Shown here: piece by piece, positions 1 to 64,000 of the stretch
How positions within the stretch are numbered: the stretch's first letter is position 1
How the letters are laid out: each line of letters begins with the position of its first letter
Assembly (NCBI RefSeq): GCF_041886205.1
Contig: NZ_CP169029.1
Length of the DNA stretch: 64,000 nucleotides
From: Escherichia coli
Lineage (GTDB): Bacteria > Pseudomonadota > Gammaproteobacteria > Enterobacterales > Enterobacteriaceae
Direction: 5' to 3' (one strand)
Notes under the pieces: generated by a model
Told to the model about the DNA's origin: nothing
The model's database searches: none
What the model saw: the letters and a program-made list of their open reading frames with translations, nothing else
Made by a program: the position numbers and the translations under genes

Positions 1-1
1 T

Positions 2-937
2 GATGGCGGACCGGCAGATTGCGTGTCGACCTTGCCATCAGCAGGTCTCTGGACACGCATGAATATCCCCCGAATGGTACAAGAGATTGACCGCTGCATT
101 GGGCTTAACGAGCATAACAGTCACTCGCGTTATGCCCCACCCGCCCTGCTGGCAACGGACCGCGCATTACTCCGCGACCCTTGTCTGGGTACGCCGGGTT
201 CAGGTAATCATTTTATTGAACTTCAGGTAGTTGATAGCGTGATCGATCGCCATGTAGCCTGGCAACAAGGGCTGAAAACGGGCGATATCGTGGTGATGAT
301 CCACAGTGGATCGCGAGATGTTGGCTTTTACGTCGGAAGACGCTGGATGGATCGCGCCCGTGCTGAATGGCCCATCGGACATAAACATCCACAAAGCGGG
401 TTATATGGTCTGGCAGGCGGACTGGCGGAGGAATATCTACAAGCGATGGGAATGGCGGCGCGTTACGCATGGTTAAATCGCGTGACCATTGCGGAAATGG
501 TTCGCGTATGTTTTGCCGATTTATTTCATCAGGATGATTCACATCTGGTGGTGGATGTGCCGCATAACATCATCCTTCGCGAACATGAAATGAATATTCA
601 TCGCAAAGGTGCAACACCGGCACACGCGGGCGCTCTGGCATTAATCCCCGGTTCAATGGGCGATTATACGTGGCTTGCGGTAGGTTGCGGCAACCCGGAG
701 TGGTTGTGGTCATGCAGTCACGGAGCAGGACGCAGCCAGCGTCGGCAGGCCATGCGCTCACGCGCGACTGAAGAGTCAACGCTGCCGTGGCAATGCGTCA
801 CATTGCGTGAAGAACGACGTCTTGAAGAAGCGCCAGCTGCTTATAAAGATATTGCTCCGGTTATCGAAGCCCAACAAGAAGCTGGATTGATTCAGCCTGC
901 GGTCAGATTTCGACCGTGGTTAACGTTTAAGGGGTAA
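2..937 (+). CDS. RtcB-family RNA ligase paralog, partial (5' end lies off the window start)
   Basis: Open frame runs from window edge with no upstream stop; translation carries RtcB hallmarks (GSGNHFIEL, HSGSRD, IPGSMG, CSHGAGR, AYKDI, C-terminal ...FKG) but is clearly divergent from the canonical E. coli RtcB as I recall it. Confidence 0.6.
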   Translation, partial: DGGPADCVSTLPSAGLWTRMNIPRMVQEIDRCIGLNEHNSHSRYAPPALLATDRALLRDPCLGTPGSGNHFIELQVVDSVIDRHVAWQQGLKTGDIVVMIHSGSRDVGFYVGRRWMDRARAEWPIGHKHPQSGLYGLAGGLAEEYLQAMGMAARYAWLNRVTIAEMVRVCFADLFHQDDSHLVVDVPHNIILREHEMNIHRKGATPAHAGALALIPGSMGDYTWLAVGCGNPEWLWSCSHGAGRSQRRQAMRSRATEESTLPWQCVTLREERRLEEAPAAYKDIAPVIEAQQEAGLIQPAVRFRPWLTFKG

Positions 938-1015
938 CTGAAATGATAAATGGCCTGCGGTTCTCACGCAGGTCAAATCTGGTATCTGCGTAAGCTAACA
1001 AACTTGTTTATCAAC

Positions 1016-1047
1016 AATTTCAGGCCATCCGAAGATGGCCTGAAATT
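1016..1047. terminator. Perfect 14-bp-stem hairpin between convergent RtcB-like ORF and mngB; possible bidirectional terminator
   Basis: aatttcaggccatc-cgaa-gatggcctgaaatt seen directly; flanking U-tracts are weak on both strands. Confidence 0.4.
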
Positions 1048-1081
1048 ATTGCCCCCCTTAGATACACTTTTAGCGCAATAA

Positions 1082-3715
1082 TCAGCCAAGGCGGTAGATA
1101 AATGTCCGTGACTGCCCCGGTAAAAATGCCCCCAGTTCCTTTAAATTATCTCTTTCCGCTGTGCTGATGCTTTCATCCATCATCGTTTGCGTACATGAAA
1201 TCACCTCACGACTGAACGCGACAGTTGCCTCACAGGTTGTCGATTCTGCCGGATTAAACAGTCGCAATACCACTTCTTGCCGGTCTTCCGCTTTTTTAAG
1301 AGCGCTAATCAGGCATCCCACAGGAGGCATTTTCAGCAAGCTATGGCTTTCCGGCACATTGAATCCGGCTTTATTTAACTTCATCGCATCCCATGGGATT
1401 TTGTTGTAACACTGTACTGGCGTCAGCCATGCACGCGCCTGCTGGGCTACACCGGCGGTCGCAGGCGTACCTGTATAACTAAATAAGCTCAGACGGCAGC
1501 TAAAGGAGCCACGTAATTGTGAATCGGGCACCGGCATTTTTATGCCTGAAGGACGTCCAGGCCTTAAGAGCAGATCTTCTTTGCCCAGTAAGCCCACGCC
1601 ACGCAGCAACGTAATGGCAAAGGTTTTCTTCTCTTCACCGATGACTTCGAATTCACGTAGCCCTTCGCTAAAGACAGCCAGACCGTTACGCCCTTCCTGT
1701 AAGGCAGCATAGTTGAGCATATTCCATACCGGAACAGGCGCTTCTTTCCAGCCTTCTTGTTGCCAGACATCCATCGCACTGTCGCTCACCGGGCGCGTTA
1801 GTGAACCAAACTGGGTATCGGCCAGAACACTGTCGGTGTTAAAAGGTGTAGGGACCAGGACGCGAAGGCGATGATCGTCAGCCTGGTTATCAAGGTTGAT
1901 ATCCACATCAATACGTCTGCTGTTATCACTCAGAGTGACAACCAACTCCACCCCTACTCTGCCAGTGGATTGCCGGGCGCTGCGTTCTGACAAATTGAGC
2001 GGCACTGCCATGTCATAGCGGATAACAGCCCTGCTCTGCCAGGCTTCATGAATAATATCGCATTGCGGTTTCGCGTTCGCCGCGGTAATTACCCACTCTT
2101 CTTTTGCGGGTGAATAGTCATATTCATCACCATCATCAGAGCTTTCTTCAATTTGCAACACCCGGTCATAGCGCACACCGCTATCTTTATCTACCAGTTG
2201 TAGCGTTCCATCCTCATTGAGCGCAATTTGCCAGAAAGCATTTTCCAGTATCCCTTCAGCGTTACTTTTTGCCGCAATCACGTTGCCAGGCTGATTCGCT
2301 TCGATATAAAGCGTGCGATAGCCCATAGAAGGGACAATCTGGTTGATCTGTATATCAAACTCCATAAAGGGATCGTAATTACCGTAATGAACGATTTGCC
2401 GATCGATTAGGCCAGGATCGATCTCACGGGCATGGCGAATAAAATACGGCACAGGATGACCGCGATCGTCCCGTAAATTAAACTGGCTGGCGCGCAGGCG
2501 CACAGTGGTGTTAATCACTTCTTCTCGCGGCCAGGGCATCAGGTTAAACAGGACGAGTTTGTCGGCGTCGCTCTGCGGCATGTTGTCGGCGATTTTACGC
2601 ATATAGAAACGAATCAGATTATCCGCCATGTCTTCAGCCAGTTCGAAGCGGGCGACGATTTCGCGATGAACTTTGTCACTGCAACAACAACCGATGCTGT
2701 CGTGGGCATGATTTTTTAAGATCTCTTTCCACATTTTCTCCAGCAAGCCGTGGTGGTATTCAAAACCCAACGTCCAGGCCAGCGTTGCCAGCGGTTCCAG
2801 CAGATTAACAATCTTATTTTCAATACGTGCGTGGGCAACTTTGATATCCATGCGCGTGGAACCGATGGTGCGATGTACGCGCATATATTTGCCATCAATA
2901 AATTCACCTTTCAGGGTCGCCAGACTTTCACGCTGCGCTTCAATCTGCTCGAATACCTCTTCAAAGCGGCTCATCACAAACTTTCGTTGAGGATAAATTT
3001 CGCGAAGTTTCTCCATCACTTCGAAGATATTTTGCTGCAATGGCATCTGGTCATGACCATTCGGCAGCAAAATCTCTTTGGTTACTGACGCTTTTTCCAG
3101 CACGTCAAAATAGCTGTCGAGGCGTTTACGTAATCCGTCTTCGTCCGCAGGTAAGTACTTACCGATGGCATAACCCAACGGCAGCACCTGCGCCGTCACT
3201 TCGCTACCGTCACTGCTTTGCCACAAAAACTCGGTTTTATCCGTACCGTGGCGCTCAGAACATCCGCGCCAGAACATGGTGCGGGTAATGCCAAATCCAT
3301 TGTAGATATGCGGCAGTTGCCCGGACATGCCAAAGGAATCCGGTAAATAACCTATTTTCATCGGCTCGCCAAACGCGAGGCAGTCACGCATTCCGTACAT
3401 CAGATTACGGACGATGGATTCCGCAGAAACAATCGTGGTATCGGTCTGGGTATACCAAGGGCCGATAATCAACTTGCCGGCTTCTACCAGTTTCTTCACG
3501 CGGTCTTTGTTTTCCGGTTTCACCGCGAAATAATCTTCGAGGATCGCCGTTTGCCCGTCGAGTACGTAATATTTGTATTCGTTGTCCTGTTCCAGTCGGC
3601 ACAGGATCTCTTCCATATTATTGACCAGCAGAATGCGTGACTCTTCGGTGGTGAAATACCACTCCCGATCCCAATGCATATGCGGGGTGATGTGAACGCG
3701 AGATACCGCTTTCAT
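1082..3715 (-). CDS. mngB: Mannosylglycerate hydrolase (GH38 alpha-mannosidase)
   Basis: 877-aa ORF; N-terminus [21 protein letters not shown] typical of GH38; length and position next to mngA match E. coli MngB. Confidence 0.95.
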
Positions 3716-3732
3716 CGTCGTTTCCTTTTTGT

Positions 3733-5709
3733 TTATGGCATTACGCCATCAGTCAGATAGTTGCCATGCTTAACCGCGTGACGCCGCCAGATCAGGAGAA
3801 TTGCAGTCGAGATTGCAGCCCCCACCAATGCCGCACCAAACCAGCCAATTGCCGCCATAACACCGCCCGCGCCATTATCATGAAGTAAAAAGAGCGAGAA
3901 AATGCCGGCACCGGGTGTCGAAAGGCCGATATTCATCGCGCCGACGATAGCGCCCGTTACCATAGAGCCCAGCACAAACGAACCAATAACCCGCAGCGGA
4001 TCTTCAATCGCCATCGGGATAGCCCCTTCGGTAATACCTGCCAGCCCTAACAGCCAGGTGGATTTCCCGGTCTCAATTTCAAACTCTTTAAACAGGCGCG
4101 GTGCGAGCATCGTGGAAGCGGTTACGGTAAATGCCGAAACCATTTTGACGGAGGCGAAAATGGCATACGGGCCGTAGACGCCGTTCGCCATTGCGCCCAG
4201 GCAGAATGCATAAGCGGCTTTGTTCACTGGCCCTCCAAGGTCAAAGGAACACATAAAACCGAGAATGGCACCCAGCAACAGCGCGTTACTTCCTGACAGA
4301 CCGTTCAGCCAGGCGGTAAGCGAGTTATTGATCCAGGCGACAGGTTCCCCCACCACAAACAGCATCAGACTGCCCGCTCCCAATGTACCGAGCACCGGGT
4401 AGAGATAAAAAGTCAGGAAACCATTGAATTTACTGCTAAGACGCAAGTAATTTTTCACCCAGCGCATCAAGTAACCGGCTATCAATCCGCCAACGACCGC
4501 GCCGAGAAACCCGGAGCCGATCATGTTGGCGGCAAGTCCAGCCGCAAAGCCTGGCGCTAACGCCGGTTTATCTGCCAGTGAATAGGCGGTGTAGGCTGCC
4601 AGCACCGGTACCATCAAAATCCCGAGCATCCCGCCGCCCAGCTTGCGGTACATCCACAGCCAGGAGTTTTCTTCATTAAAGAGATCTTGTAGCCCGAAGA
4701 TTTGCGACAGTAATACCGCAACCGCCAGCACCGTGCCCCCCGCGACAATCAACGGCACGGCGAAAGAGATCCCGCTCAACAGTGCCTGTTTCAGCTCCGT
4801 TTTGACACTTTTCACCGGTTGCGTGTCTTGCTGTACGGTACGCGTCTCATCGCTACGCTTGAGGGTAAGCGCTTGTTGAATCAACGCTTCTGCATGGCGA
4901 ATCGGCTCGGCAACAGGCACTGAAAGCGCGGGAATGCCATTAAAACGCTCACTCTCCTTGATGGCGACTTCAGCCGCAAAAATACAGGCGGTTGCACTAT
5001 TGAGTTGATCCGCCGTTAAACGCCCTTCAATGCCGTTAGCGCCTTGTTTTTCAACGTAAACATTTACGCCGAGTTTGCGTCCGGCTTTTTCCAGATATTC
5101 CGCAGCCATATAGGTGTGAGCAATACCCGCCGGACAGGCCGTTACGCAGACGATAGTTGGCGCGTTGGAAAAAGAGGCAGAAGGTTGCGAGCCTCCCTTG
5201 TCATCCAGCGCCGAGAGCAATTCATCAGGCGTCGTCGCCGACTGTATACGCGCCCGAATCTCATCATCCGCAAGGCGCGTGGTCAGCGCTGTCAGCAGTT
5301 GCATATGCGTAGTACCCGCTTCATTGGGGGGAATCGCCAGCAACACCACTAAATCAACTGCTTCCGGGCCATCAACGCCTTCCCACTGAAGCGGCTCGCT
5401 GAGTGTGGCGACCGCAAACGCCGCTTCTTTTACCGCAGCAGTTTTGCCATGCGGCACAGCCAACCCTTCACCTAAGGCGGTCGGGCCAAGGCTTTCACGG
5501 CGATACACTTCTTCCAGAAATTGCTCAGTACTGGAAATTTTCCCCAGAGCAGCAAGACGTTGAGTCAACGCGTGGATGGCCTCTTCACGGCTGTTAAAGC
5601 GCGCATTCAGACACAACGCATCGCGGTGGGTCAGAGTCGTCAGATTCATAATGATCCTCACTTGATCGTTTTTATAGTCGCGCCAGTGTGCCCGATAAAA
5701 CAATACCAT
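3733..5709 (-). CDS. mngA: PTS 2-O-alpha-mannosyl-D-glycerate-specific EIIABC component
   Basis: 658-aa ORF, fructose-like PTS permease with many TM segments; directly upstream of mngB. Confidence 0.95.
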
Positions 5710-5817
5710 TATGTGATCAATTTCACTTGATTGAAATTATTTGTATTGTATTTGTATTATTTACAGGATGAATTTATCGGGCATAATGGCTAAATTCGTA
5801 TTAATGAGATACTAAAA

Positions 5818-6540
5818 ATGGGACACAAGCCCTTATACCGGCAGATTGCCGATCGCATTCGTGAGCAAATTGCGCGTGGGGAGCTTAAACCTGGCGATGC
5901 GTTACCCACTGAATCAGCACTACAAAGAGAGTTTGGCGTCAGCCGGGTTACGGTGCGTCAGGCTTTGCGCCAGTTAGTCGAGCAACAGATCCTCGAAAGC
6001 ATTCAGGGCAGCGGGACTTACGTCAAAGAAGAGCGGGTCAATTACGATATTTTTCAGTTAACCAGTTTTGATGAAAAACTGTCGGACCGTCACGTCGATA
6101 CACACAGTGAAGTCCTGATATTTGAAGTGATTCCGGCTGACGATTTTCTTCAGCAACAGCTACAAATCATCGCGCAGGATCGTGTGTGGCATGTGAAGCG
6201 CGTGCGCTATCGCAAGCAAAAGCCAATGGCGCTGGAAGAAACCTGGATGCCGCTTGCGTTGTTCCCGGATCTCACCTGGCAGGTCATGGAAAATTCGAAA
6301 TATCACTTTATTGAAGAAGTGAAGAAAATGGTTATCGATCGTAGCGAACAGGAAATCATTCCTCTGATGCCAACCGAAGAGATGAGCCGTCTGCTTAATA
6401 TCAGCCAGACTAAGCCGATTCTTGAAAAAGTATCGCGGGGATATTTAATTGATGGTCGGGTGTTTGAATATAGCCGCAACGCTTTTAATACCGATGACTA
6501 TAAATTTACCCTGATAGCGCAGCGAAAATCATCGCGATAA
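5818..6540 (+). CDS. mngR: GntR/HutC-family transcriptional repressor MngR (FarR)
   Basis: 240-aa ORF with N-terminal GntR-type HTH (LPTESALQREFGVSRVTVRQAL); divergent from mngA. Confidence 0.95.
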   Translation: MGHKPLYRQIADRIREQIARGELKPGDALPTESALQREFGVSRVTVRQALRQLVEQQILESIQGSGTYVKEERVNYDIFQLTSFDEKLSDRHVDTHSEVLIFEVIPADDFLQQQLQIIAQDRVWHVKRVRYRKQKPMALEETWMPLALFPDLTWQVMENSKYHFIEEVKKMVIDRSEQEIIPLMPTEEMSRLLNISQTKPILEKVSRGYLIDGRVFEYSRNAFNTDDYKFTLIAQRKSSR

Positions 6541-6544
6541 GCAC

Positions 6545-6643
6545 AAAAAAGGCCATCATACGATGGCCAACCATGTCGAAACCGACAGCCCTTCGCCATT
6601 CCTGTAGAGGGAAGCGGCGAGGGCTATTTCTTATTACAAGTAT
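6545..6643 (-). ncRNA. sdhX: SdhX (RybD) sRNA derived from the sucD 3'UTR, ending in an intrinsic terminator
   Basis: Region immediately 3' of the sucD stop on the minus strand ends in hairpin ggccatc-atac-gatggcc (6551..6568) followed by a U6 tract on the minus strand; position matches the known 3'UTR sRNA. Exact 5' end is not determinable from sequence. Confidence 0.55.
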
Positions 6644-7513
6644 TTATTTCAGAACAGTTTTCAGTGCTTCACCGATATCCGCCAGGCTGCGAACGGTTTT
6701 CACGCCTGCGGCTTCCAGAGCAGCGAATTTCTCATCCGCAGTCCCTTTACCACCGGCAATGATGGCACCCGCGTGGCCCATACGTTTGCCTTTCGGCGCA
6801 GTCACACCAGCGATGTAACCTACAACTGGCTTGGTAACGTGCTCTTTGATGTACGCAGCAGCTTCTTCTTCTGCGCTACCGCCGATCTCACCGATCATCA
6901 CGATCGCTTCGGTCTGCGGATCTTTTTCGAACATTTCGAGGATGTCGATGAAGTTAGCGCCAGGGATCGGGTCACCGCCGATACCGACACAGGTCGACTG
7001 ACCGAAACCGTAATCCGTGGTCTGTTTAACCGCTTCATAGGTCAGTGTACCGGAACGGGAAACGATACCCACTTTACCCGGTTTGTGAATGTGACCCGGC
7101 TGGATACCGATTTTGCATTCACCCGGAGTGATAACGCCCGGGCAGTTCGGGCCGATCATACGAACGCCGGCTTCGTCCAGTTTCACTTTCACAGTCAGCA
7201 TATCCAGCGTCGGGATGCCTTCAGTGATGGTGATAATCAGTTTGATGCCTGCATCAATAGCTTCCAGAATGGAGTCTTTGCAGAACGGTGCTGGTACGTA
7301 GATAACAGAAGCGGTAGCACCAGTAGCAGCAACAGCTTCACGCACGGTGTTGAACACCGGCAGGCCGAGGTGGGTAGTACCGCCTTTACCTGGGGTTACG
7401 CCGCCAACCATTTTAGTGCCGTATGCAATGGCCTGTTCTGAGTGGAAAGTCCCCTGGCTACCGGTAAAGCCCTGGCAGATAACCTTGGTGTTTTTATCAA
7501 TTAAAATGGACAT
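6644..7513 (-). CDS. sucD: Succinyl-CoA synthetase alpha subunit
   Basis: 289-aa [27 protein letters not shown]...; 1-nt overlap with sucC stop. Confidence 0.97.
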
Positions 7514-8679
7514 TATTTCCCCTCCACTGCGGCAACAACCTGCTGAGCTGCATCCGTCAGACCTTTTGCTGCAATAATATTCAGGCCGCTGTCAGCCAGT
7601 TTCTTCGCGCCGAGTTCGGCGTTGTTACCTTCCAGACGTACCACGACCGGTACGTTAACACCCACTTCCGCTACCGCGCCGATGATACCGTCAGCGATCA
7701 GGTCGCAACGAACGATACCGCCGAAGATGTTAACCAGAACGGCTTTCACTTTGTCGTCAGAGAGGATGATTTTGAACGCTTCGGTTACACGTTCTTTGGT
7801 TGCGCCGCCGCCAACGTCCAGGAAGTTAGCCGGTTCGCCGCCGTGCAGTTTAACGATGTCCATCGTACCCATCGCCAGACCTGCGCCGTTAACCATACAA
7901 CCGATGTTACCGTCCAGCGCAACGTAGTTCAGTTCCCACTGTGCAGCCTGTGCTTCACGCGGATCTTCCTGCGACTGGTCACGCATTTCGCGCAGATCAG
8001 GCTGGCGGAACAGTGCGTTGCCATCAGCGCCCAGTTTGCCGTCGAGGCAAATCAGATCGCCCTGTTTGGTGATGACCAGCGGGTTGATTTCGATCAGCGC
8101 CAGGTCGCGCTCCAGGAAAATGGTCGCCAGGCCCATGAAGATTTTGGTGAACTGCTGAACCAGTTTACCTTCCAGACCCAGTTTGAACGCCAGCTCGCGT
8201 CCCTGATACGGCATCGGGCCAGTCAGCGGATCAAGCGCAACTTTGTGGATCAGGTGCGGAGTTTCTTCCGCCACTTTTTCGATTTCCACGCCGCCTTCGG
8301 TGGAGGCCATAAAGACCACGCGACGTGAACTACGGTCTACAACGGCACCGAGATACAGCTCTTTAGCGATATCGGTCGCCGCTTCAACCAGAATCTGGTT
8401 AACCGGTTGGCCATTGGCATCTGTTTGATACGTTACCAGACGTTTGCCCAGCCAGTTTTCTGCAAAAGCACGGATGTCTTCTTTGCTGTTTACAACTTTC
8501 ACACCGCCCGCTTTACCGCGGCCACCAGCGTGAACCTGACATTTCACTACCCACGGACCGGCACCGATTTTTGAAGCGGCTTCTTCTGCTTCGCGCGGAG
8601 TAGTACAGGCATAACCCACCGGTGCTGGTAAGCCATAGCGGGCAAAAAGTTGTTTTGCCTGATATTCATGTAAGTTCAT
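7513..8679 (-). CDS. sucC: Succinyl-CoA synthetase beta subunit
   Basis: 388-aa [21 protein letters not shown]... ATP-grasp. Confidence 0.97.
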
Positions 8680-8761
8680 GTGTTCTGTCCATCCTTCAGT
8701 AATCGTTATCTTTTAAACCGTAGACCGAATATTTCGTATCGCTTCCGGGTATTGTCGGTCA

Positions 8762-8935
8762 CCCGTAGGCCTGATAAGACGCGTTAAGCGTCGCATCAGG
8801 CATCGCTTGTCGGCTGCGGCGCGAGCGCCTTATCCGACCTACATTGGTGCTCCCCGTAGGCCTGATAAGACGCGTAAGCGTCGCATCAGGCTTCAATTGC
8901 CGGAGAAGGCGATAATGCCTTATCCGGTCTATAGT
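8762..8935. repeat. REP/BIME cluster in sucB-sucC intergenic region
   Basis: Multiple copies of the REP palindrome motif (gcctgataagacgcg...cgtcgcatcaggc; gccttatccg.cctac) seen directly. Confidence 0.7.
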
Positions 8936-8954
8936 GCAGGTGAATCTTAAACTA

Positions 8955-10172
8955 CTACACGTCCAGCAGCAGACGCGTCGGATCTTCCAGCAACTCTTTG
9001 ATCGTTACCAGGAAGCCCACGGATTCGCGACCATCGATCAGACGGTGATCGTAGGACAGCGCCAGGTACATCATCGGCAGGATCTCAACCTGACCATTCA
9101 CCGCCATCGGACGATCTTTGATAGCGTGCATACCCAGAATTGCGCTCTGCGGCGGGTTGATGATCGGCGTAGACATCAGGGAACCGAACACACCACCGTT
9201 GGTGATGGTGAAGTTACCACCGGTCAGATCTTCAACCGTCAGCTTGCCGTCACGGCCTTTAACTGCCAGCTCTTTGATTTTCTTCTCGATGTCTGCCATG
9301 CCGAGGGTATCGACATCACGCAGTACCGGCGTCACCAGGCCGCGCGGCGTAGAAACCGCCATGCTGACGTCGAAATAGTTGTGGTAAACCACGTCATCAC
9401 CGTCGATAGAAGCATTCACTTCCGGGTAACGTTTCAGGGCTTCAACCACCGCTTTCACGTAGAAGGACATAAAACCCAGACGGATGCCGTGGCGTTTTTC
9501 AAACGCTTCACCGTACTGCTTACGCAGATCCATAATCGGCTTCATGTTGACTTCGTTGAACGTGGTCAGCATGGCGGTGGAGTTTTTCGCTTCCAGCAGA
9601 CGCTCTGCCACACGCTTACGCAGGCGAGTCATCGGGACACGTTTTTCACTACGTGCAGCCAGAGCCGGTTGCGCCGCCGGAGCAGCCGCTGCCGGAGCAG
9701 ACTCTTTCGCCGGGGCTTTCGCCAGATGTTTTTCCACATCTTCACGAGTCAGACGACCACCCACACCGGTGCCTTTAATGGCGCTGGCGTCGAGATTGTG
9801 TTCAGCCAGCAGGCGACGGATCGCCGGGCTTAACGCATCGTTGTTTTGCTCTTCCAGAGACGCCTGCTGGCGTTGCGCCGGAGTGGACGCTTTCTCTTCA
9901 GATTTGGCGCTGGTTTCTTTACCGGCGCTGTTGCCTTCACGCAGGCGACCAAGGATCTGACGAGACGTTACCGTTGTACCTTCATCTTCCAGAACCGCAT
10001 CCAGAATGCCGTCTGCTGATGCCGGTACTTCCAGTACCACTTTGTCAGTTTCGATTTCTACCAGCACTTCATCACGTACGACTGCGTCGCCGGGTTTTTT
10101 ATGCCAGGTTGCGACGGTGGCATCGGCTACGGATTCAGGCAGGTCAGGGACCAGAATATCTACGCTACTCAT
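8955..10172 (-). CDS. sucB: 2-oxoglutarate dehydrogenase E2 (dihydrolipoyl succinyltransferase)
   Basis: 405-aa ORF with N-terminal lipoyl domain ([11 protein letters not shown]) and Ala/Pro-rich linker. Confidence 0.97.
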
Positions 10173-10186
10173 TGTGTATCCTTTAT

Positions 10187-12988
10187 TTATTCGACGTTCA
10201 GCGCGTCATTAACCAGATCTTGTTGCTGTTTCTGGTGAACGGACATATACCCTACCGCCGGAGAGGCGGAGGCCGGGCGGCCTGCATAACGCAGAGAAGC
10301 CCCAAACGGAATCACTTCACGGAAATGATGCTGGCTGCAGTACCATGCGCCCTGGTTGAGCGGCTCTTCCTGGCACCAGACAAAATCCTTGACGTGAGCA
10401 AACTGCTGCAACACTTCCTGCATCGCTTTATGCGGGAACGGGTAGAGTTGCTCGATACGCACAATGGCGACATCGTGTTGATTGTTCTTACGGCGTTGTT
10501 CCAGCAGGTCGTAATAAACCTTACCAGAACACATCACTACGCGCTTCACGCCCTTCGGATCAAGCTCGTCGATTTCACCGATGGCTGGCAGGAAGGTGCC
10601 GTTCGCCAGTTCTTCGAGGCTGGAAACCGCCAGCGGATGACGCAGCAGGGATTTCGGCGACATCACGACCAGCGGACGACGCATCCCGCGCAGCGCCTGA
10701 CGACGCAGCATGTGGTAAACCTGTGCCGGGGTAGACGGTACGCACACCTGCATGTTTTGCTCAGCACAAAGTTGCAGATAACGTTCCAGACGCGCGGAGG
10801 AGTGCTCCGGCCCCTGCCCTTCGTAACCGTGCGGCAGCAACATCACCAGACCACACATCCGGCCCCATTTCTGTTCGCCAGAGGAGATGAACTGGTCGAT
10901 AACCACCTGCGCACCGTTGGCGAAGTCACCGAACTGAGCTTCCCAGATAGTCAGAGTGCGTGGTTCTGCGGTGGCATAACCGTATTCAAACGCCAGCACT
11001 GCTTCTTCAGACAGTACGGAGTCCCAGACACGGAATGCGCCCTGCCCGTTATGGATATGTTGCAGCGGCGTGTAAGTGGAACCGTTAGACTGGTTGTGGA
11101 TAACCGCGTGGCGGTGGAAGAAGGTACCGCGACCGGAGTCTTCACCCGACAGGCGAACCGGAATGCCTTCGTCAACCAGCGTGGCGTAAGCGAGGTTTTC
11201 CGCGCCGCCCCAGTCGAACAGTTTCTCACCGGCTGCCATTGCCTGGCGATCGCCATAAATCTTGGCAACGCGAGACTGCATTTCAACCGCTTCCGGCACC
11301 GTGCTGATGCGTTTAGCCAGTTCCTGCAGGCGCTTCATCTCAACTTTGTTCGGGTACTCTTCGTCCCATTCGTGGTTGAGGTACGGCGACCAGGTGAAAG
11401 AGTGCATGTTCATCGGACGCCACTCTGCTACCACGCAATCGCCAGCATCCAGCGCATCGCGGTACAGGTTAACCATCTCGGTGGCATCTTCCAGCGTCGC
11501 CACTTTTTCCTGCTCCAGCTTGTCAGCGTAGATTTTGCGCGGTGTCGGATGTTTTTTGATTTTCTGATACATCAGCGGCTGGGTTGCGCTCGGCTCGTCG
11601 GCTTCGTTGTGGCCGTGACGGCGGTAGCACACCAGGTCGATGAAGACATCACGTTTAAAGGTGTTACGGAAATCGAGCGCCAGACGGGTCACAAAGGCAA
11701 CGGCTTCCGGATCATCCGCGTTAACGTGGAAAATCGGTGCCTGAACCATCTTACCGATATCAGTACAGTACGGTGTAGAACGGGCATCCAGCGGGTTAGA
11801 GGTGGTGAAGCCAACCTGATTGTTGATAACGATACGTACCGTACCGCCAACTTCATAACCACGCGCTTTCGACATGTTCAGAGTTTCCTGAACCACGCCC
11901 TGCCCGGTCACTGCGGCGTCACCGTGGATGGTGATTGGCAGCACTTTGTTGCTGCTCGGCTCATCAAGTCTGTCCAGACGGGCACGAACAGAACCGATAA
12001 CGACCGGGCTTACAATCTCAAGGTGAGACGGGTTAAACGCCAGCGCCAGGTGCACCAGGCCGCCATCGGTCTGGAAGTCAGACGAGAAGCCCATATGGTA
12101 TTTCACGTCACCCGTGCCGAGGTGTTCTTTATGTTTACCGGCAAACTCGTCGAACAAGTCTTGCGGTTTTTTACCCAGCACGTTCACCAGCACGTTCAGA
12201 CGACCACGGTGCGCCATCCCGAGAACCACTTCGCGGGTGCCGCTGTTGCCAGCGTGGCGGATCATCTCTTTAAGCATCGGGATTAACGCGTCACCGCCTT
12301 CCAGCGAGAAGCGTTTTGCGCCAGGGAATTTTGCGCCGAGGTAACGTTCAAGGCCTTCAGCGGCGGTCAGTTCGCTTAAGAAGCGTTTTTTCTCTTCGCT
12401 ATTGAAAGTCGCGCGACCAGACTCGATACGCTGTTGGATCCAGCGTTTTTCTTCGGTGCTGGTAATGTGCATATACTCGGCACCAATCGGGCCGCAGTAG
12501 GTTTGCTTGAGGGCTTCCAGCAGCTCGCCGAGTTTCATGGTTTCTTTGCCGCTGGCAAATGAACCGACGTTGAAGGTCTCCTGGAAGTCTGCTTCGGTCA
12601 GATCGTGGAAAGACGGATCCAGATCGGCCACTTTATCTTGCTGCCACAGTCCCAGCGGATCGAGATTCGCATGCTGGTGACCACGGAAGCGGTATGCGTT
12701 AATGAGCTGCAGGACTTTAACCTGCTTCACATTGGTGTCAGGGTCGGAGATCGTTGAAGAGTAACGTGAAGCGTCTTTCGCCAGGCGGCGGAAATATTCA
12801 CGCGTTTGAGAGTGGAATTGATCCGGTTTGACTCCCGTACCAGGTAACTGCTGGAACGTCGAACGCCAGTTAGCGTCAACCGAGTCAGGATCGGTTAAGA
12901 AGTCTTCATAGAGCTGTTCTATCCAGCTCTGGTTTGCGCCAGAGAGGTAAGAAGAGTCCAACCAGGCTTTCAAAGCGCTGTTCTGCAT
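10187..12988 (-). CDS. sucA: 2-oxoglutarate dehydrogenase E1 component
   Basis: 933-aa [33 protein letters not shown]... Confidence 0.97.
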
Positions 12989-13166
12989 CGTGATCCCTTA
13001 AGCATCTTTTTTATGCTTACTTCGCCGTGGATACTACCACGCACAGTGATGTGCGTGCCGGGGTTCACTTGCGAGCTCTTGTCTACGTAGTGGCTCGCGA
13101 AGGAACCTTTAAAAACTGTCTTAGTGTCAGGGGCAGTTTTTAAAGATTTCCTGCATTTCTTTGTTA

Positions 13167-13287
13167 CGCCTGATGCGCTGCGCTTATCAGGCCTACGGGT
13201 AATGGCTTGTAGGCCGGATAAGGCGTTCACGCCGCATCCGGCACTGGTTGCCTGATGCGACGCTTGCGCGTCTTATCAGGCCTACGG
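13167..13287. repeat. REP/BIME cluster in sdhB-sucA intergenic region
   Basis: REP palindrome motifs (gccggataaggcgttcacgccgcatccggc, cttatcaggcctac) seen directly. Confidence 0.7.
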
Positions 13288-13288
13288 T

Positions 13289-14005
13289 TTACGCATTACG
13301 CTGCAACAACATCGACTTGATATGGCCGATGGCGCGCGTCGGGTTCAGCCCCTTCGGACATACACTGACGCAGTTCATGATGCTGTGACAGCGGAATACG
13401 CTGAATGCATCGCTCAAACCGTCGAGGCGGCTGTCAGTCTCGGTATCACGGCTATCGATCAGGAAACGATATGCCGCTAACAAGCCTGCCGGGCCGATAA
13501 ACTTATCGGGATTCCACCAGAAAGACGGACAAGAGGTTGAACAACATGCGCAGAGAATACATTCATACAGCCCGTCGAGTTTTTCGCGCTGCTCTGGCAT
13601 CTGTAAATGCTCGCGAGCTGGCGGATTTTGTCCATTATTCAACAGGTAAGGCTTAATTTTCTCATATTGCGCATAGAATTGTCCCATGTCTACCACCAAA
13701 TCGCGGATCACCGGTAAACCTGGCAGCGGGCGAATCACAATCTTCTTGCCCGGCTGGTTGAGTGCCGAAATCGGGGTAATACAGGCCAGACCATTCTTGC
13801 CGTTCATGTTCAGACCGTCGGAACCGCACACACCTTCACGACAGGAGCGGCGGAACGACAGGCTGGGATCTTTCTCTTTCAGCTGGATAAGCGCATCCAG
13901 CAGCATCATGTCGCGACCTTCTTCCGCTTCCAGGGTGTAATCCTGCATACGCGGAGCATCATCAACATCCGGGTTATAGCGATAAATTGAAAACTCGAGT
14001 CTCAT
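13289..14005 (-). CDS. sdhB: Succinate dehydrogenase iron-sulfur subunit
   Basis: 238-aa ORF with Cys clusters for 2Fe-2S/4Fe-4S/3Fe-4S centres. Confidence 0.97.
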   Translation of the reverse strand: MRLEFSIYRYNPDVDDAPRMQDYTLEAEEGRDMMLLDALIQLKEKDPSLSFRRSCREGVCGSDGLNMNGKNGLACITPISALNQPGKKIVIRPLPGLPVIRDLVVDMGQFYAQYEKIKPYLLNNGQNPPAREHLQMPEQREKLDGLYECILCACCSTSCPSFWWNPDKFIGPAGLLAAYRFLIDSRDTETDSRLDGLSDAFSVFRCHSIMNCVSVCPKGLNPTRAIGHIKSMLLQRNA

Positions 14006-14020
14006 TTTCCTGTCTCCGCA

Positions 14021-15787
14021 TTAGTAAGTACGAATCTTCGGCGGGAATGCCGGGCGCAGTTTCGGTTCCATGTTGACGCTTCGGCGCGTCATGGATTCCG
14101 ACTCAGGCAGATACAGGGAGTGGCACAGCCAGTTTTCATCATCACGATCCGGGAAGTCGAAGCGGCTATGTGCGCCACGGCTTTCGGTACGGAAGTTGGC
14201 AGAAACAGCCGTTGCATACGCCGTTTCCATCAGGTTATCCAGTTCCAGGCACTCAACGCGCTGGGTGTTGAACTCGCTGGAAGTGTCATCCAGACGGGCA
14301 TTTTTCAGACGTTCGCGGATCACTTTCAACTGCTCAAGCCCTTTCGCCATCGCATCACCTTCACGGAAGACCGAGAAGTTATGCTGCATACATTCTTGCA
14401 GCGCTTTACGAATCGCCACCGGATCTTCACCGTTACGATTATTGTTCCAGCGGTTCAGACGATCCAGAGACGCTTCTACATCAGACTCGCTGGCATCGCG
14501 CAATGCGCCCTGCTCGGCGATAGACTCTTGCAGATGCAGACCTGCCGCACGACCAAAGACCACCAGGTCCAGCAGCGAGTTGCCGCCCAGACGGTTAGCG
14601 CCGTGTACCGATACACAAGCGATTTCACCAACGGCAAACAGCCCCGGAACAACCACATCTTCGCCTTTCTCGTTCACCGTCAGCGCCTGACCGGTCACTT
14701 TGGTCGGAATACCGCCCATCATGTAGTGACAGGTTGGGATAACCGGAATCGGCTCTTTCACCGGATCGACGTGAGCGAAGGTACGGGAGAGTTCCAGGAT
14801 ACCCGGCAGGCGGGATTCGAGAACTTCTTTACCCAGGTGGTCGAGTTTCAGTTTCGCGTGTGGCCCCCACGGACCATCACAGCCGCGACCTTCACGGATT
14901 TCGATCATGATGGAACGCGCCACCACATCACGGCCCGCCAGGTCTTTGGCGTTCGGCGCATAACGCTCCATAAAGCGTTCGCCATGTTTGTTCAGCAGAT
15001 AACCGCCTTCACCACGGCAACCTTCGGTGACCAGTACGCCCGCACCGGCAATACCGGTCGGGTGGAACTGCCACATTTCCATATCCTGCACCGGTACGCC
15101 TGCGCGGATAGCCATGCCGACGCCGTCGCCAGTGTTAATGTGGGCGTTAGTGGTGGACTGATAAATACGCCCTGCCCCGCCAGTCGCCAGCACGGTAGCG
15201 CGGGCTTTGAAATAAACCACTTCACCAGTTTCGATGCACAGTGCAGTACAACCCACCACCGCGCCATCCTGGTTCTTCACCAGATCCAGCGCATACCACT
15301 CGGAGAAAATGGTGGTGTGGTTTTTCAGGTTCTGCTGATAAAGCGTGTGCAACAGTGCGTGACCGGTACGGTCAGCCGCCGCCGCAGTGCGTGCCGCCTG
15401 CTCGCCGCCGAAGTTTTTCGACTGACCGCCAAACGGACGTTGATAGATACGACCATCATCAAGACGCGAGAACGGCAGGCCCATGTGTTCGAGTTCCAGA
15501 ATCGCTTCCGGCCCGGTTTTACACATATATTCAATCGCGTCCTGGTCACCGATATAGTCCGACCCTTTTACGGTGTCGTACATATGCCATTCCCAGTTAT
15601 CTTCATGGGTATTACCCAGCGCAACGGTAATGCCGCCTTGCGCAGAAACGGTATGGGAACGGGTCGGGAAGACTTTAGAGAGCAGCGCACAGGTCTGGCC
15701 GCTCTGGGAAATTTGCAGCGCCGCGCGCATACCTGCGCCGCCGGCACCAATCACAACTGCATCAAATTCTCTGACTGGCAATTTCAT
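14021..15787 (-). CDS. sdhA: Succinate dehydrogenase flavoprotein subunit
   Basis: ORF track gives 592 aa; start placed at internal Met ([27 protein letters not shown] Rossmann motif) giving 588 aa. Confidence 0.95.
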
Positions 15788-16134
15788 CACACACCCCACA
15801 CCACAACGAATCCATAAATCACGTAAACCACCAGTGCAACGACAATCACCAGTTGCAGCATCAGGCGCAAAGCCAGCGGTTTAACGTAGTCGGTCAACAC
15901 CTGCCACATGCCGATCCAGGCATGGATCAAGATAGAAAACAGCGCCAGCAGGGTGAACACTTTGGTAAACGCAGAGGCGAAGAAACCGATCCAGACTTCA
16001 TATGTCAGCTCGCCACTGGTAGCGAAAAAACCGACCATATAAATGATGTAGAGCGTCAGGACGATAGCGGTAGCGCGAACGAGGATGAAATCATGTACGC
16101 CATTGCGTCCTAATGCGGAGGCGTTGCTTACCAT
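15787..16134 (-). CDS. sdhD: Succinate dehydrogenase membrane anchor subunit
   Basis: 115-aa hydrophobic ORF directly upstream of sdhA. Confidence 0.95.
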
Positions 16135-16517
16135 ATGAGGACTCCTGCGAGAAGTGAAAGCACGACAGTAATAACAAAGGAGATTTTGGCGGAGCGTTTA
16201 CCCGCTTCGAATGTTTCTTCCAGATAGCCAAAATCCATCATCATGTGGCGAATACCTACGACGACGTGATACGCCAGAGCGGTAAGGATGCCCCACATGA
16301 TAAATTTGACGAAGAAGCTGCCCATAATCGCGGAAGCTTGCTCGAAACCTTCAGGGGAAGAGAGGCTGGTACCCAGAAGCCACAGCAGGATGCCCACTGC
16401 AACAAAGGTGATCACACCGGAAACGCGATGGAGAATGGACGCTATCGCCGTGATGGGGAACCGGATGGTCTGTAGGTCCAGATTAACAGGTCTTTGTTTT
16501 TTCACATTTCTTATCAT
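16128..16517 (-). CDS. sdhC: Succinate dehydrogenase cytochrome b556 subunit
   Basis: ORF track gives 134 aa; start placed at [15 protein letters not shown] (129 aa). Confidence 0.93.
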
Positions 16518-17225
16518 GAATAACGCCCACATGCTGTTCTTATTATTCCCTGGGGACTACGGGCACAGAGGTTAACTTTCTGTTACCTGGAGACGTCGGG
16601 ATTTCCTTCCTCCGGTCTGCTTGCGGGTCAGACAGCGTCCTTTCTATAACTGCGCGTCATGCAAAACACTGCTTCCAGATGCGAAAACGACACGTTACAA
16701 CGCTGGGTGGCTCGGGATTGCAGGGTGTTCCGGAGACCTGGCGGCAGTATAGGCCGTTCACAAAATCATTACAATTAACCTACATATAGTTTGTCGGGTT
16801 TTATCCTGAACAGTGATCCAGGTCACGATAACAACATTTATTTAATTTTTAATCATCTAATTTGACAATCATTCAACAAAGTTGTTACAAACATTACCAG
16901 GAAAAGCATATAATGCGTAAAAGTTATGAAGTCGGTATTTCACCTAAGATTAACTTATGTAACAGTGTGGAAGTATTGACCAATTCATTCGGGACAGTTA
17001 TTAGTGGTAGACAAGTTTAATAATTCGGATTGCTAAGTACTTGATTCGCCATTTATTCGTCATCAATGGATCCTTTACCTGCAAGCGCCCAGAGCTCTGT
17101 ACCCAGGTTTTCCCCTCTTTCACAGAGCGGCGAGCCAAATAAAAAACGGGTAAAGCCAGGTTGATGTGCGAAGGCAAATTTAAGTTCCGGCAGTCTTACG
17201 CAATAAGGCGCTAAGGAGACCTTAA
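16518..17225. promoter_or_regulatory. Divergent gltA / sdhCDAB-sucABCD promoter-control region
   Basis: About 700 bp, AT-rich, no credible ORF, lying between divergently transcribed gltA and sdhC; this intergenic region is known to carry the promoters of both operons. Individual sites not resolved here. Confidence 0.6.
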
Positions 17226-18509
17226 ATGGCTGATACAAAAGCAAAACTCACCCTCAACGGGGACACAGCTGTTGAACTGGATGTGCTGAAAGGCACGCTG
17301 GGTCAAGATGTTATTGATATCCGTACTCTCGGCTCAAAAGGTGTGTTCACCTTTGACCCAGGCTTCACTTCAACCGCATCCTGCGAATCTAAAATTACTT
17401 TTATTGATGGTGATGAAGGTATTTTGCTGCACCGCGGTTTCCCGATCGATCAGCTGGCGACCGATTCTAACTACCTGGAAGTTTGTTACATCCTGCTGAA
17501 TGGTGAAAAACCGACTCAGGAACAGTATGACGAATTTAAAACTACGGTGACCCGTCATACCATGATCCACGAGCAGATTACCCGTCTGTTCCATGCTTTC
17601 CGTCGCGACTCGCATCCAATGGCAGTCATGTGTGGTATTACCGGCGCGCTGGCGGCGTTCTATCACGACTCGCTGGATGTTAACAATCCTCGTCACCGTG
17701 AAATTGCCGCGTTCCGCCTGTTGTCGAAAATGCCGACCATGGCCGCGATGTGTTACAAGTATTCCATTGGTCAGCCATTTGTTTACCCGCGCAACGATCT
17801 CTCCTACGCCGGTAACTTCCTGAATATGATGTTCTCTACGCCGTGCGAACCGTATGAAGTTAATCCGATTCTGGAACGTGCTATGGACCGTATTCTGATC
17901 CTGCACGCTGACCATGAACAGAACGCCTCCACCTCCACCGTGCGTACCGCTGGCTCTTCGGGTGCGAACCCATTTGCCTGTATCGCAGCAGGTATTGCTT
18001 CACTGTGGGGACCTGCGCACGGTGGTGCTAACGAAGCAGCGCTGAAAATGCTGGAAGAAATCAGCTCCGTTAAACACATTCCGGAATTTGTTCGTCGTGC
18101 GAAAGATAAAAATGATTCTTTCCGCCTGATGGGCTTCGGTCACCGCGTATACAAAAATTACGACCCGCGCGCCACCGTAATGCGTGAAACCTGCCATGAA
18201 GTTCTGAAAGAGTTGGGCACGAAAGATGACCTGCTGGAAGTGGCTATGGAACTGGAAAACATCGCGCTGAACGACCCGTACTTTATCGAGAAGAAACTGT
18301 ACCCGAACGTCGATTTCTACTCTGGTATCATCCTGAAAGCGATGGGTATTCCGTCTTCCATGTTCACCGTCATTTTCGCAATGGCACGTACCGTTGGCTG
18401 GATCGCCCACTGGAGCGAAATGCACAGTGACGGTATGAAGATTGCCCGTCCGCGTCAGCTGTATACAGGATATGAAAAACGCGACTTTAAAAGCGATATC
18501 AAGCGTTAA
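17226..18509 (+). CDS. gltA: Citrate synthase
   Basis: 427-aa [39 protein letters not shown]... Confidence 0.97.
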
Positions 18510-18538
18510 TGGTTGATTGCTAAGTAGTAAATATTTTA

Positions 18539-18571
18539 ACCCGCCATTCATATGGCGGGTTGATTTTTATA
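18539..18571 (+). terminator. Intrinsic terminator downstream of gltA
   Basis: Hairpin aacccgccat-tcat-atggcgggtt followed by T-rich tract. Confidence 0.6.
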
Positions 18572-18900
18572 TGCCTAAACACAAAAAATTGTAAAAATAA
18601 AATCCACTATCGGATATTCATATATTCTAAAAAAATATATATCGGTATAAATTATAAACAAATCGATGGCTTTTAATCACCTATGTTCCTCTCAGTCACA
18701 TGAATAAACCACCAAATATAGCGCTTCCCTATAATTTCCAATGTTTTATTCATTAAACAATTAATTCATGTAATCAATTAATTACTTTTACATTTAATAA
18801 AATTAATAATATTTTTAAGAAAAACTAAAAACATTCGACAATTAAATAAGATATTCTTGCACCGATATACCTTTTTTCTTTTCTGTTAAAGGACTCAGTT

Positions 18901-19467
18901 ATGTTTAAAGGACAAAAAACATTGGCCGCACTGGCCGTATCTCTGCTGTTCACTGCACCTGTTTATGCAGCTGATGAAGGATCCGGTGAAATTCACTTTA
19001 AAGGTGAGGTTATTGAAGCGCCTTGTGAAATACATCAGGATGATATTGATAAAGAAGTTGAACTTGGTCAGGTGACCACCAGCCACATTAATCAGTCACA
19101 TCACAGCGATGCCGTTGCTGTCGACCTGCGCTTAGTCAACTGCGATCTGGAAAACTCCAGCAACGGTTCCGGTGGCAAGATTTCTAAAGTTGCAGTCACC
19201 TTTGATAGCTCAGCGAAAACAACCGGCGCAGATCCGATTCTCAACAACACCAGCACGGGTGAAGCCACCGGCGTCGGCGTGCGTTTATTGAATAAAAATC
19301 AAACCAATATCGTTTTAGGCACCGCTGCTCCTGACATCGACCTGGCACCGACCTCCAGCGAACAAACGCTGAATTTCTTTGCCTGGATGGAACAAATTGA
19401 TCAGGCAACACCTGTAACGCCAGGCGCAGTTACAGCGAATGCGACCTACGTGCTGGATTATAAATAA
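18901..19467 (+). CDS. ybgD: Fimbrial-like major subunit (type 1 pilin family)
   Basis: 188-aa ORF with signal peptide (MFKGQKTLAALAVSLLFTAPVYA) and pilin-type C-terminus. Confidence 0.85.
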   Translation: MFKGQKTLAALAVSLLFTAPVYAADEGSGEIHFKGEVIEAPCEIHQDDIDKEVELGQVTTSHINQSHHSDAVAVDLRLVNCDLENSSNGSGGKISKVAVTFDSSAKTTGADPILNNTSTGEATGVGVRLLNKNQTNIVLGTAAPDIDLAPTSSEQTLNFFAWMEQIDQATPVTPGAVTANATYVLDYK

Positions 19468-19517
19468 GTATTACTTTGGCGGCGCTATCGCCGCCTTTCC
19501 TCAAATATTTATCAGGT

Positions 19518-21977
19518 ATGGACACCGTGAATATTTATCGACTCTCTTTTGTATCCTGCCTGGTCATGGCGATGCCTTCCGCATTGGCGGTCGAATTCAA
19601 CCTGAATGTTCTCGATAAATCGATGCGCGATCGTATTGATATATCATTATTAAAGGAAAAAGGTGTCATTGCTCCAGGCGAATATTTTGTTAGCGTTGCG
19701 GTAAATAATAACCAAATCAGTAACGGGCAAAAGATTAACTGGCACAAAAATGACGATAAAACCATTCCATGCATCAATGATTTACTGGTCGATAAATTTG
19801 GCTTAAAACCTGAAGTCCGTCAGTCGTTACCATTGATAAATCAGTGCGTCGATTTTAGCTCCCGACCTGAAATGCTCTTCAATTTTGATCAGGCCAGTCA
19901 GCAACTAAATATCACCATTCCGCAGGCCTGGCTGGCGTGGCACTCAGATAACTGGCCCCCACCCTCCACATGGAAAGAAGGTGTCGCCGGTGTCCTGATG
20001 GATTACAACTTGTTTGCCAGCAGCTACCGCCCACAGGATGGCAGCAGCAGCACTAATCTTAACGCCTATGGAACAGCCGGAATCAACACGGGGGCATGGC
20101 GCTTACGCAGTGATTATCAGTTGAATCAGACTGATAGCGATGATAACCATGAACAGTCAGGCGAAATATCACGCACCTATCTTTTTCGCCCGTTACCGCA
20201 ATTAGGTTCAAAATTAACCCTCGGCGAAACGGATTTTAGTTCCAATATTTTCGACGGTTTTTCTTATACCGGCGCGGCACTGGCAAGTGACGATCGAATG
20301 TTGCCATGGGAACTACGCGGCTACGCCCCACAAATTAGCGGTATTGCACAGACCAATGCCACGGTGACGATCAGTCAATCAGGCCGCGTCATTTACCAGA
20401 AAAAAGTCCCACCAGGCCCATTTATCATTGACGACCTTAATCAGTCCGTCCAGGGGACGCTGGATGTCAAAGTGACGGAAGAAGATGGTCGGGTGAACAA
20501 TTTCCAGGTTTCGGCAGCATCGACGCCCTTTCTGACTCGCCAGGGACAGGTGCGCTATAAACTGGCCGCGGGTCAGCCACGGCCCTCCATGTCACATCAA
20601 ACTGAAAATGAAACCTTTTTTAGCAATGAAGTTTCCTGGGGGATGCTCTCAAACACCTCGCTGTACGGCGGCCTGCTGCTTTCTGGTGATGACTACCATT
20701 CTGCCGCAATAGGTATCGGGCAAAATATGCTGTGGCTTGGCGCGCTGTCGTTTGATGTCACGTGGGCCAGTAGTCACTTTGATACTCAGCAGGACGAGCG
20801 GGGCTTAAGCTACCGTTTTAATTACAGCAAACAAGTGGATGCCACCAACAGCACGATTTCGCTCGCCGCTTATCGTTTCTCCGATCGTCATTTTCACAGC
20901 TACGCCAACTATCTTGATCACAAATACAACGACAACGATGCGCAGGACGAAAAACAGACGATCAGCTTATCCGTGGGCCAACCGATTACCCCACTAAACC
21001 TCAATCTTTACGCCAACCTGCTGCATCAAACCTGGTGGAATGCAGACGCCTCCACGACCGCTAACATCACGGCGGGTTTTAATGTTGATATTGGTGACTG
21101 GAGAGATATCTCGATCTCAACGTCATTCAATACGACCCATTACGAAGATAAAGAGCGCGACAACCAGATTTACCTGTCGATTTCGCTCCCCTTCGGTAAC
21201 GGTGGTCGGGTTGGCTATGACATGCAAAACAGTAGCCACAGCACCACACACCGCATGTCGTGGAACGACACGCTGGATGAACGTAATAGCTGGGGCATGT
21301 CTGCCGGACTGCAATCCGACCGTCCGGACAATGGAGCCCAGGTGAGCGGTAACTATCAGCATCTGAGTTCAGCGGGTGAGTGGGATATTTCTGGTACCTA
21401 TGCCGCCAATGATTACAGTTCCGTCAGCAGCAGCTGGAGCGGTTCTTTCACCGCAACCCAATATGGTGCAGCGTTTCATCGCCGCAGCTCCACCAATGAA
21501 CCACGCCTGATGGTCAGCACCGATGGCGTGGCAGATATTCCGGTTCAGGGCAATCTCGACTACACCAACCATTTTGGTATTGCGGTGGTTCCATTGATTT
21601 CCAGTTACCAGCCTTCCACCGTGGCGGTCAACATGAATGACTTACCCGACGGCGTAACAGTTGCAGAAAACGTTATCAAAGAAACGTGGATTGAAGGCGC
21701 GATAGGTTACAAATCACTGGCTTCCCGTTCCGGTAAAGACGTTAACGTCATCATTCGCAACGTCAGCGGTCAGTTCCCTCCCCTCGGTGCGGATATCCGC
21801 CAGCATGACAGCGGCATTAGCGTGGGAATGGTTGGCGAGGAAGGACACGCCTGGTTAAGCGGAGTCGCTGAAAATCAAAAATTTACCGTGGTCTGGGGTG
21901 ATAGCCAGCGTTGCTCGATCCATCTTCCTGAACATATGGAAGACACCGCAAATCGCCTGATTTTACCTTGTCATTAA
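19518..21977 (+). CDS. ybgQ: Fimbrial outer-membrane usher protein
   Basis: About 820-aa ORF in usher position; exact start uncertain (ATG at 19518 or GTG at 19527). Confidence 0.85.
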   Translation: MDTVNIYRLSFVSCLVMAMPSALAVEFNLNVLDKSMRDRIDISLLKEKGVIAPGEYFVSVAVNNNQISNGQKINWHKNDDKTIPCINDLLVDKFGLKPEVRQSLPLINQCVDFSSRPEMLFNFDQASQQLNITIPQAWLAWHSDNWPPPSTWKEGVAGVLMDYNLFASSYRPQDGSSSTNLNAYGTAGINTGAWRLRSDYQLNQTDSDDNHEQSGEISRTYLFRPLPQLGSKLTLGETDFSSNIFDGFSYTGAALASDDRMLPWELRGYAPQISGIAQTNATVTISQSGRVIYQKKVPPGPFIIDDLNQSVQGTLDVKVTEEDGRVNNFQVSAASTPFLTRQGQVRYKLAAGQPRPSMSHQTENETFFSNEVSWGMLSNTSLYGGLLLSGDDYHSAAIGIGQNMLWLGALSFDVTWASSHFDTQQDERGLSYRFNYSKQVDATNSTISLAAYRFSDRHFHSYANYLDHKYNDNDAQDEKQTISLSVGQPITPLNLNLYANLLHQTWWNADASTTANITAGFNVDIGDWRDISISTSFNTTHYEDKERDNQIYLSISLPFGNGGRVGYDMQNSSHSTTHRMSWNDTLDERNSWGMSAGLQSDRPDNGAQVSGNYQHLSSAGEWDISGTYAANDYSSVSSSWSGSFTATQYGAAFHRRSSTNEPRLMVSTDGVADIPVQGNLDYTNHFGIAVVPLISSYQPSTVAVNMNDLPDGVTVAENVIKETWIEGAIGYKSLASRSGKDVNVIIRNVSGQFPPLGADIRQHDSGISVGMVGEEGHAWLSGVAENQKFTVVWGDSQRCSIHLPEHMEDTANRLILPCH

Positions 21978-21991
21978 TTAAGGAAATGAAA

Positions 21992-22723
21992 ATGACATTT
22001 ATGAAAGGACTTTCCCTTTTGTTGTTGGTTGCCAGTCTGTGCAGCCACGCTGCACTACAACCCGATCGCACTCGTATTGTGTTCAACGCTAATGATAAAG
22101 CTACCAGTCTGCGAGTAGATAATCGTAGCGATAAACTCCCCTACCTCGCTTATTCCTGGCTCGAAAATGAAAAAGGGGAGAAAAGCGACGATCTTCTGGT
22201 CGCCCTGCCACCGATACAACGTCTGGAACCGAAAGCAACAACGCAGGTGCGGATAGTCAAGCAAGCGTCGACCGCGAAATTACCAGGCGATCGCGAAACG
22301 CTATTTTTCTACAATATACGTGAAGTTCCTCCCGCCCCGGAAAAAAACAGCGACCATGCCGTTTTGCAAGTCGCCATCCAGAGTCGTATCAAGGTGTTCT
22401 GGAGACCGTCCGCGTTACGCAAGAAAGCAGGAGAAAAGGTCGAACTGCAGCTGCAAGTCAGCCAGCAGGGCAACCAACTTAGCTTAAAAAACCCGACCGG
22501 TTATTATCTGACAATCGCCTACCTGGGCCGAAATGAGCAAGGCGTTCTCCCGGGTTTCAAAACTGTAATGATTGCGCCTTTTAGTACAGTCAGCACAAAC
22601 ACCGGAAGCTATAGCGGCAGCCAATTTTATCTCGGTTATATGGATGATTACGGCGCGTTACGCATGACAACGCTCAACTGCAGCGGACAATGCCGTTTAC
22701 AAGCAGTGGAGGCGAAGAAATGA
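21992..22723 (+). CDS. ybgP: Fimbrial periplasmic chaperone (PapD-like)
   Basis: About 243-aa ORF with signal peptide; start among three close ATGs is uncertain. Confidence 0.85.
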
Positions 22724-23781
22724 GTGCTGGTAAGCGATTATTGCTCATCTTTTTTCTGCTGTTTCTACCCTTGAAGTCTGCGCTGGCGCTGAACTGCTAT
22801 TTTGGTACTTCCGGCGGGGCGGTAGAAAAATCGGAAGCTATTCAACCATTTGCTGTACCAGGCAATGCCAAACCAGGTGATAAGATCTGGGAATCTGACG
22901 ATATTAAAATTCCCGTCTATTGTGACAACAATACCAACGGCAATTTTGAAAGTGAGCATGTTTATGCCTGGGTAAACCCCTACCCGGGGGTGCAGGATCG
23001 CTATTATCAACTCGGCGTAACTTACAATGGCGTTGATTATGACGCCAACCAGGGAAAAAGCCGCATCGACACTAACCAGTGTATTGACAGTAAGAACATT
23101 GACATTTATATCCCTGAGCAGATTATCGCGATGGGATGGCAGAACAAAATTTGCTCGGGTGATCCCGCTAATATTCACATGTCGCGTACCTTTCTCGCTC
23201 GCATGCGGTTATACGTCAAAATACGAGAAATGCCGCCGCATGATTATCAAAGTACGCTTAGCGACTATATCGTCGTGCAATTTGACGGTGCCGGTAGCGT
23301 TAACGAAGACCCTACTGCCCAAAACCTGAAATATCATATTACTGGTCTGGAAAACATTCGCGTGCTGGATTGCAGCGTCAATTTTTCCATTTCACCGGAA
23401 ACACAGGTGATTGATTTTGGTAAATTTAATTTGCTGGATATTCGTCGCCACACAATGTCGAAAACATTCAGTATTAAGACGACAAAATCACAAAATGACC
23501 AATGCACCGACGGATTTAAAGTCAGTTCCTCGTTTTATACTGAAGAAACGTTGGTTGAAGAAGATAAAGCATTGTTGATTGGTAATGGTCTGAAGCTACG
23601 TTTACTGGATGAAAACGCCTCGCCTTATACCTTCAATAAATATGCTGAATACGCCGATTTCACCAGCGATATGCTGATCTACGAAAAAACCTATACGGCT
23701 GAACTTTCGTCCATTGCAGGCACCCCCATCGAGGCTGGGCCCTTCGATACAGTGGTGCTTTTTAAAATTAACTATAACTGA
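22720..23781 (+). CDS. ybgO: Fimbrial adhesin-like protein
   Basis: 353-aa ORF starting [23 protein letters not shown] (signal peptide); last gene of the operon, 4-bp overlap with ybgP. Confidence 0.8.
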
Positions 23782-23932
23782 TTTGCCATGATGCCCTTTG
23801 CAGCCGGAAAGGGCATCTCTTTCAGAAAATTGCTGATTTTCCCCTTTTCCTTGATTGCTGTTATTTTTTCCTGGCCCGGCTTTCTTTATGCTGTATCGAT
23901 ACACCAAAGAGAAAATAATGAGGGAGCGAAGG

Positions 23933-24979
23933 ATGCCAGTTTTGCAGTGGGGAATGTTATGTGTGCTATCACTTCTCCTTTCTATTGGTTTCCTCGCGGT
24001 ACATCTCCCGGCGGCGCTATTACTTGGGCCGATGATCGCCGGGATCATCTTCAGTATGCGCGGAATTACTCTGCAACTTCCCCGCTCCGCTTTTCTCGCC
24101 GCGCAGGCCATTCTTGGCTGCATGATTGCGCAAAACCTCACTGGTTCGATTCTCACCACGCTGGCCGCCAACTGGCCGATCGTGCTTGCTATTTTACTGG
24201 TGACGCTGCTTTCCAGCGCCATCGTGGGTTGGTTATTGGTGCGCTATAGCTCACTGCCTGGAAATACCGGTGCCTGGGGTTCTTCTCCAGGCGGCGCAGC
24301 GGCAATGGTCGCTATGGCGCAAGATTACGGCGCAGATATTCGCCTGGTTGCATTTATGCAATATCTGCGAGTGCTGTTCGTCGCGGGGGCCGCTGTTCTG
24401 GTCACCCGCATGATGCTGGGTGATAACGCTGAAGCGGTTAACCAGCAAATCGTCTGGTTCCCGCCAGTGAGCATTAATCTCCTGCTTACGATTTTGCTCG
24501 CAGTCGTTGCCGGTACGGCGGGATGCATGCTGCATCTTCCTTCCGGCACGATGCTCATCCCGATGCTGGCGGGCGCAGTGCTCCAGTCTGGTCAGCTCAT
24601 CACCATCGAACTACCGGAATGGCTGCTGGCGATGGCGTATATGGCAATTGGCTGGCGGATTGGTCTTGGTTTCGATAAACAAATCTTACTGCGGGCACTA
24701 CGCCCGCTACCGCAAATCCTGCTGTCGATTTTTGCTCTGCTGGCTATTTGTGCGGGTATGGCGTGGGGGCTGACCCGGTTTATGCACATTGATTTTATGA
24801 CTGCCTACCTCGCCACCAGTCCCGGCGGGCTTGATACCGTGGCGGTCATCGCCGCAGGGAGCAATGCCGATATGGCGCTTATTATGGCGATGCAAACCCT
24901 GCGCCTGTTCAGTATTTTGCTGACGGGGCCAGCCATTGCGCGGTTTATTTCAACCTATGCGCCGAAGCGGTCGGCCTAG
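23933..24979 (+). CDS. abrB: AbrB-family inner membrane protein (putative regulator of aidB; ybgN)
   Basis: Polytopic membrane ORF; start placed at [11 protein letters not shown] giving 348 aa. Confidence 0.8.
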
Positions 24980-25767
24980 TGCTGGCAGCCAGGGCACCAG
25001 TAAAACGGGCGAGATGACAGCGTGGTTTTCTCAATGATGCTGCCACAGCGTTCGCACGGTTCGCCATCACGATGAAAAACCTTAAAGCGAAACAGCGCCC
25101 CATGATGCTTATTCTCATCCACCTGCCCCCGCGTAGCGTAAGAAAACCGAGGAATCTCCAGTAACGCGTGTGCGAGTGCATCCAGTTGCGCCGCATTGAG
25201 ATCTTTCGCTTTATGATTTCCAGTCAACCCAACCTGCCAGAGGATCTCCACCCGCAAATAATTGCCAAGCCCAGCCAGAAACGCCTGATCGAGCAGTAAT
25301 CCTGCAAACTGACGGTTACGAAAGCGCGGTGACAATAACCGTTCCTTTACCACCTCCGGCGTCAGATTCGGATCCAGCACATCGGGACCAACGCGTTGTA
25401 AAAACGGATGCGTGGTCAGTTGTTCCGGCCTCAACATCTCAATATCCGAGGCGCTATAAAGCAGAATGGTTTTGTCAGCCGTTTGCAGTTTTACCCGCAA
25501 TACTCGCGTGGTCTGCGGCTCTTCGCCGGTATCAACCACGCGCCAGACGCCGTAAAGCTGATTATGGCTGTAGAGCGTTAAGTCGTTGGAAAAATGAGTT
25601 AACAACGCCTTACCACGCGTTTCCACATGGGTAACGTGTTGACCGATAAGTTGTGATTGATAAGTTTTTAACTGCGGGAAGGCAAACCAGACATCAGTTA
25701 GTGGTTTGCCTTTGATCGCCGCCTCCAGGTTATCCGCTGCACGGCGGATCTCCGGGCCTTCAGGCAT
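24976..25767 (-). CDS. nei: Endonuclease VIII (Fpg/Nei family DNA glycosylase)
   Basis: 263-aa [24 protein letters not shown]..., C-terminal zinc finger [26 protein letters not shown]. Confidence 0.95.
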
Positions 25768-25802
25768 GGTGATATCCTTTTTTCATTCTTTATTAATCGG
25801 GG

Positions 25803-26537
25803 TTATGCTGCGACAACAATCTCCTTTTCGGCAAATGTAGAGCGTAGTCGGCGGGCGAACGCCAGTGCGTGCTCGCCGTCGCCATGCAGGCAGACTGTTT
25901 GCGCCGTGACCGTTGCCCATTCGCCGGTGATACTTTTGACTCTGCCGTGTTGCACCATCTCTAGCGTTTGCGCCAGCGCCTGTTCTTCGTTTTCAATCAA
26001 CGCGCCTGGCTGACTTCGCGGCACCAGCGAGCCGTCAGCCTGATAACCGCGATCGGCAAACACTTCCTCGCGCGTTGTCAGGCCATATTGCTTGCCTGCA
26101 CGAATCAGCTCGCTTCCTGCCAGCCCAACGAGAATCAATGCCGGATCGCAAGCGTATACCGCTCTGGCGATGGCGTCTGCCAGTTGTGCTTCTTTCGCCG
26201 CCTGGTTGTACAACATGCCGTGCGGTTTGACATGACGCATTACGCCGCCTTGCGCACGGGCAATCGTTGCCAGCGCGCCAATTTGATACAGCGTCTGGGC
26301 GTAAACGGTTTCTGGCGGCAGCTGCATGGCGCTGCGACCAAAATTTTCCCTGTCGGGAAAACTCGGGTGAGCGCCAATCGCGACACCATTTTTTATTGCT
26401 TCACGCACGCAAGCCTGCATGGTTTGGGCATCGCCTGCATGAAATCCACAAGCAATATTGGCAGAGGAAACCAGCGTTAATAGCTCTGCGTCGCTGGCGC
26501 AGCCTTCGCCCAGATCGGCGTTCAGGTCAATTTTCAT
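25803..26537 (-). CDS. pxpA: 5-oxoprolinase subunit A (LamB/YcsF family)
   Basis: 244-aa [15 protein letters not shown]...; formerly ybgL. Confidence 0.9.
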
Positions 26538-27459
26538 TGTGCAGCCGCCACGCTAATTGTTCAAAATAACGTTGCTGATCTTGCCGCGCTTTCAGTGCCT
26601 CTTCCAGTGAACACTGGACAAAATGAATCGGCTGACCGAGCGGAATTTGCGCCAGATGGTACATATCAGCCTCAATGATACAGGCAATACGCGGGTAACC
26701 ACCGGTGGTCTGTGCGTCGTTCATCAACACAATCGGCTGCCCGTTATGTGGCACCTGCACCACGCCCGGTAACAAACCGTGAGATAACAGTTCGCGATCG
26801 GTGGTGCGTTTTAAAATTTGCCCCTGTAAGCGATAGCCCATGCGGTTACTTTGCGAGCTAAGCTGCCAGGGCGAACGCCAGAATGCATCCTGCGAGGCGC
26901 GATCGAACTCATGATATTCCGGCCCCGGCAAGGCGCGAATGCGGTTGCCCCACAGCAGCTGTTTAACGCCCTGCGCTTCCATAGAATCACGCTTCGATTT
27001 GCCAATCGGGAGTCGGTCACCATCCTTCAGTAAACGGCCTTCCAGCCCGCCAATCCCCACTTTGAGATCGGTGCTGCATGAGCCCATTACCGGCGGAACA
27101 TCAATACCACCCGCGACCGCCAGATAACTGCGCATCCCGTGCTGCGGGCGTTTAAGCGTTAAACGCTGGCCTGCTTTCATCGGCAATCGCCAGCCGGTCC
27201 AGACGGCATTATCATCCAGCCGCGCTTCGCAACCGGCCCCCGTCAGAGCAAACCACCCATCAGTTTCGAACTCAACCGTTAACTGACCGAGCGTGATCTC
27301 CAGCGCGGGGGCATTGGCGTCATTACCCACCAGCAGGTTAGAAATGCGCAGCGCAGGCATATCCAGTGCGCCGCAGTGGCTGATACCCGACTGGCGAAAA
27401 CCGTGACGACCGCCATCCTGCACAGTGGTATACATGCCCGCACGAATAATCTTCAGCAT
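26527..27459 (-). CDS. pxpC: 5-oxoprolinase subunit C (allophanate hydrolase subunit 2-like)
   Basis: 310-aa ORF; formerly ybgK; overlaps pxpA and pxpB. Confidence 0.9.
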
Positions 27460-28109
27460 ACACCCTCCTTCTGCGGTACAAAGCGCACGCTGTCTCCCGG
27501 ACGTAATAAGATGGGTTCGTCACGCGCCGGATCAAACAGGCTGAGTGAGGTATGACCAATCAACTGCCAGCCACCCGGCGTTGCCAGCGGATAAACACCA
27601 GTCTGCGGCCCGCCGATCCCGACAGAACCTGCCGGAACGAGCAAGCGCGGTTCAGCGCGCCGTGGCGTGTGTAGTTGTTCCGGCAAACTCCCGAGATACG
27701 GGAAGCCCGGTTGAAAACCTAAAAACCAGACCACGTATTCCACGAAGGAGTGCAATTCAACAACCTGTTTTTCGCTCAACCCGCAATGCGCCGCGACCAC
27801 CGCCAAATCCGGTCCGCCTGCACCACCGTAAACCACCGGAATTTCAATAAAGCGAGACTCAGGTTCCAGGGCCTCGCTCTCCTCCCACCAGCGTTGCAAA
27901 CGCTCTATGGCATCCAGCGCCAGCGACTCAGGATTACGCAAAATCACCGTGATATTGTTCATGCCGGGAATGGCTTCAACCACATTCGGCATATCCACCA
28001 GACGCTGCGCCAGTCGCCAGATCCGTTTCTGGCTAGCCAGCGTCACCGGCGGTTCCAGTTCCAGCACTACCGCCGTTTCACCTATCAGATAACAACGCGC
28101 TCGTTGCAC
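27453..28109 (-). CDS. pxpB: 5-oxoprolinase subunit B (allophanate hydrolase subunit 1-like)
   Basis: 218-aa ORF; formerly ybgJ. Confidence 0.9.
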
Positions 28110-28131
28110 TTTCGATCCCTCTGATTATTCG

Positions 28132-28875
28132 TTATGCAGGATTTGGAATATCAATAAAGGTCACATCAAGATCGGTATTTTCATTCAGCCACTCGCTCAA
28201 TGCGCGAATACCACCACGTTCAGTGGCATGGTGACCTGCAGCATAAAAATGCAATCCCTGCTCGCGGGCTGAATGAATGGTCTGTTCAGAAACTTCGCCA
28301 GTAATAAAAGCATCCACGCCAAAACGCGCGGCGCTATCGATAAAACTTTGCCCGCCGCCCGTGCACCAGGCGACGCGCTGGACCACCTCAGGTCCGGTAT
28401 CGCCACACCATAACGGCTTACGTCCCAGACGCGCTTCAATCCAGGAAGCCAGCTCCAGTCCCGGCACAGGCATGGTCAGCTCTCCCCACGGCACCAACGG
28501 CTCAATTTCGCCCATGACCGTGATCCCCAGTAACGCCGCCAGCTGTGCGTTATTGCCCAGCTCAGGATGTGCGTCAAGCGGCAAATGCCAGCCATACAGG
28601 TTGATATCATTCGCCAGCAACGTTTTTAAACGGTTACGCTTCATTCCGCGAATGACCGGAGACTCTCCTTTCCAGAAGTAGCCATGATGCACAATGACCG
28701 CATCCGCGCCCAGACGCACTGCCTCATCGAGCAAAGCCTGGCTGGCGGTGACACCGGTAACAATTTTTTGCACCGTCTCTTTGCCTTCCACCTGCAAACC
28801 ATTCGGCGCGTAATCACTAATCGCCGCGCTGTTCAGTTTTTCGTTAATCAGTTGTTCCAGTTCGGTGTTTTTCAT
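28132..28875 (-). CDS. ybgI: Nif3-family dinuclear metal-centre protein (GTP cyclohydrolase 1 type 2 homolog)
   Basis: 247-aa ORF, first gene of the ybgI-pxpBCA-nei operon. Confidence 0.9.
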   Translation of the reverse strand: MKNTELEQLINEKLNSAAISDYAPNGLQVEGKETVQKIVTGVTASQALLDEAVRLGADAVIVHHGYFWKGESPVIRGMKRNRLKTLLANDINLYGWHLPLDAHPELGNNAQLAALLGITVMGEIEPLVPWGELTMPVPGLELASWIEARLGRKPLWCGDTGPEVVQRVAWCTGGGQSFIDSAARFGVDAFITGEVSEQTIHSAREQGLHFYAAGHHATERGGIRALSEWLNENTDLDVTFIDIPNPA

Positions 28876-28962
28876 CTTCGCGCCTTCCGTATTCTGATAG
28901 CTACACCGTTAACATAGCGTTACCTCGCCTGTTCGTCGATAGCCAATCTTTTGACATATTAA

Positions 28963-30627
<1,665 letters not shown>

Positions 30628-30639
30628 TAGGCCAGCACC

Positions 30640-30776
30640 GATGCCTGATGCGACGCTTGACGCGTCTTATCAGGCCTACGTATTTCCTGCAATTTATTGA
30701 ATTTGCACAAATTTGTAGGCTGGATAAGGCGTTCACGCCGCATCCGGCATCTGGGCTCGATTGCCTGACGCGTCTG
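30640..30776. repeat. REP/BIME cluster between convergent dtpD and phr
   Basis: REP motifs (tgcctgatgcgacgc...cgtcttatcaggcctac; gccggatgcggcgtgaacgccttatcc on the opposite strand) seen directly. Confidence 0.7.
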
Positions 30777-32195
30777 TTATTTCCCCTTCCGCGCCGCCTC
30801 ATACGCTGCCAACGTTTGTACTCTCGCTTCTTTGTGCTCGACTATCGGTTGCGGATAATCCAGCGTCACACCTGCTTTCTGCGCCCACTTCCACGGCTCA
30901 TGCACCACTTTCCCTGGCACATCGCGCAGTTCCGGTAGCCACTGGCGGATAAACTCGCCCTCATGGTCAAATTTCTCGCCCTGAGTTATCGGATTGAAAA
31001 TACGAAAATACGGCGCAGCATCAGTACCCGTAGAAGCCGCCCACTGCCAGCCACCGTTATTAGCTGCCAAATCACCATCAATCAGCTGCGACATGAAATA
31101 TCGCTCGCCTTCGCGCCAGTCGATCAATAAATCTTTCACCAGAAAACTGGCTGTAATCATCCGTAGCCGGTTATGCATCCAGCCAGTGCTGTTAAGCTGA
31201 CGCATGGCAGCATCGACAATCGGGTATCCCGTTTTGCCTTCCTGCCAGGCCTGTAAATGTGCGGGATTGCTCTGCCACTGCACACGATCCGTCCAGGCAA
31301 TAAACGGACAATGTTTACACAACGAGGGGTAATACGTCATCAGATGACGGTAGAACTCGCGCCAGATCAGCTCACTAAGCCAGACACTACCGGCCCCACC
31401 GTCCAGCGCCTGCGGCTGTTCCGCCAACAAGCGATGCAAACACTGGCGAGGCGATAACCCGCCCGTTGCCAGGCTGGCGGACAAACGACTGGTGCCTTCC
31501 ACTGCCGGAAAATCTCGTTGTTGCTCATATTCTCCGGCACCGTTCTGGCAAAACTGGCGTAATTGCGCAATCGCCGCTTTTTCTTCCACCGGGAAATGCG
31601 CAGTATCGAAAGACTGACGAGGATAATTCAGCGTAATGGATGGCGCGGGCTTTATCGATCCGCTACTACGAACTTTTGGTGCAGCGACGCACTCCGGCAT
31701 CCCTTCCCGCAGCCGTTTCAGCCAGGCATTCTTAAAAGGCGTAAAGACTTTGCACATTTCGTGATTGCCGGTCATCACCGCCCCCGGCGGCAGGATCACA
31801 CTGTCATCAAATCCTTCACACACCACGTTACGCAGCGCTCTTTCAACTTCCACATCCCGCGCCCGCTCATTCACTTCATACTGATAGTTATAAAACAGGT
31901 GGGTAACGCTGTTTTCCGCGCACACCTGTTTAACTATTTCGACACTGGCGACAAAGTCATCCACTTCACGGAACAATAAAGGAATACCTTTTTCCGCAAG
32001 CGCTATTTGTAGCCCATTCAGTTGAGCATTGATAAGTTCAGCCTGACGCGGCGACATGTTATGCGTCGCCCACTGGCGTGGTGTAGCGATATACAACGCC
32101 AGCACGCGTGCAGACGAATTGCGGCAGGCGGCAGCCAGTGCGAGATTATCGTGCAGACGTAAATCCTGGCGAAACCAGACCAGATGGGTAGTCAT
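30777..32195 (-). CDS. phr: Deoxyribodipyrimidine photolyase
   Basis: 472-aa ORF, MTTHLVWFRQDLRLHDNLALAAA... photolyase/cryptochrome family. Confidence 0.95.
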   Translation of the reverse strand: MTTHLVWFRQDLRLHDNLALAAACRNSSARVLALYIATPRQWATHNMSPRQAELINAQLNGLQIALAEKGIPLLFREVDDFVASVEIVKQVCAENSVTHLFYNYQYEVNERARDVEVERALRNVVCEGFDDSVILPPGAVMTGNHEMCKVFTPFKNAWLKRLREGMPECVAAPKVRSSGSIKPAPSITLNYPRQSFDTAHFPVEEKAAIAQLRQFCQNGAGEYEQQRDFPAVEGTSRLSASLATGGLSPRQCLHRLLAEQPQALDGGAGSVWLSELIWREFYRHLMTYYPSLCKHCPFIAWTDRVQWQSNPAHLQAWQEGKTGYPIVDAAMRQLNSTGWMHNRLRMITASFLVKDLLIDWREGERYFMSQLIDGDLAANNGGWQWAASTGTDAAPYFRIFNPITQGEKFDHEGEFIRQWLPELRDVPGKVVHEPWKWAQKAGVTLDYPQPIVEHKEARVQTLAAYEAARKGK

Positions 32196-32701
32196 AAAAC
32201 TCCTGAATGGCGCAAGTTAATCACACGCGGCCAAAGTTCGAAATAACGCTGCCCTGAAAGCCAGGCGTCAGGATAAAGCGCCATATAGTGTTTGATACGC
32301 ATCAGCGGCGCAAGAAGTGGTTGCTCGCCACGGCGATAACTGTCGATAAGCGCAGCCAGCTGCTGGCGTTCTGTGGAATCAATATGCGGGCGAAAATAAC
32401 CCTGAACGTGCATCAAAACGTTGGTGTGGTCACGTCGGTTGGCGGGGTGAGAAAGCAAAACAACTACGCGTTGGCGGTACTGGTTGTAATAGTCATCCAG
32501 ATTTTGCCACTGGTGAATATCAGCCACGAACGGGCCAAGTTTGCGGTACTCCGGCTGAGAATGCGCCAGAAAGACGAGTTTATAGCGGCTGTGATAATCG
32601 AGAAGCGCCCCGCGCGTTAAGCCATGTTCTTTCAGTCGATGTAACTCATGAAGGGCAAAGATACGGATTAGGGTGCTGTCATCAAATCGTTGTAGATTCA
32701 T
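32192..32701 (-). CDS. ybgA: DUF1722-family protein co-transcribed with phr
   Basis: Start placed at MNLQRFDD (169 aa), preceded by an AGGAG Shine-Dalgarno at good spacing; 4-bp overlap with phr start. Confidence 0.85.
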   Translation of the reverse strand: MNLQRFDDSTLIRIFALHELHRLKEHGLTRGALLDYHSRYKLVFLAHSQPEYRKLGPFVADIHQWQNLDDYYNQYRQRVVVLLSHPANRRDHTNVLMHVQGYFRPHIDSTERQQLAALIDSYRRGEQPLLAPLMRIKHYMALYPDAWLSGQRYFELWPRVINLRHSGVL

Positions 32702-32802
32702 TACTGCTCCTGAACGGTTTACAGGAGTAAGTGTAGACGGCGAAAAGAAAAAAACCGCCAGCATCTCCACTAGCGGTTTTCAATGTATTCAAAACTCAGC
32801 AA

Positions 32803-33009
32803 TCAATAAAAATCACCAGTTGCCTTTTCGGCCTGATCCATCCACACCGGTTTATCGCTGGTTTTCGACCAGACGCGATGCAGGTAGCTGTAAAAGCGGG
32901 CGCGGTCTTTCCAGAAAAGCATGAAAGGCAGCGCCAGAACGCCCGCTGCAACCGCATAAGTACGGCGTAAAAAGATAAGCCATGCAGGATATTCTCTGTA
33001 GAGTTCCAT
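32803..33009 (-). CDS. ybfA: Small DUF2517-type protein YbfA
   Basis: 68-aa [37 protein letters not shown]..., adjacent and divergent to kdpF. Confidence 0.75.
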
Positions 33010-33218
33010 ACTTTTCTCCCCCTTTTGTATCTACCCGGTGAATGGCACCGGAAAAATGAATTTGTTTATCTGATGAAAATAGTACCGCCTTTTGTGTAAT
33101 TTTACTACTCATCCGACCACTTATTTTTGCTTATTGATGGTTTATTTACATTCATCCTGTAATTAAGTTACACAAAAGTTAAATTAATACTAAACATTAG
33201 TTAAATCATGGCTTTTGC

Positions 33219-33248
33219 CATTTTTATACTTTTTTTACACCCCGCCCG
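33219..33248 (+). promoter_or_regulatory. KdpE response-regulator binding site of the kdpFABC promoter
   Basis: Sequence catttttatactttttttacaccccgcccg about 75-100 bp upstream of kdpF matches the KdpE operator as I recall it; imperfect direct repeat of T-rich half-sites seen directly. Confidence 0.6.
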
Positions 33249-33321
33249 CAGATTTTTGCGAAATCTTTGCAGCCAGAATTCTACCCTTCCGGTATCACTT
33301 TTAGGCCACTGGAGGTGCACT

Positions 33322-33411
33322 GTGAGTGCAGGCGTGATAACCGGCGTATTGCTGGTGTTTTTATTACTGGGTTATCTGGTTTATGCCCTGATCAATGCGG
33401 AGGCGTTCTGA
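33322..33411 (+). CDS. kdpF: K+-transporting ATPase small subunit KdpF
   Basis: 29-aa hydrophobic peptide (GTG start) [28 protein letters not shown]; stop overlaps kdpA ATG by 1 nt. Confidence 0.85.
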
Positions 33412-35084
33412 TGGCTGCGCAAGGGTTCTTACTGATCGCCACGTTTTTACTGGTGTTAATGGTGCTGGCGCGTCCTTTAGGCAGCGGGCTGGCGCGGCTG
33501 ATTAATGACATTCCTCTTCCCGGTACAACGGGCGTTGAGCGCGTACTTTTTCGCGCACTTGGCGTCTCTGACCGTGAGATGAACTGGAAGCAATATCTCT
33601 GTGCCATTCTCGGCCTGAACATGCTGGGGCTGGCGGTGCTGTTTTTTATGTTGCTCGGTCAGCACTATCTGCCGCTTAATCCACAGCAGTTGCCGGGGCT
33701 GTCGTGGGATCTGGCGCTGAATACCGCCGTCAGCTTTGTCACGAATACCAACTGGCAATCTTACAGCGGTGAAACCACGTTGAGCTATTTCAGCCAGATG
33801 GCTGGCTTAACGGTGCAAAACTTTCTTTCTGCCGCCAGCGGGATTGCGGTGATTTTTGCCCTCATCCGTGCGTTTACCCGCCAGAGCATGAGCACACTCG
33901 GGAATGCCTGGGTCGATCTGCTACGCATCACGTTATGGGTGCTCGTCCCTGTGGCGTTGTTGATCGCACTGTTTTTTATTCAACAAGGTGCGCTGCAAAA
34001 CTTTCAGCCTTATCAGGCTGTGAATACCGTTGAAGGAGCGCAACAGCTGTTACCCATGGGGCCTGTAGCTTCTCAGGAAGCGATCAAGATGCTCGGTACT
34101 AACGGCGGTGGCTTCTTTAATGCCAACTCGTCGCATCCGTTTGAAAACCCAACCGCACTGACCAACTTCGTGCAGATGCTGGCGATCTTCTTGATCCCAA
34201 CGGCGCTGTGCTTTGCCTTTGGTGAAGTGACGGGCGATCGCCGCCAGGGGCGCATGTTGCTGTGGGCGATGTCAGTGATTTTTGTCATCTGCGTAGGCGT
34301 GGTGATGTGGGCAGAAGTTCAGGGTAATCCTCATCTGCTGGCGCTCGGCGCAGACAGCAGCATCAATATGGAAGGTAAAGAGAGCCGTTTCGGCGTGCTG
34401 GTCAGTAGCCTGTTTGCGGTCGTGACTACGGCGGCTTCCTGTGGCGCGGTGATTGCGATGCATGATTCGTTTACCGCTCTCGGTGGCATGGTGCCGATGT
34501 GGCTGATGCAAATTGGTGAAGTGGTGTTCGGCGGTGTCGGTTCTGGTCTTTACGGCATGATGCTGTTTGTCCTGCTGGCGGTGTTTATTGCCGGGCTGAT
34601 GATTGGTCGTACACCGGAATATCTGGGTAAAAAAATCGACGTACGTGAGATGAAACTGACTGCACTGGCGATTCTGGTCACCCCGACGCTGGTGCTGATG
34701 GGCGCGGCGCTGGCAATGATGACCGACGCCGGACGTAGCGCCATGCTCAACCCTGGCCCGCATGGTTTTAGCGAAGTGCTGTACGCCGTGTCATCCGCCG
34801 CTAACAACAACGGCAGCGCCTTTGCCGGATTAAGCGCCAACTCTCCGTTCTGGAACTGTTTACTGGCGTTCTGCATGTTTGTCGGTCGCTTCGGGGTGAT
34901 TATCCCGGTGATGGCAATTGCCGGTTCGCTGGTGAGTAAAAAGAGCCAACCCGCCAGCTCCGGCACGCTGCCAACGCACGGCCCGCTGTTTGTTGGCCTG
35001 TTAATCGGCACCGTGTTGCTGGTTGGCGCACTGACCTTTATCCCTGCCCTGGCGCTTGGTCCGGTGGCGGAATATCTCTCCTGA
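33411..35084 (+). CDS. kdpA: K+-transporting ATPase subunit A
   Basis: 557 aa from [25 protein letters not shown]; the ORF-track N-terminal extension is rejected. Confidence 0.95.
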
Positions 35085-35106
35085 TGATATTGAGTGAGCA
35101 CTGAAT

Positions 35107-37155
35107 ATGAGTCGTAAACAACTGGCGCTATTCGAACCAACACTTGTCGTTCAGGCGCTGAAAGAAGCGGTGAAAAAATTAAACCCGCAGGCGCAATGGC
35201 GCAATCCGGTGATGTTTATCGTCTGGATCGGCAGTCTGCTGACCACCTGTATTAGCATCGCGATGGCAAGCGGTGCGATGCCCGGCAATGCGCTGTTTAG
35301 CGCGGCCATTAGCGGTTGGCTGTGGATCACCGTACTGTTCGCTAATTTCGCCGAGGCGCTGGCAGAAGGCCGCAGTAAAGCGCAGGCCAACAGTCTTAAA
35401 GGGGTGAAAAAAACTGCCTTTGCCCGCAAGCTGCGTGAGCCGAAATATGGCGCTGCGGCGGACAAAGTTCCTGCCGATCAACTGCGTAAAGGTGACATCG
35501 TGCTGGTAGAAGCTGGCGATATTATCCCCTGCGATGGTGAAGTCATTGAAGGCGGCGCATCGGTCGATGAAAGCGCCATCACCGGGGAATCGGCACCGGT
35601 GATCCGTGAATCCGGCGGCGATTTTGCCTCCGTCACCGGCGGTACGCGTATTCTTTCTGACTGGCTGGTGATTGAGTGTAGCGTTAACCCCGGAGAGACA
35701 TTTCTGGATCGGATGATCGCGATGGTGGAAGGCGCGCAGCGACGTAAAACGCCGAACGAGATTGCCCTGACCATCCTGCTGATTGCCCTGACTATCGTCT
35801 TTTTACTGGCAACCGCCACGCTGTGGCCGTTTTCCGCGTGGGGCGGTAATGCAGTCAGCGTAACGGTACTGGTGGCGCTGCTGGTCTGTCTGATCCCAAC
35901 CACTATTGGCGGCCTGTTGTCAGCGATCGGCGTCGCCGGGATGAGTCGGATGCTGGGCGCAAATGTGATTGCCACCAGCGGACGTGCAGTTGAAGCGGCA
36001 GGTGACGTTGACGTTCTGCTTCTGGATAAAACCGGCACCATCACACTCGGTAACCGTCAGGCGTCGGCGTTTATCCCCACGCAGGGCGTGGATGAAAAAA
36101 CGCTGGCTGACGCCGCACAACTGGCTTCGCTGGCTGATGAAACGCCGGAAGGCCGCAGTATTGTGATCCTCGCCAAGCAACGTTTTAACCTGCGCGAGCG
36201 CGATGTGCAGTCGCTCCATGCCACCTTTGTACCGTTTACTGCGCAAAGCCGGATGAGCGGGATCAACATCGACAACCGCATGATCCGTAAAGGTTCTGTC
36301 GATGCCATTCGTCGCCATGTTGAGGCTAACGGTGGTCACTTCCCTACCGATGTTGATCAAAAAGTCGATCAGGTTGCGCGTCAGGGAGCCACGCCGCTGG
36401 TGGTGGTGGAAGGTTCTCGTGTGCTGGGCGTTATTGCGCTGAAAGATATCGTCAAAGGCGGTATTAAAGAGCGCTTCGCCCAGCTGCGCAAAATGGGCAT
36501 TAAAACGGTGATGATTACCGGCGATAACCGTCTGACTGCCGCCGCGATTGCTGCGGAAGCGGGTGTCGATGATTTTCTCGCCGAAGCGACACCGGAGGCC
36601 AAGCTGGCATTGATCCGTCAGTATCAGGCGGAAGGTCGTTTGGTAGCGATGACCGGCGACGGCACCAACGATGCTCCGGCGCTGGCGCAGGCAGATGTCG
36701 CGGTGGCGATGAACTCCGGCACCCAGGCGGCGAAAGAGGCGGGCAATATGGTCGATCTCGACTCTAACCCGACCAAGTTGATCGAGGTGGTGCACATTGG
36801 CAAACAGATGCTGATGACCCGTGGCTCGCTGACCACCTTCAGCATTGCCAACGATGTGGCGAAATACTTCGCCATTATTCCGGCGGCATTCGCGGCAACG
36901 TATCCACAGTTAAATGCGCTGAACATCATGCGCCTGCATTCGCCCGACTCCGCCATTCTCAGTGCGGTGATTTTCAACGCCTTGATTATCGTCTTTTTGA
37001 TTCCCCTGGCGTTAAAAGGCGTGAGTTATAAACCGCTTACCGCTTCTGCCATGTTGCGCCGTAACTTATGGGTTTACGGTCTGGGTGGGCTGCTGGTGCC
37101 GTTTATTGGTATCAAAGTCATTGATTTACTGCTGACCGTTTGCGGTCTGGTGTGA
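35107..37155 (+). CDS. kdpB: K+-transporting P-type ATPase subunit B
   Basis: 682-aa ORF with P-type ATPase motifs ([19 protein letters not shown]). Confidence 0.97.
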
Positions 37156-37163
37156 GGTTTACC

Positions 37164-37736
37164 ATGCGTGGATTACGTCCGGCATTATCGACATTTATCT
37201 TTCTGTTATTGATTACTGGCGGCGTTTACCCGCTGCTGACCACCGTGCTGGGGCAATGGTGGTTTCCCTGGCAGGCCAATGGTTCGTTGATTCGTGAAGG
37301 TGATACGGTGCGCGGTTCGGCATTAATCGGGCAGAATTTTACCGGCAACGGCTATTTTCATGGTCGCCCGTCGGCAACGGCAGAAATGCCCTATAATCCA
37401 CAGGCTTCTGGCGGGAGCAATCTGGCGGTCAGTAACCCTGAGCTGGATAAACTAATAGCCGCACGCGTTGCTGCATTACGGGCCGCTAACCCGGATGCCA
37501 GCACGAGCGTTCCGGTTGAACTGGTGACGGCATCGGCAAGCGGGCTGGACAACAATATCACCCCGCAAGCGGCGGTCTGGCAAATCCCACGCGTGGCGAA
37601 AGCGCGTAATCTCAGCGTTGAACAGCTCACGCAACTGATCGCAAAATACAGCCAACAACCGCTGGTGAAATATATCGGCCAGCCGGTCGTCAACATTGTT
37701 GAACTCAATCTGGCGCTGGATAAACTTGATGAATAA
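37164..37736 (+). CDS. kdpC: K+-transporting ATPase subunit C
   Basis: 190 aa from [25 protein letters not shown]. Confidence 0.93.
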
Positions 37737-40413
37737 CGAACCCTTACGTCCCGACCCCGATCGTCTGCTGGAACAAACTGCCGCGCCGCATCGGGGGAAG
37801 CTGAAAGTTTTCTTCGGTGCCTGTGCAGGCGTCGGGAAGACCTGGGCGATGCTGGCAGAAGCCCAGCGACTGCGGGCGCAAGGGCTGGATATTGTGGTTG
37901 GCGTGGTAGAAACCCATGGGCGGAAAGATACCGCCGCCATGCTTGAAGGGCTGGCTGTTCTGCCGCCCAAACGCCAGGCGTACCGTGGGCGGCATATCAG
38001 CGAGTTTGATCTCGATGCCGCCCTCGCCCGCCGTCCGGCGCTGATCTTAATGGACGAACTGGCGCACAGTAATGCGCCAGGTTCTCGTCATCCTAAACGC
38101 TGGCAGGATATCGAAGAACTGCTGGAAGCTGGCATTGATGTTTTCACAACCGTCAACGTTCAGCATCTGGAAAGTCTGAATGATGTGGTCAGCGGCGTCA
38201 CCGGAATTCAGGTACGGGAAACCGTGCCCGATCCTTTTTTCGATGCCGCCGACGACGTAGTGCTGGTGGACTTGCCCCCGGACGATCTGCGCCAGCGGCT
38301 GAAAGAAGGCAAAGTCTATATTGCCGGGCAGGCGGAGCGCGCCATTGAACATTTTTTCCGCAAAGGCAATCTGATCGCCCTGCGTGAACTGGCACTGCGC
38401 CGTACTGCCGATCGCGTAGATGAGCAAATGCGCGCCTGGCGGGGGCATCCTGGTGAAGAGAAAGTGTGGCACACGCGCGACGCGATCCTTTTATGCATCG
38501 GGCATAACACCGGCAGTGAGAAACTGGTCCGCGCGGCGGCGCGGTTGGCCTCGCGCCTGGGTAGCGTCTGGCACGCGGTGTATGTTGAAACCCCTGCCCT
38601 GCATCGCTTACCGGAAAAAAAACGTCGGGCAATTCTCAGCGCCTTACGTCTGGCGCAGGAGCTGGGCGCGGAGACGGCAACACTTTCTGATCCAGCGGAA
38701 GAGAAAGCGGTAGTCCGTTATGCCCGTGAACATAATCTCGGCAAGATTATTCTCGGTCGCCCAGCCTCGCGCCGCTGGTGGCGTCGGGAAACGTTTGCTG
38801 ACCGACTGGCGCGCATCGCCCCCGATCTCGATCAGGTGCTGGTCGCGCTTGATGAACCACCCGCCCGCACGATTAACAACGCGCCGGATAGCCGCTCTTT
38901 TAAAGACAAGTGGCGGGTACAGATTCAGGGATGCGTGGTTGCCGCCGCGTTATGCGCCGTTATCACCTTAATTGCCATGCAGTGGCTGATGGCGTTTGAT
39001 GCCGCCAACCTGGTGATGCTGTATCTGCTTGGCGTGGTGGTAGTGGCGCTATTTTATGGACGCTGGCCTTCGGTGGTTGCTACCGTCATTAATGTGGTGA
39101 GTTTCGATCTCTTTTTTATCGCCCCACGCGGCACGCTCGCCGTCTCTGATGTGCAATATCTGCTGACCTTCGCGGTGATGTTAACCGTCGGGCTGGTGAT
39201 CGGGAACCTTACTGCTGGCGTGCGTTATCAGGCGCGGGTAGCCCGTTACCGCGAGCAACGCACACGGCACTTATATGAAATGTCGAAAGCTCTGGCGGTG
39301 GGCCGCAGTCCGCAGGACATCGCCGCCACCAGCGAACAATTTATTGCCTCCACGTTTCATGCCCGCAGTCAGGTGTTGTTGCCCGATGACAACGGTAAAT
39401 TGCAGCCGTTAACACATCCGCAAGGAATGACGCCGTGGGACGATGCCATCGCGCAGTGGAGTTTTGATAAAGGCCTGCCTGCGGGTGCGGGCACCGACAC
39501 GTTACCCGGTGTACCGTACCAAATTTTGCCGTTAAAAAGCGGCGAGAAAACCTACGGACTGGTGGTGGTGGAACCGGGGAATCTGCGTCAGTTGATGATC
39601 CCGGAGCAGCAGCGCCTGCTGGAGACGTTTACGCTGTTAGTCGCCAATGCGCTTGAGCGGCTGACGCTGACCGCCAGCGAAGAACAGGCGCGGATGGCAA
39701 GCGAACGTGAACAGATCCGCAACGCCCTGCTGGCGGCGCTTTCGCATGATTTACGCACTCCGCTTACGGTGCTGTTTGGTCAGGCAGAAATCTTAACGCT
39801 CGATCTGGCAAGCGAAGGATCACCCCACGCCCGCCAGGCCAGCGAGATTCGTCAGCATGTGCTGAACACTACCCGACTGGTGAATAATCTACTGGATATG
39901 GCGCGAATTCAGTCCGGCGGCTTTAATTTGAAGAAAGAGTGGTTAACGCTGGAAGAAGTAGTCGGCAGCGCGCTGCAAATGCTGGAACCGGGTTTATCGT
40001 CGCCCATCAATCTTTCTCTGCCAGAACCGCTGACCTTAATCCACGTTGACGGGCCACTCTTTGAACGGGTGCTGATTAATCTGCTGGAGAACGCGGTGAA
40101 ATATGCGGGTGCGCAGGCCGAAATTGGTATCGATGCCCACGTTGAGGGCGAAAATCTACAACTGGATGTCTGGGATAACGGGCCCGGTCTTCCGCCAGGC
40201 CAGGAGCAGACGATATTTGATAAGTTTGCTCGCGGGAATAAAGAGTCGGCAGTACCGGGGGTAGGGCTTGGACTGGCAATTTGTCGGGCGATAGTGGATG
40301 TACACGGGGGCACTATTACCGCGTTCAACCGACCGGAAGGTGGTGCCTGTTTTCGTGTTACACTTCCCCAGCAAACTGCCCCTGAACTTGAAGAATTTCA
40401 TGAGGATATGTGA
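37729..40413 (+). CDS. kdpD: Sensor histidine kinase KdpD
   Basis: 894 aa from [16 protein letters not shown]; N-terminal KdpD domain with Walker A (GACAGVGKT), four TM segments, HisKA (LSHDLRTPL) and HATPase domains. Confidence 0.95.
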
Positions 40414-41087
40414 CAAACGTTCTGATTGTTGAAGATGAACAGGCTATTCGTCGCTTTCTGCGCACGGCGCTGGAGGGCGACGGTATGCGCGTCTTTGAGG
40501 CCGAAACGCTGCAACGCGGCTTGCTGGAAGCGGCAACCCGTAAGCCAGATTTGATTATTCTCGATCTCGGCCTGCCCGATGGTGATGGGATTGAGTTTAT
40601 CCGCGACCTGCGCCAGTGGAGCGCGGTGCCGGTGATAGTGCTTTCCGCACGCAGCGAAGAGAGCGACAAAATCGCCGCGCTGGATGCCGGAGCGGATGAT
40701 TATCTGAGTAAGCCGTTTGGCATTGGCGAATTGCAGGCCCGTCTGCGCGTCGCATTACGCCGCCATTCAGCCACTGCCGCGCCCGATCCGGTAGTGAAAT
40801 TTTCCGATGTTACCGTCGATTTAGCCGCCCGCGTGATTCACCGGGGTGAGGAAGAGGTGCATCTCACCCCGATTGAATTCCGCCTGCTGGCGGTGCTGCT
40901 CAACAATGCCGGAAAAGTGCTCACCCAGCGCCAGCTTCTTAACCAGGTGTGGGGGCCAAACGCGGTCGAACACAGTCATTATTTGCGTATTTATATGGGA
41001 CATCTGCGACAAAAACTGGAACAGGATCCCGCTCGCCCCCGCCATTTCATTACTGAAACCGGTATTGGGTATCGGTTTATGCTTTAG
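40410..41087 (+). CDS. kdpE: OmpR-family response regulator KdpE
   Basis: 225-aa ORF (GTG start) [17 protein letters not shown]...; 4-bp overlap with kdpD. Confidence 0.95.
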   Translation: MTNVLIVEDEQAIRRFLRTALEGDGMRVFEAETLQRGLLEAATRKPDLIILDLGLPDGDGIEFIRDLRQWSAVPVIVLSARSEESDKIAALDAGADDYLSKPFGIGELQARLRVALRRHSATAAPDPVVKFSDVTVDLAARVIHRGEEEVHLTPIEFRLLAVLLNNAGKVLTQRQLLNQVWGPNAVEHSHYLRIYMGHLRQKLEQDPARPRHFITETGIGYRFML

Positions 41088-41099
41088 GCGGTTGAATTA

Positions 41100-41182
41100 C
41101 CGGATGCGGCGTATACGCTTTATATGGCCTACGTAATGCTCCCGTAGGCATGATAAAACGCGCTAGCGTCGCATCAGGCATT
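41100..41182. repeat. REP-like palindromic element(s) between kdpE and ybfP
   Basis: cggatgcggcgtatacgc..., cccgtaggcatgataaaacgcgctagcgtcgcatcaggca seen directly. Confidence 0.55.
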
Positions 41183-41201
41183 GGCACTCATATCGAAATG
41201 T

Positions 41202-41696
41202 TTAATGCGTATTTATCGCTTTCAACTCTTGCTGGCATTTTTCTGACTGACAGCGTCGCAACTCAATAATCCCGACATGCATCATCGAGCCAAAAAATCC
41301 GCTTTCGCTGACATAATCATCATTAACTATCGGTCGAGTGCCGGGCTTACCCTGGCAAATCCTCATAAAAAATGAGGTGTAGCACTGCCAGCCGAGATTT
41401 AAACTGGTCTTTTCTTGTGCTGACATATCGTGAAGATAAGTATGTTCTTTTTCGTTCCCGCCTGACAACTGCCAACGTCGGGTATTATCAGGTAAGTTAT
41501 CGCCAAGGCAATTTGTCTTACACCGGGAAGGCGCAATATTTACTGCAATGCTACCCGTTAATCCTCTGTTTTTATCTTTAGGGGTCAGTAACCAGTCACC
41601 AGCCAATGATGATTGTTCAGGTTGGGCGCATGCAGTCAGCAGTAATGTGGCGGTAATTAGTGACACTCTGACGACCAGACTCCCGTTGGTCTTCAT
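41202..41696 (-). CDS. ybfP: Lipoprotein YbfP
   Basis: 164-aa ORF with lipoprotein signal peptide (…LLLTAC). Confidence 0.8.
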   Translation of the reverse strand: MKTNGSLVVRVSLITATLLLTACAQPEQSSLAGDWLLTPKDKNRGLTGSIAVNIAPSRCKTNCLGDNLPDNTRRWQLSGGNEKEHTYLHDMSAQEKTSLNLGWQCYTSFFMRICQGKPGTRPIVNDDYVSESGFFGSMMHVGIIELRRCQSEKCQQELKAINTH

Positions 41697-41741
41697 TGGG
41701 ATTTCCTTGAGCTATTCAGTTTGTTGACACAGTGTTCGTTG

Positions 41742-41850
41742 TTTTTGCCGGATGCGGCGTGAACGCCTTATCCGGCCTACAAAATCGCGCAAATTCAATA
41801 TATTGCACCATCTTTGTAGGCCTGATAAGCGTAGCGCATCAGGCAGTCAT
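41742..41850. repeat. REP/BIME cluster between pgm and ybfP
   Basis: gccggatgcggcgtgaacgccttatccggcctac ... gtaggcctgataagcgtagcgcatcaggc seen directly. Confidence 0.7.
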
Positions 41851-41899
41851 AAGTAAAAAAGGGCGATCTTCCGACCGCCCTTTTTCTTATTTAATGTGT

Positions 41900-43540
41900 T
41901 TACGCGTTTTTCAGAACTTCGCTAACAATCTCAACCGCTTCTTTCTCGATCTGCTTGCGATGTTCTTCCCCGAGGAAGCTTTCGCAGTAGATCTTATATG
42001 CGTCTTCCGTGCCTGACGGACGCGCGGCGAACCAGCCGTTGTCAGTCATCACTTTCAGGCCGCCGATAGAAGCACCGTTGCCCGGTGCCGCCGTCAGGCG
42101 CGCGGTGATTGGGTCGCCTGCCAGGGTGCTGGCGCTCACCATTTCCGGAGACAGCTTAGACAGCGCCGCTTTTTGTGCGGAAGTCGCAGCTGCCTGCAAA
42201 CGGTTGTAGCTCGGCGCACCAAAGCGTTTTGCCAGTTCGTTGTAGTGTTCCTGCGGGTTCTTACCGGTGACCGCGGTGATTTCCGCCGCCAGCAGACACA
42301 TAATGATGCCGTCTTTATCGGTGGACCACGGCGTGCCGTCGAAACGCAGGAAGGAAGCCCCTGCGCTCTCTTCGCCGCCAAAGCCGAAGCTACCGTCGAA
42401 CAGACCATCAACAAACCATTTGAAACCTACCGGTACTTCTACCAGCTTACGGCCCAAGTCATTGACCACACGGTCGATCATCGCAGAAGAAACCAGCGTT
42501 TTACCGACGGCAACATCTTTGCCCCACTGCGGACGATGCTGGAACAGGTAATTGATCGCCACCGCCAGGTAGTGGTTCGGATTCATCAAACCTGCCGGAG
42601 TGACGATACCGTGACGGTCATAATCCGGGTCGTTAGCAAACGCCAGATCGAACTTATCACGCAGTGCCAGCAGGCCCGCCATCGCACACTCGGAGGAGCA
42701 GTCCATACGGATCGCGCCGTCTTTATCAAGGTGCATAAAGCGGAAGGTTTGATCGACCTGATCGTTAACGATAGTCAGGTTGAGGTTGTAATACTCGCCA
42801 ATACGCTTCCAGTATTCGATACCGGAACCGCCCAGCGGATCAACGCCAAGCGTCAGGCCCGCTTTCTGAATCGCCGCCATATCAACGATATCGGCCAGCC
42901 CTTCCACGAACGGCTGCACCAGATCCTGCTCTTTCACATGACCGGATGCCATCGCTTCGTCGAGAGAGATACGCTTCACGCCTTTCAGGCCATCGGCCAG
43001 CAGTGCGTTGGCCCTGTCTTCCACCACTTTGGTGACGTTGGTATCAGCCGGGCCACCATTTGGCGGGTTGTACTTGATACCACCATCTTCCGGCGGGTTA
43101 TGGGACGGTGTAATCACGATACCGTCTGCCAGCGGGCCACCTTTTTTATTGTGAACCAGGATGGCATTGGAAACGGCAGGCGTCGGGGTGAAGCCATTGT
43201 TTTCCTGCACAATGACATCAACGCCGTTCGCTGCCAGCACTTCCAGTACGGAAATGAACGCAGGCTCGGACAGGGCGTGAGTATCTTTACCCACATAGCA
43301 AGGGCCAGTGATGCCGTTTTTCGCACGTTCTTCAGCAATTGCCTGAGCGATCGCCAGAATGTGCGGCTCGTTAAAGCTGTGGCGCGCTGCACTGCCACGG
43401 TGACCGGAAGTACCGAATTTCACCGCATGCTCCGCATTCCCTGCTTCTGGTTTCAGTACATAATATTGCGCCGTCAGTTGGGCGACGTTAATCAAATCAC
43501 TCTGTTGTGCAGGTTGGCCTGCACGATTGTGGATTGCCAT
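41900..43540 (-). CDS. pgm: Phosphoglucomutase
   Basis: 546 aa from [22 protein letters not shown]; active-site region [15 protein letters not shown]. Confidence 0.95.
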
Positions 43541-43565
43541 TGCTTTGTCCTTTGTCTGCAACGTT

Positions 43566-44111
43566 TTAGATAGTTCCGCAAACCTTCTCAATCAATTCCG
43601 CCGGGAATTGCATCGACTGCATGATGTGTTCGATCATGCTGCATTTACGGCCGGTGTTGGTGTTGGTGATCACCCAATACGGCGTGCCTGGCACATGTTT
43701 CGGCTTGGTCTGATTACCATTTTTCAGCAGCGTTTGTTCATCTGCCGCAAAGTAAACGCGCGTACGACCGTGCAACGATTCCGTTGCTTCGGCAAACGCC
43801 TGGGCGTCAAGAGAATATAGTGTAGACAACAGCAGCATAAAGCGATTGACCGCTCGCTTTTGCTCTGCGTATTCATCCGAAAGCAGAAGTTCACGCATTG
43901 CGCGAACCTTGTCTTTAATCGTTTTGACCGGCTTCGCTTCGACGATAGCAGGTGACGCAACGCGAACCTCTTTCGTCACCGGAGCAGCAGGCTGTGATGC
44001 GGCGGAAAATTTCAACATACGCCGTAAAATGTCGGATGCGCTCTCGCCGATATGCTTAGTGTGGCTGGCAATATAGCTGTAGAGTTCATCATCAACTTCA
44101 ATCGTTTTCAT
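43566..44111 (-). CDS. seqA: Replication-origin sequestration protein SeqA
   Basis: 181 aa from [35 protein letters not shown]; the ORF-track extension is rejected. Confidence 0.93.
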
Positions 44112-44295
44112 CTTAATCCAGTGCAGTGTCTTAGCTGAATACAAGTCGCCAGGAGTATATGAATAAATCCCGGCAGCGGATAGCGTCAAGCCTGGCTTGC
44201 AGAAAAACTCGGAATAAACCTTATTTGTTGCAGCCCTGTGGCACAATGGTCAACATAATACCCTAACCCGACAACGCGAAAAAAAGAACTTTGCC

Positions 44296-45060
44296 ATGAA
44301 ATTGAATATCCGCGCGCAAACTGCACAAAACCAGCACAATAATTCTCCCATCGTTCTTGTCCATGGTCTTTTTGGCAGCCTCGACAACCTTGGCGTACTG
44401 GCTCGCGATCTGGTAAACGATCACAATATCATCCAGGTTGATATGCGTAACCACGGTCTTTCACCGAGAGATCCGGTAATGAATTACCCGGCGATGGCGC
44501 AGGATCTTGTTAATACCCTGGATGCACAGCAGATCGACAAAGCAACATTTATCGGTCACTCCATGGGCGGTAAAGCGGTAATGGCACTTACTGCACTGGC
44601 CCCCGATCGCATCGATAAACTGGTGGCGATCGATATCGCACCGGTCGACTATCACGTACGCCGTCATGATGAGATTTTCTCGGCTATCAACGCGGTCAGT
44701 GAATCGTACGCACAAACTCGCCAGCAAGCAGCAGCAATAATGCGCCAGCATCTTAATGAAGAAGGGGTGATTCAGTTTCTGTTGAAATCTTTTGTTGACG
44801 GGGAGTGGCGCTTTAACGTGCCGGTATTGTGGGATCAGTATCCGCATATTGTGGGTTGGGAGAAAATCCCGGCATGGGATCACCCTGCCCTATTTATCCC
44901 TGGTGGTAATTCTCCGTATGTTAGCGAGCAGTACCGTGATGATTTACTGGCACAATTTCCACAGGCACGGGCGCATGTGATTGCAGGCGCGGGTCACTGG
45001 GTCCATGCTGAAAAACCGGATGCGGTATTACGCGCTATCCGTCGCTATCTCAATGATTAA
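44296..45060 (+). CDS. ybfF: Alpha/beta-hydrolase esterase YbfF
   Basis: 254-aa ORF with GHSMGG nucleophile elbow. Confidence 0.9.
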   Translation: MKLNIRAQTAQNQHNNSPIVLVHGLFGSLDNLGVLARDLVNDHNIIQVDMRNHGLSPRDPVMNYPAMAQDLVNTLDAQQIDKATFIGHSMGGKAVMALTALAPDRIDKLVAIDIAPVDYHVRRHDEIFSAINAVSESYAQTRQQAAAIMRQHLNEEGVIQFLLKSFVDGEWRFNVPVLWDQYPHIVGWEKIPAWDHPALFIPGGNSPYVSEQYRDDLLAQFPQARAHVIAGAGHWVHAEKPDAVLRAIRRYLND

Positions 45061-45199
45061 CGCAACTGATTAAAAACCCAGCGTCCGCGTCGCTTTCCGC
45101 GCGTGGGCGTTGGCGTGACTCATCGCGCTGATGTATTATGGCGCGCTATCCATCCGGGCAGAGGCCTGGCTGATTGTTTCCCCCGAAGTCACCAAGATC

Positions 45200-45493
45200 A
45201 TGGCCAAAGAACAAACGGACCGTACGACATTAGATCTGTTCGCGCACGAGCGTCGACCGGGACGACCGAAAACAAATCCGCTTTCGCGCGATGAACAGCT
45301 GCGTATTAATAAACGCAACCAACTAAAACGCGACAAAGTACGTGGCCTTAAGCGTGTCGAACTGAAGCTGAACGCGGAAGCTGTCGAGGCGCTGAACGAG
45401 CTGGCGGAATCGCGTAATATGAGCCGTAGCGAACTGATCGAAGAGATGTTAATGCAGCAACTGGCGGCGCTGCGTAGTCAGGGCATCGTTTAA
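45200..45493 (+). CDS. ybfE: LexA-regulated small protein YbfE (CopG/RHH-like)
   Basis: 97 aa from [24 protein letters not shown]... Confidence 0.8.
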
Positions 45494-45632
45494 ATTTCCA
45501 CTTTCATGTAGCACAGTGTGCAGTCCTGCTCGTTTGCTGATTCCGCAAGACTGCCTGTTCTGCTATGATTGCCTTTATCCGTGGGCAATTTTCCACCCCC
45601 ATTTCAATAAGTTTCAAGAGGTTATTTCACTC

Positions 45633-46163
45633 ATGGCTATCACTGGCATCTTTTTCGGCAGCGACACCGGTAATACCGAAAATATCGCAAAAATGATTCA
45701 AAAACAGCTTGGTAAAGACGTTGCCGATGTCCATGACATTGCAAAAAGCAGCAAAGAAGATCTGGAAGCTTATGACATTCTGCTGCTGGGCATCCCAACC
45801 TGGTATTACGGCGAAGCGCAGTGTGACTGGGATGACTTCTTCCCGACTCTCGAAGAGATTGATTTCAACGGCAAACTGGTTGCGCTGTTTGGTTGTGGTG
45901 ACCAGGAAGATTACGCCGAATATTTCTGCGACGCATTGGGCACCATCCGCGACATCATTGAACCGCGCGGTGCAACCATCGTTGGTCACTGGCCAACTGC
46001 GGGCTATCATTTCGAAGCATCAAAAGGTCTGGCAGATGACGACCACTTTGTCGGTCTGGCTATCGACGAAGACCGTCAGCCGGAACTGACCGCTGAACGT
46101 GTAGAAAAATGGGTTAAACAGATTTCTGAAGAGTTGCATCTCGACGAAATTCTTAATGCCTGA
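45633..46163 (+). CDS. fldA: Flavodoxin 1
   Basis: 176 aa from [27 protein letters not shown] (FMN-binding loop). Confidence 0.95.
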
Positions 46164-46202
46164 TGTGATGCGGCGTAGACTCATGTCTACGCCGTATTAA
46201 TA

Positions 46203-46226
46203 GATAATGCCAATCAAAATAATTGC
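46203..46226. promoter_or_regulatory. Putative Fur box in the uof-fur promoter region
   Basis: gataatgccaatcaaaataattgc resembles the Fur consensus GATAATGATAATCATTATC; fur autoregulation is established, this exact site assignment is an inference. Confidence 0.4.
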
Positions 46227-46372
46227 TACAAATTTGTAACTTTTGCTGTTGTACCTGTACAATGTCCCGGAGTTCAAGTGGCCTTGCCGTTGTAAATGTA
46301 AGCTGTGCCACGTTTTTATTAACAATATTTGCCAGGGACTTGTGGTTTTCATTTAGGCGTGGCAATTCTATA

Positions 46373-46459
46373 ATGATACGCATTATCTCAAGAGCAAATT
46401 CTGTCACTTCTTCTAATGAAGTGAACCGCTTAGTAACAGGACAGATTCCGCATGACTGA
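46373..46459 (+). CDS. uof: Upstream-of-fur leader peptide
   Basis: 28-aa ORF MIRIISRANSVTSSNEVNRLVTGQIPHD whose stop overlaps the fur start by 8 nt (translational coupling). Confidence 0.7.
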   Translation: MIRIISRANSVTSSNEVNRLVTGQIPHD

Positions 46460-46898
46460 TAACAATACCGCCCTAAAGAAAGCTGGCCTGAAAGTAACGC
46501 TTCCTCGTTTAAAAATCCTGGAAGTTCTTCAGGAGCCGGACAACCATCACGTCAGTGCGGAAGATTTATACAAACGTCTGATCGATATGGGTGAAGAAAT
46601 TGGTCTGGCTACGGTATATCGCGTACTGAACCAGTTTGACGACGCTGGTATCGTCACCCGCCACAATTTTGAAGGCGGTAAATCCGTATTTGAACTGACA
46701 CAGCAACATCACCACGATCACCTGATTTGCCTCGACTGCGGCAAGGTTATCGAATTTAGTGATGATTCCATCGAAGCGCGTCAGCGTGAAATTGCCGCAA
46801 AACATGGCATTCGCCTGACTAACCACAGTCTCTATCTTTACGGTCACTGTGCCGAAGGCGATTGCCGCGAAGATGAGCACGCGCACGAAGGCAAATAA
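46452..46898 (+). CDS. fur: Ferric uptake regulator
   Basis: 148-aa ORF MTDNNTALKKAGLKVTLPRLKILEVL... with HHHDH and C-terminal Cys/His metal sites. Confidence 0.97.
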   Translation: MTDNNTALKKAGLKVTLPRLKILEVLQEPDNHHVSAEDLYKRLIDMGEEIGLATVYRVLNQFDDAGIVTRHNFEGGKSVFELTQQHHHDHLICLDCGKVIEFSDDSIEARQREIAAKHGIRLTNHSLYLYGHCAEGDCREDEHAHEGK

Positions 46899-46913
46899 GT
46901 CAGCCTGAACGAG

Positions 46914-46942
46914 AAAAGCCAACCTGCGGGTTGGCTTTTTTA
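46914..46942. terminator. Intrinsic terminator between convergent fur and chiQ
   Basis: agccaacc-tgcg-ggttggct followed by T5 on plus strand; A/U-rich flank on the other side suggests bidirectional use. Confidence 0.6.
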
Positions 46943-46981
46943 TGCAAGGGAAATAAGAAAAGCGAGAGTTACAGCTCTCAC

Positions 46982-47308
46982 TTATTTGTTATTACTGCGT
47001 ATTTCCTGCCAGACTTTATCACAATCGGCTTTCACCGCCTGATCATTTCCGGTTTGTGTTGCGCGCAGACACTGCTGATAATCCAGTACGCGTACACTTT
47101 CCTGGTCGGCAAACTGCTGATGTTGTTTCTCTTTCTTCAGCACGTTTAACACGCTCTGGCAGGCTTCAATTTTTTCTGGCGAACCTTGCGCGGTGTTGAT
47201 ACAGGCGCTGTATGCCTCTTTCAGACGGCTGTCTTCCTGTGGTGCGGTTGATTGCGCACAAGCTACCAGCCCTGATGCCATCATGGCGATGAGAATCAGT
47301 TTTTTCAT
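46982..47308 (-). CDS. chiQ: Chitosugar-induced lipoprotein ChiQ
   Basis: 108 aa from MKKLILIAMMASGLVAC (lipobox); downstream of chiP. Confidence 0.8.
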   Translation of the reverse strand: MKKLILIAMMASGLVACAQSTAPQEDSRLKEAYSACINTAQGSPEKIEACQSVLNVLKKEKQHQQFADQESVRVLDYQQCLRATQTGNDQAVKADCDKVWQEIRSNNK

Positions 47309-47357
47309 AGCAAATTCCTCAAACGTGCGGCAGGCACAAAACCTGCCGCGTCGGGCA

Positions 47358-48764
47358 TCAGAAGATGGTGAATGGTGCAATTACCATAAATTTCACGTCA
47401 CGCTCATCCTGGAAGATGTTACCGTAACCGCCGCCCCAGCTTGGGATGTCGGAGTGGTTGTCGTATTCGGTGAAGTGCAGTTTGAACATCGTGCCTTTGG
47501 CGCGACCGTCCTGAATGGTGTAGACCGCATCCAGGCTGTAGGCAGACTCTTCAATAGTCCGGTTTTTGTCGTAGTACGCATCCGGATTGCTCTGCCAGGT
47601 CGCAGGTTTAGCATCCCATGCGTAAACGTAGGAAGCGCCGATGGCGAAGCCTGGAAGATTCCAGTTTTTCAGGTCATACATCGCACCGAAGAAGACCGCT
47701 TTTTCGCCGTTGGCGTTGAAGTCAGAACGGTTATCCCACCAGATATCCAGGCGACCATTCGAGGAAGCGTAGGTTGGGGTCATACGTTGCAGGAAGTATC
47801 CCTGCTGACCGTCAGCCTTAACCCAGGTGCCTTCGAGGCGCAAATCCACTACGTCAGCCGCCCGGTAACCAAAGGTCAACGCTTGCAGCCAGGCGGTGCC
47901 GTCATAAAGATCGTTGACGCTGCGATCGTCAACTTTATCGCGGGTACCATAGAACTGGTAGCTGGTGGTTAACGGGCTACCGGCGATATCAAATTTGTAG
48001 CTGGCTTTGGCAAAATATTGATCGATATACCCTTCCGCCTGACCAAATGCTGCTTCCAGTACGAAGTTATTTTTGAAGTCGTATTTCGCACCGATGGAGT
48101 GCAGGTAATCAACTTTGGTGGTTTTATCGTTCTGATAAAACTCATCCATTTCCAGATGCCACGGCGCTTTGTATTCGTTGGTCCACATGTAGGAGAAACT
48201 CAAGGCACCAGCATCGCCGTAATCAAAATTCGCTCCGGCTTCCGCACCCTGATAAGTACCTGGCATAAAGCTCCAGTGCGGCGCTAACAGCGTTTGACCA
48301 GTTGGCTGAATGTAACCTGCCCTCGCCCAAACCGGACCGTATTTAAATTTGGCCGCAGCTTTATACAGGCTTATACCGCTTTTGTCGCCGGACCAGTCTT
48401 CGTCATAGGCTTTATTACTTTTTGAAAACGCGATTTCGTTCGGGTGGGAGCTGTCGCCGTTTTCCGCCATTTCAATCGCCGTAAACGCAGCAATATCAAG
48501 GCCGAACATATCAGCAGCATAACCGGACTGAAAATCGAGGTTGGCATTCCAGGTGGAGTGAGAAAGGTTGGTTTTGTATTTGTCGCCGTCGGTAACATCT
48601 TTACGGTCGCGTTCACGCTGCCAGTAATATATACCGCCGGTTAAGGTTGAATCGTCGATGAATCCTTCGGCGCGAGCCTCCGGCATTGCCATAAAGCCCG
48701 ACATTGCTGTAACACCGGCGATAGCCAGCGCCAGCGTACTACGTTTGCCACTAAACGTACGCAT
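47358..48764 (-). CDS. chiP: Chitoporin (OprD-family outer membrane porin)
   Basis: 468-aa ORF with signal peptide and C-terminal aromatic residue (…IAPFTIF). Confidence 0.93.
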
Positions 48765-49114
48765 GGGTTAATCCTCTTTGACGTATAAATTGCTGCACCA
48801 AAGGTGAACAGCGAAAAAATAAAAATTAAAAAAGTAGCGTTGAGAAAAGTCTCGCTGACTACAGGAACAGACTATTTTTCGCGACGCGAATTATCAATCT
48901 CTTTCTGTAACCAGAATGTAAGAACATGAGCAACCGCACATATTTTGATGATTTTTGTTATAAGGCTTAAGTTTGCGGTTGAAAGGCTTGCAGAAGAATA
49001 AAAGCGTGAAATTCCAGCAAGATGAAAGCGGTTACATTTTATTTAATTATGTTTTGTTATTTTAAATTTATTTTATGGATAAATTGCGAAGCGGAATTAA
49101 TTCGCGAAGAAAAG

Positions 49115-49146
49115 CAGAAAAAACGCCGCTGAACGCGGCGTTTTGG
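49115..49146 (-). terminator. Intrinsic terminator downstream of glnS
   Basis: aaaaaacgccgc-tgaa-cgcggcgtttt: GC stem with A-run/T-run on either side, so it could function in both directions. Confidence 0.6.
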
Positions 49147-49159
49147 ATTGTTTGCATAT

Positions 49160-49330
49160 TTCTTGCCGGATGCGGCGTGAACGCCTTAACCGGCCTACAA
49201 AAGCACGCAAACTCAATATATTGCAGAGATCATGTAGGCCTGATAAGCGTAGTGCATCAGGCAATTTAGCGTTTGAAACTGTTTGTCTGTTCCTTGCCGG
49301 ATGCGACGTAAACGCCCCATCCGGCATAGC
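49160..49330. repeat. REP/BIME cluster between glnS and chiP
   Basis: Three REP copies (gccggatgcggcgtgaacgccttaaccggcctac; gtaggcctgataagcgtagtgcatcaggc; gccggatgcgacgtaaacgccccatccggc) seen directly. Confidence 0.7.
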
Positions 49331-49341
49331 GAAACTTAAAA

Positions 49342-51006
49342 TTACTCGCCTACTTTCGCCCAGGTATCACGCAGCCCAACGGTGCGGTTAAATACCGGTT
49401 TTTCCGCCGTAGAATGGCGGCTATCGAGGCAGAAGTAACCTTCACGCTCAAACTGGAATGCTTTACCCGCAACCGCATCTTTCAGCGACGGTTCAGCAAA
49501 GCCCTGTTTGATCACCAGCGATTCCGGGTTAATCACCGACAGGAAATCATCCGCAGCACCAGGGTTCGGCACGCTGAACAGACGGTCGTACAGACGGATT
49601 TCAACCGGCAGCGCATGTGCCGCGCTCACCCAGTGAATAACACCTTTGACTTTACGACCATCTGCCGGATCTTTGCTTAAGGTGTCGGCGTCATAAGTAC
49701 AGAAGATGGTGGTGATATTGCCTTCGGCATCTTTCTCCACGCGTTCTGCCTTAATGACGTAAGCATTACGCAGACGCACTTCTTTACCCAGCACCAGACG
49801 TTTGTACTGCTTGTTAGCTTCTTCGCGGAAATCGGCGCGATCGATCCAAATCTCACCGCTAAACGGCACCTGGCGGCTACCCATTTCCGGTTTGTTCGGA
49901 TGGTTCGGCATGGTAACCATTTCGCCTTCGCCCTGATAGTTTTCGATAACCAGTTTCACCGGATCGATAACCGCCATTGCGCGCGGGGCGTTTTCGTTGA
50001 GATCTTCACGGATGCAGGATTCCAGCGACGCCATCTCAATGGTGTTGTCCTGCTTGGTCACGCCGATGCGTTTGCAGAACTCACGAATAGAAGCAGCAGT
50101 GTAACCACGACGACGCAGACCGGAAATGGTCGGCATACGCGGGTCATCCCAGCCTTCAACGTGCTTGTCGGTCACCAGCAGGTTCAGCTTACGCTTGGAC
50201 ATCACAGTGTATTCCAGATTCAGGCGCGAGAATTCGTACTGGCGCGGGTGAACAGGAATGGTGATGTTGTCCAGCACCCAGTCGTACAGGCGACGGTTGT
50301 CCTGGAACTCAAGCGTACACAGAGAGTGCGTAATACCTTCCAGGGCATCGCTGATGCAGTGGGTGAAGTCGTACATCGGGTAGATGCACCACTTGTTGCC
50401 AGTCTGGTGGTGTTCAGCAAATTTAATGCGGTACAGCACCGGATCGCGCATCACGATAAACGGTGAAGCCATGTCGATTTTCGCACGCAGGCAGGCTTTA
50501 CCTTCTTCAAAACCACCGGCACGCATTTTTTCGAACAGCGCCAGGTTCTCTTCAACGCTGCGGTCGCGGTACGGGCTGTTTTTACCCGGTTGCGTCAGGG
50601 TGCCGCGGTATTCGCGGATCTGTTCCGGCGTCAGTTCATCAACGTACGCCAGGCCTTTATTGATCAGTTCGATCGCATAGGCGTGGAGCTGATCAAAATA
50701 ATCGGAGGAGTAACGGACGTTACCAGACCAGTGAAAACCTAACCACTCTACGTCGTTTTTGATCGACTCAACATACTCGATATCTTCTTTTACCGGGTTA
50801 GTGTCGTCGAAACGCAGGTTGCACTGGCCTTTATAGTCCTGGGCGATCCCGAAGTTCAGGCAGATAGATTTCGCATGGCCAATATGCAGATAGCCATTCG
50901 GCTCCGGCGGGAAACGGGTGTGTACTGTGGTGTGCTTACCACTGGCCAGATCTTCATCGATGATCTGACGGATAAAGTTAGTCGGGCGGGCTTCTGCCTC
51001 ACTCAT
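49342..51006 (-). CDS. glnS: Glutaminyl-tRNA synthetase
   Basis: 554-aa ORF with class I HIGH motif ([13 protein letters not shown]) and VMSKR (KMSKS-type) motif. Confidence 0.97.
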
Positions 51007-51161
51007 CGTGGATTCCTCAAAGCGTAAACAACGTATAACGGCGTATGATCTTATAAGCGGGACAGGCTGACAACTGTTAGTTTTTTAAAATTGATAATCT
51101 AACAAGGATTATGGGGATGATTGATGAAAAAAAAGCGGCAGAGAAGATCTCCACCGCTTGT

Positions 51162-51200
51162 CATTGTTGGATGCGACGCTCAAGCGTCGCATCAGGCATA
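51162..51200. repeat. Single REP element between nagE and glnS
   Basis: ggatgcgacgctcaagcgtcgcatcaggc seen directly. Confidence 0.5.
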
Positions 51201-51207
51201 AAGCAGA

Positions 51208-53154
51208 TTACTTTTTGATTTCATACAGCGGTGTTTGACCCGCCACAACATGGCCCTGAGCTTTAATGATCAAGCCACTGAAATCGTCGATATTGCTGCA
51301 AACCACCGGGCTAATCATCGAGCGGGCGTTAGCGTTCAGGTAATCCAGATCCATTTCCAGAATCGGTTGCCCTGCGCTTACCTGCGCACCCTCTTCCACC
51401 AGACGTTTAAAGCCTTTACCTTCCAGCGCTACGGTGTCGATACCCATATGGACGACGATCTCCGCGCCTTTTTCGGTTTCCAGGCAGAACGCGTGGTTGG
51501 TGTTGAAGATTTTCACGATTGTCCCTGCGGCTGGTGATACGACGATTTTATCTGTCGGTTTCACCGCCACACCGTCACCCACCGCTTTGCTGGCGAATGC
51601 TTCGTCAGGAACCTGATCCAGTGCCACGACATCACCGGTAATCGGCGATACCAGCTCCGCGATAGATACCGCGTTTGGTACAGCCTGCGGTTTTGCTACA
51701 GGCGCGGCAGTTGCCGGAGTTGCTTCAGCTGACGCAGCGGCTACCGGACCACGGGCAACAACTTTCTTCATTGCATCGCCGATGGATTCTGCTTTCGCGC
51801 CAACAATCACCTGAATAGTCTGTTTGTTCAGTTTCACTACACCAGAAGCACCCAGACGTTTACACATCGCATCGTTGACGCGGGCAGAGTCAGCCACGGT
51901 CAGGCGCAGACGGGTGATACAGGCGTCAATTGCTTTCAGGTTGTCAGTGCCGCCAACCGCAGCAATATAGTTGGTCGCCAGTTGATTGAGGCCTTCTTCA
52001 GTGTTGCTGTTGGCTTCTTCAGTAACGATCTCGTCTTCTTTATCTTCACGACCCGGCGTTTTCAGGTTGAACATGCGGATAACCAAACTGAACACCACGA
52101 AGTAGATAGCGAAGAAGACAACACCCATCACCAGCAGCATCCAGACGTTCTGGCTGGCGGCCGGCAGGTTATACATCAACGCGTAGTCGATAGCACCCGC
52201 AGAGAAAGAGAAGCCAGCATGGATACCCAGCAGCGTTGCCACAAACAGGCTGATACCGGTCAGCAGTGCGTGCAGGAGGTACAACAGCGGCGCAAGGAAC
52301 ATGAACAGGAATTCCAGCGGCTCAGTCACACCGGTCAGGAACGCAGTAACAGCAACAGAAAGCAGCATCCCGCCAACCATCGGACGACGCTCTTTCGGTG
52401 CTGCGAAGTACATCGCCAGCGCCGCCCCCGGCAGACCGAACATCATGATCGGGAAGAAGCCGGACATGAACATCCCCGCGGTGCCGTCACCGGCATAGAA
52501 GCGGTTAATGTCGCCGTGGAAAACCGTACCCGCCGCGTTGGTGAATTCACCAATCTGGAACCAGGCGATGGTGTTCAGTACCTGATGCAGACCGGTTGGG
52601 ATCAGCAGACGGTTGATGAAACCAAAGATACCGGAACCCAGCGCGCCCGCAGAAACGATCCACTCGCCGCCTGCATGGATAGCGTGCTGTACCGGCGGCC
52701 AGACATAACCAAAAATGGCCGCCAGCACCAGGCAGAAGAAGCCGGTGGCGATCGGCACAAAGCGTTTGCCGCCGAAGAAGCTCAGGAAGTCCGGCAGTTT
52801 AATATCGGACCAACGGTTATAGGCTGCACCACCAACCAGACCGGTAATGATACCCGCCAGTACACCCATGTTAATTTCTGGGTTGATGGTCACCATCGCT
52901 TTGGTTAACACAAAGTAACCGACCGCACCCGCCAGCGCCGCCGCACCTGCGCTGTCTTTCGACCAGCTGGATGCCACACCGATGGCGAAGATTAATGCGA
53001 GGTTATCAAAAATCGCACCGCCCGCCTGGGCAATAAACGCAACGTTAAGTAAATCTGGCTGACCGAATCGCAGCAACAGCGCCGCCACCGGCAGCACCGC
53101 GATAGGGAGCTGTAACGCCCTACCGAGTCGCTGGAAAAAACCTAAAATATTCAT
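51208..53154 (-). CDS. nagE: PTS N-acetylglucosamine-specific EIICBA component
   Basis: 648-aa ORF, MNILGFFQRLGRALQLPIAVLP... Confidence 0.95.
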   Translation of the reverse strand: MNILGFFQRLGRALQLPIAVLPVAALLLRFGQPDLLNVAFIAQAGGAIFDNLALIFAIGVASSWSKDSAGAAALAGAVGYFVLTKAMVTINPEINMGVLAGIITGLVGGAAYNRWSDIKLPDFLSFFGGKRFVPIATGFFCLVLAAIFGYVWPPVQHAIHAGGEWIVSAGALGSGIFGFINRLLIPTGLHQVLNTIAWFQIGEFTNAAGTVFHGDINRFYAGDGTAGMFMSGFFPIMMFGLPGAALAMYFAAPKERRPMVGGMLLSVAVTAFLTGVTEPLEFLFMFLAPLLYLLHALLTGISLFVATLLGIHAGFSFSAGAIDYALMYNLPAASQNVWMLLVMGVVFFAIYFVVFSLVIRMFNLKTPGREDKEDEIVTEEANSNTEEGLNQLATNYIAAVGGTDNLKAIDACITRLRLTVADSARVNDAMCKRLGASGVVKLNKQTIQVIVGAKAESIGDAMKKVVARGPVAAASAEATPATAAPVAKPQAVPNAVSIAELVSPITGDVVALDQVPDEAFASKAVGDGVAVKPTDKIVVSPAAGTIVKIFNTNHAFCLETEKGAEIVVHMGIDTVALEGKGFKRLVEEGAQVSAGQPILEMDLDYLNANARSMISPVVCSNIDDFSGLIIKAQGHVVAGQTPLYEIKK

Positions 53155-53308
53155 CTTATTCCCCCTACGAGAACCCTATTTGGCTCGTTTAAAGCCGTAT
53201 TTTTATTTTGCTGCAAATTGTACTGCCGATGTTCTGTAATCAGATTGTTAGATCATCTGCTACAGAGTGTGTGAAAATTTAATTCGTATCGCAAATTAAA
53301 CGCGTGTC

Positions 53309-53329
53309 TTTTGTGAGTTTTGTCACCAA
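53309..53329. promoter_or_regulatory. CRP-binding site in divergent nagE-nagB promoter region
   Basis: tgtga-gttttg-tcacc matches CRP consensus TGTGA-N6-TCACA; cAMP-CRP control of the nag regulon is established. Confidence 0.5.
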
Positions 53330-53486
53330 ATATCGTTATCATCACTCCCTTTTACTGGCTAAACCAGAAAACTTATTTTATCATTCAAAAAATCAGGTCG
53401 AATTGACGCCTGTCTGCGCAAATCCAGGTTACGCTTAAAGATGCCTAATCCGCCAACGGCTTACATTTTACTTATTGAGGTGAATA

Positions 53487-55495
<2,009 letters not shown>

Positions 55496-55503
55496 GAGAA
55501 AGT

Positions 55504-56724
55504 ATGACACCAGGCGGACAAGCTCAGATAGGTAATGTTGATCTCGTAAAACAGCTTAACAGCGCGGCGGTTTATCGCCTGATTGACCAGTACGGGCCAA
55601 TCTCGCGGATTCAGATTGCCGAGCAAAGCCAGCTTGCCCCCGCCAGCGTAACCAAAATTACGCGTCAGCTTATCGAACGCGGGCTGATCAAAGAAGTTGA
55701 TCAGCAGGCCTCCACCGGGGGCCGCCGCGCTATCTCCATCGTCACCGAAACCCGCAATTTCCACGCAATCGGCGTACGGCTTGGTCGTCACGACGCCACC
55801 ATCACCCTGTTTGATCTCAGCAGCAAAGTGCTGGCAGAAGAACATTACCCGCTGCCGGAACGTACCCAGCAAACGCTGGAACATGCCCTGTTGAATGCCA
55901 TTGCTCAGTTTATTGATAGCTACCAGCGCAAACTGCGCGAGCTGATCGCGATTTCGGTGATCCTGCCAGGGCTTGTTGACCCGGACAGCGGCAAAATTCA
56001 TTACATGCCGCATATTCAGGTAGAAAACTGGGGGCTGGTAGAAGCTCTGGAAGAACGTTTTAAAGTGACCTGTTTCGTTGGTCACGATATCCGTAGTCTG
56101 GCGCTGGCGGAGCACTACTTCGGTGCAAGTCAGGATTGCGAAGACTCCATTCTGGTGCGTGTCCATCGCGGAACCGGGGCCGGGATTATCTCTAACGGGC
56201 GCATTTTTATTGGCCGCAACGGTAACGTCGGTGAAATTGGCCATATTCAGGTCGAACCGCTGGGTGAACGCTGCCACTGCGGCAACTTTGGCTGCCTGGA
56301 AACTATCGCCGCCAACGCTGCCATTGAACAACGGGTGTTGAATCTGTTAAAGCAGGGCTACCAGAGCCGCGTGCCGCTGGACGACTGCACCATCAAAACT
56401 ATCTGCAAAGCCGCGAACAAAGGCGATAGTCTGGCGTCGGAAGTAATTGAGTATGTCGGTCGTCATCTGGGTAAAACCATCGCCATTGCTATCAACTTAT
56501 TTAATCCGCAAAAAATTGTTATTGCCGGTGAAATCACCGAAGCCGATAAAGTGCTGCTCCCTGCTATTGAAAGCTGCATTAATACCCAGGCGCTGAAGGC
56601 GTTTCGCACTAATCTGCCGGTGGTACGTTCTGAGCTGGATCACCGCTCGGCAATCGGCGCTTTTGCGCTGGTAAAACGCGCCATGCTCAACGGTATTTTG
56701 CTCCAGCATTTGCTGGAAAATTAA
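55504..56724 (+). CDS. nagC: ROK-family transcriptional regulator NagC
   Basis: 406-aa ORF with N-terminal HTH and ROK sugar-kinase-like domain (CHCGNFGCLE). Confidence 0.95.
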   Translation: MTPGGQAQIGNVDLVKQLNSAAVYRLIDQYGPISRIQIAEQSQLAPASVTKITRQLIERGLIKEVDQQASTGGRRAISIVTETRNFHAIGVRLGRHDATITLFDLSSKVLAEEHYPLPERTQQTLEHALLNAIAQFIDSYQRKLRELIAISVILPGLVDPDSGKIHYMPHIQVENWGLVEALEERFKVTCFVGHDIRSLALAEHYFGASQDCEDSILVRVHRGTGAGIISNGRIFIGRNGNVGEIGHIQVEPLGERCHCGNFGCLETIAANAAIEQRVLNLLKQGYQSRVPLDDCTIKTICKAANKGDSLASEVIEYVGRHLGKTIAIAINLFNPQKIVIAGEITEADKVLLPAIESCINTQALKAFRTNLPVVRSELDHRSAIGAFALVKRAMLNGILLQHLLEN

Positions 56725-56771
56725 TGTGCTTTTATAGTGGCGCTTATTGTTGTCAATATTCTGGGTAGTCC

Positions 56772-57524
56772 ATGACCATTAAAAATGTAATTTGCGATAT
56801 CGACGGCGTGCTGATGCACGATAACGTCGCCGTACCGGGTGCAGCGGAATTTTTGCACGGGATTATGGATAAAGGCCTGCCGCTGGTGTTGCTGACCAAC
56901 TATCCTTCGCAGACTGGGCAAGATCTGGCGAACCGCTTTGCCACCGCAGGTGTCGATGTACCTGACAGCGTGTTTTATACCTCTGCGATGGCGACTGCCG
57001 ATTTCCTGCGTCGCCAGGAAGGCAAGAAAGCGTATGTGGTGGGCGAAGGCGCACTGATTCATGAACTGTACAAAGCCGGTTTCACTATTACCGATGTGAA
57101 CCCTGATTTTGTGATTGTTGGCGAAACGCGTTCCTACAACTGGGACATGATGCATAAAGCGGCCTATTTCGTCGCTAATGGTGCACGCTTTATCGCCACC
57201 AACCCGGATACCCACGGGCGCGGTTTTTATCCGGCCTGTGGCGCGTTGTGTGCAGGGATCGAGAAAATCTCCGGGCGCAAACCGTTCTATGTCGGTAAGC
57301 CCAGTCCGTGGATCATCCGCGCGGCATTAAACAAAATGCAGGCGCATTCGGAAGAAACGGTGATTGTCGGCGATAACCTGCGTACCGATATTCTGGCGGG
57401 CTTCCAGGCAGGTCTGGAGACGATTCTGGTGCTTTCTGGTGTTTCGTCGCTCGACGATATCGACAGTATGCCGTTCCGCCCAAGTTGGATTTACCCATCG
57501 GTCGCTGAAATCGACGTTATCTGA
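56772..57524 (+). CDS. umpH: HAD-superfamily UMP phosphatase (NagD/UmpH)
   Basis: 250-aa ORF with HAD motif I (ICDIDGVLM). Confidence 0.93.
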   Translation: MTIKNVICDIDGVLMHDNVAVPGAAEFLHGIMDKGLPLVLLTNYPSQTGQDLANRFATAGVDVPDSVFYTSAMATADFLRRQEGKKAYVVGEGALIHELYKAGFTITDVNPDFVIVGETRSYNWDMMHKAAYFVANGARFIATNPDTHGRGFYPACGALCAGIEKISGRKPFYVGKPSPWIIRAALNKMQAHSEETVIVGDNLRTDILAGFQAGLETILVLSGVSSLDDIDSMPFRPSWIYPSVAEIDVI

Positions 57525-57531
57525 ATAGCAA

Positions 57532-57561
57532 CCACGTCTCAGGACGTGGTTTCTTATTTTT
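57532..57561 (+). terminator. Intrinsic terminator after the nagBACD operon
   Basis: ccacgtc-tcag-gacgtgg followed by tttcttattttt. Confidence 0.5.
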
Positions 57562-57765
57562 ACCCATCATTAAAATCATCCCATTCAATAAAACCCGCCA
57601 AAAATTATCGATCCATCAATAAATACGCCACCGCACCATCCCCTTTTTCACAAATCAGCAATCACCATTACGTTTTTTATTTTTCCACCGCCAAATCTCT
57701 TGCGCACGTTGCTGCTTTGCGGCATTTTTTAAACAAGCAACCGCAACAAATTAATGGAGAAGGTT

Positions 57766-59430
57766 ATGTGTTCAATTTTTGGCGTATTCGATATCAAAAC
57801 AGACGCAGTTGAGCTGCGGAAGAAAGCCCTCGAGCTGTCACGCCTGATGCGTCATCGTGGCCCGGACTGGTCCGGTATTTATGCCAGCGATAACGCCATT
57901 CTCGCCCACGAACGTCTGTCAATTGTTGACGTTAACGCGGGGGCGCAACCTCTCTACAACCAACAAAAAACTCATGTGCTGGCGGTAAACGGTGAAATCT
58001 ACAACCACCAGGCACTGCGCGCCGAATATGGCGATCGTTATCAGTTCCAGACCGGATCTGACTGCGAAGTGATCCTCGCGCTGTATCAGGAAAAAGGACC
58101 GGAATTTCTCGACGACTTGCAGGGCATGTTTGCCTTTGCCCTGTACGACAGCGAAAAAAATGCATATCTGATTGGTCGCGACCATCTGGGGATCATCCCA
58201 CTGTATATGGGCTATGACGAACACGGTCAGCTGTATGTGGCCTCAGAAATGAAAGCCCTGGTGCCAGTTTGCCGCACGATTAAAGAGTTCCCGGCGGGGA
58301 GCTATTTGTGGAGTCAGGACGGCGAAATCCGTTCTTATTATCATCGCGACTGGTTCGACTTTGATGCAGTGAAAGATAACGTGACCGACAAAAACGAGCT
58401 GCGTCAGGCACTGGAAGATTCCGTTAAAAGCCATCTGATGTCTGATGTGCCTTACGGTGTGCTGCTTTCTGGTGGTCTGGATTCCTCAATTATTTCTGCG
58501 ATCACCAAGAAATACGCCGCCCGTCGCGTGGAAGATCAGGAACGTTCTGAAGCCTGGTGGCCGCAGTTACACTCCTTTGCTGTAGGTCTGCCGGGTTCAC
58601 CGGATCTGAAAGCAGCCCAGGAAGTGGCAAACCATCTGGGCACGGTGCATCACGAAATTCACTTCACTGTACAGGAAGGTCTGGATGCCATCCGCGACGT
58701 GATTTACCACATCGAAACTTATGATGTGACCACTATTCGCGCTTCAACACCGATGTATTTAATGTCGCGTAAGATCAAGGCGATGGGCATTAAAATGGTG
58801 CTGTCCGGTGAAGGTTCTGATGAAGTGTTTGGCGGTTATCTTTACTTCCACAAAGCGCCGAACGCTAAAGAACTGCATGAAGAGACGGTGCGTAAATTGC
58901 TGGCCCTGCATATGTATGACTGCGCCCGTGCCAACAAAGCGATGTCAGCCTGGGGCGTGGAAGCACGCGTTCCGTTCCTCGATAAGAAATTCCTTGATGT
59001 GGCGATGCGTATTAACCCACAGGATAAAATGTGCGGTAACGGCAAAATGGAAAAACACATCCTGCGTGAATGTTTTGAAGCGTATCTGCCTGCAAGCGTG
59101 GCCTGGCGGCAGAAAGAGCAGTTCTCCGATGGCGTCGGTTACAGTTGGATCGACACTCTGAAAGAAGTGGCGGCGCAGCAGGTTTCTGATCAGCAACTGG
59201 AAACTGCCCGCTTCCGCTTCCCGTACAACACGCCAACCTCAAAAGAAGCGTATCTGTACCGGGAGATCTTTGAAGAACTGTTCCCGCTTCCGAGCGCCGC
59301 TGAGTGCGTGCCTGGAGGTCCTTCCGTCGCGTGTTCTTCAGCTAAAGCTATCGAATGGGATGAAGCGTTCAAAAAAATGGACGATCCATCTGGTCGTGCG
59401 GTTGGTGTTCACCAGTCGGCATATAAGTAA
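57766..59430 (+). CDS. asnB: Asparagine synthetase B (glutamine-hydrolysing)
   Basis: 554 aa from MCSIFGVFDIKTD (Ntn amidotransferase Cys2); ORF-track start 12 nt upstream rejected. Confidence 0.95.
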   Translation: MCSIFGVFDIKTDAVELRKKALELSRLMRHRGPDWSGIYASDNAILAHERLSIVDVNAGAQPLYNQQKTHVLAVNGEIYNHQALRAEYGDRYQFQTGSDCEVILALYQEKGPEFLDDLQGMFAFALYDSEKNAYLIGRDHLGIIPLYMGYDEHGQLYVASEMKALVPVCRTIKEFPAGSYLWSQDGEIRSYYHRDWFDFDAVKDNVTDKNELRQALEDSVKSHLMSDVPYGVLLSGGLDSSIISAITKKYAARRVEDQERSEAWWPQLHSFAVGLPGSPDLKAAQEVANHLGTVHHEIHFTVQEGLDAIRDVIYHIETYDVTTIRASTPMYLMSRKIKAMGIKMVLSGEGSDEVFGGYLYFHKAPNAKELHEETVRKLLALHMYDCARANKAMSAWGVEARVPFLDKKFLDVAMRINPQDKMCGNGKMEKHILRECFEAYLPASVAWRQKEQFSDGVGYSWIDTLKEVAAQQVSDQQLETARFRFPYNTPTSKEAYLYREIFEELFPLPSAAECVPGGPSVACSSAKAIEWDEAFKKMDDPSGRAVGVHQSAYK

Positions 59431-59438
59431 GAAATGCG

Positions 59439-59476
59439 AAACAGCCCCGGTGAAATCCGGGGCTGTTTCAATTATT
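59439..59476 (+). terminator. Intrinsic terminator after asnB
   Basis: aaacagccccgg-tgaaat-ccggggctgttt followed by an AT-rich tract. Confidence 0.6.
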
Positions 59477-59741
59477 GAGGTGCCTGTTGATTCTGATATG
59501 CAGTAAGGAAATGTTCCGGGTTTGCCACATCACTGTTTGACAACTCATCACTGTAGGCCAGTATTTCATAGATTAATTTCCCACCACTATTGTTGAATTC
59601 CGAATTTCATCCTGTACGACAAAAGAATGGCTGTAGGGTGGGGAAAAAACACAAAGTAAACAATAATTGACGAATATAGCGCCACGCTGTTCGCAACCTA
59701 ACCAAACAGTCACTTTCGAGCAATTTTCCTTGAAAAAGAGG

Positions 59742-59770
59742 TTGACGCTGCAAGGCTCTATACGCATAAT
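59742..59770 (+). promoter_or_regulatory. Sigma-70 promoter of the metT tRNA operon
   Basis: -35 ttgacg, 17-bp spacer, -10 cataat, then GC-rich discriminator gcgcccc (typical of stringently controlled stable-RNA promoters) and an A/T-rich UP-like region upstream; about 40 nt before the first tRNA. Confidence 0.6.
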
Positions 59771-59808
59771 GCGCCCCGCAACGCCGATAAGGTATCGCGA
59801 AAAAAGAT

Positions 59809-59885
59809 GGCTACGTAGCTCAGTTGGTTAGAGCACATCACTCATAATGATGGGGTCACAGGTTCGAATCCCGTCGTAGCCACCA
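59809..59885 (+). tRNA. metT: tRNA-Met (elongator, anticodon CAU)
   Basis: 77-nt cloverleaf ending CCA; anticodon loop ctCATaa read directly. Confidence 0.95.
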
Positions 59886-59893
59886 TCTTTTTT

Positions 59894-59978
59894 GCGGGAG
59901 TGGCGAAATTGGTAGACGCACCAGATTTAGGTTCTGGCGCCGCAAGGTGTGCGAGTTCAAGTCTCGCCTCCCGCACCA
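59894..59978 (+). tRNA. leuW: tRNA-Leu (anticodon UAG)
   Basis: 85-nt class II tRNA with long variable arm, ending CCA; anticodon loop ttTAGgt. Confidence 0.95.
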
Positions 59979-60001
59979 TTCACCAGAAAGCGTTGTACGG
60001 A

Positions 60002-60076
60002 TGGGGTATCGCCAAGCGGTAAGGCACCGGTTTTTGATACCGGCATTCCCTGGTTCGAATCCAGGTACCCCAGCCA
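60002..60076 (+). tRNA. glnU: tRNA-Gln (anticodon UUG)
   Basis: 75-nt tRNA tggggtatcgccaagcggtaagg...cca; anticodon loop ttTTGat. Confidence 0.95.
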
Positions 60077-60110
60077 TCTTCTTCGAGTAAGCGGTTCACC
60101 GCCCGGTTAT

Positions 60111-60185
60111 TGGGGTATCGCCAAGCGGTAAGGCACCGGTTTTTGATACCGGCATTCCCTGGTTCGAATCCAGGTACCCCAGCCA
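60111..60185 (+). tRNA. glnW: tRNA-Gln (anticodon UUG), identical copy
   Basis: Identical to the glnU copy, including its 5' leader. Confidence 0.95.
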
Positions 60186-60200
60186 TCGAAGAAACAATCT

Positions 60201-60277
60201 GGCTACGTAGCTCAGTTGGTTAGAGCACATCACTCATAATGATGGGGTCACAGGTTCGAATCCCGTCGTAGCCACCA
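60201..60277 (+). tRNA. metU: tRNA-Met (elongator, anticodon CAU), second copy
   Basis: Identical to the metT copy. Confidence 0.95.
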
Positions 60278-60324
60278 AATTCTGAATGTGTCGAATATGT
60301 TCGGCAAATTCAAAACCAATTTGT

Positions 60325-60399
60325 TGGGGTATCGCCAAGCGGTAAGGCACCGGATTCTGATTCCGGCATTCCGAGGTTCGAATCCTCGTACCCCAGCCA
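60325..60399 (+). tRNA. glnV: tRNA-Gln (anticodon CUG)
   Basis: 75-nt tRNA; anticodon loop ttCTGat. Confidence 0.95.
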
Positions 60400-60436
60400 A
60401 TTTATTCAAGACGCTTACCTTGTAAGTGCACCCAGT

Positions 60437-60511
60437 TGGGGTATCGCCAAGCGGTAAGGCACCGGATTCTGATTCCGGCATTCCGAGGTTCGAATCCTCG
60501 TACCCCAGCCA
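60437..60511 (+). tRNA. glnX: tRNA-Gln (anticodon CUG), identical copy
   Basis: Identical to the glnV copy. Confidence 0.95.
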
Positions 60512-60517
60512 CATTAA

Positions 60518-60550
60518 AAAAGCTCGCTTCGGCGAGCTTTTTGCTTTTCT
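60518..60550 (+). terminator. Intrinsic terminator of the tRNA operon
   Basis: agctcgc-ttcg-gcgagct followed by ttttgcttttct. Confidence 0.7.
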
Positions 60551-60556
60551 GCGTTC

Positions 60557-60655
60557 ATTCAATGTCGAATGCGATGTTGACACGTCTTATCCTTCAATGT
60601 CGGATGCGACGCTGCCGCGTCTTATCCGACCTACGGTTGGCACGCATCCGGCAAT
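60557..60655. repeat. REP/BIME cluster between tRNA operon and ubiF
   Basis: tcggatgcgacgctgccgcgtcttatccgacctac and related copies seen directly. Confidence 0.65.
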
Positions 60656-60664
60656 GTTGTAAGG

Positions 60665-61840
60665 CTACAACCCTAACGCATATTTCAGCGCCTGACGTTT
60701 CAACACGCCAGCACGCTCCGCCGCCATTAACCCGAGATTACGCATAAAACGCAGTGGTGGCAGATTATTGCTGAATCCGGCATAAAACAGATCCATACCG
60801 CTTTGCATAATGAAGTTATCCGCCATGCGCCGCATCTGGTAGCGCTTGAGGACAGGATAACTGGCCCACGCTTCGCCGTAGCTGCGGGCATTCACCAGAA
60901 CATCAATCAGGGCATCGACATCACGATAACCAAGATTCACCCCCTGCCCCGCCAGCGGATGGATGGTATGCGCGGCATCGCCCACCAGCGCAAGCCCCGG
61001 CTGCACATACTGCAACGCATGTCGGCGCGTCAGCGGAAACGCACCAGCGGCAAGCGGTGTAACGTAACCCAGACGCGACGGGAAATGCTTCGCGATTTCC
61101 GCCTGGAGTTGCGCCATATTCATATTCTGCAACTGGCGAATACGCACCGGAGAGTCATACCACACCAGCGATGCCCAGTTATCAAACAACGGCAGAAACG
61201 CACGCGGTCCGTCCGGGGTAAATTGCTGCCAGGTGCTGTCGCCGGGATCGTTCTCACACTGTACGCTAATCAACATACACGACTGCGCATACTGCCAGGC
61301 ATGAACGCCAATTCCCGCCATCTGCCGCACCTGCGAATTTGCGCCGTCAGCACCAATCACCAGCTTCGCGCGAATCACTTCACCGCCCTTCAGTTCCAGC
61401 TCCTGAAGATCATTATCTCGATGTAATGCAATCAGCGAGTCTGGCACACGTAACGTTACTTTCGGATGAGCTTCCAGCGCCTGCCACAATGCCTGTTGCA
61501 GGACGGTGTTTTCCACCATATAGCCAAGCAACGGTAGCTTAAGTTCAGCGGCGTCAAACACCACATGCGCCGTTTCCCACTCCCACGTTTCCAGTCTGCG
61601 GTAAGGATGGCAACGCATAGCCTGTACTGCATCCCAGACCCCTAACCCTTTAAGCAATGATACCGATGCGGCGCTGATCGCCGAGATCCGCACGTCCGGT
61701 TGGCTATCAGCGACAAACGGTGCAGGTTCTGCGTGCTCGATCACCGTTACCGAAAATCCGTGCTGTGCCAGCCCCAGCGCCAGCGCGCCGCCGACCATTC
61801 CTCCGCCGACAATGGCAATTTCCGTTGGTTGATTTGTCAT
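60665..61840 (-). CDS. ubiF: Flavin-dependent ubiquinone-biosynthesis hydroxylase (2-octaprenyl-3-methyl-6-methoxy-1,4-benzoquinol hydroxylase)
   Basis: 391 aa from MTNQPTEIAIVGGGMVGGALALGL (FAD GxGxxG); UbiH/UbiF/VisC family. Confidence 0.93.
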   Translation of the reverse strand: MTNQPTEIAIVGGGMVGGALALGLAQHGFSVTVIEHAEPAPFVADSQPDVRISAISAASVSLLKGLGVWDAVQAMRCHPYRRLETWEWETAHVVFDAAELKLPLLGYMVENTVLQQALWQALEAHPKVTLRVPDSLIALHRDNDLQELELKGGEVIRAKLVIGADGANSQVRQMAGIGVHAWQYAQSCMLISVQCENDPGDSTWQQFTPDGPRAFLPLFDNWASLVWYDSPVRIRQLQNMNMAQLQAEIAKHFPSRLGYVTPLAAGAFPLTRRHALQYVQPGLALVGDAAHTIHPLAGQGVNLGYRDVDALIDVLVNARSYGEAWASYPVLKRYQMRRMADNFIMQSGMDLFYAGFSNNLPPLRFMRNLGLMAAERAGVLKRQALKYALGL

Positions 61841-61985
61841 GGTCAATCATCCTGTTAGCAATATGCTTTAAGTTTACAGGATTTTTACCCCCAAGGGCTG
61901 ATAACGCTCATACTGGTCACAACGGCAGCAAAGCATTACACTATGCGCCCTGCATTCCTGGCTACTATTTCGCAAGAGCAAGTCG

Positions 61986-63410
61986 ATGACCAAAAAACTC
62001 CATATTAAAACCTGGGGCTGTCAGATGAACGAGTACGATTCATCGAAGATGGCCGATCTGCTGGATGCCACCCACGGCTATCAACTGACCGACGTGGCGG
62101 AAGAAGCGGATGTGCTGCTGCTGAACACCTGCTCAATCCGCGAGAAGGCTCAGGAAAAAGTCTTCCATCAGTTGGGTCGCTGGAAACTGTTAAAAGAGAA
62201 GAATCCAGACCTGATTATCGGCGTCGGTGGCTGCGTGGCATCGCAAGAAGGCGAGCACATTCGCCAGCGCGCCCACTATGTCGATATTATTTTTGGGCCG
62301 CAAACGCTGCACCGTCTGCCGGAGATGATCAACTCCGTGCGCGGCGACCGCAGCCCGGTTGTAGATATCAGCTTCCCGGAAATCGAGAAGTTTGACCGTC
62401 TACCGGAACCGCGCGCCGAAGGGCCGACCGCGTTTGTCTCCATCATGGAAGGCTGCAATAAATATTGCACCTACTGCGTGGTGCCTTACACCCGTGGTGA
62501 AGAGGTAAGCCGTCCGTCTGACGATATTCTGTTTGAGATTGCCCAGCTTGCGGCTCAGGGCGTGCGTGAAGTCAATCTGCTCGGTCAGAACGTGAACGCC
62601 TGGCGTGGTGAAAACTACGACGGCTCCACCGGATCGTTTGCCGATCTGCTGCGTCTGGTTGCTGCGATCGACGGGATCGATCGTATTCGCTTTACCACCA
62701 GCCATCCGATCGAATTCACCGACGATATCATCGAAGTGTATCGCGACACGCCGGAGCTGGTGAGCTTCCTGCATCTGCCGGTACAGAGCGGTTCCGATCG
62801 CATTCTGAACCTGATGGGCCGTACTCATACGGCACTGGAGTACAAAGCGATCATCCGTAAACTGCGTGCGGCGCGTCCAGATATTCAGATCAGTTCTGAT
62901 TTCATCGTTGGCTTCCCTGGCGAAACCACCGAAGACTTCGAGAAAACGATGAAGCTGATTGCCGACGTCAATTTCGACATGAGCTACAGCTTTATCTTCT
63001 CTGCACGTCCGGGTACACCAGCCGCCGATATGGTTGATGATGTTCCGGAAGAAGAGAAGAAGCAACGTCTGTATATTCTGCAAGAACGTATCAATCAGCA
63101 AGCGATGGCATGGAGCCGCCGGATGCTCGGCACCACCCAGCGTATTCTGGTAGAAGGGACTTCGCGTAAGAGCATCATGGAGCTTTCCGGGCGTACCGAA
63201 AATAACCGCGTGGTCAACTTCGAGGGCACACCGGATATGATCGGTAAATTCGTCGATGTAGAAATTACCGACGTCTACCCGAACTCTCTGCGCGGTAAAG
63301 TGGTGCGTACTGAAGATGAAATGGGTCTGCGCGTGGCAGAAACACCGGAATCGGTGATTGCCCGTACCCGCAAAGAAAACGACCTTGGCGTGGGTTATTA
63401 TCAGCCGTAA
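61986..63410 (+). CDS. miaB: tRNA-i6A37 methylthiotransferase (radical SAM)
   Basis: 474-aa ORF with MTTase N-terminal domain, radical SAM CxxxCxxC (CNKYCTYC) and TRAM domain. Confidence 0.95.
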
Positions 63411-63522
63411 TTCTCAGGCCCGCCGTTCCGGTGGGCCTTGTTTTTCTCTCTTTATCCCCATCTTTATCGCAATGCTTGCGCCTTTTTCCTGTGGCGTGAA
63501 TAATTTCCTTATAGGCCGGTGA

Positions 63523-64000
63523 ATGTTCAGCTTCCGGCGGCATACAGATAAGAGGAACGGTTTGAACATAGACACTCGCGAAATCACCCTGGAGCCAGCA
63601 GACAACGCGCGTCTGTTGAGCCTGTGCGGCCCGTTTGATGACAACATCAAGCAGCTCGAACGCCGTCTCGGCATCGAGATCAATCGCCGCGACAACCACT
63701 TTAAACTGACCGGCCGTCCGATTTGCGTCACCGCTGCGGCAGACATTCTGCGTAGCCTGTATGTCGATACAGCCCCGATGCGCGGTCAGATTCAGGATAT
63801 CGAACCGGAACAGATCCACCTTGCGATTAAAGAAGCAAGGGTACTGGAGCAAAGCGCGGAGAGCGTGCCGGAGTACGGCAAAGCGGTCAATATCAAAACC
63901 AAACGCGGCGTAATTAAGCCGCGCACGCCAAACCAGGCGCAGTACATCGCCAATATTCTCGACCATGACATTACCTTCGGCGTTGGCCCGGCGGGTACGG
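63523..64000 (+). CDS. ybeZ: PhoH-like ATPase YbeZ, partial (3' end off window)
   Basis: Open frame to window end not listed in ORF track; translation ...NIDTREITLEPADNARLLSLCGPFDDNIKQLERRLGIEINRR...GVGPAGTG matches YbeZ. Start is ATG at 63523 or in-frame TTG at 63562. Confidence 0.85.
   Translation, partial: MFSFRRHTDKRNGLNIDTREITLEPADNARLLSLCGPFDDNIKQLERRLGIEINRRDNHFKLTGRPICVTAAADILRSLYVDTAPMRGQIQDIEPEQIHLAIKEARVLEQSAESVPEYGKAVNIKTKRGVIKPRTPNQAQYIANILDHDITFGVGPAGT

Follow-up and report, generated by a model that had tools for sequence, protein, structure and literature searches.

Stop/start overlaps at the kdp and other operon junctions of an Escherichia coli chromosomal segment are ordinary annotated junctions, some of which are likely to couple translation

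Described termination-reinitiation systems (Huber et al. 2019, 2023; Brown & Wade 2025) involve co-directional genes that meet at NTGA or TGATG/TAATG junctions, with a ribosome-binding motif located inside the upstream gene and partners that are often subunits of one complex. Coupling needs an overlap or a very short intergenic distance, and genes for subunits of heteromeric complexes are enriched in overlaps (PMC10666635). Its efficiency is highest at spacings of -4 to +3, and all prokaryotes show a genome-wide excess of the spacings -1, -4, and -8 (PMC12548453). The need for a ribosome-binding motif varies between coupled pairs (PMC6728339). The junctions that we analyzed in a 64,000-nucleotide stretch of DNA (the window) are of the same type, but the experimentally tested pairs of Huber et al. 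and Brown & Wade include none of them, three of their spacings (-7, -7, and -11) fall outside the enriched classes, and most of the downstream genes also initiate by themselves.

Three further systems are closely related to these junctions. The kdpFABC-kdpDE genes of E. coli K-12 (b4513, b0698-b0694) have the same order and the same junction sequences, and the kdpD and kdpE start regions in the INRI-seq oligonucleotide table for K-12 are identical to those of the window. The window strain differs from K-12 by the lack of speF-potE beside kdpE and of the RhsC element between ybfA and ybgA, which leaves the junctions unaffected. AUGUG and GUGUG ambiguous sites followed by A at position +4 act as start-stop sites (PMC9841429), a motif that the AUGUGA of kdpE (40408-40413) fits. 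In that study, kdpE is tabulated among the genes starting at the 3' GUG, and no ambiguity is predicted for it, as the distance of its GAGG suits the GUG; unlike the sites tested there, the 5' AUG of kdpE doubles as the last sense codon of kdpD. Finally, the uof-fur pair (Vecerek et al. 2007) is present in the window with the same 28-codon uof and the same 8-nt overlap with fur, without any difference. According to PMC6191717, RyhB targets uof and, through it, fur; Vecerek 2007 is cited there for repression by RyhB of the translation of both.

The window is E. coli chromosome with 99.9% identity to strain XJ5.2, and gene positions were obtained by mapping the RefSeq (PGAP) coding sequences of that near-identical strain onto it before the junctions were read directly. 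The initial annotation had listed 11 same-strand overlaps and one convergent overlap; the direct reading and RefSeq agree with every length and position. The pairs are co-oriented neighbors in operons already described, and short negative distances between genes are a hallmark of operons, in support of the operon calls. The convergent genes abrB and nei do share 4 nt (24976-24979, the palindrome CTAG, which provides a TAG stop on each strand), but this overlap, offered as further support, bears on neither operons nor coupling. Overlaps involve 11 of the 38 co-directional adjacent pairs and 11/51 of all adjacent pairs. Relative to a baseline frequency of ~15% in most prokaryotic groups (PMC6728339), overlaps were not significantly enriched among all adjacent pairs of the window (binomial P = 0.13); for co-directional pairs only, P ranged from 0.02 to 0.16 depending on the assumed baseline. 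Eight of the 11 overlaps belong to the -1, -4, or -8 classes. Thus, with most overlaps in enriched classes and no clear excess, the pattern is non-random in a well-known general sense and is not special to the window. The overlaps are ordinary, already annotated operon junctions of a known kind.

At these ordinary overlaps inside E. coli operons, the most likely mechanism is termination-reinitiation (probability of about 0.75). A ribosome terminating on the upstream gene would be left only a few nucleotides from the following start codon, and the ribosome-binding motif would often lie in the final upstream codons, making reinitiation possible. Reinitiation would help to tie together the outputs of partners (KdpF-KdpA, SucC-SucD, SdhC-D-A, PxpB-C-A, and KdpD-KdpE), with a strength that would differ by junction; most downstream genes other than kdpA, kdpE, and kdpD can also initiate alone. 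The spacings lie in the range of coupled pairs (about -4 to +3, or a short overlap): six junctions are at -1 or -4, and five are at -7, -8, or -11, where the published efficiency declines. Ribosome-binding motifs at the 3' end of the upstream genes varied in strength: strong before kdpA, sucD, pxpC, and ybgO (-9 to -12 kcal/mol), moderate before kdpE, sdhD, sdhA, and phr, and weak before kdpD, fur, and pxpA (-3 to -5 kcal/mol).

The kdp region matches annotated RefSeq records with 100% identity, and at least 80% of it is found in 5,414 of 5,426 complete E. coli genomes. The kdpF-A-B-C-D-E order and the matching products were confirmed, and none of the six reading frames is interrupted in the window. 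Read-through giving a polycistronic kdpABCDE transcript has been reported in E. coli (PMC5716572), and neither terminator nor promoter signals exceeded chance within the cluster. Local RNA structure at the kdp junctions was not stronger than that of shuffled sequences, which favors ribosome hand-over over the unmasking of a hidden start. We found no coupling experiment on any kdp junction in the literature accessible to us; the junctions were compared with 120 kdp loci from other species.

Upstream of kdpF, on the plus strand, two KdpE operator half-sites (sequences taken from PMC3264566) form the direct repeat TTTATA-N5-TTTACA (33223-33228 and 33234-33239). A 67-amino-acid open reading frame (33208-33411) was considered as kdpF and rejected on promoter geometry: its ATG at 33208 precedes the operator and would therefore not be the start of kdpF. 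The retained kdpF (33322-33411, plus strand, PGAP and sequence) encodes 29 residues from a GTG start that is preceded by a GGAGG ribosome-binding site (33311-33315) and is conserved in Enterobacteriaceae (...TVSAGV...). It meets kdpA (33411-35084, plus strand, 557 residues, PGAP mapping) in the TGATG of a junction spanning 33399-33413, with a 1-nt overlap at 33411 and a second GGAGG (33399-33403) within Ala-Glu codons of kdpF. Across species, the spacing of this pair was -1 in 16 of 30 loci, 0 in 6, and -4 in 4, and it fell between -4 and +1 in 27/30. The GGAGG preceding kdpA is encoded by a conserved C-terminal motif of KdpF, N-A-E-x-F. On the basis of these comparisons, the kdpF-to-kdpA junction is a conserved architecture and is probably under selection.

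The same applies to kdpD and kdpE, as judged from the cross-species comparison. The junction (40402-40413, plus strand) comprises GAGGA (40402-40406), a 3-nt spacer, and the 4-nt overlap GTGA (40410-40413). Within ATGTGA, GTG (40410-40412) is the start of kdpE and TGA (40411-40413) is the stop of kdpD. The gene kdpE (40410-41087, plus strand) encodes a response regulator of 225 residues. Of 33 Enterobacterales loci, 27 keep GAGG-N3-GTGA with spacing -4 (25 of these 27 with GTG), the two motifs GAGG and GTGA being conserved amid variable flanking codons.

The third kdp overlap has a different history. The gene kdpB (35107-37155, plus strand, 682 residues) follows kdpA after a 22-nt spacer and precedes kdpC (37164-37736, plus strand, 190 residues) by an 8-nt spacer; the kdpC ATG occupies the homologous position in 29/29 loci. 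The overlap of kdpC with kdpD (37729-40413, plus strand, 894 residues, a sensor kinase, PGAP mapping) is 8 nt long (ATGAATAA, 37729-37736) and is preceded by a weak ribosome-binding match (CTGGAT, -3.1 kcal/mol). Among 104 loci, the -8 state is confined to E. coli and Escherichia albertii, and comparison with Citrobacter indicates that it arose by an ~14-nt deletion of a spacer together with its AAAGGA site. By this comparison, the kdpC/kdpD overlap is derived, Escherichia specific, and evolutionarily labile and is not a conserved coupling device. In removing the ancestral spacer and ribosome-binding site, the deletion left kdpD with a poor independent start. The kdpDE genes reportedly also have a weak promoter of their own inside kdpC, and kdpD could not be coupled to kdpC on transcripts from such a promoter.

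Outside kdp, minus-strand overlaps were found between sucC and sucD (7513, 1 nt, TAATG, ribosome-binding site GGAGGG), sdhC and sdhD (16128-16134, 7 nt, ATGGTAA), sdhD and sdhA (15787, 1 nt, TGATG), pxpB and pxpC (27453-27459, 7 nt, ATGCTGA, with the strong ribosome-binding site GAAGGAGGG and a local RNA fold of -27.5 kcal/mol, z = -2.5), pxpC and pxpA (26527-26537, 11 nt, ATGAAAATTGA), and ybgA and phr (32192-32195, 4 nt, ATGA). Transcription runs in the order pxpB-pxpC-pxpA and ybgA-phr; some of these minus-strand pairs had been given earlier in plus-strand order. PGAP and K-12 disagree on the start of sdhC, which does not lie at a junction. On the plus strand, ybgP and ybgO overlap by 4 nt (22720-22723, ATGA) and uof and fur by 8 nt (46452-46459, ATGACTGA). 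The latter is the only listed junction with direct published evidence, the translation of fur being reportedly coupled to that of uof.

The start codons at these junctions were borne out by RefSeq, by the lack of alternatives, by conserved homologous starts, and by K-12 start-site peaks. The initial annotation had used the overlaps themselves as support for the starts; the starts are upheld independently, but that argument is partly circular, because the length of an overlap is itself set by the start chosen. Some overlaps might in principle be annotation artefacts, the true downstream start being an upstream in-frame or internal codon. This possibility draws on alternative in-frame starts for kdpA (GTG at -32, TTG at -48), kdpD (TTG at -1, -10, and -11), sdhA (GTG at -1 and -4), and ybgO (ATG at -10), and internally for kdpE (ATG at +25), on kdpA, kdpD, and fur, which lack a start-site peak in INRI-seq as well as in Ribo-RET, and on the sdhC discrepancy, although not located at a junction. 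However, seven downstream genes (kdpE, sucD, sdhD, pxpC, pxpA, phr, and fur) have no upstream in-frame start at all, only two open codons preceding the GTG of kdpE. The homologous position holds an ATG in 18/18 related kdpA loci and either ATG or GTG in 48/75 kdpD loci; many relatives have an in-frame stop shortly before it, an upstream in-frame start being impossible in 12 of the 18 kdpA loci and absent in 38 of the 75 kdpD loci. For kdpF, kdpA, and kdpE, the annotated start is preceded by a well-spaced ribosome-binding motif. K-12 start-site maps display peaks at nine annotated starts (kdpE, sucD, sdhA, sdhD, pxpC, pxpA, phr, ybgO, and ybgA); of the four starts proposed for such a check, kdpE, sdhA, and ybgA have a peak at the annotated position, but kdpD has none. 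Together, these observations make misannotation very improbable.

Coupling itself is a separate matter. "Tight translational coupling" had been asserted for all of these junctions; the overlaps and the operon neighbors are real, but the claim of coupling was assertion only, and in INRI-seq 7 of 11 downstream starts are active alone. This cell-free method presents each start region as an isolated fragment lacking the start of the upstream gene, and initiation was detected without upstream translation for kdpE (33 to 49 CPM), sucD (also with an in vivo Ribo-RET peak of 240), sdhA, pxpC, pxpA (ybgL, a weak peak), phr (as for the start of its upstream partner, ybgA), and ybgO. No de novo initiation was detected on isolated fragments for kdpA, kdpD, sdhD, and fur, sdhD still being initiated in vivo (Ribo-RET). 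The proportion of 7/11 matches the INRI-seq background of 70%, and a missing peak is weak evidence since 30% of all genes lack one. Coupling of translation across the overlaps is likely for some pairs and conjectural for most.

The same data bear on the alternative that the overlaps are by-products of compaction and mutation (stop loss, small deletions, and start drift), the downstream genes using their own ribosome-binding sites without any coupling. Independent initiation at the seven genes speaks for this alternative, as do the recognizable ribosome-binding motifs at most junctions and the origin of the kdpC/kdpD overlap in a deletion restricted to Escherichia; in addition, bioBF, a native E. 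coli -4 pair, is uncoupled (PMC6728339), and -7 and -11 are not enriched classes (PMC12548453). However, the four other native -4 pairs of the five tested experimentally in E. coli are coupled (PMC6728339), coupling and independent initiation can coexist, and kdpA, kdpD, sdhD, and fur did not initiate alone in vitro. Moreover, GAGG-N3-GTGA at kdpD/kdpE and GGAGG-N5-TGATG at kdpF/kdpA outlast the divergence of neighboring synonymous sites across genera. We therefore consider by-products unlikely as a general explanation, though with a better claim than misannotation, and prefer termination-reinitiation.

Two-component systems generally produce more response regulator than kinase, and the kdpD/kdpE junction therefore cannot be a simple 1:1 hand-over. 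A more specific proposal, which we regard as quite unlikely, is that Enterobacterales actively preserve the GUG of kdpE in GAGG-N3-GUGA as a means of setting the ratio of kinase to regulator, KdpE output tracking KdpD translation, and that the kdpC/kdpD deletion likewise made KdpD depend on KdpC translation. GUG is retained in 25/27 of the -4 junctions, although a G-to-A change at that site would leave the residue unaltered for most of the observed last codons of kdpD and yield a stronger AUG. Under this proposal, the weak kdpE start would chiefly serve ribosomes that terminate on kdpD, and the AUGUGA form present in Escherichia and Citrobacter might act as an added start-stop trap. If true, the dependence of KdpD on KdpC translation would be a translational layer atop the known positive feedback via kdpFABC read-through.

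The observation of these overlaps was already known, and neither of the kdp points raised here alters the understanding of Kdp or of two-component systems. Its value is mainly one of quality control: the gene and start-codon calls are sound, and the junctions obey general prokaryotic operon rules. The conserved kdpD/kdpE and kdpF/kdpA junctions, with the ribosome-binding site of kdpA lying in the C-terminal codons of KdpF, are of modest interest for Kdp regulation and two-component ratios, as is the kdpC/kdpD overlap as a recent Escherichia deletion scar that cost kdpD its ribosome-binding site.

All overlaps listed in the initial annotation were present at the lengths that it gave, as established by reading each junction in the sequence. 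In the kdp cluster, kdpF and kdpA share 1 nt (TGATG, 33411), kdpC and kdpD share 8 nt (ATGAATAA, 37729-37736), and kdpD and kdpE share 4 nt (GTGA, 40410-40413). The assignment of a GTG start to kdpE was also borne out; GTG starts occur in kdpF and pxpB as well, which had gone unmentioned. Elsewhere, overlaps of 1 nt join sucC to sucD (TAATG, 7513) and sdhD to sdhA (TGATG, 15787), overlaps of 4 nt join ybgA to phr (ATGA, 32192-32195) and ybgP to ybgO (ATGA, 22720-22723), and overlaps of 7 nt join sdhC to sdhD (ATGGTAA, 16128-16134) and pxpB to pxpC (ATGCTGA, 27453-27459), the remaining same-strand junctions being pxpC/pxpA (11 nt; ATGAAAATTGA, 26527-26537) and uof/fur (8 nt; ATGACTGA, 46452-46459). 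The convergent overlap of abrB and nei (4 nt; CTAG, 24976-24979), which had been cited as further support, is irrelevant both to the operon and start codon assignments and to coupling. At the ybgP/ybgO junction (22705-22723), a 3-nt insertion relative to K-12 provides an additional Lys codon in ybgP and widens the gap between GGAGG and the ATG of ybgO from 3 nt to 6 nt.

Overlaps were found for 11 of the 38 co-directional neighbor pairs of the window. In most prokaryotic groups, ~15% of gene pairs are co-directional and overlapping (PMC6728339), and enrichment over such baselines was not clear, with P values of 0.02 to 0.16 depending on the denominator and baseline chosen, so special enrichment of overlaps in the window was rejected. 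The -4, -1, and -8 classes (negative values denoting overlap length in nucleotides), the three spacings enriched across all bacteria and archaea (PMC12548453), account for eight of the 11, indicating that the pattern is the familiar genome-wide one and not a peculiarity of the locus.

RefSeq coding sequences of E. coli XJ5.2 were placed on the window coordinates, and every reading frame was verified to be intact. The whole window is ~99.9% identical to XJ5.2, with the exception of a length difference of ~90 nt in the sucB-sucC spacer, the window being the longer of the two. The 8.5-kb kdp region was matched in 5423/5426 complete E. coli genomes and is 100% identical in a few of these, including XJ5.2. 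The gene order is mngBA, mngR, sucABCD, sdhCDAB, gltA, ybgDQPO, abrB, nei, pxpABC, ybgI, dtpD, phr-ybgA, ybfA, and kdpFABCDE, followed by ybfP, pgm, seqA, ybfF, ybfE, fldA, uof-fur, chiPQ, glnS, nagE, nagBACD, asnB, a tRNA cluster, ubiF, and miaB. The kdp locus is the standard E. coli kdpFABCDE cluster, with junctions of the standard operon overlap classes; neither departs from known biology, and the overlaps were already known. In comparison to the K-12 gene order, speF-potE-ybfG/H is absent between kdpE and ybfP (41088-41201), and the RhsC element (rhsC to ybfD) is absent between ybfA and ybgA (32702-32802); kdpE-ybfP-pgm is contiguous in 1888/5426 complete E. coli genomes and ybgA-ybfA-kdpF in 1310/5426. 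REP-derived repeats matching Rfam naRNA4 and ES036 (8768-8839, 13212-13282, 30672-30714, and 41781-41823) occupy the sucB-sucC, sucA-sdhB, dtpD-phr, and ybfP-pgm spacers; in the last of these, the adjacent stretch 41746-41780 is found in ~39 copies per E. coli genome. The cluster between asnB and ubiF (59809-60508) comprises seven tRNAs (Met, Leu, Gln, Gln, Met, Gln, and Gln).

The possibility that the true starts lie at upstream in-frame codons was examined in four ways, and the annotated starts held. No in-frame ATG, GTG, or TTG codon was found between the preceding stop and the start of kdpE, sucD, sdhD, pxpC, pxpA, phr, or fur. In other species, ATG occupies the homologous start position of kdpA in 18/18 loci and of kdpC in 29/29 loci, and ATG or GTG occupies that of kdpD in 48/75 loci, many relatives having an in-frame stop ≤5 codons upstream of the kdp starts compared. 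A 67-amino-acid open reading frame (33208-33411) was rejected as a longer form of kdpF because the half-sites of the KdpE operator (TTTATA and TTTACA, 33223-33239) lie downstream of its ATG at 33208; the annotated GTG of kdpF at 33322 has GGAGG six nucleotides upstream. Start site data for K-12 were taken from INRI-seq Table S2, which maps initiation in vitro and also lists the peaks that Meydan et al. obtained in vivo by Ribo-RET; the K-12 junction sequences given there match those of the window exactly or almost exactly. The annotated starts with a peak were those of kdpE, kdpB, sucD, sdhA, pxpC, pxpA, phr, ybgO, and ybgA; that of sdhD had an in vivo peak only. The kdpA, kdpD, and fur starts were the only ones with no peak of either kind, and kdp is unexpressed under the in vivo conditions of these maps. 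For fur (46452), the start given by INRI-seq is not the annotated one but an in-frame ATG inside the gene, at +135. The sdhC start (minus strand) is 16532 according to RefSeq/PGAP (134 amino acids, ATGTGG...) and 16517 in K-12 (129 amino acids), five codons further downstream. The operon and start codon assignments of the initial annotation are sound, with independent evidence providing a better basis for them than the overlaps themselves.

Tight translational coupling, which had been inferred from the overlaps, is documented at uof/fur. It is plausible at kdpF/kdpA and at kdpD/kdpE and, in Escherichia, possible at kdpC/kdpD; at the other junctions it is unproven. Coupling of fur to uof was reportedly shown by Vecerek et al. 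(2007). Of the listed junctions, uof/fur alone has direct support in the literature (PMC6191717, in addition to that study), and the absence of a fur peak fits a dependence of fur translation on uof. Coupling requires an overlap or a very short gap, and genes for complex subunits are enriched in overlaps (PMC10666635), a description that fits most pairs of the window (KdpF-KdpA, SucC-SucD, SdhC-D-A, PxpB-C-A, and KdpD-KdpE). Among native E. coli -4 pairs, four of the five tested were coupled, bioBF being the uncoupled exception (PMC6728339). INRI-seq is informative in this respect, since each gene is present on an isolated fragment (-30 to +153) that ribosomes cannot reach from the upstream gene. 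Initiation without upstream translation was detected for 7/11 downstream genes, matching the overall 70% detection rate of the assay, indicating that most downstream genes are capable of independent initiation. No initiation was detected on the isolated fragments of kdpA, kdpD, sdhD, and fur, which behave as expected for genes dependent on upstream translation, a missing peak being weak evidence.

Masking of the starts by RNA structure was considered as a general explanation. Among 13 junctions, local folding did not exceed that of shuffled sequences except at pxpB/pxpC (27435-27504, minus strand), where a stable hairpin holding the ribosome-binding site and the AUG is predicted (-27.5 kcal/mol, z = -2.5; 3/200 shuffles as stable). 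The K-12 orthologue of this gene, ybgK, shows strong initiation in vitro and in vivo. Masking was set aside, since the only structured junction belongs to a gene that nevertheless initiates strongly in vitro. An Rfam scan revealed no RNA family in the kdp cluster. The predicted structure at the kdp junctions was no stronger than in shuffled sequence; thus, if coupling occurs, handing over of the ribosome is likelier than unmasking of a structured start.

The new information provided by this analysis is the comparative anatomy of the kdp junctions. A single DNA pattern scan for the KdpD Walker-A motif gathered 120 loci of other species, in which junctions were called automatically (tblastn and nearest start codon), a few outliers being possible call errors. 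The comparison covered the kdp junctions only. It revealed that the three overlapping kdp junctions differ from one another in behavior.

The kdpC/kdpD spacing is variable, with gaps of 0 to 15 nt in most Enterobacterales, in which the kdpC stop is often part of TAAGGA, a ribosome-binding site. Only E. coli and Escherichia albertii have the -8 overlap. Alignment of Escherichia with Citrobacter (37684-37740; loci L022, L050, L116, L013, and L048) revealed the loss of ~14 nt, consisting of the former kdpC stop together with the spacer and the ribosome-binding site AAAGGA. This deletion joined the end of kdpC to the start of kdpD, created a new KdpC C terminus (...LDKLDE) in Escherichia, and left a weak CTGGAT as the only upstream element. 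Loss of the ribosome-binding site agrees with the missing de novo initiation of kdpD in vitro. According to Polarek et al. (1992), kdpDE reportedly has its own weak promoter within kdpC, and coupling of kdpD to kdpC would be impossible on transcripts from that promoter. In a promoter and terminator scan of 32900-41400, the number of sites did not exceed that in shuffled sequence, and no useful site lay within kdpC. The increase in KdpE upon induction is reported to result from a polycistronic kdpABCDE read-through transcript (PMC5716572).

The -4 spacing of kdpD/kdpE was found in 27/33 Enterobacterales loci and in 8/28 other loci (proteobacteria and one planctomycete), four more of the latter being at -8. 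Within Enterobacterales, GAGG(A)-N3-GTGA is almost invariant and GTG is the kdpE start in 25/27 of the -4 junctions, while the last kdpD codon varies (ATG, CTG, TTG, GCG, ACG, CCG, or CAG). Replacement of GTG by ATG at the kdpE start would be silent for kdpD in most relatives, but in E. coli it would turn Met into Ile at the C terminus of KdpD. In the window, kdpD ends in AUG-UGA with the kdpE GUG embedded (ATGTGA, 40408-40413), the last codon and TGA making up a possible start-stop, in frame with kdpD, that overlaps the kdpE start. A published table of AUGUG starts in E. coli includes kdpE and predicts no ambiguity for it, the GAGG spacing being suited to GUG (PMC9841429); the start-stop reinitiation model of that study could apply to kdpE. 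Of 30 loci, 16 have a kdpF/kdpA spacing of -1, six have 0, and four have -4, and the codons for N-A-E-x-F, a conserved motif at the KdpF C terminus, supply the GGAGG of kdpA (GCGGAGG, within 33397-33411). Codons for Glu-Asp near the KdpD C terminus likewise form the kdpE site GAGGA(T). The conservation of these residues at the C termini of KdpF and KdpD may owe as much to the RNA signal as to the protein.

Follow-up and report, generated by a model that had tools for sequence, protein, structure and literature searches.

The interval between kdpE and pgm in the 64,000-nucleotide stretch of an Escherichia coli chromosome analysed here (the window) is very probably a natural minor allele of that locus, referred to below as Type II, sub-allele IIa, which lacks the speFL-speF-potE operon and carries a BIME, ybfP, a second BIME, and a shared terminator before pgm. 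Neither the locus nor any other part of the window contains the operon. The 115 bp spacer that lies between kdpE and ybfP has no counterpart in K-12, and for this reason Type II is not to be read as a K-12 layout that has recently suffered a deletion.

Along this part of the window, kdpB, kdpC, kdpD, and kdpE lie on the + strand and are followed by ybfP, pgm, and seqA on the - strand and then by ybfF, ybfE, fldA, and fur on the + strand, and the region is 100% identical to the complete genome of E. coli LHM10-1 (pig, China). The last gene of kdpFABCDE, kdpE, is named as such in the LHM10-1 annotation and encodes a protein with 99% amino acid identity to K-12 KdpE. The interval and its anchors contain the following features:

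40410-41087, + strand: kdpE, intact, 225 aa, TAG stop codon at 41085-41087 (from the list of open reading frames); left anchor of the polymorphic interval
41088-41201: the kdpE-ybfP gap, 114 bp, a degenerate BIME
41099-41132, + strand: Y-type REP, left copy, degenerate, 28/34 to the consensus (6 mismatches)
41144-41179, - strand: Z2-type REP, inverted, 32/36 to the consensus (4 mismatches)
41133-41780: the ybfP block, 648 bp, made up of the remainder of the spacer, ybfP, the ybfP 5' flank, and the right Y REP
41202-41696, - strand: ybfP, an intact gene for a 164 aa lipoprotein, convergent with kdpE
41747-41844: BIME-1-type element between ybfP and pgm (Y REP 41747-41780, linker 41781-41815, inverted Z1 REP 41816-41844)
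41854-41886: hairpin resembling a terminator, with runs of A and of T (aaaaaagggcgatcttccgaccgcccttttt), immediately downstream of pgm, as read from the sequence
41900-43540, - strand: pgm, right anchor of the interval

The hairpin at 41854-41886 is the right boundary common to all four alleles of the interval described below, being present also after potE in strain EDL933 and beside pgm in the Type 0 allele. A simple terminator scan flagged neither this pgm terminator nor the BIME in the kdpE-ybfP gap.

In K-12 MG1655, the kdpE-ybfP interval (b0689-b0694) holds speFL, speF, potE, and the pseudogenes ybfI and ybfG, in agreement with the initial annotation of this DNA, which had placed speF-potE and pseudogene remnants in this position. 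BLASTN homology between the two sequences breaks at window 41085 (K-12 721058) and at window 41201 (K-12 715907), one breakpoint falling at the stop codon of kdpE and the other a single base beyond that of ybfP, and 5,150 bp of K-12 (ybfG, ybfI, potE, speF, and speFL) correspond to approximately 115 bp in the window. There is no TBLASTN match anywhere in the 64 kb window to K-12 SpeF (732 aa), PotE (439 aa), SpeFL, or YbfG. When the missing K-12 segment is compared with the window by BLASTN, the sole match is to kdpE itself, by way of the ybfI relic, and no DUF2625 sequence is found. These comparisons bear out the suggestion that speF-potE is missing here: the operon occupies this very spot in K-12, where the 115 bp junction is not found. 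The counts across the genome collection, given below, suggest that speF is absent from the rest of this strain's genome as well.

The flanking genes, their order, and their orientation (kdpD-kdpE ... ybfP-pgm-seqA) are shared by the K-12 layout and the window, the flanks being approximately 98-98.5% identical, and K-12 too has this BIME-1, and the terminator, between ybfP and pgm. The K-12 layout differs in the kdpE stop codon, which is TGA in K-12 and TAG in the window, in its ybfP, which has 93.7% DNA identity to that of the window, and in the presence of ybfI, a relic of the 3' end of kdpE, and ybfG, a DUF2625 pseudogene, neither of which is found in the window. There is a second difference in gene content between K-12 and the window, away from this locus. 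In the window, ybfA is followed directly by ybgA-phrB-dtpD (approximately 32700-32800, from the LHM10-1 annotation), K-12 homology ends at window 32749, and the RhsC region of K-12 (rhsC, ybfB, ybfO, ybfC, ybfQ, ybfL and others, from K-12 729,583) is absent.

REP sequences were sought by a Hamming scan with Y, Z1, and Z2 consensus sequences, the validity of which is borne out by other copies in the window that depart from them at just 0-2 positions. The gap, which had been described as some 115 bp of REP-like palindromes, is indeed composed in this way, its 114 bp holding a Y REP on the + strand and an inverted Z2 REP that are 11 bp apart, an opposite orientation with a short linker that makes this a mosaic element. 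Together the two fold into one long hairpin, with a predicted free energy of -44.6 kcal/mol on the + strand (z -1.7) and -41.1 kcal/mol on the - strand (z -2.8). The element is extragenic, sitting between the stop codons of the convergent genes kdpE and ybfP, and it belongs to a dispersed multi-copy family, with more than 15 REP matches in the 64 kb window and 197,706 matches in 5,425 genomes to a 240 bp query that contains a BIME. By its agreement with the Y and Z consensus, its mosaic pairing, its extragenic position at 3' ends, and its copy number, the gap is a REP/BIME element. The Rfam family naRNA4, which is REP-derived, matches at 41147-41227 with 32.5 bits, below its gathering score. 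The BIME in the gap would most likely do no more than form a hairpin at the 3' ends of the convergent kdp and ybfP transcripts.

The Y and Z1 REPs of the BIME between ybfP and pgm have zero mismatches to the consensus. The Rfam family ES036 (CssrF) matches at 41781-41823 with 40.3 bits, against a gathering score of 37.6; this match is probably repeat-derived and not a specific sRNA gene, because the Rfam family appears to be modelled on the BIME-1 linker. The place occupied by this BIME is a recurrent insertion site across strains. Insertion sequences are found in it in LD67-1 (IS1397, locus L091, 7667-9015) and in 2020N21-246 (IS200C, locus L090, 7560-8018), and in one other assembly an island bearing integrase and AlpA genes follows ybfP (locus L095, approximately 7300-12650).

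Across 5,426 complete E. coli genomes, four alleles of the kdpE-pgm interval were recognized:

Type I: kdpE-speFL-speF-potE-terminator-pgm, without ybfP; example EDL933; approximately 3,260 genomes (about 60%), by subtraction from the total
Type III: Type I with ybfI-ybfG-ybfP before pgm; example K-12; 1,764 genomes with the full-length arrangement, approximately 1,856 with partial copies included (about 33%)
Type II: kdpE-BIME-ybfP-BIME-pgm; example this window; 253 genomes in which kdpE and ybfP are contiguous (about 4.7%)
Type 0: kdpE-BIME-pgm; examples XH990, TB06051, and O169:H41 F6326-C1; roughly 50-70 genomes (about 1%)

For Type 0, the count is what remains when the 253 Type II genomes are taken from the 305-323 that have kdpE joined to pgm. 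The count for Type II agrees with a subtraction from the 2,112 genomes with ybfP, approximately 1,856 of which are K-12-type. Of the genomes surveyed, 5,046 have a speF of at least 90% identity and 380 do not. The presence/absence survey that had been called for, run here over the collection as a whole, finds the operon-less alleles to be a minority. Approximately 55 of the genomes without speF are neither Type 0 nor Type II, and further rearrangements of the kdpE-pgm locus exist besides the four types.

Type II itself comes in two forms. In IIa, 10 genomes (LHM10-1, VE-T9, XJ5.2, CP52E, ET201, 6EVA, wlxctx60, PT62, MB53, and LP5-1) are 99.9-100% identical to the window across the junction, while IIb, of which UPEC69 is an example, is approximately 93% identical across it in 50 others among the matches listed, or approximately 243 genomes by subtraction. 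UPEC69 has the same kdpE-ybfP junction as the window, with its REPs better preserved. The carriers of the junction come from pig, cattle, human, frog, bear, and pigeon hosts in differing countries. In genome H30, the kdpE-ybfP query matched over the ybfP part only.

Type I, as seen in EDL933 (O157:H7) and E. albertii, has the same kdpE and pgm anchors as the window and the same pgm-proximal terminator. Indeed, the last 144 bp of kdpE in EDL933 differs from that of the window at just 2 positions, whereas between the anchors EDL933 has the operon, no ybfP, and no BIME, and the window has ybfP, two BIMEs, and no operon. When Type I is compared with Type II, the operon and ybfP are therefore mutually exclusive occupants of the interval. 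Type 0 is like the window in having no speFL-speF-potE and in its TAG stop codon, left flank and Y REP, BIME-1, and terminator, and differs from it in lacking the 648 bp ybfP block. This allele is also present, without the operon, in a cryptic-clade 'E. coli' (strain SCPM-O-B-8794; locus L005). No description of a kdpE-pgm polymorphism was found in the literature searched; ybfP has been reported as enriched in phylogroup A (bioRxiv 10.1101/096479).

The two Y REPs that bracket ybfP in the window are direct repeats, with 80% identity over 41 nt between 41097-41137 and 41745-41785 and a spacing of 648. The spacer of Type 0 joins the left flank and left Y REP of Type II to the part of the right BIME that comprises linker, Z1 REP, and terminator, and in XH990 it keeps the variants of the left copy that are seen in UPEC69 (gcggcg, ccgacctac). 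An in silico recombinant between the two Y REPs of UPEC69 (IIb), in which 647 bp is deleted, is identical to the XH990 spacer at 157 of 163 positions, and the same construct made from the window gives an 83-89% match to Type 0 spacers. Type 0 is equivalent to a Type II allele in which the direct Y REPs on either side of ybfP have recombined, and the REPs therefore mark the ybfP indel and not the loss of the operon. The Type 0 left flanks come in two forms, one like that of the window (gcggtt.aat) and one like that of UPEC69 (ggNctgaatt), which suggests that the ybfP-block event, or its reverse, has occurred more than once. Two O169:H41 strains, one of Type II and one of Type 0, were considered as a near-isogenic pair for timing the deletion of ybfP and rejected, since their kdpE genes are just 94.7% identical and they are of different lineages at this locus.

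There are no REPs at the edges of the operon downstream of kdpE or of potE in EDL933, and in K-12 there are none by kdpE and half a REP by ybfI. The remark that REPs often mark insertion or deletion junctions is therefore upheld for the 648 bp ybfP block, which differs between Type II and Type 0, and is not demonstrable for speF-potE.

YbfP has an N-terminus, MKTNGSLVVRVSLITATLLLTAC, which in the translation reads as a signal peptide ending in the lipobox LLTAC with the lipobox cysteine. It has no Pfam domain match, and essentially no homologues of it were found outside E. coli. The protein encoded in the window has 92% amino acid identity to the K-12 and UPEC69 alleles, while at the DNA level ybfP is 93.3-94.5% identical to the IIb and K-12-type alleles, with dS of 0.15-0.17 and dN/dS of approximately 0.2. 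Alleles at least 99% identical to that of the window are present in just 10 of the 5,426 genomes, which are the IIa set; every other ybfP is 90-95% identical, and the window allele was found in no K-12-type genome. In one E. coli assembly (locus L085, 8001-8474) YbfP has only 63% amino acid identity to that of the window, yet the kdpE-ybfP junction is the same. On these comparisons, ybfP is an orphan lipoprotein gene with unusually deep allelic divergence that is still under purifying selection. That the same junction is found on deeply diverged alleles, including the one beside the 63% identical YbfP, argues that the Type II architecture is old and has been inherited or exchanged as a block.

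Divergence peaks on either side of the junction, in keeping with this reading. Identity between the window and K-12 falls from a background of 98.5% to 93.8-96.6% at 41.0-42.5 kb, and identity to EDL933 falls from approximately 99% to 96-97% within approximately 0.5-0.75 kb of the junction on both sides, the 750 bp at the 3' end of pgm being 96.8-97.2% identical and sequence further away approximately 99%. Between the allele classes, the dS of ybfP is 0.15-0.19. The kdpE gene is unusually diverse in E. coli, with 93.7-97.5% DNA identity between strains and dS of up to 0.20, and in the same strains pgm is 97-99.6% identical.

The K-12 layout has features of more than one allele. Between potE and ybfG, K-12 has ybfI, a 142 bp copy of the 3' end of kdpE (K-12 716723-716864; locus L001, 5724-5865), which is 88-90% identical to E. 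coli kdpE alleles, with pS of 0.26-0.33 and pN of 0.047, meaning that it diverged largely while still constrained. That identity holds for every E. coli allele, which gives no discrimination as to the nearest kdpE. The relic implies that kdpE once lay directly beside ybfG-ybfP, and since ybfI is such a relic the K-12 layout may be a composite of operon-bearing and ybfP-bearing alleles, a reading that explains the layout in part. The kdpE-ybfG-ybfP parent predicted by a composite origin was not found, every DUF2625 context examined being K-12-type, and the DUF2625 homologues outside E. coli are approximately 50-56% identical, so that no donor is named. Beside potE, K-12 also carries the pgm terminator and the ybfP 5' flank a second time, in diverged form.

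The 5' part of the K-12 operon is divergent as well. Relative to EDL933 (locus L001, approximately 8400-10400), K-12 is 93% identical at the kdpE 3' end, 65% in the kdpE-speFL spacer, approximately 80% in speFL and the speF leader, and 93-94% in the 5' part of speF, and is 98-100% identical on either side of this diverged stretch (kdpD on one side, the 3' half of speF and potE on the other). Over the part of this stretch that begins with the kdpE-speFL spacer and ends with the speF leader, EDL933 and E. albertii resemble each other more closely than either resembles K-12. Identity of speF to the K-12 allele is bimodal across the 5,426 genomes surveyed, with 1,412 at 99% or more and 3,095 at 90-95%. 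The best match to K-12 speF is just 60-80% identical in 81 genomes.

Whether the operon was lost from, or never gained by, the ancestors of Type II was approached through 80 KdpE-anchored loci from other species. The kdpE-pgm synteny is conserved across the Enterobacterales in these loci. The operon occupies the interval in E. albertii, S. enterica arizonae, Citrobacter sp. FP75, and most Enterobacter, Kluyvera and relatives, and kdpE adjoins pgm without it in many Citrobacter and in Kosakonia, Buttiauxella, Serratia, Pantoea, Dickeya, and Erwinia. Since it is the more distant Enterobacterales that have kdpE-pgm without the operon, at a level deeper than Escherichia the operon is an insertion. 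Within Escherichia, the presence of the operon with the same boundaries in E. albertii, Salmonella, and some Citrobacter suggests, from these few close outgroups, that Type I is ancestral. The operon would then have been lost once or a few times, long ago, the BIME now occupying the scar, and the operon-less allele may have been passed on since then as one block, through homologous recombination within the flanking genes kdpE and pgm, which would explain the peak of divergence beside the junction. K-12 would have arisen as a composite of both occupants, with the 142 bp kdpE 3' copy ybfI as the scar. No intermediate or scar of the original loss of the operon was found. In Pseudocitrobacter faecalis (locus L018, 3251-5404) and Enterobacter sp. 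kpr-6 (locus L036, 10943-13096), a SpeF-like decarboxylase with 81-82% amino acid identity is located between kdpE and pgm, and no speFL or potE was detected in the kdpE-pgm loci of these two.

An ancient loss can be set against the opposite polarity, in which kdpE-(BIME)-(ybfP)-pgm is ancestral in Escherichia and the operon was inserted, or re-imported from other enteric bacteria. This would fit the abutment of kdpE and pgm in many Enterobacterales, Citrobacter among them, and the cryptic Escherichia clade without the operon; it would fit also with the appearance of the 5' part of the K-12 operon, which at 62-82% identity to EDL933 and E. albertii from the kdpE-speFL spacer through the speF leader looks imported, and with ybfI, which places the 3' end of kdpE at one time beside ybfG-ybfP with no operon between. 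It is nevertheless unlikely, as approximately 93% of E. coli, together with E. albertii, Salmonella, Citrobacter sp. FP75, and most Enterobacter and Kluyvera, share both the position of the operon and the potE-terminator-pgm junction. The outgroups without the operon, moreover, have as spacers simple terminators that are unrelated to the BIME spacer of E. coli and hence not the same allele, and an ancestral operon-less allele shared with these outgroups was ruled out for this reason.

A recent, single-step loss of the 5.15 kb segment from a K-12-type chromosome in this lineage, perhaps through REP recombination, would fit with flanks that align cleanly to K-12 on both sides, with the REPs in the gap, and with the deletion by one REP against another that does occur here for the ybfP block. 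It is very unlikely, however, given that K-12 has neither REPs at the edges of the missing segment nor the 115 bp spacer, that a ybfP at least 99% identical to that of the window is confined to 10 operon-less genomes and stands at approximately 94% to all of the K-12-type alleles, and that the junction is found also on a 93% identical allele in approximately 240 genomes and beside the 63% identical YbfP. REPs, being multi-copy, can break or mis-join assemblies, and a collapsed or mis-joined contig at this position would produce an apparent absence of the operon; with the identical junction in 10 independent complete genomes and a homologous junction in approximately 240 more, the chance that the arrangement is an assembly or sequencing artefact is negligible.

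A broader proposal is that kdpE-pgm is an old multi-allelic polymorphism, in which the operon and the fast-diverging ybfP are alternative occupants, K-12 is a recombinant with both, ybfI is a relic of a kdpE that once abutted ybfG-ybfP, and the deep linked divergence (kdpE dS up to 0.20, ybfP dS 0.15-0.19) comes from long-term maintenance of alleles, through balancing selection or repeated introgression, and not from neutral turnover. Taken as a whole, this is a tentative and somewhat doubtful extension of the identification of the window as a natural minor Type II allele.

SpeF is the acid- and ornithine-inducible ornithine decarboxylase, PotE is the putrescine-ornithine antiporter, and SpeFL is an ornithine-sensing leader peptide. 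From these established roles, the strain is expected to be without acid- and ornithine-inducible ornithine decarboxylase and without putrescine-ornithine antiport, a prediction that covers the inducible system, the biosynthetic speC being outside the 64 kb window. The alleles without the operon provide a genetic basis for strains expected to lack the inducible enzyme, approximately 7% of complete E. coli genomes being without a speF match. E. coli is scored as variable for ornithine decarboxylase in diagnostic tables, and the polymorphism bears on this variable reaction and on ornithine-dependent acid and polyamine physiology. Nor is the K-12 layout the norm for the species, about 60% of genomes being without ybfP, so that it can be misleading to describe other strains as "deletions relative to K-12". 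Lineages can be tracked simply by means of the four alleles, which are also a clean natural case of deletion by one REP against another. The importance of these observations is modest, and no new kind of system is shown.

REP/BIME elements were reportedly described by Gilson, Bachellier, Hofnung and colleagues, and the gap resembles the enterobacterial elements known under that name in its Y and Z palindromes in a mosaic, its extragenic position at convergent 3' ends, and its multiple copies. Recombination between REPs is said to have been found in Salmonella duplications by Shyamala et al. in 1990. The locus is like such known REP rearrangements in that direct copies bracket a segment that is present or absent among strains, and in that the neighbouring BIME has taken IS1397 in another strain, and differs from them in that the REPs here are not demonstrable as the cause of the operon loss itself. 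Strain-variable decarboxylase systems offer a further comparison; cadA, for example, has been lost in Shigella. The likeness here is that an inducible decarboxylase/antiporter pair is missing in a subset of strains, and the difference is that the loss of the operon is without sign of being adaptive; carriers of the allele come from mixed hosts. All of the parts are of known kinds (kdpE, ybfP, REP/BIME elements, and presence or absence of genes between core-gene flanks) and the junction is already in hundreds of public annotated genomes; Type II is ordinary strain-to-strain variation in gene content and not a new system.

Follow-up and report, generated by a model that had tools for sequence, protein, structure and literature searches.

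The metT-leuW-glnUW-metU-glnVX operon of Escherichia coli, its processing and its essentiality are already known and have been in the literature for decades. A full-length transcript with the seven tRNAs and the terminator has been detected by northern blotting, RNase E is the main remover of the metT operon terminator and also separates the last three tRNAs, and RNase P separates the five upstream tRNAs and makes the mature 5′ ends, with the 3′ ends being finished by RNase T, PH and D (Mohanty and Kushner, PMC2241853). In the same work, a retained terminator was found to inhibit RNase P, and an intermediate of ∼125 nt (‘band VI’) was identified as metT with an unprocessed 5′ end. The operon was placed there in the secG-leuU pathway, in which RNase E removes the terminator and RNase P then acts; secG-leuU is an mRNA-tRNA co-transcript with a contribution from RNase G, whereas removal of the metT terminator is seemingly RNase G-independent (PMC2241853). 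In a systematic deletion study the transcription unit is listed as essential and holds all CAU (elongator Met), UAG, UUG and CUG copies (PMC11480407); as the sole source of elongator tRNA-Met, tRNA-Leu(UAG) and both tRNA-Gln isoacceptors, the operon is therefore essential. These published experiments establish that there is a single transcript, in which order it is processed and that the unit is essential. Here, we describe a tRNA array in a 64-kb window of E. coli DNA (the whole stretch that was analysed) and compare it with this operon.

Identity of the locus

The array occupies positions 59809–60511 (+ strand) and comprises seven tRNA genes in the order Met(CAU)-Leu(UAG)-Gln(UUG)x2-Met(CAU)-Gln(CUG)x2, which are called by both ARAGORN and Rfam; no other tRNA lies in the window. 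All seven score between 57.6 and 71.1 bits against Rfam RF00005 (gathering score 29) with model positions 1–71 of 71 covered, and the 3′ CCA is encoded in each. The genes are as follows, each being supported by ARAGORN, Rfam and the MG1655 annotation, and from glnW onwards also by pairwise comparison:

59809–59885 (+), metT, elongator tRNA-Met(CAU), 77 nt
59894–59978 (+), leuW, tRNA-Leu(UAG), 85 nt
60002–60076 (+), glnU, tRNA-Gln(UUG), 75 nt
60111–60185 (+), glnW, tRNA-Gln(UUG), sequence identical to glnU
60201–60277 (+), metU, elongator tRNA-Met(CAU), sequence identical to metT
60325–60399 (+), glnV, tRNA-Gln(CUG), wild-type anticodon
60437–60511 (+), glnX, tRNA-Gln(CUG), sequence identical to glnV

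The supE44 amber-suppressor allele is an anticodon change in glnV; as the glnV anticodon is the wild-type CUG, the array is not the supE44 allele. Open reading frames that overlap the array on either strand are short and mechanical, and a CDS is annotated there in no record examined.

The flanking context was checked along with gene folding and scores, and no evidence against identification as the metT operon was seen. A 1,101-bp query around the array finds 100% identity in several E. coli chromosomes, with asnB upstream and ubiF downstream, and at least 80% of this query is present in one place in 5,265 of 5,426 complete E. coli genomes. The synteny is nagC-nagD-asnB upstream of the array, with a convergent ubiF and then miaB downstream, and the MG1655 record names metT through glnX in the same order (b0673–b0664). 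Gene order, anticodons, strand relationship, the neighbours asnB and ubiF, promoter and terminator are all the same as in the K-12 operon. A K-12 derivative has the same seven tRNA sequences, and only four differences from it are found in 861 bp, none within a tRNA: the leader A-run is two A shorter here, the metT-leuW spacer is one T shorter, and one G/A difference lies in the metU-glnV spacer. Over the 1,101-bp query, the window is 100% identical to non-K-12 isolates, e.g. LHM10-1. The locus is the E. coli metT-leuW-glnUW-metU-glnVX operon itself and not a mere lookalike.

The initial annotation, made from the sequence alone, had described a known operon with this gene order and these anticodons; ARAGORN and Rfam both reproduce them, the order and names match the MG1655 record, and failed tRNA calls or other anticodons, which it had named as grounds for rejection, were seen with neither program. 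The interval that it gave, 59742–60550, starts exactly with the −35 hexamer and stops exactly where the terminator tail does, and its claim that the operon is known is borne out by the MG1655 annotation and the published characterization (PMC2241853, PMC11480407). We regard it as practically certain that the locus as a whole is the essential metT operon, in which one stable-RNA-type sigma-70 promoter serves seven tRNAs that are followed by an intrinsic terminator.

Identity within the gene pairs

The two Met copies agree at 77/77 positions, the two Gln(UUG) copies at 75/75 and the two Gln(CUG) copies at 75/75, in agreement with the three identical pairs noted initially. Gln(UUG) and Gln(CUG) genes differ from each other at 7 of 75 positions, which lie in the anticodon and, as paired changes, in the stems of the anticodon and T arms.

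Orthologous arrays in other Enterobacterales all start with Met-Leu-Gln(UUG)-Gln(UUG), preceded by a core promoter that is invariant among them, and all lie downstream of asnB or, in Morganellaceae, of nag genes. The same seven genes are called by ARAGORN in Klebsiella and Enterobacter, whereas the distal part varies beyond these genera: Yersinia has six genes with Met-Gln(CUG), i.e. a single Gln(CUG), Providencia has six with Met-Gln(UUG), the last Gln being UUG, and Arsenophonus has five with Gln(CUG) only and no second Met. In Klebsiella, T16C is present in both Met genes; in Yersinia, the same 4 changes are present in both Met genes and the same 8 changes in both Gln(UUG) genes, such that the within-species differences between paralogs are zero for Klebsiella Met, Yersinia Met and Yersinia Gln(UUG). 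Homogenization is imperfect, as Providencia paralogs differ by 1–3 nt (the Met copies by 3) and the Arsenophonus Gln(UUG) copies by 3. Paralogs that are the same within a species and different between species are the pattern of concerted evolution, and the substitutions compared here indicate that the gene pairs evolve in this manner, via putative gene conversion or unequal crossing-over with turnover.

Purifying selection might instead hold the pairs identical on its own, with neither gene conversion nor unequal crossing-over, given that tRNAs are very strongly constrained and that the single-copy leuW likewise has one and the same sequence in E. coli, Klebsiella, Enterobacter and Arsenophonus. 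We consider this improbable, as both paralogs share lineage-specific substitutions, each of which would have to arise twice independently, and as unequal recombination between the copies is visible directly in the E. coli population, as described below. Concerted evolution is the reading that we prefer.

One of the orthologous arrays departs from its relatives. In Enterobacter hormaechei CP103578.1 (locus L011, 2132–2206), 10 of 75 positions differ between the seventh gene, a second Gln(CUG), and the gene beside it, which is the case for none of the other adjacent Gln pairs examined. This record is labelled a 517-kb IncFIB/IncHI2A plasmid, yet has the chromosomal synteny asnB-tRNA-ubiF-miaB. 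Several PLSDB ‘plasmids’ that carry the operon are of chromosome or chromid size (hundreds of kb to ∼5 Mb), and the multi-Mb ones look like mislabelled chromosomes.

Copy-number variation among E. coli genomes

Departures from the seven-gene array were sought in ∼5,400 complete E. coli genomes with junction-specific queries, of which the canonical locus covers only ∼70–77%. The junctions and the numbers of genomes that carry them are:

metU-spacer-Gln(CUG)-terminator, one CUG copy, 152 genomes
leuW-spacer-Gln(UUG)-spacer-Met, one UUG copy, 71 genomes
spacer-Gln(CUG)-spacer, three or more CUG copies, 29 genomes

A few percent of the complete assemblies thereby depart from seven genes, although some of these may be assembly errors. 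The versions seen range from 5 to 11 genes: CEA106S has five (Met-Leu-Gln-Met-Gln), FDAARGOS_1370 and 0H15 have six each, K-12 GM4792 has ten with five tandem terminal Gln genes (Gln(CUG), going by the expansion query), and Origami2-DE3 has eleven with three tandem Gln genes after leuW and a duplicated Met-Leu-Gln block. Taken together, the junction searches and the example loci point to ongoing unequal crossing-over in the array. Selection for tRNA-Gln dosage or suppressor genetics among laboratory lineages may underlie the expansions in GM4792 and Origami2-DE3; alternatively, these may be assembly errors.

Queries centred on the tRNAs match one genome fewer than those that contain the flanks, and the CEA224S chromosome (NZ_CP166080.1) has the flank match only. 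In this ‘complete’ assembly (locus L004, 3040–3130), the promoter and leader …GCGAAAAAAAAGA are fused directly to the terminator CATTAAAAAAGCTCGC…, with all seven tRNAs missing and both breakpoints at most 1 nt from metT G1 and from the glnX CCA end. The assembly appears to be without any Gln or elongator Met tRNA gene; because the unit is essential (PMC11480407), the loss is most likely an artefact of assembly or curation. CEA106S, with its collapsed five-gene version, is a sister assembly of CEA224S from the same source.

Promoter and 5′ leader

The classic stringently regulated tRNA promoter is that of tyrT, the precursor of which starts at the G of …CCCCGC. In MG1655, the promoter of tyrT (tyrT-tyrV) reads TATGAT-GCGCCCCGC-TTC-CCGATAAGG. 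The elements identified upstream of metT are:

59720–59741 (+), A/T-rich stretch upstream of the −35 hexamer, GCAATTTTCCTTGAAAAAGAGG (sequence)
59742–59747 (+), −35 hexamer TTGACG (promoter scan; GTTGAC invariant in 8 taxa)
59765–59770 (+), −10 hexamer CATAAT, 17 bp past the −35 hexamer (promoter scan; GCATAAT invariant in 8 taxa)
59771–59779 (+), GC-rich discriminator GCGCCCCGC (invariant in 8 taxa; the same 9-mer follows the tyrT −10)
59778–59808 (+), 5′ leader of ∼31 nt, removed by RNase P (8-taxon alignment, tyrT comparison)

The two hexamers match the consensus at 10 of 12 positions and constitute the only promoter-like site found by the promoter scan in 59000–61200, such that the −35, 17-bp spacer, −10 and GC-rich discriminator of the initial annotation are all recovered. 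The conservation of this region was followed in an alignment of the 170 nt that precede the first Met gene in 8 taxa of three Enterobacterales families, namely E. coli (two strains), Klebsiella aerogenes, K. pneumoniae, Enterobacter hormaechei, Yersinia pseudotuberculosis, Providencia alcalifaciens and Arsenophonus nasoniae. Invariant are GTTGAC, GCATAAT, GCGCCCCGC and the greater part of the 14 nt that follow (AACGCCGAT-AAGGT), whereas outside Enterobacteriaceae the 17-bp spacer is free to diverge, as is the DNA upstream of about −45. Conservation of the core while spacer and upstream DNA vary provides strong evidence for TTGACG-17-CATAAT as the functional promoter. The AAAAA run that adjoins the −35 hexamer is also invariant in the 8 taxa, and the A/T-rich stretch at 59720–59741 is a possible UP-element-like region.

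The discriminator GCGCCCCGC directly after the −10 is identical in tyrT and metT, and CCGATAAGG is common to both within the first ∼15 transcribed bases, with the block offset by 1 nt; the hexamers differ (TTTACA/TATGAT in tyrT, TTGACG/CATAAT in metT). The discriminator shared with tyrT and the invariant core make assignment of the metT promoter to the stringent-type sequence class well supported, and in this sense the term ‘stringent-type’ used initially holds. As for regulation by ppGpp itself, a literature search, PMC1183518 included, found no direct ppGpp or stringent-control experiment on the metT promoter, and it is from the likeness to tyrT that we infer stringent (ppGpp/DksA) control, in which repression would act through the GC-rich discriminator.

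Two further upstream features were noted. Escherichia, Klebsiella and Enterobacter have the block GCTGTTCGCAACCTAACCAAACAGTCAC at 59686–59713 of the window (∼−92 to −65) in identical form, whereas the other genera aligned do not. A candidate Fis site, GTTCGCAACCTAACC at 59689–59703, centred near −82, fits the degenerate GNNYRNNWNNYRNNC, but was set aside as approximately one chance match is expected in the intergenic region.

By analogy with tyrT, the metT transcript probably starts at G59778, which gives a leader of 31 nt; a leader of this length is compatible with the published ∼125-nt intermediate. The early leader AACGCCGATAAGGT (roughly +3 to +16) is near-invariant across genera from Escherichia to Arsenophonus, and its conservation in the 8-taxon alignment is well above that of the adjacent promoter spacer. 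That the AACGCCGATAAGGT block, with its CCGATAAGG core, is an uncharacterized cis-element with a function of its own in stable-RNA transcription units, and not just a passive neighbour of the discriminator, is conceivable on these sequence grounds, though rather doubtful; if so, it might tune open-complex lifetime or promoter escape, or guide 5′ processing. Earlier comparative studies of stable-RNA promoters may already have recorded the motif. In E. coli the leader could form a 5-bp hairpin, CGATA-AGG-TATCG, which was rejected as its 3′ arm is broken in Klebsiella and Enterobacter.

Termination and processing of the transcript

Downstream of glnX, two elements complete the unit:

60512–60516 (+), A/U-rich single-stranded linker CAUUA, from the glnX CCA to the terminator stem (sequence, fold)
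60517–60550 (+), Rho-independent terminator AAAAAGCUCGC-UUCG-GCGAGCUUUUU followed by GCUUUUCU (terminator scan, fold)

The terminator hairpin (60517–60542) lies 6 nt past glnX and has 11 pairs and a UUCG loop, followed by GCTTTTCT. Its fold has an energy of −17.9 kcal/mol (z = −3.6), with 0 of 200 shuffles being as good. The scan (11 pairs) and the folding (−17.9 kcal/mol) thereby both return the clean intrinsic terminator of the initial annotation. The A/U-rich linker between the last CCA and the terminator hairpin is a trait that the metT operon has in common with secG-leuU, and CAUUA is likely to be the zone of RNase E entry or cleavage, the exact site being predicted from the sequence.

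The two distal spacers are the longest, at 47 nt (68% A+T) for metU-glnV and 37 nt (59% A+T) for glnV-glnX, and the proximal spacers measure 8–34 nt; spacer length and A+T content may be linked to the choice of nuclease, with RNase E acting distally. The sequence elements and the published processing together give the following course. A strong stable-RNA-type sigma-70 promoter yields one transcript, with a probable start ∼31 nt upstream of metT, that spans the seven tRNAs and ends at the intrinsic terminator 6 nt past glnX. RNase E first removes the terminator and splits the distal tRNAs at the longer, A/U-richer spacers, upon which RNase P cuts each mature 5′ end and 3′ exonucleases trim to the encoded CCA.

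More than one transcription unit, with an internal promoter, e.g. ahead of metU, driving the distal Gln(CUG) genes, is very unlikely. The metU-glnV spacer, being the longest and 68% A+T, and a metU-glnV-glnX species on northern blots (PMC2241853) could be read in its favour; this species is, however, an RNase P product without sequences 5′ of metU, the full-length seven-tRNA transcript is detected (PMC2241853), and the promoter scan finds no other sigma-70-like site in 59000–61200. A single unit read from the promoter upstream of metT remains the preferred arrangement, and the scan is consistent with it in showing one promoter-like site and, downstream, one terminator on the + strand.

Spacers and the layout of the array

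The initial annotation took the operon to be built from duplicated units and called for a comparison of the spacers between them. In the repeat finder, identity ends 0–2 nt from the tRNA borders, and any matches in the flanks are few. Local alignments of all spacer, leader and trailer pairs (21 comparisons, 1,000 shuffles each) gave no significant similarity after correction (0/21), the best having an uncorrected p = 0.025 that stems from an AAAAAAG run common to the leader and the trailer. Duplication is accordingly seen in the mature tRNA sequences only and does not extend to the spacers, the comparison of which returned no significant similarity between units; nothing in the spacers points to a recent duplication of whole blocks.

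Had the array arisen by tandem duplication of a block in recent times (Met-Gln-Gln twice, Leu being inserted), the copies would have had no time to diverge, which would explain the three perfectly identical pairs and the layout Met…Gln-Gln/Met…Gln-Gln, and new duplications do arise, as in the extra Met-Leu-Gln block of Origami2-DE3. Such an event would, however, be expected to carry identity past the tRNA borders, where it stops here with 0 of 21 spacer comparisons significant. The occurrence of the seven-gene order in Klebsiella and Enterobacter and of a six-gene version in Yersinia and Providencia implies a layout that is older than the genera, and 7 positions, compensated stem pairs included, separate the Gln(UUG) pair from the Gln(CUG) pair, all of which leaves a recent duplication with hardly any probability. 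We therefore retain concerted evolution, in which the gene pairs would be homogenized by gene conversion or unequal crossing-over rather than being recent duplicates.

A repeat array of another kind (CRISPR-like, REP/BIME or other tandem repeat), with no more than a resemblance to tRNAs, is of negligible probability. Direct-repeat families of 82 and 87 nt are found, but each unit scores fully as a tRNA and has a sensible anticodon and a CCA end, the spacing is irregular (109, 214 and 112 nt), and thousands of genomes have these genes annotated as tRNAs. The regular spacing and non-genic repeats of a non-coding repeat array are both absent from the array, and the likeness to one is only superficial, as had been remarked initially, every repeat being a complete tRNA for both ARAGORN and Rfam.

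Flanking elements

Two 35-nt units in tandem, TCATTCAATGTCGAATGCGATGTTGACACGTCTTA and TCCTTCAATGTCGGATGCGACGCTGCCGCGTCTTA, are found between the terminator and the ubiF 3′ end (60555–60660 of the window); they are 83% alike and are followed by TCCGACCTACGG…GCATCCGGCA. This region resembles a cluster of REP/BIME-type palindromic elements. On the upstream side, a strong 14-pair hairpin, GAAACAGCCCCGG…CCGGGGCTGTTTC, is located just past the asnB stop (59437–59470 of the window). The scan calls it on the − strand, and from its position it is probably a bidirectional terminator placed to end asnB on the + strand. Approximately 270 bp without an annotated gene separate this hairpin from the metT promoter.

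Implications

The array is an ordinary, known operon, and the detail added here makes it a tidy textbook example rather than a new discovery. This detail consists of the concerted evolution of its gene pairs, the copy-number polymorphism in E. coli, and a core promoter and leader that are invariant across Enterobacterales. As the locus has every copy of four essential anticodons, its copy-number variants could bear on work on tRNA gene dosage, and could also bear on suppressor (supE/supB) genetics.
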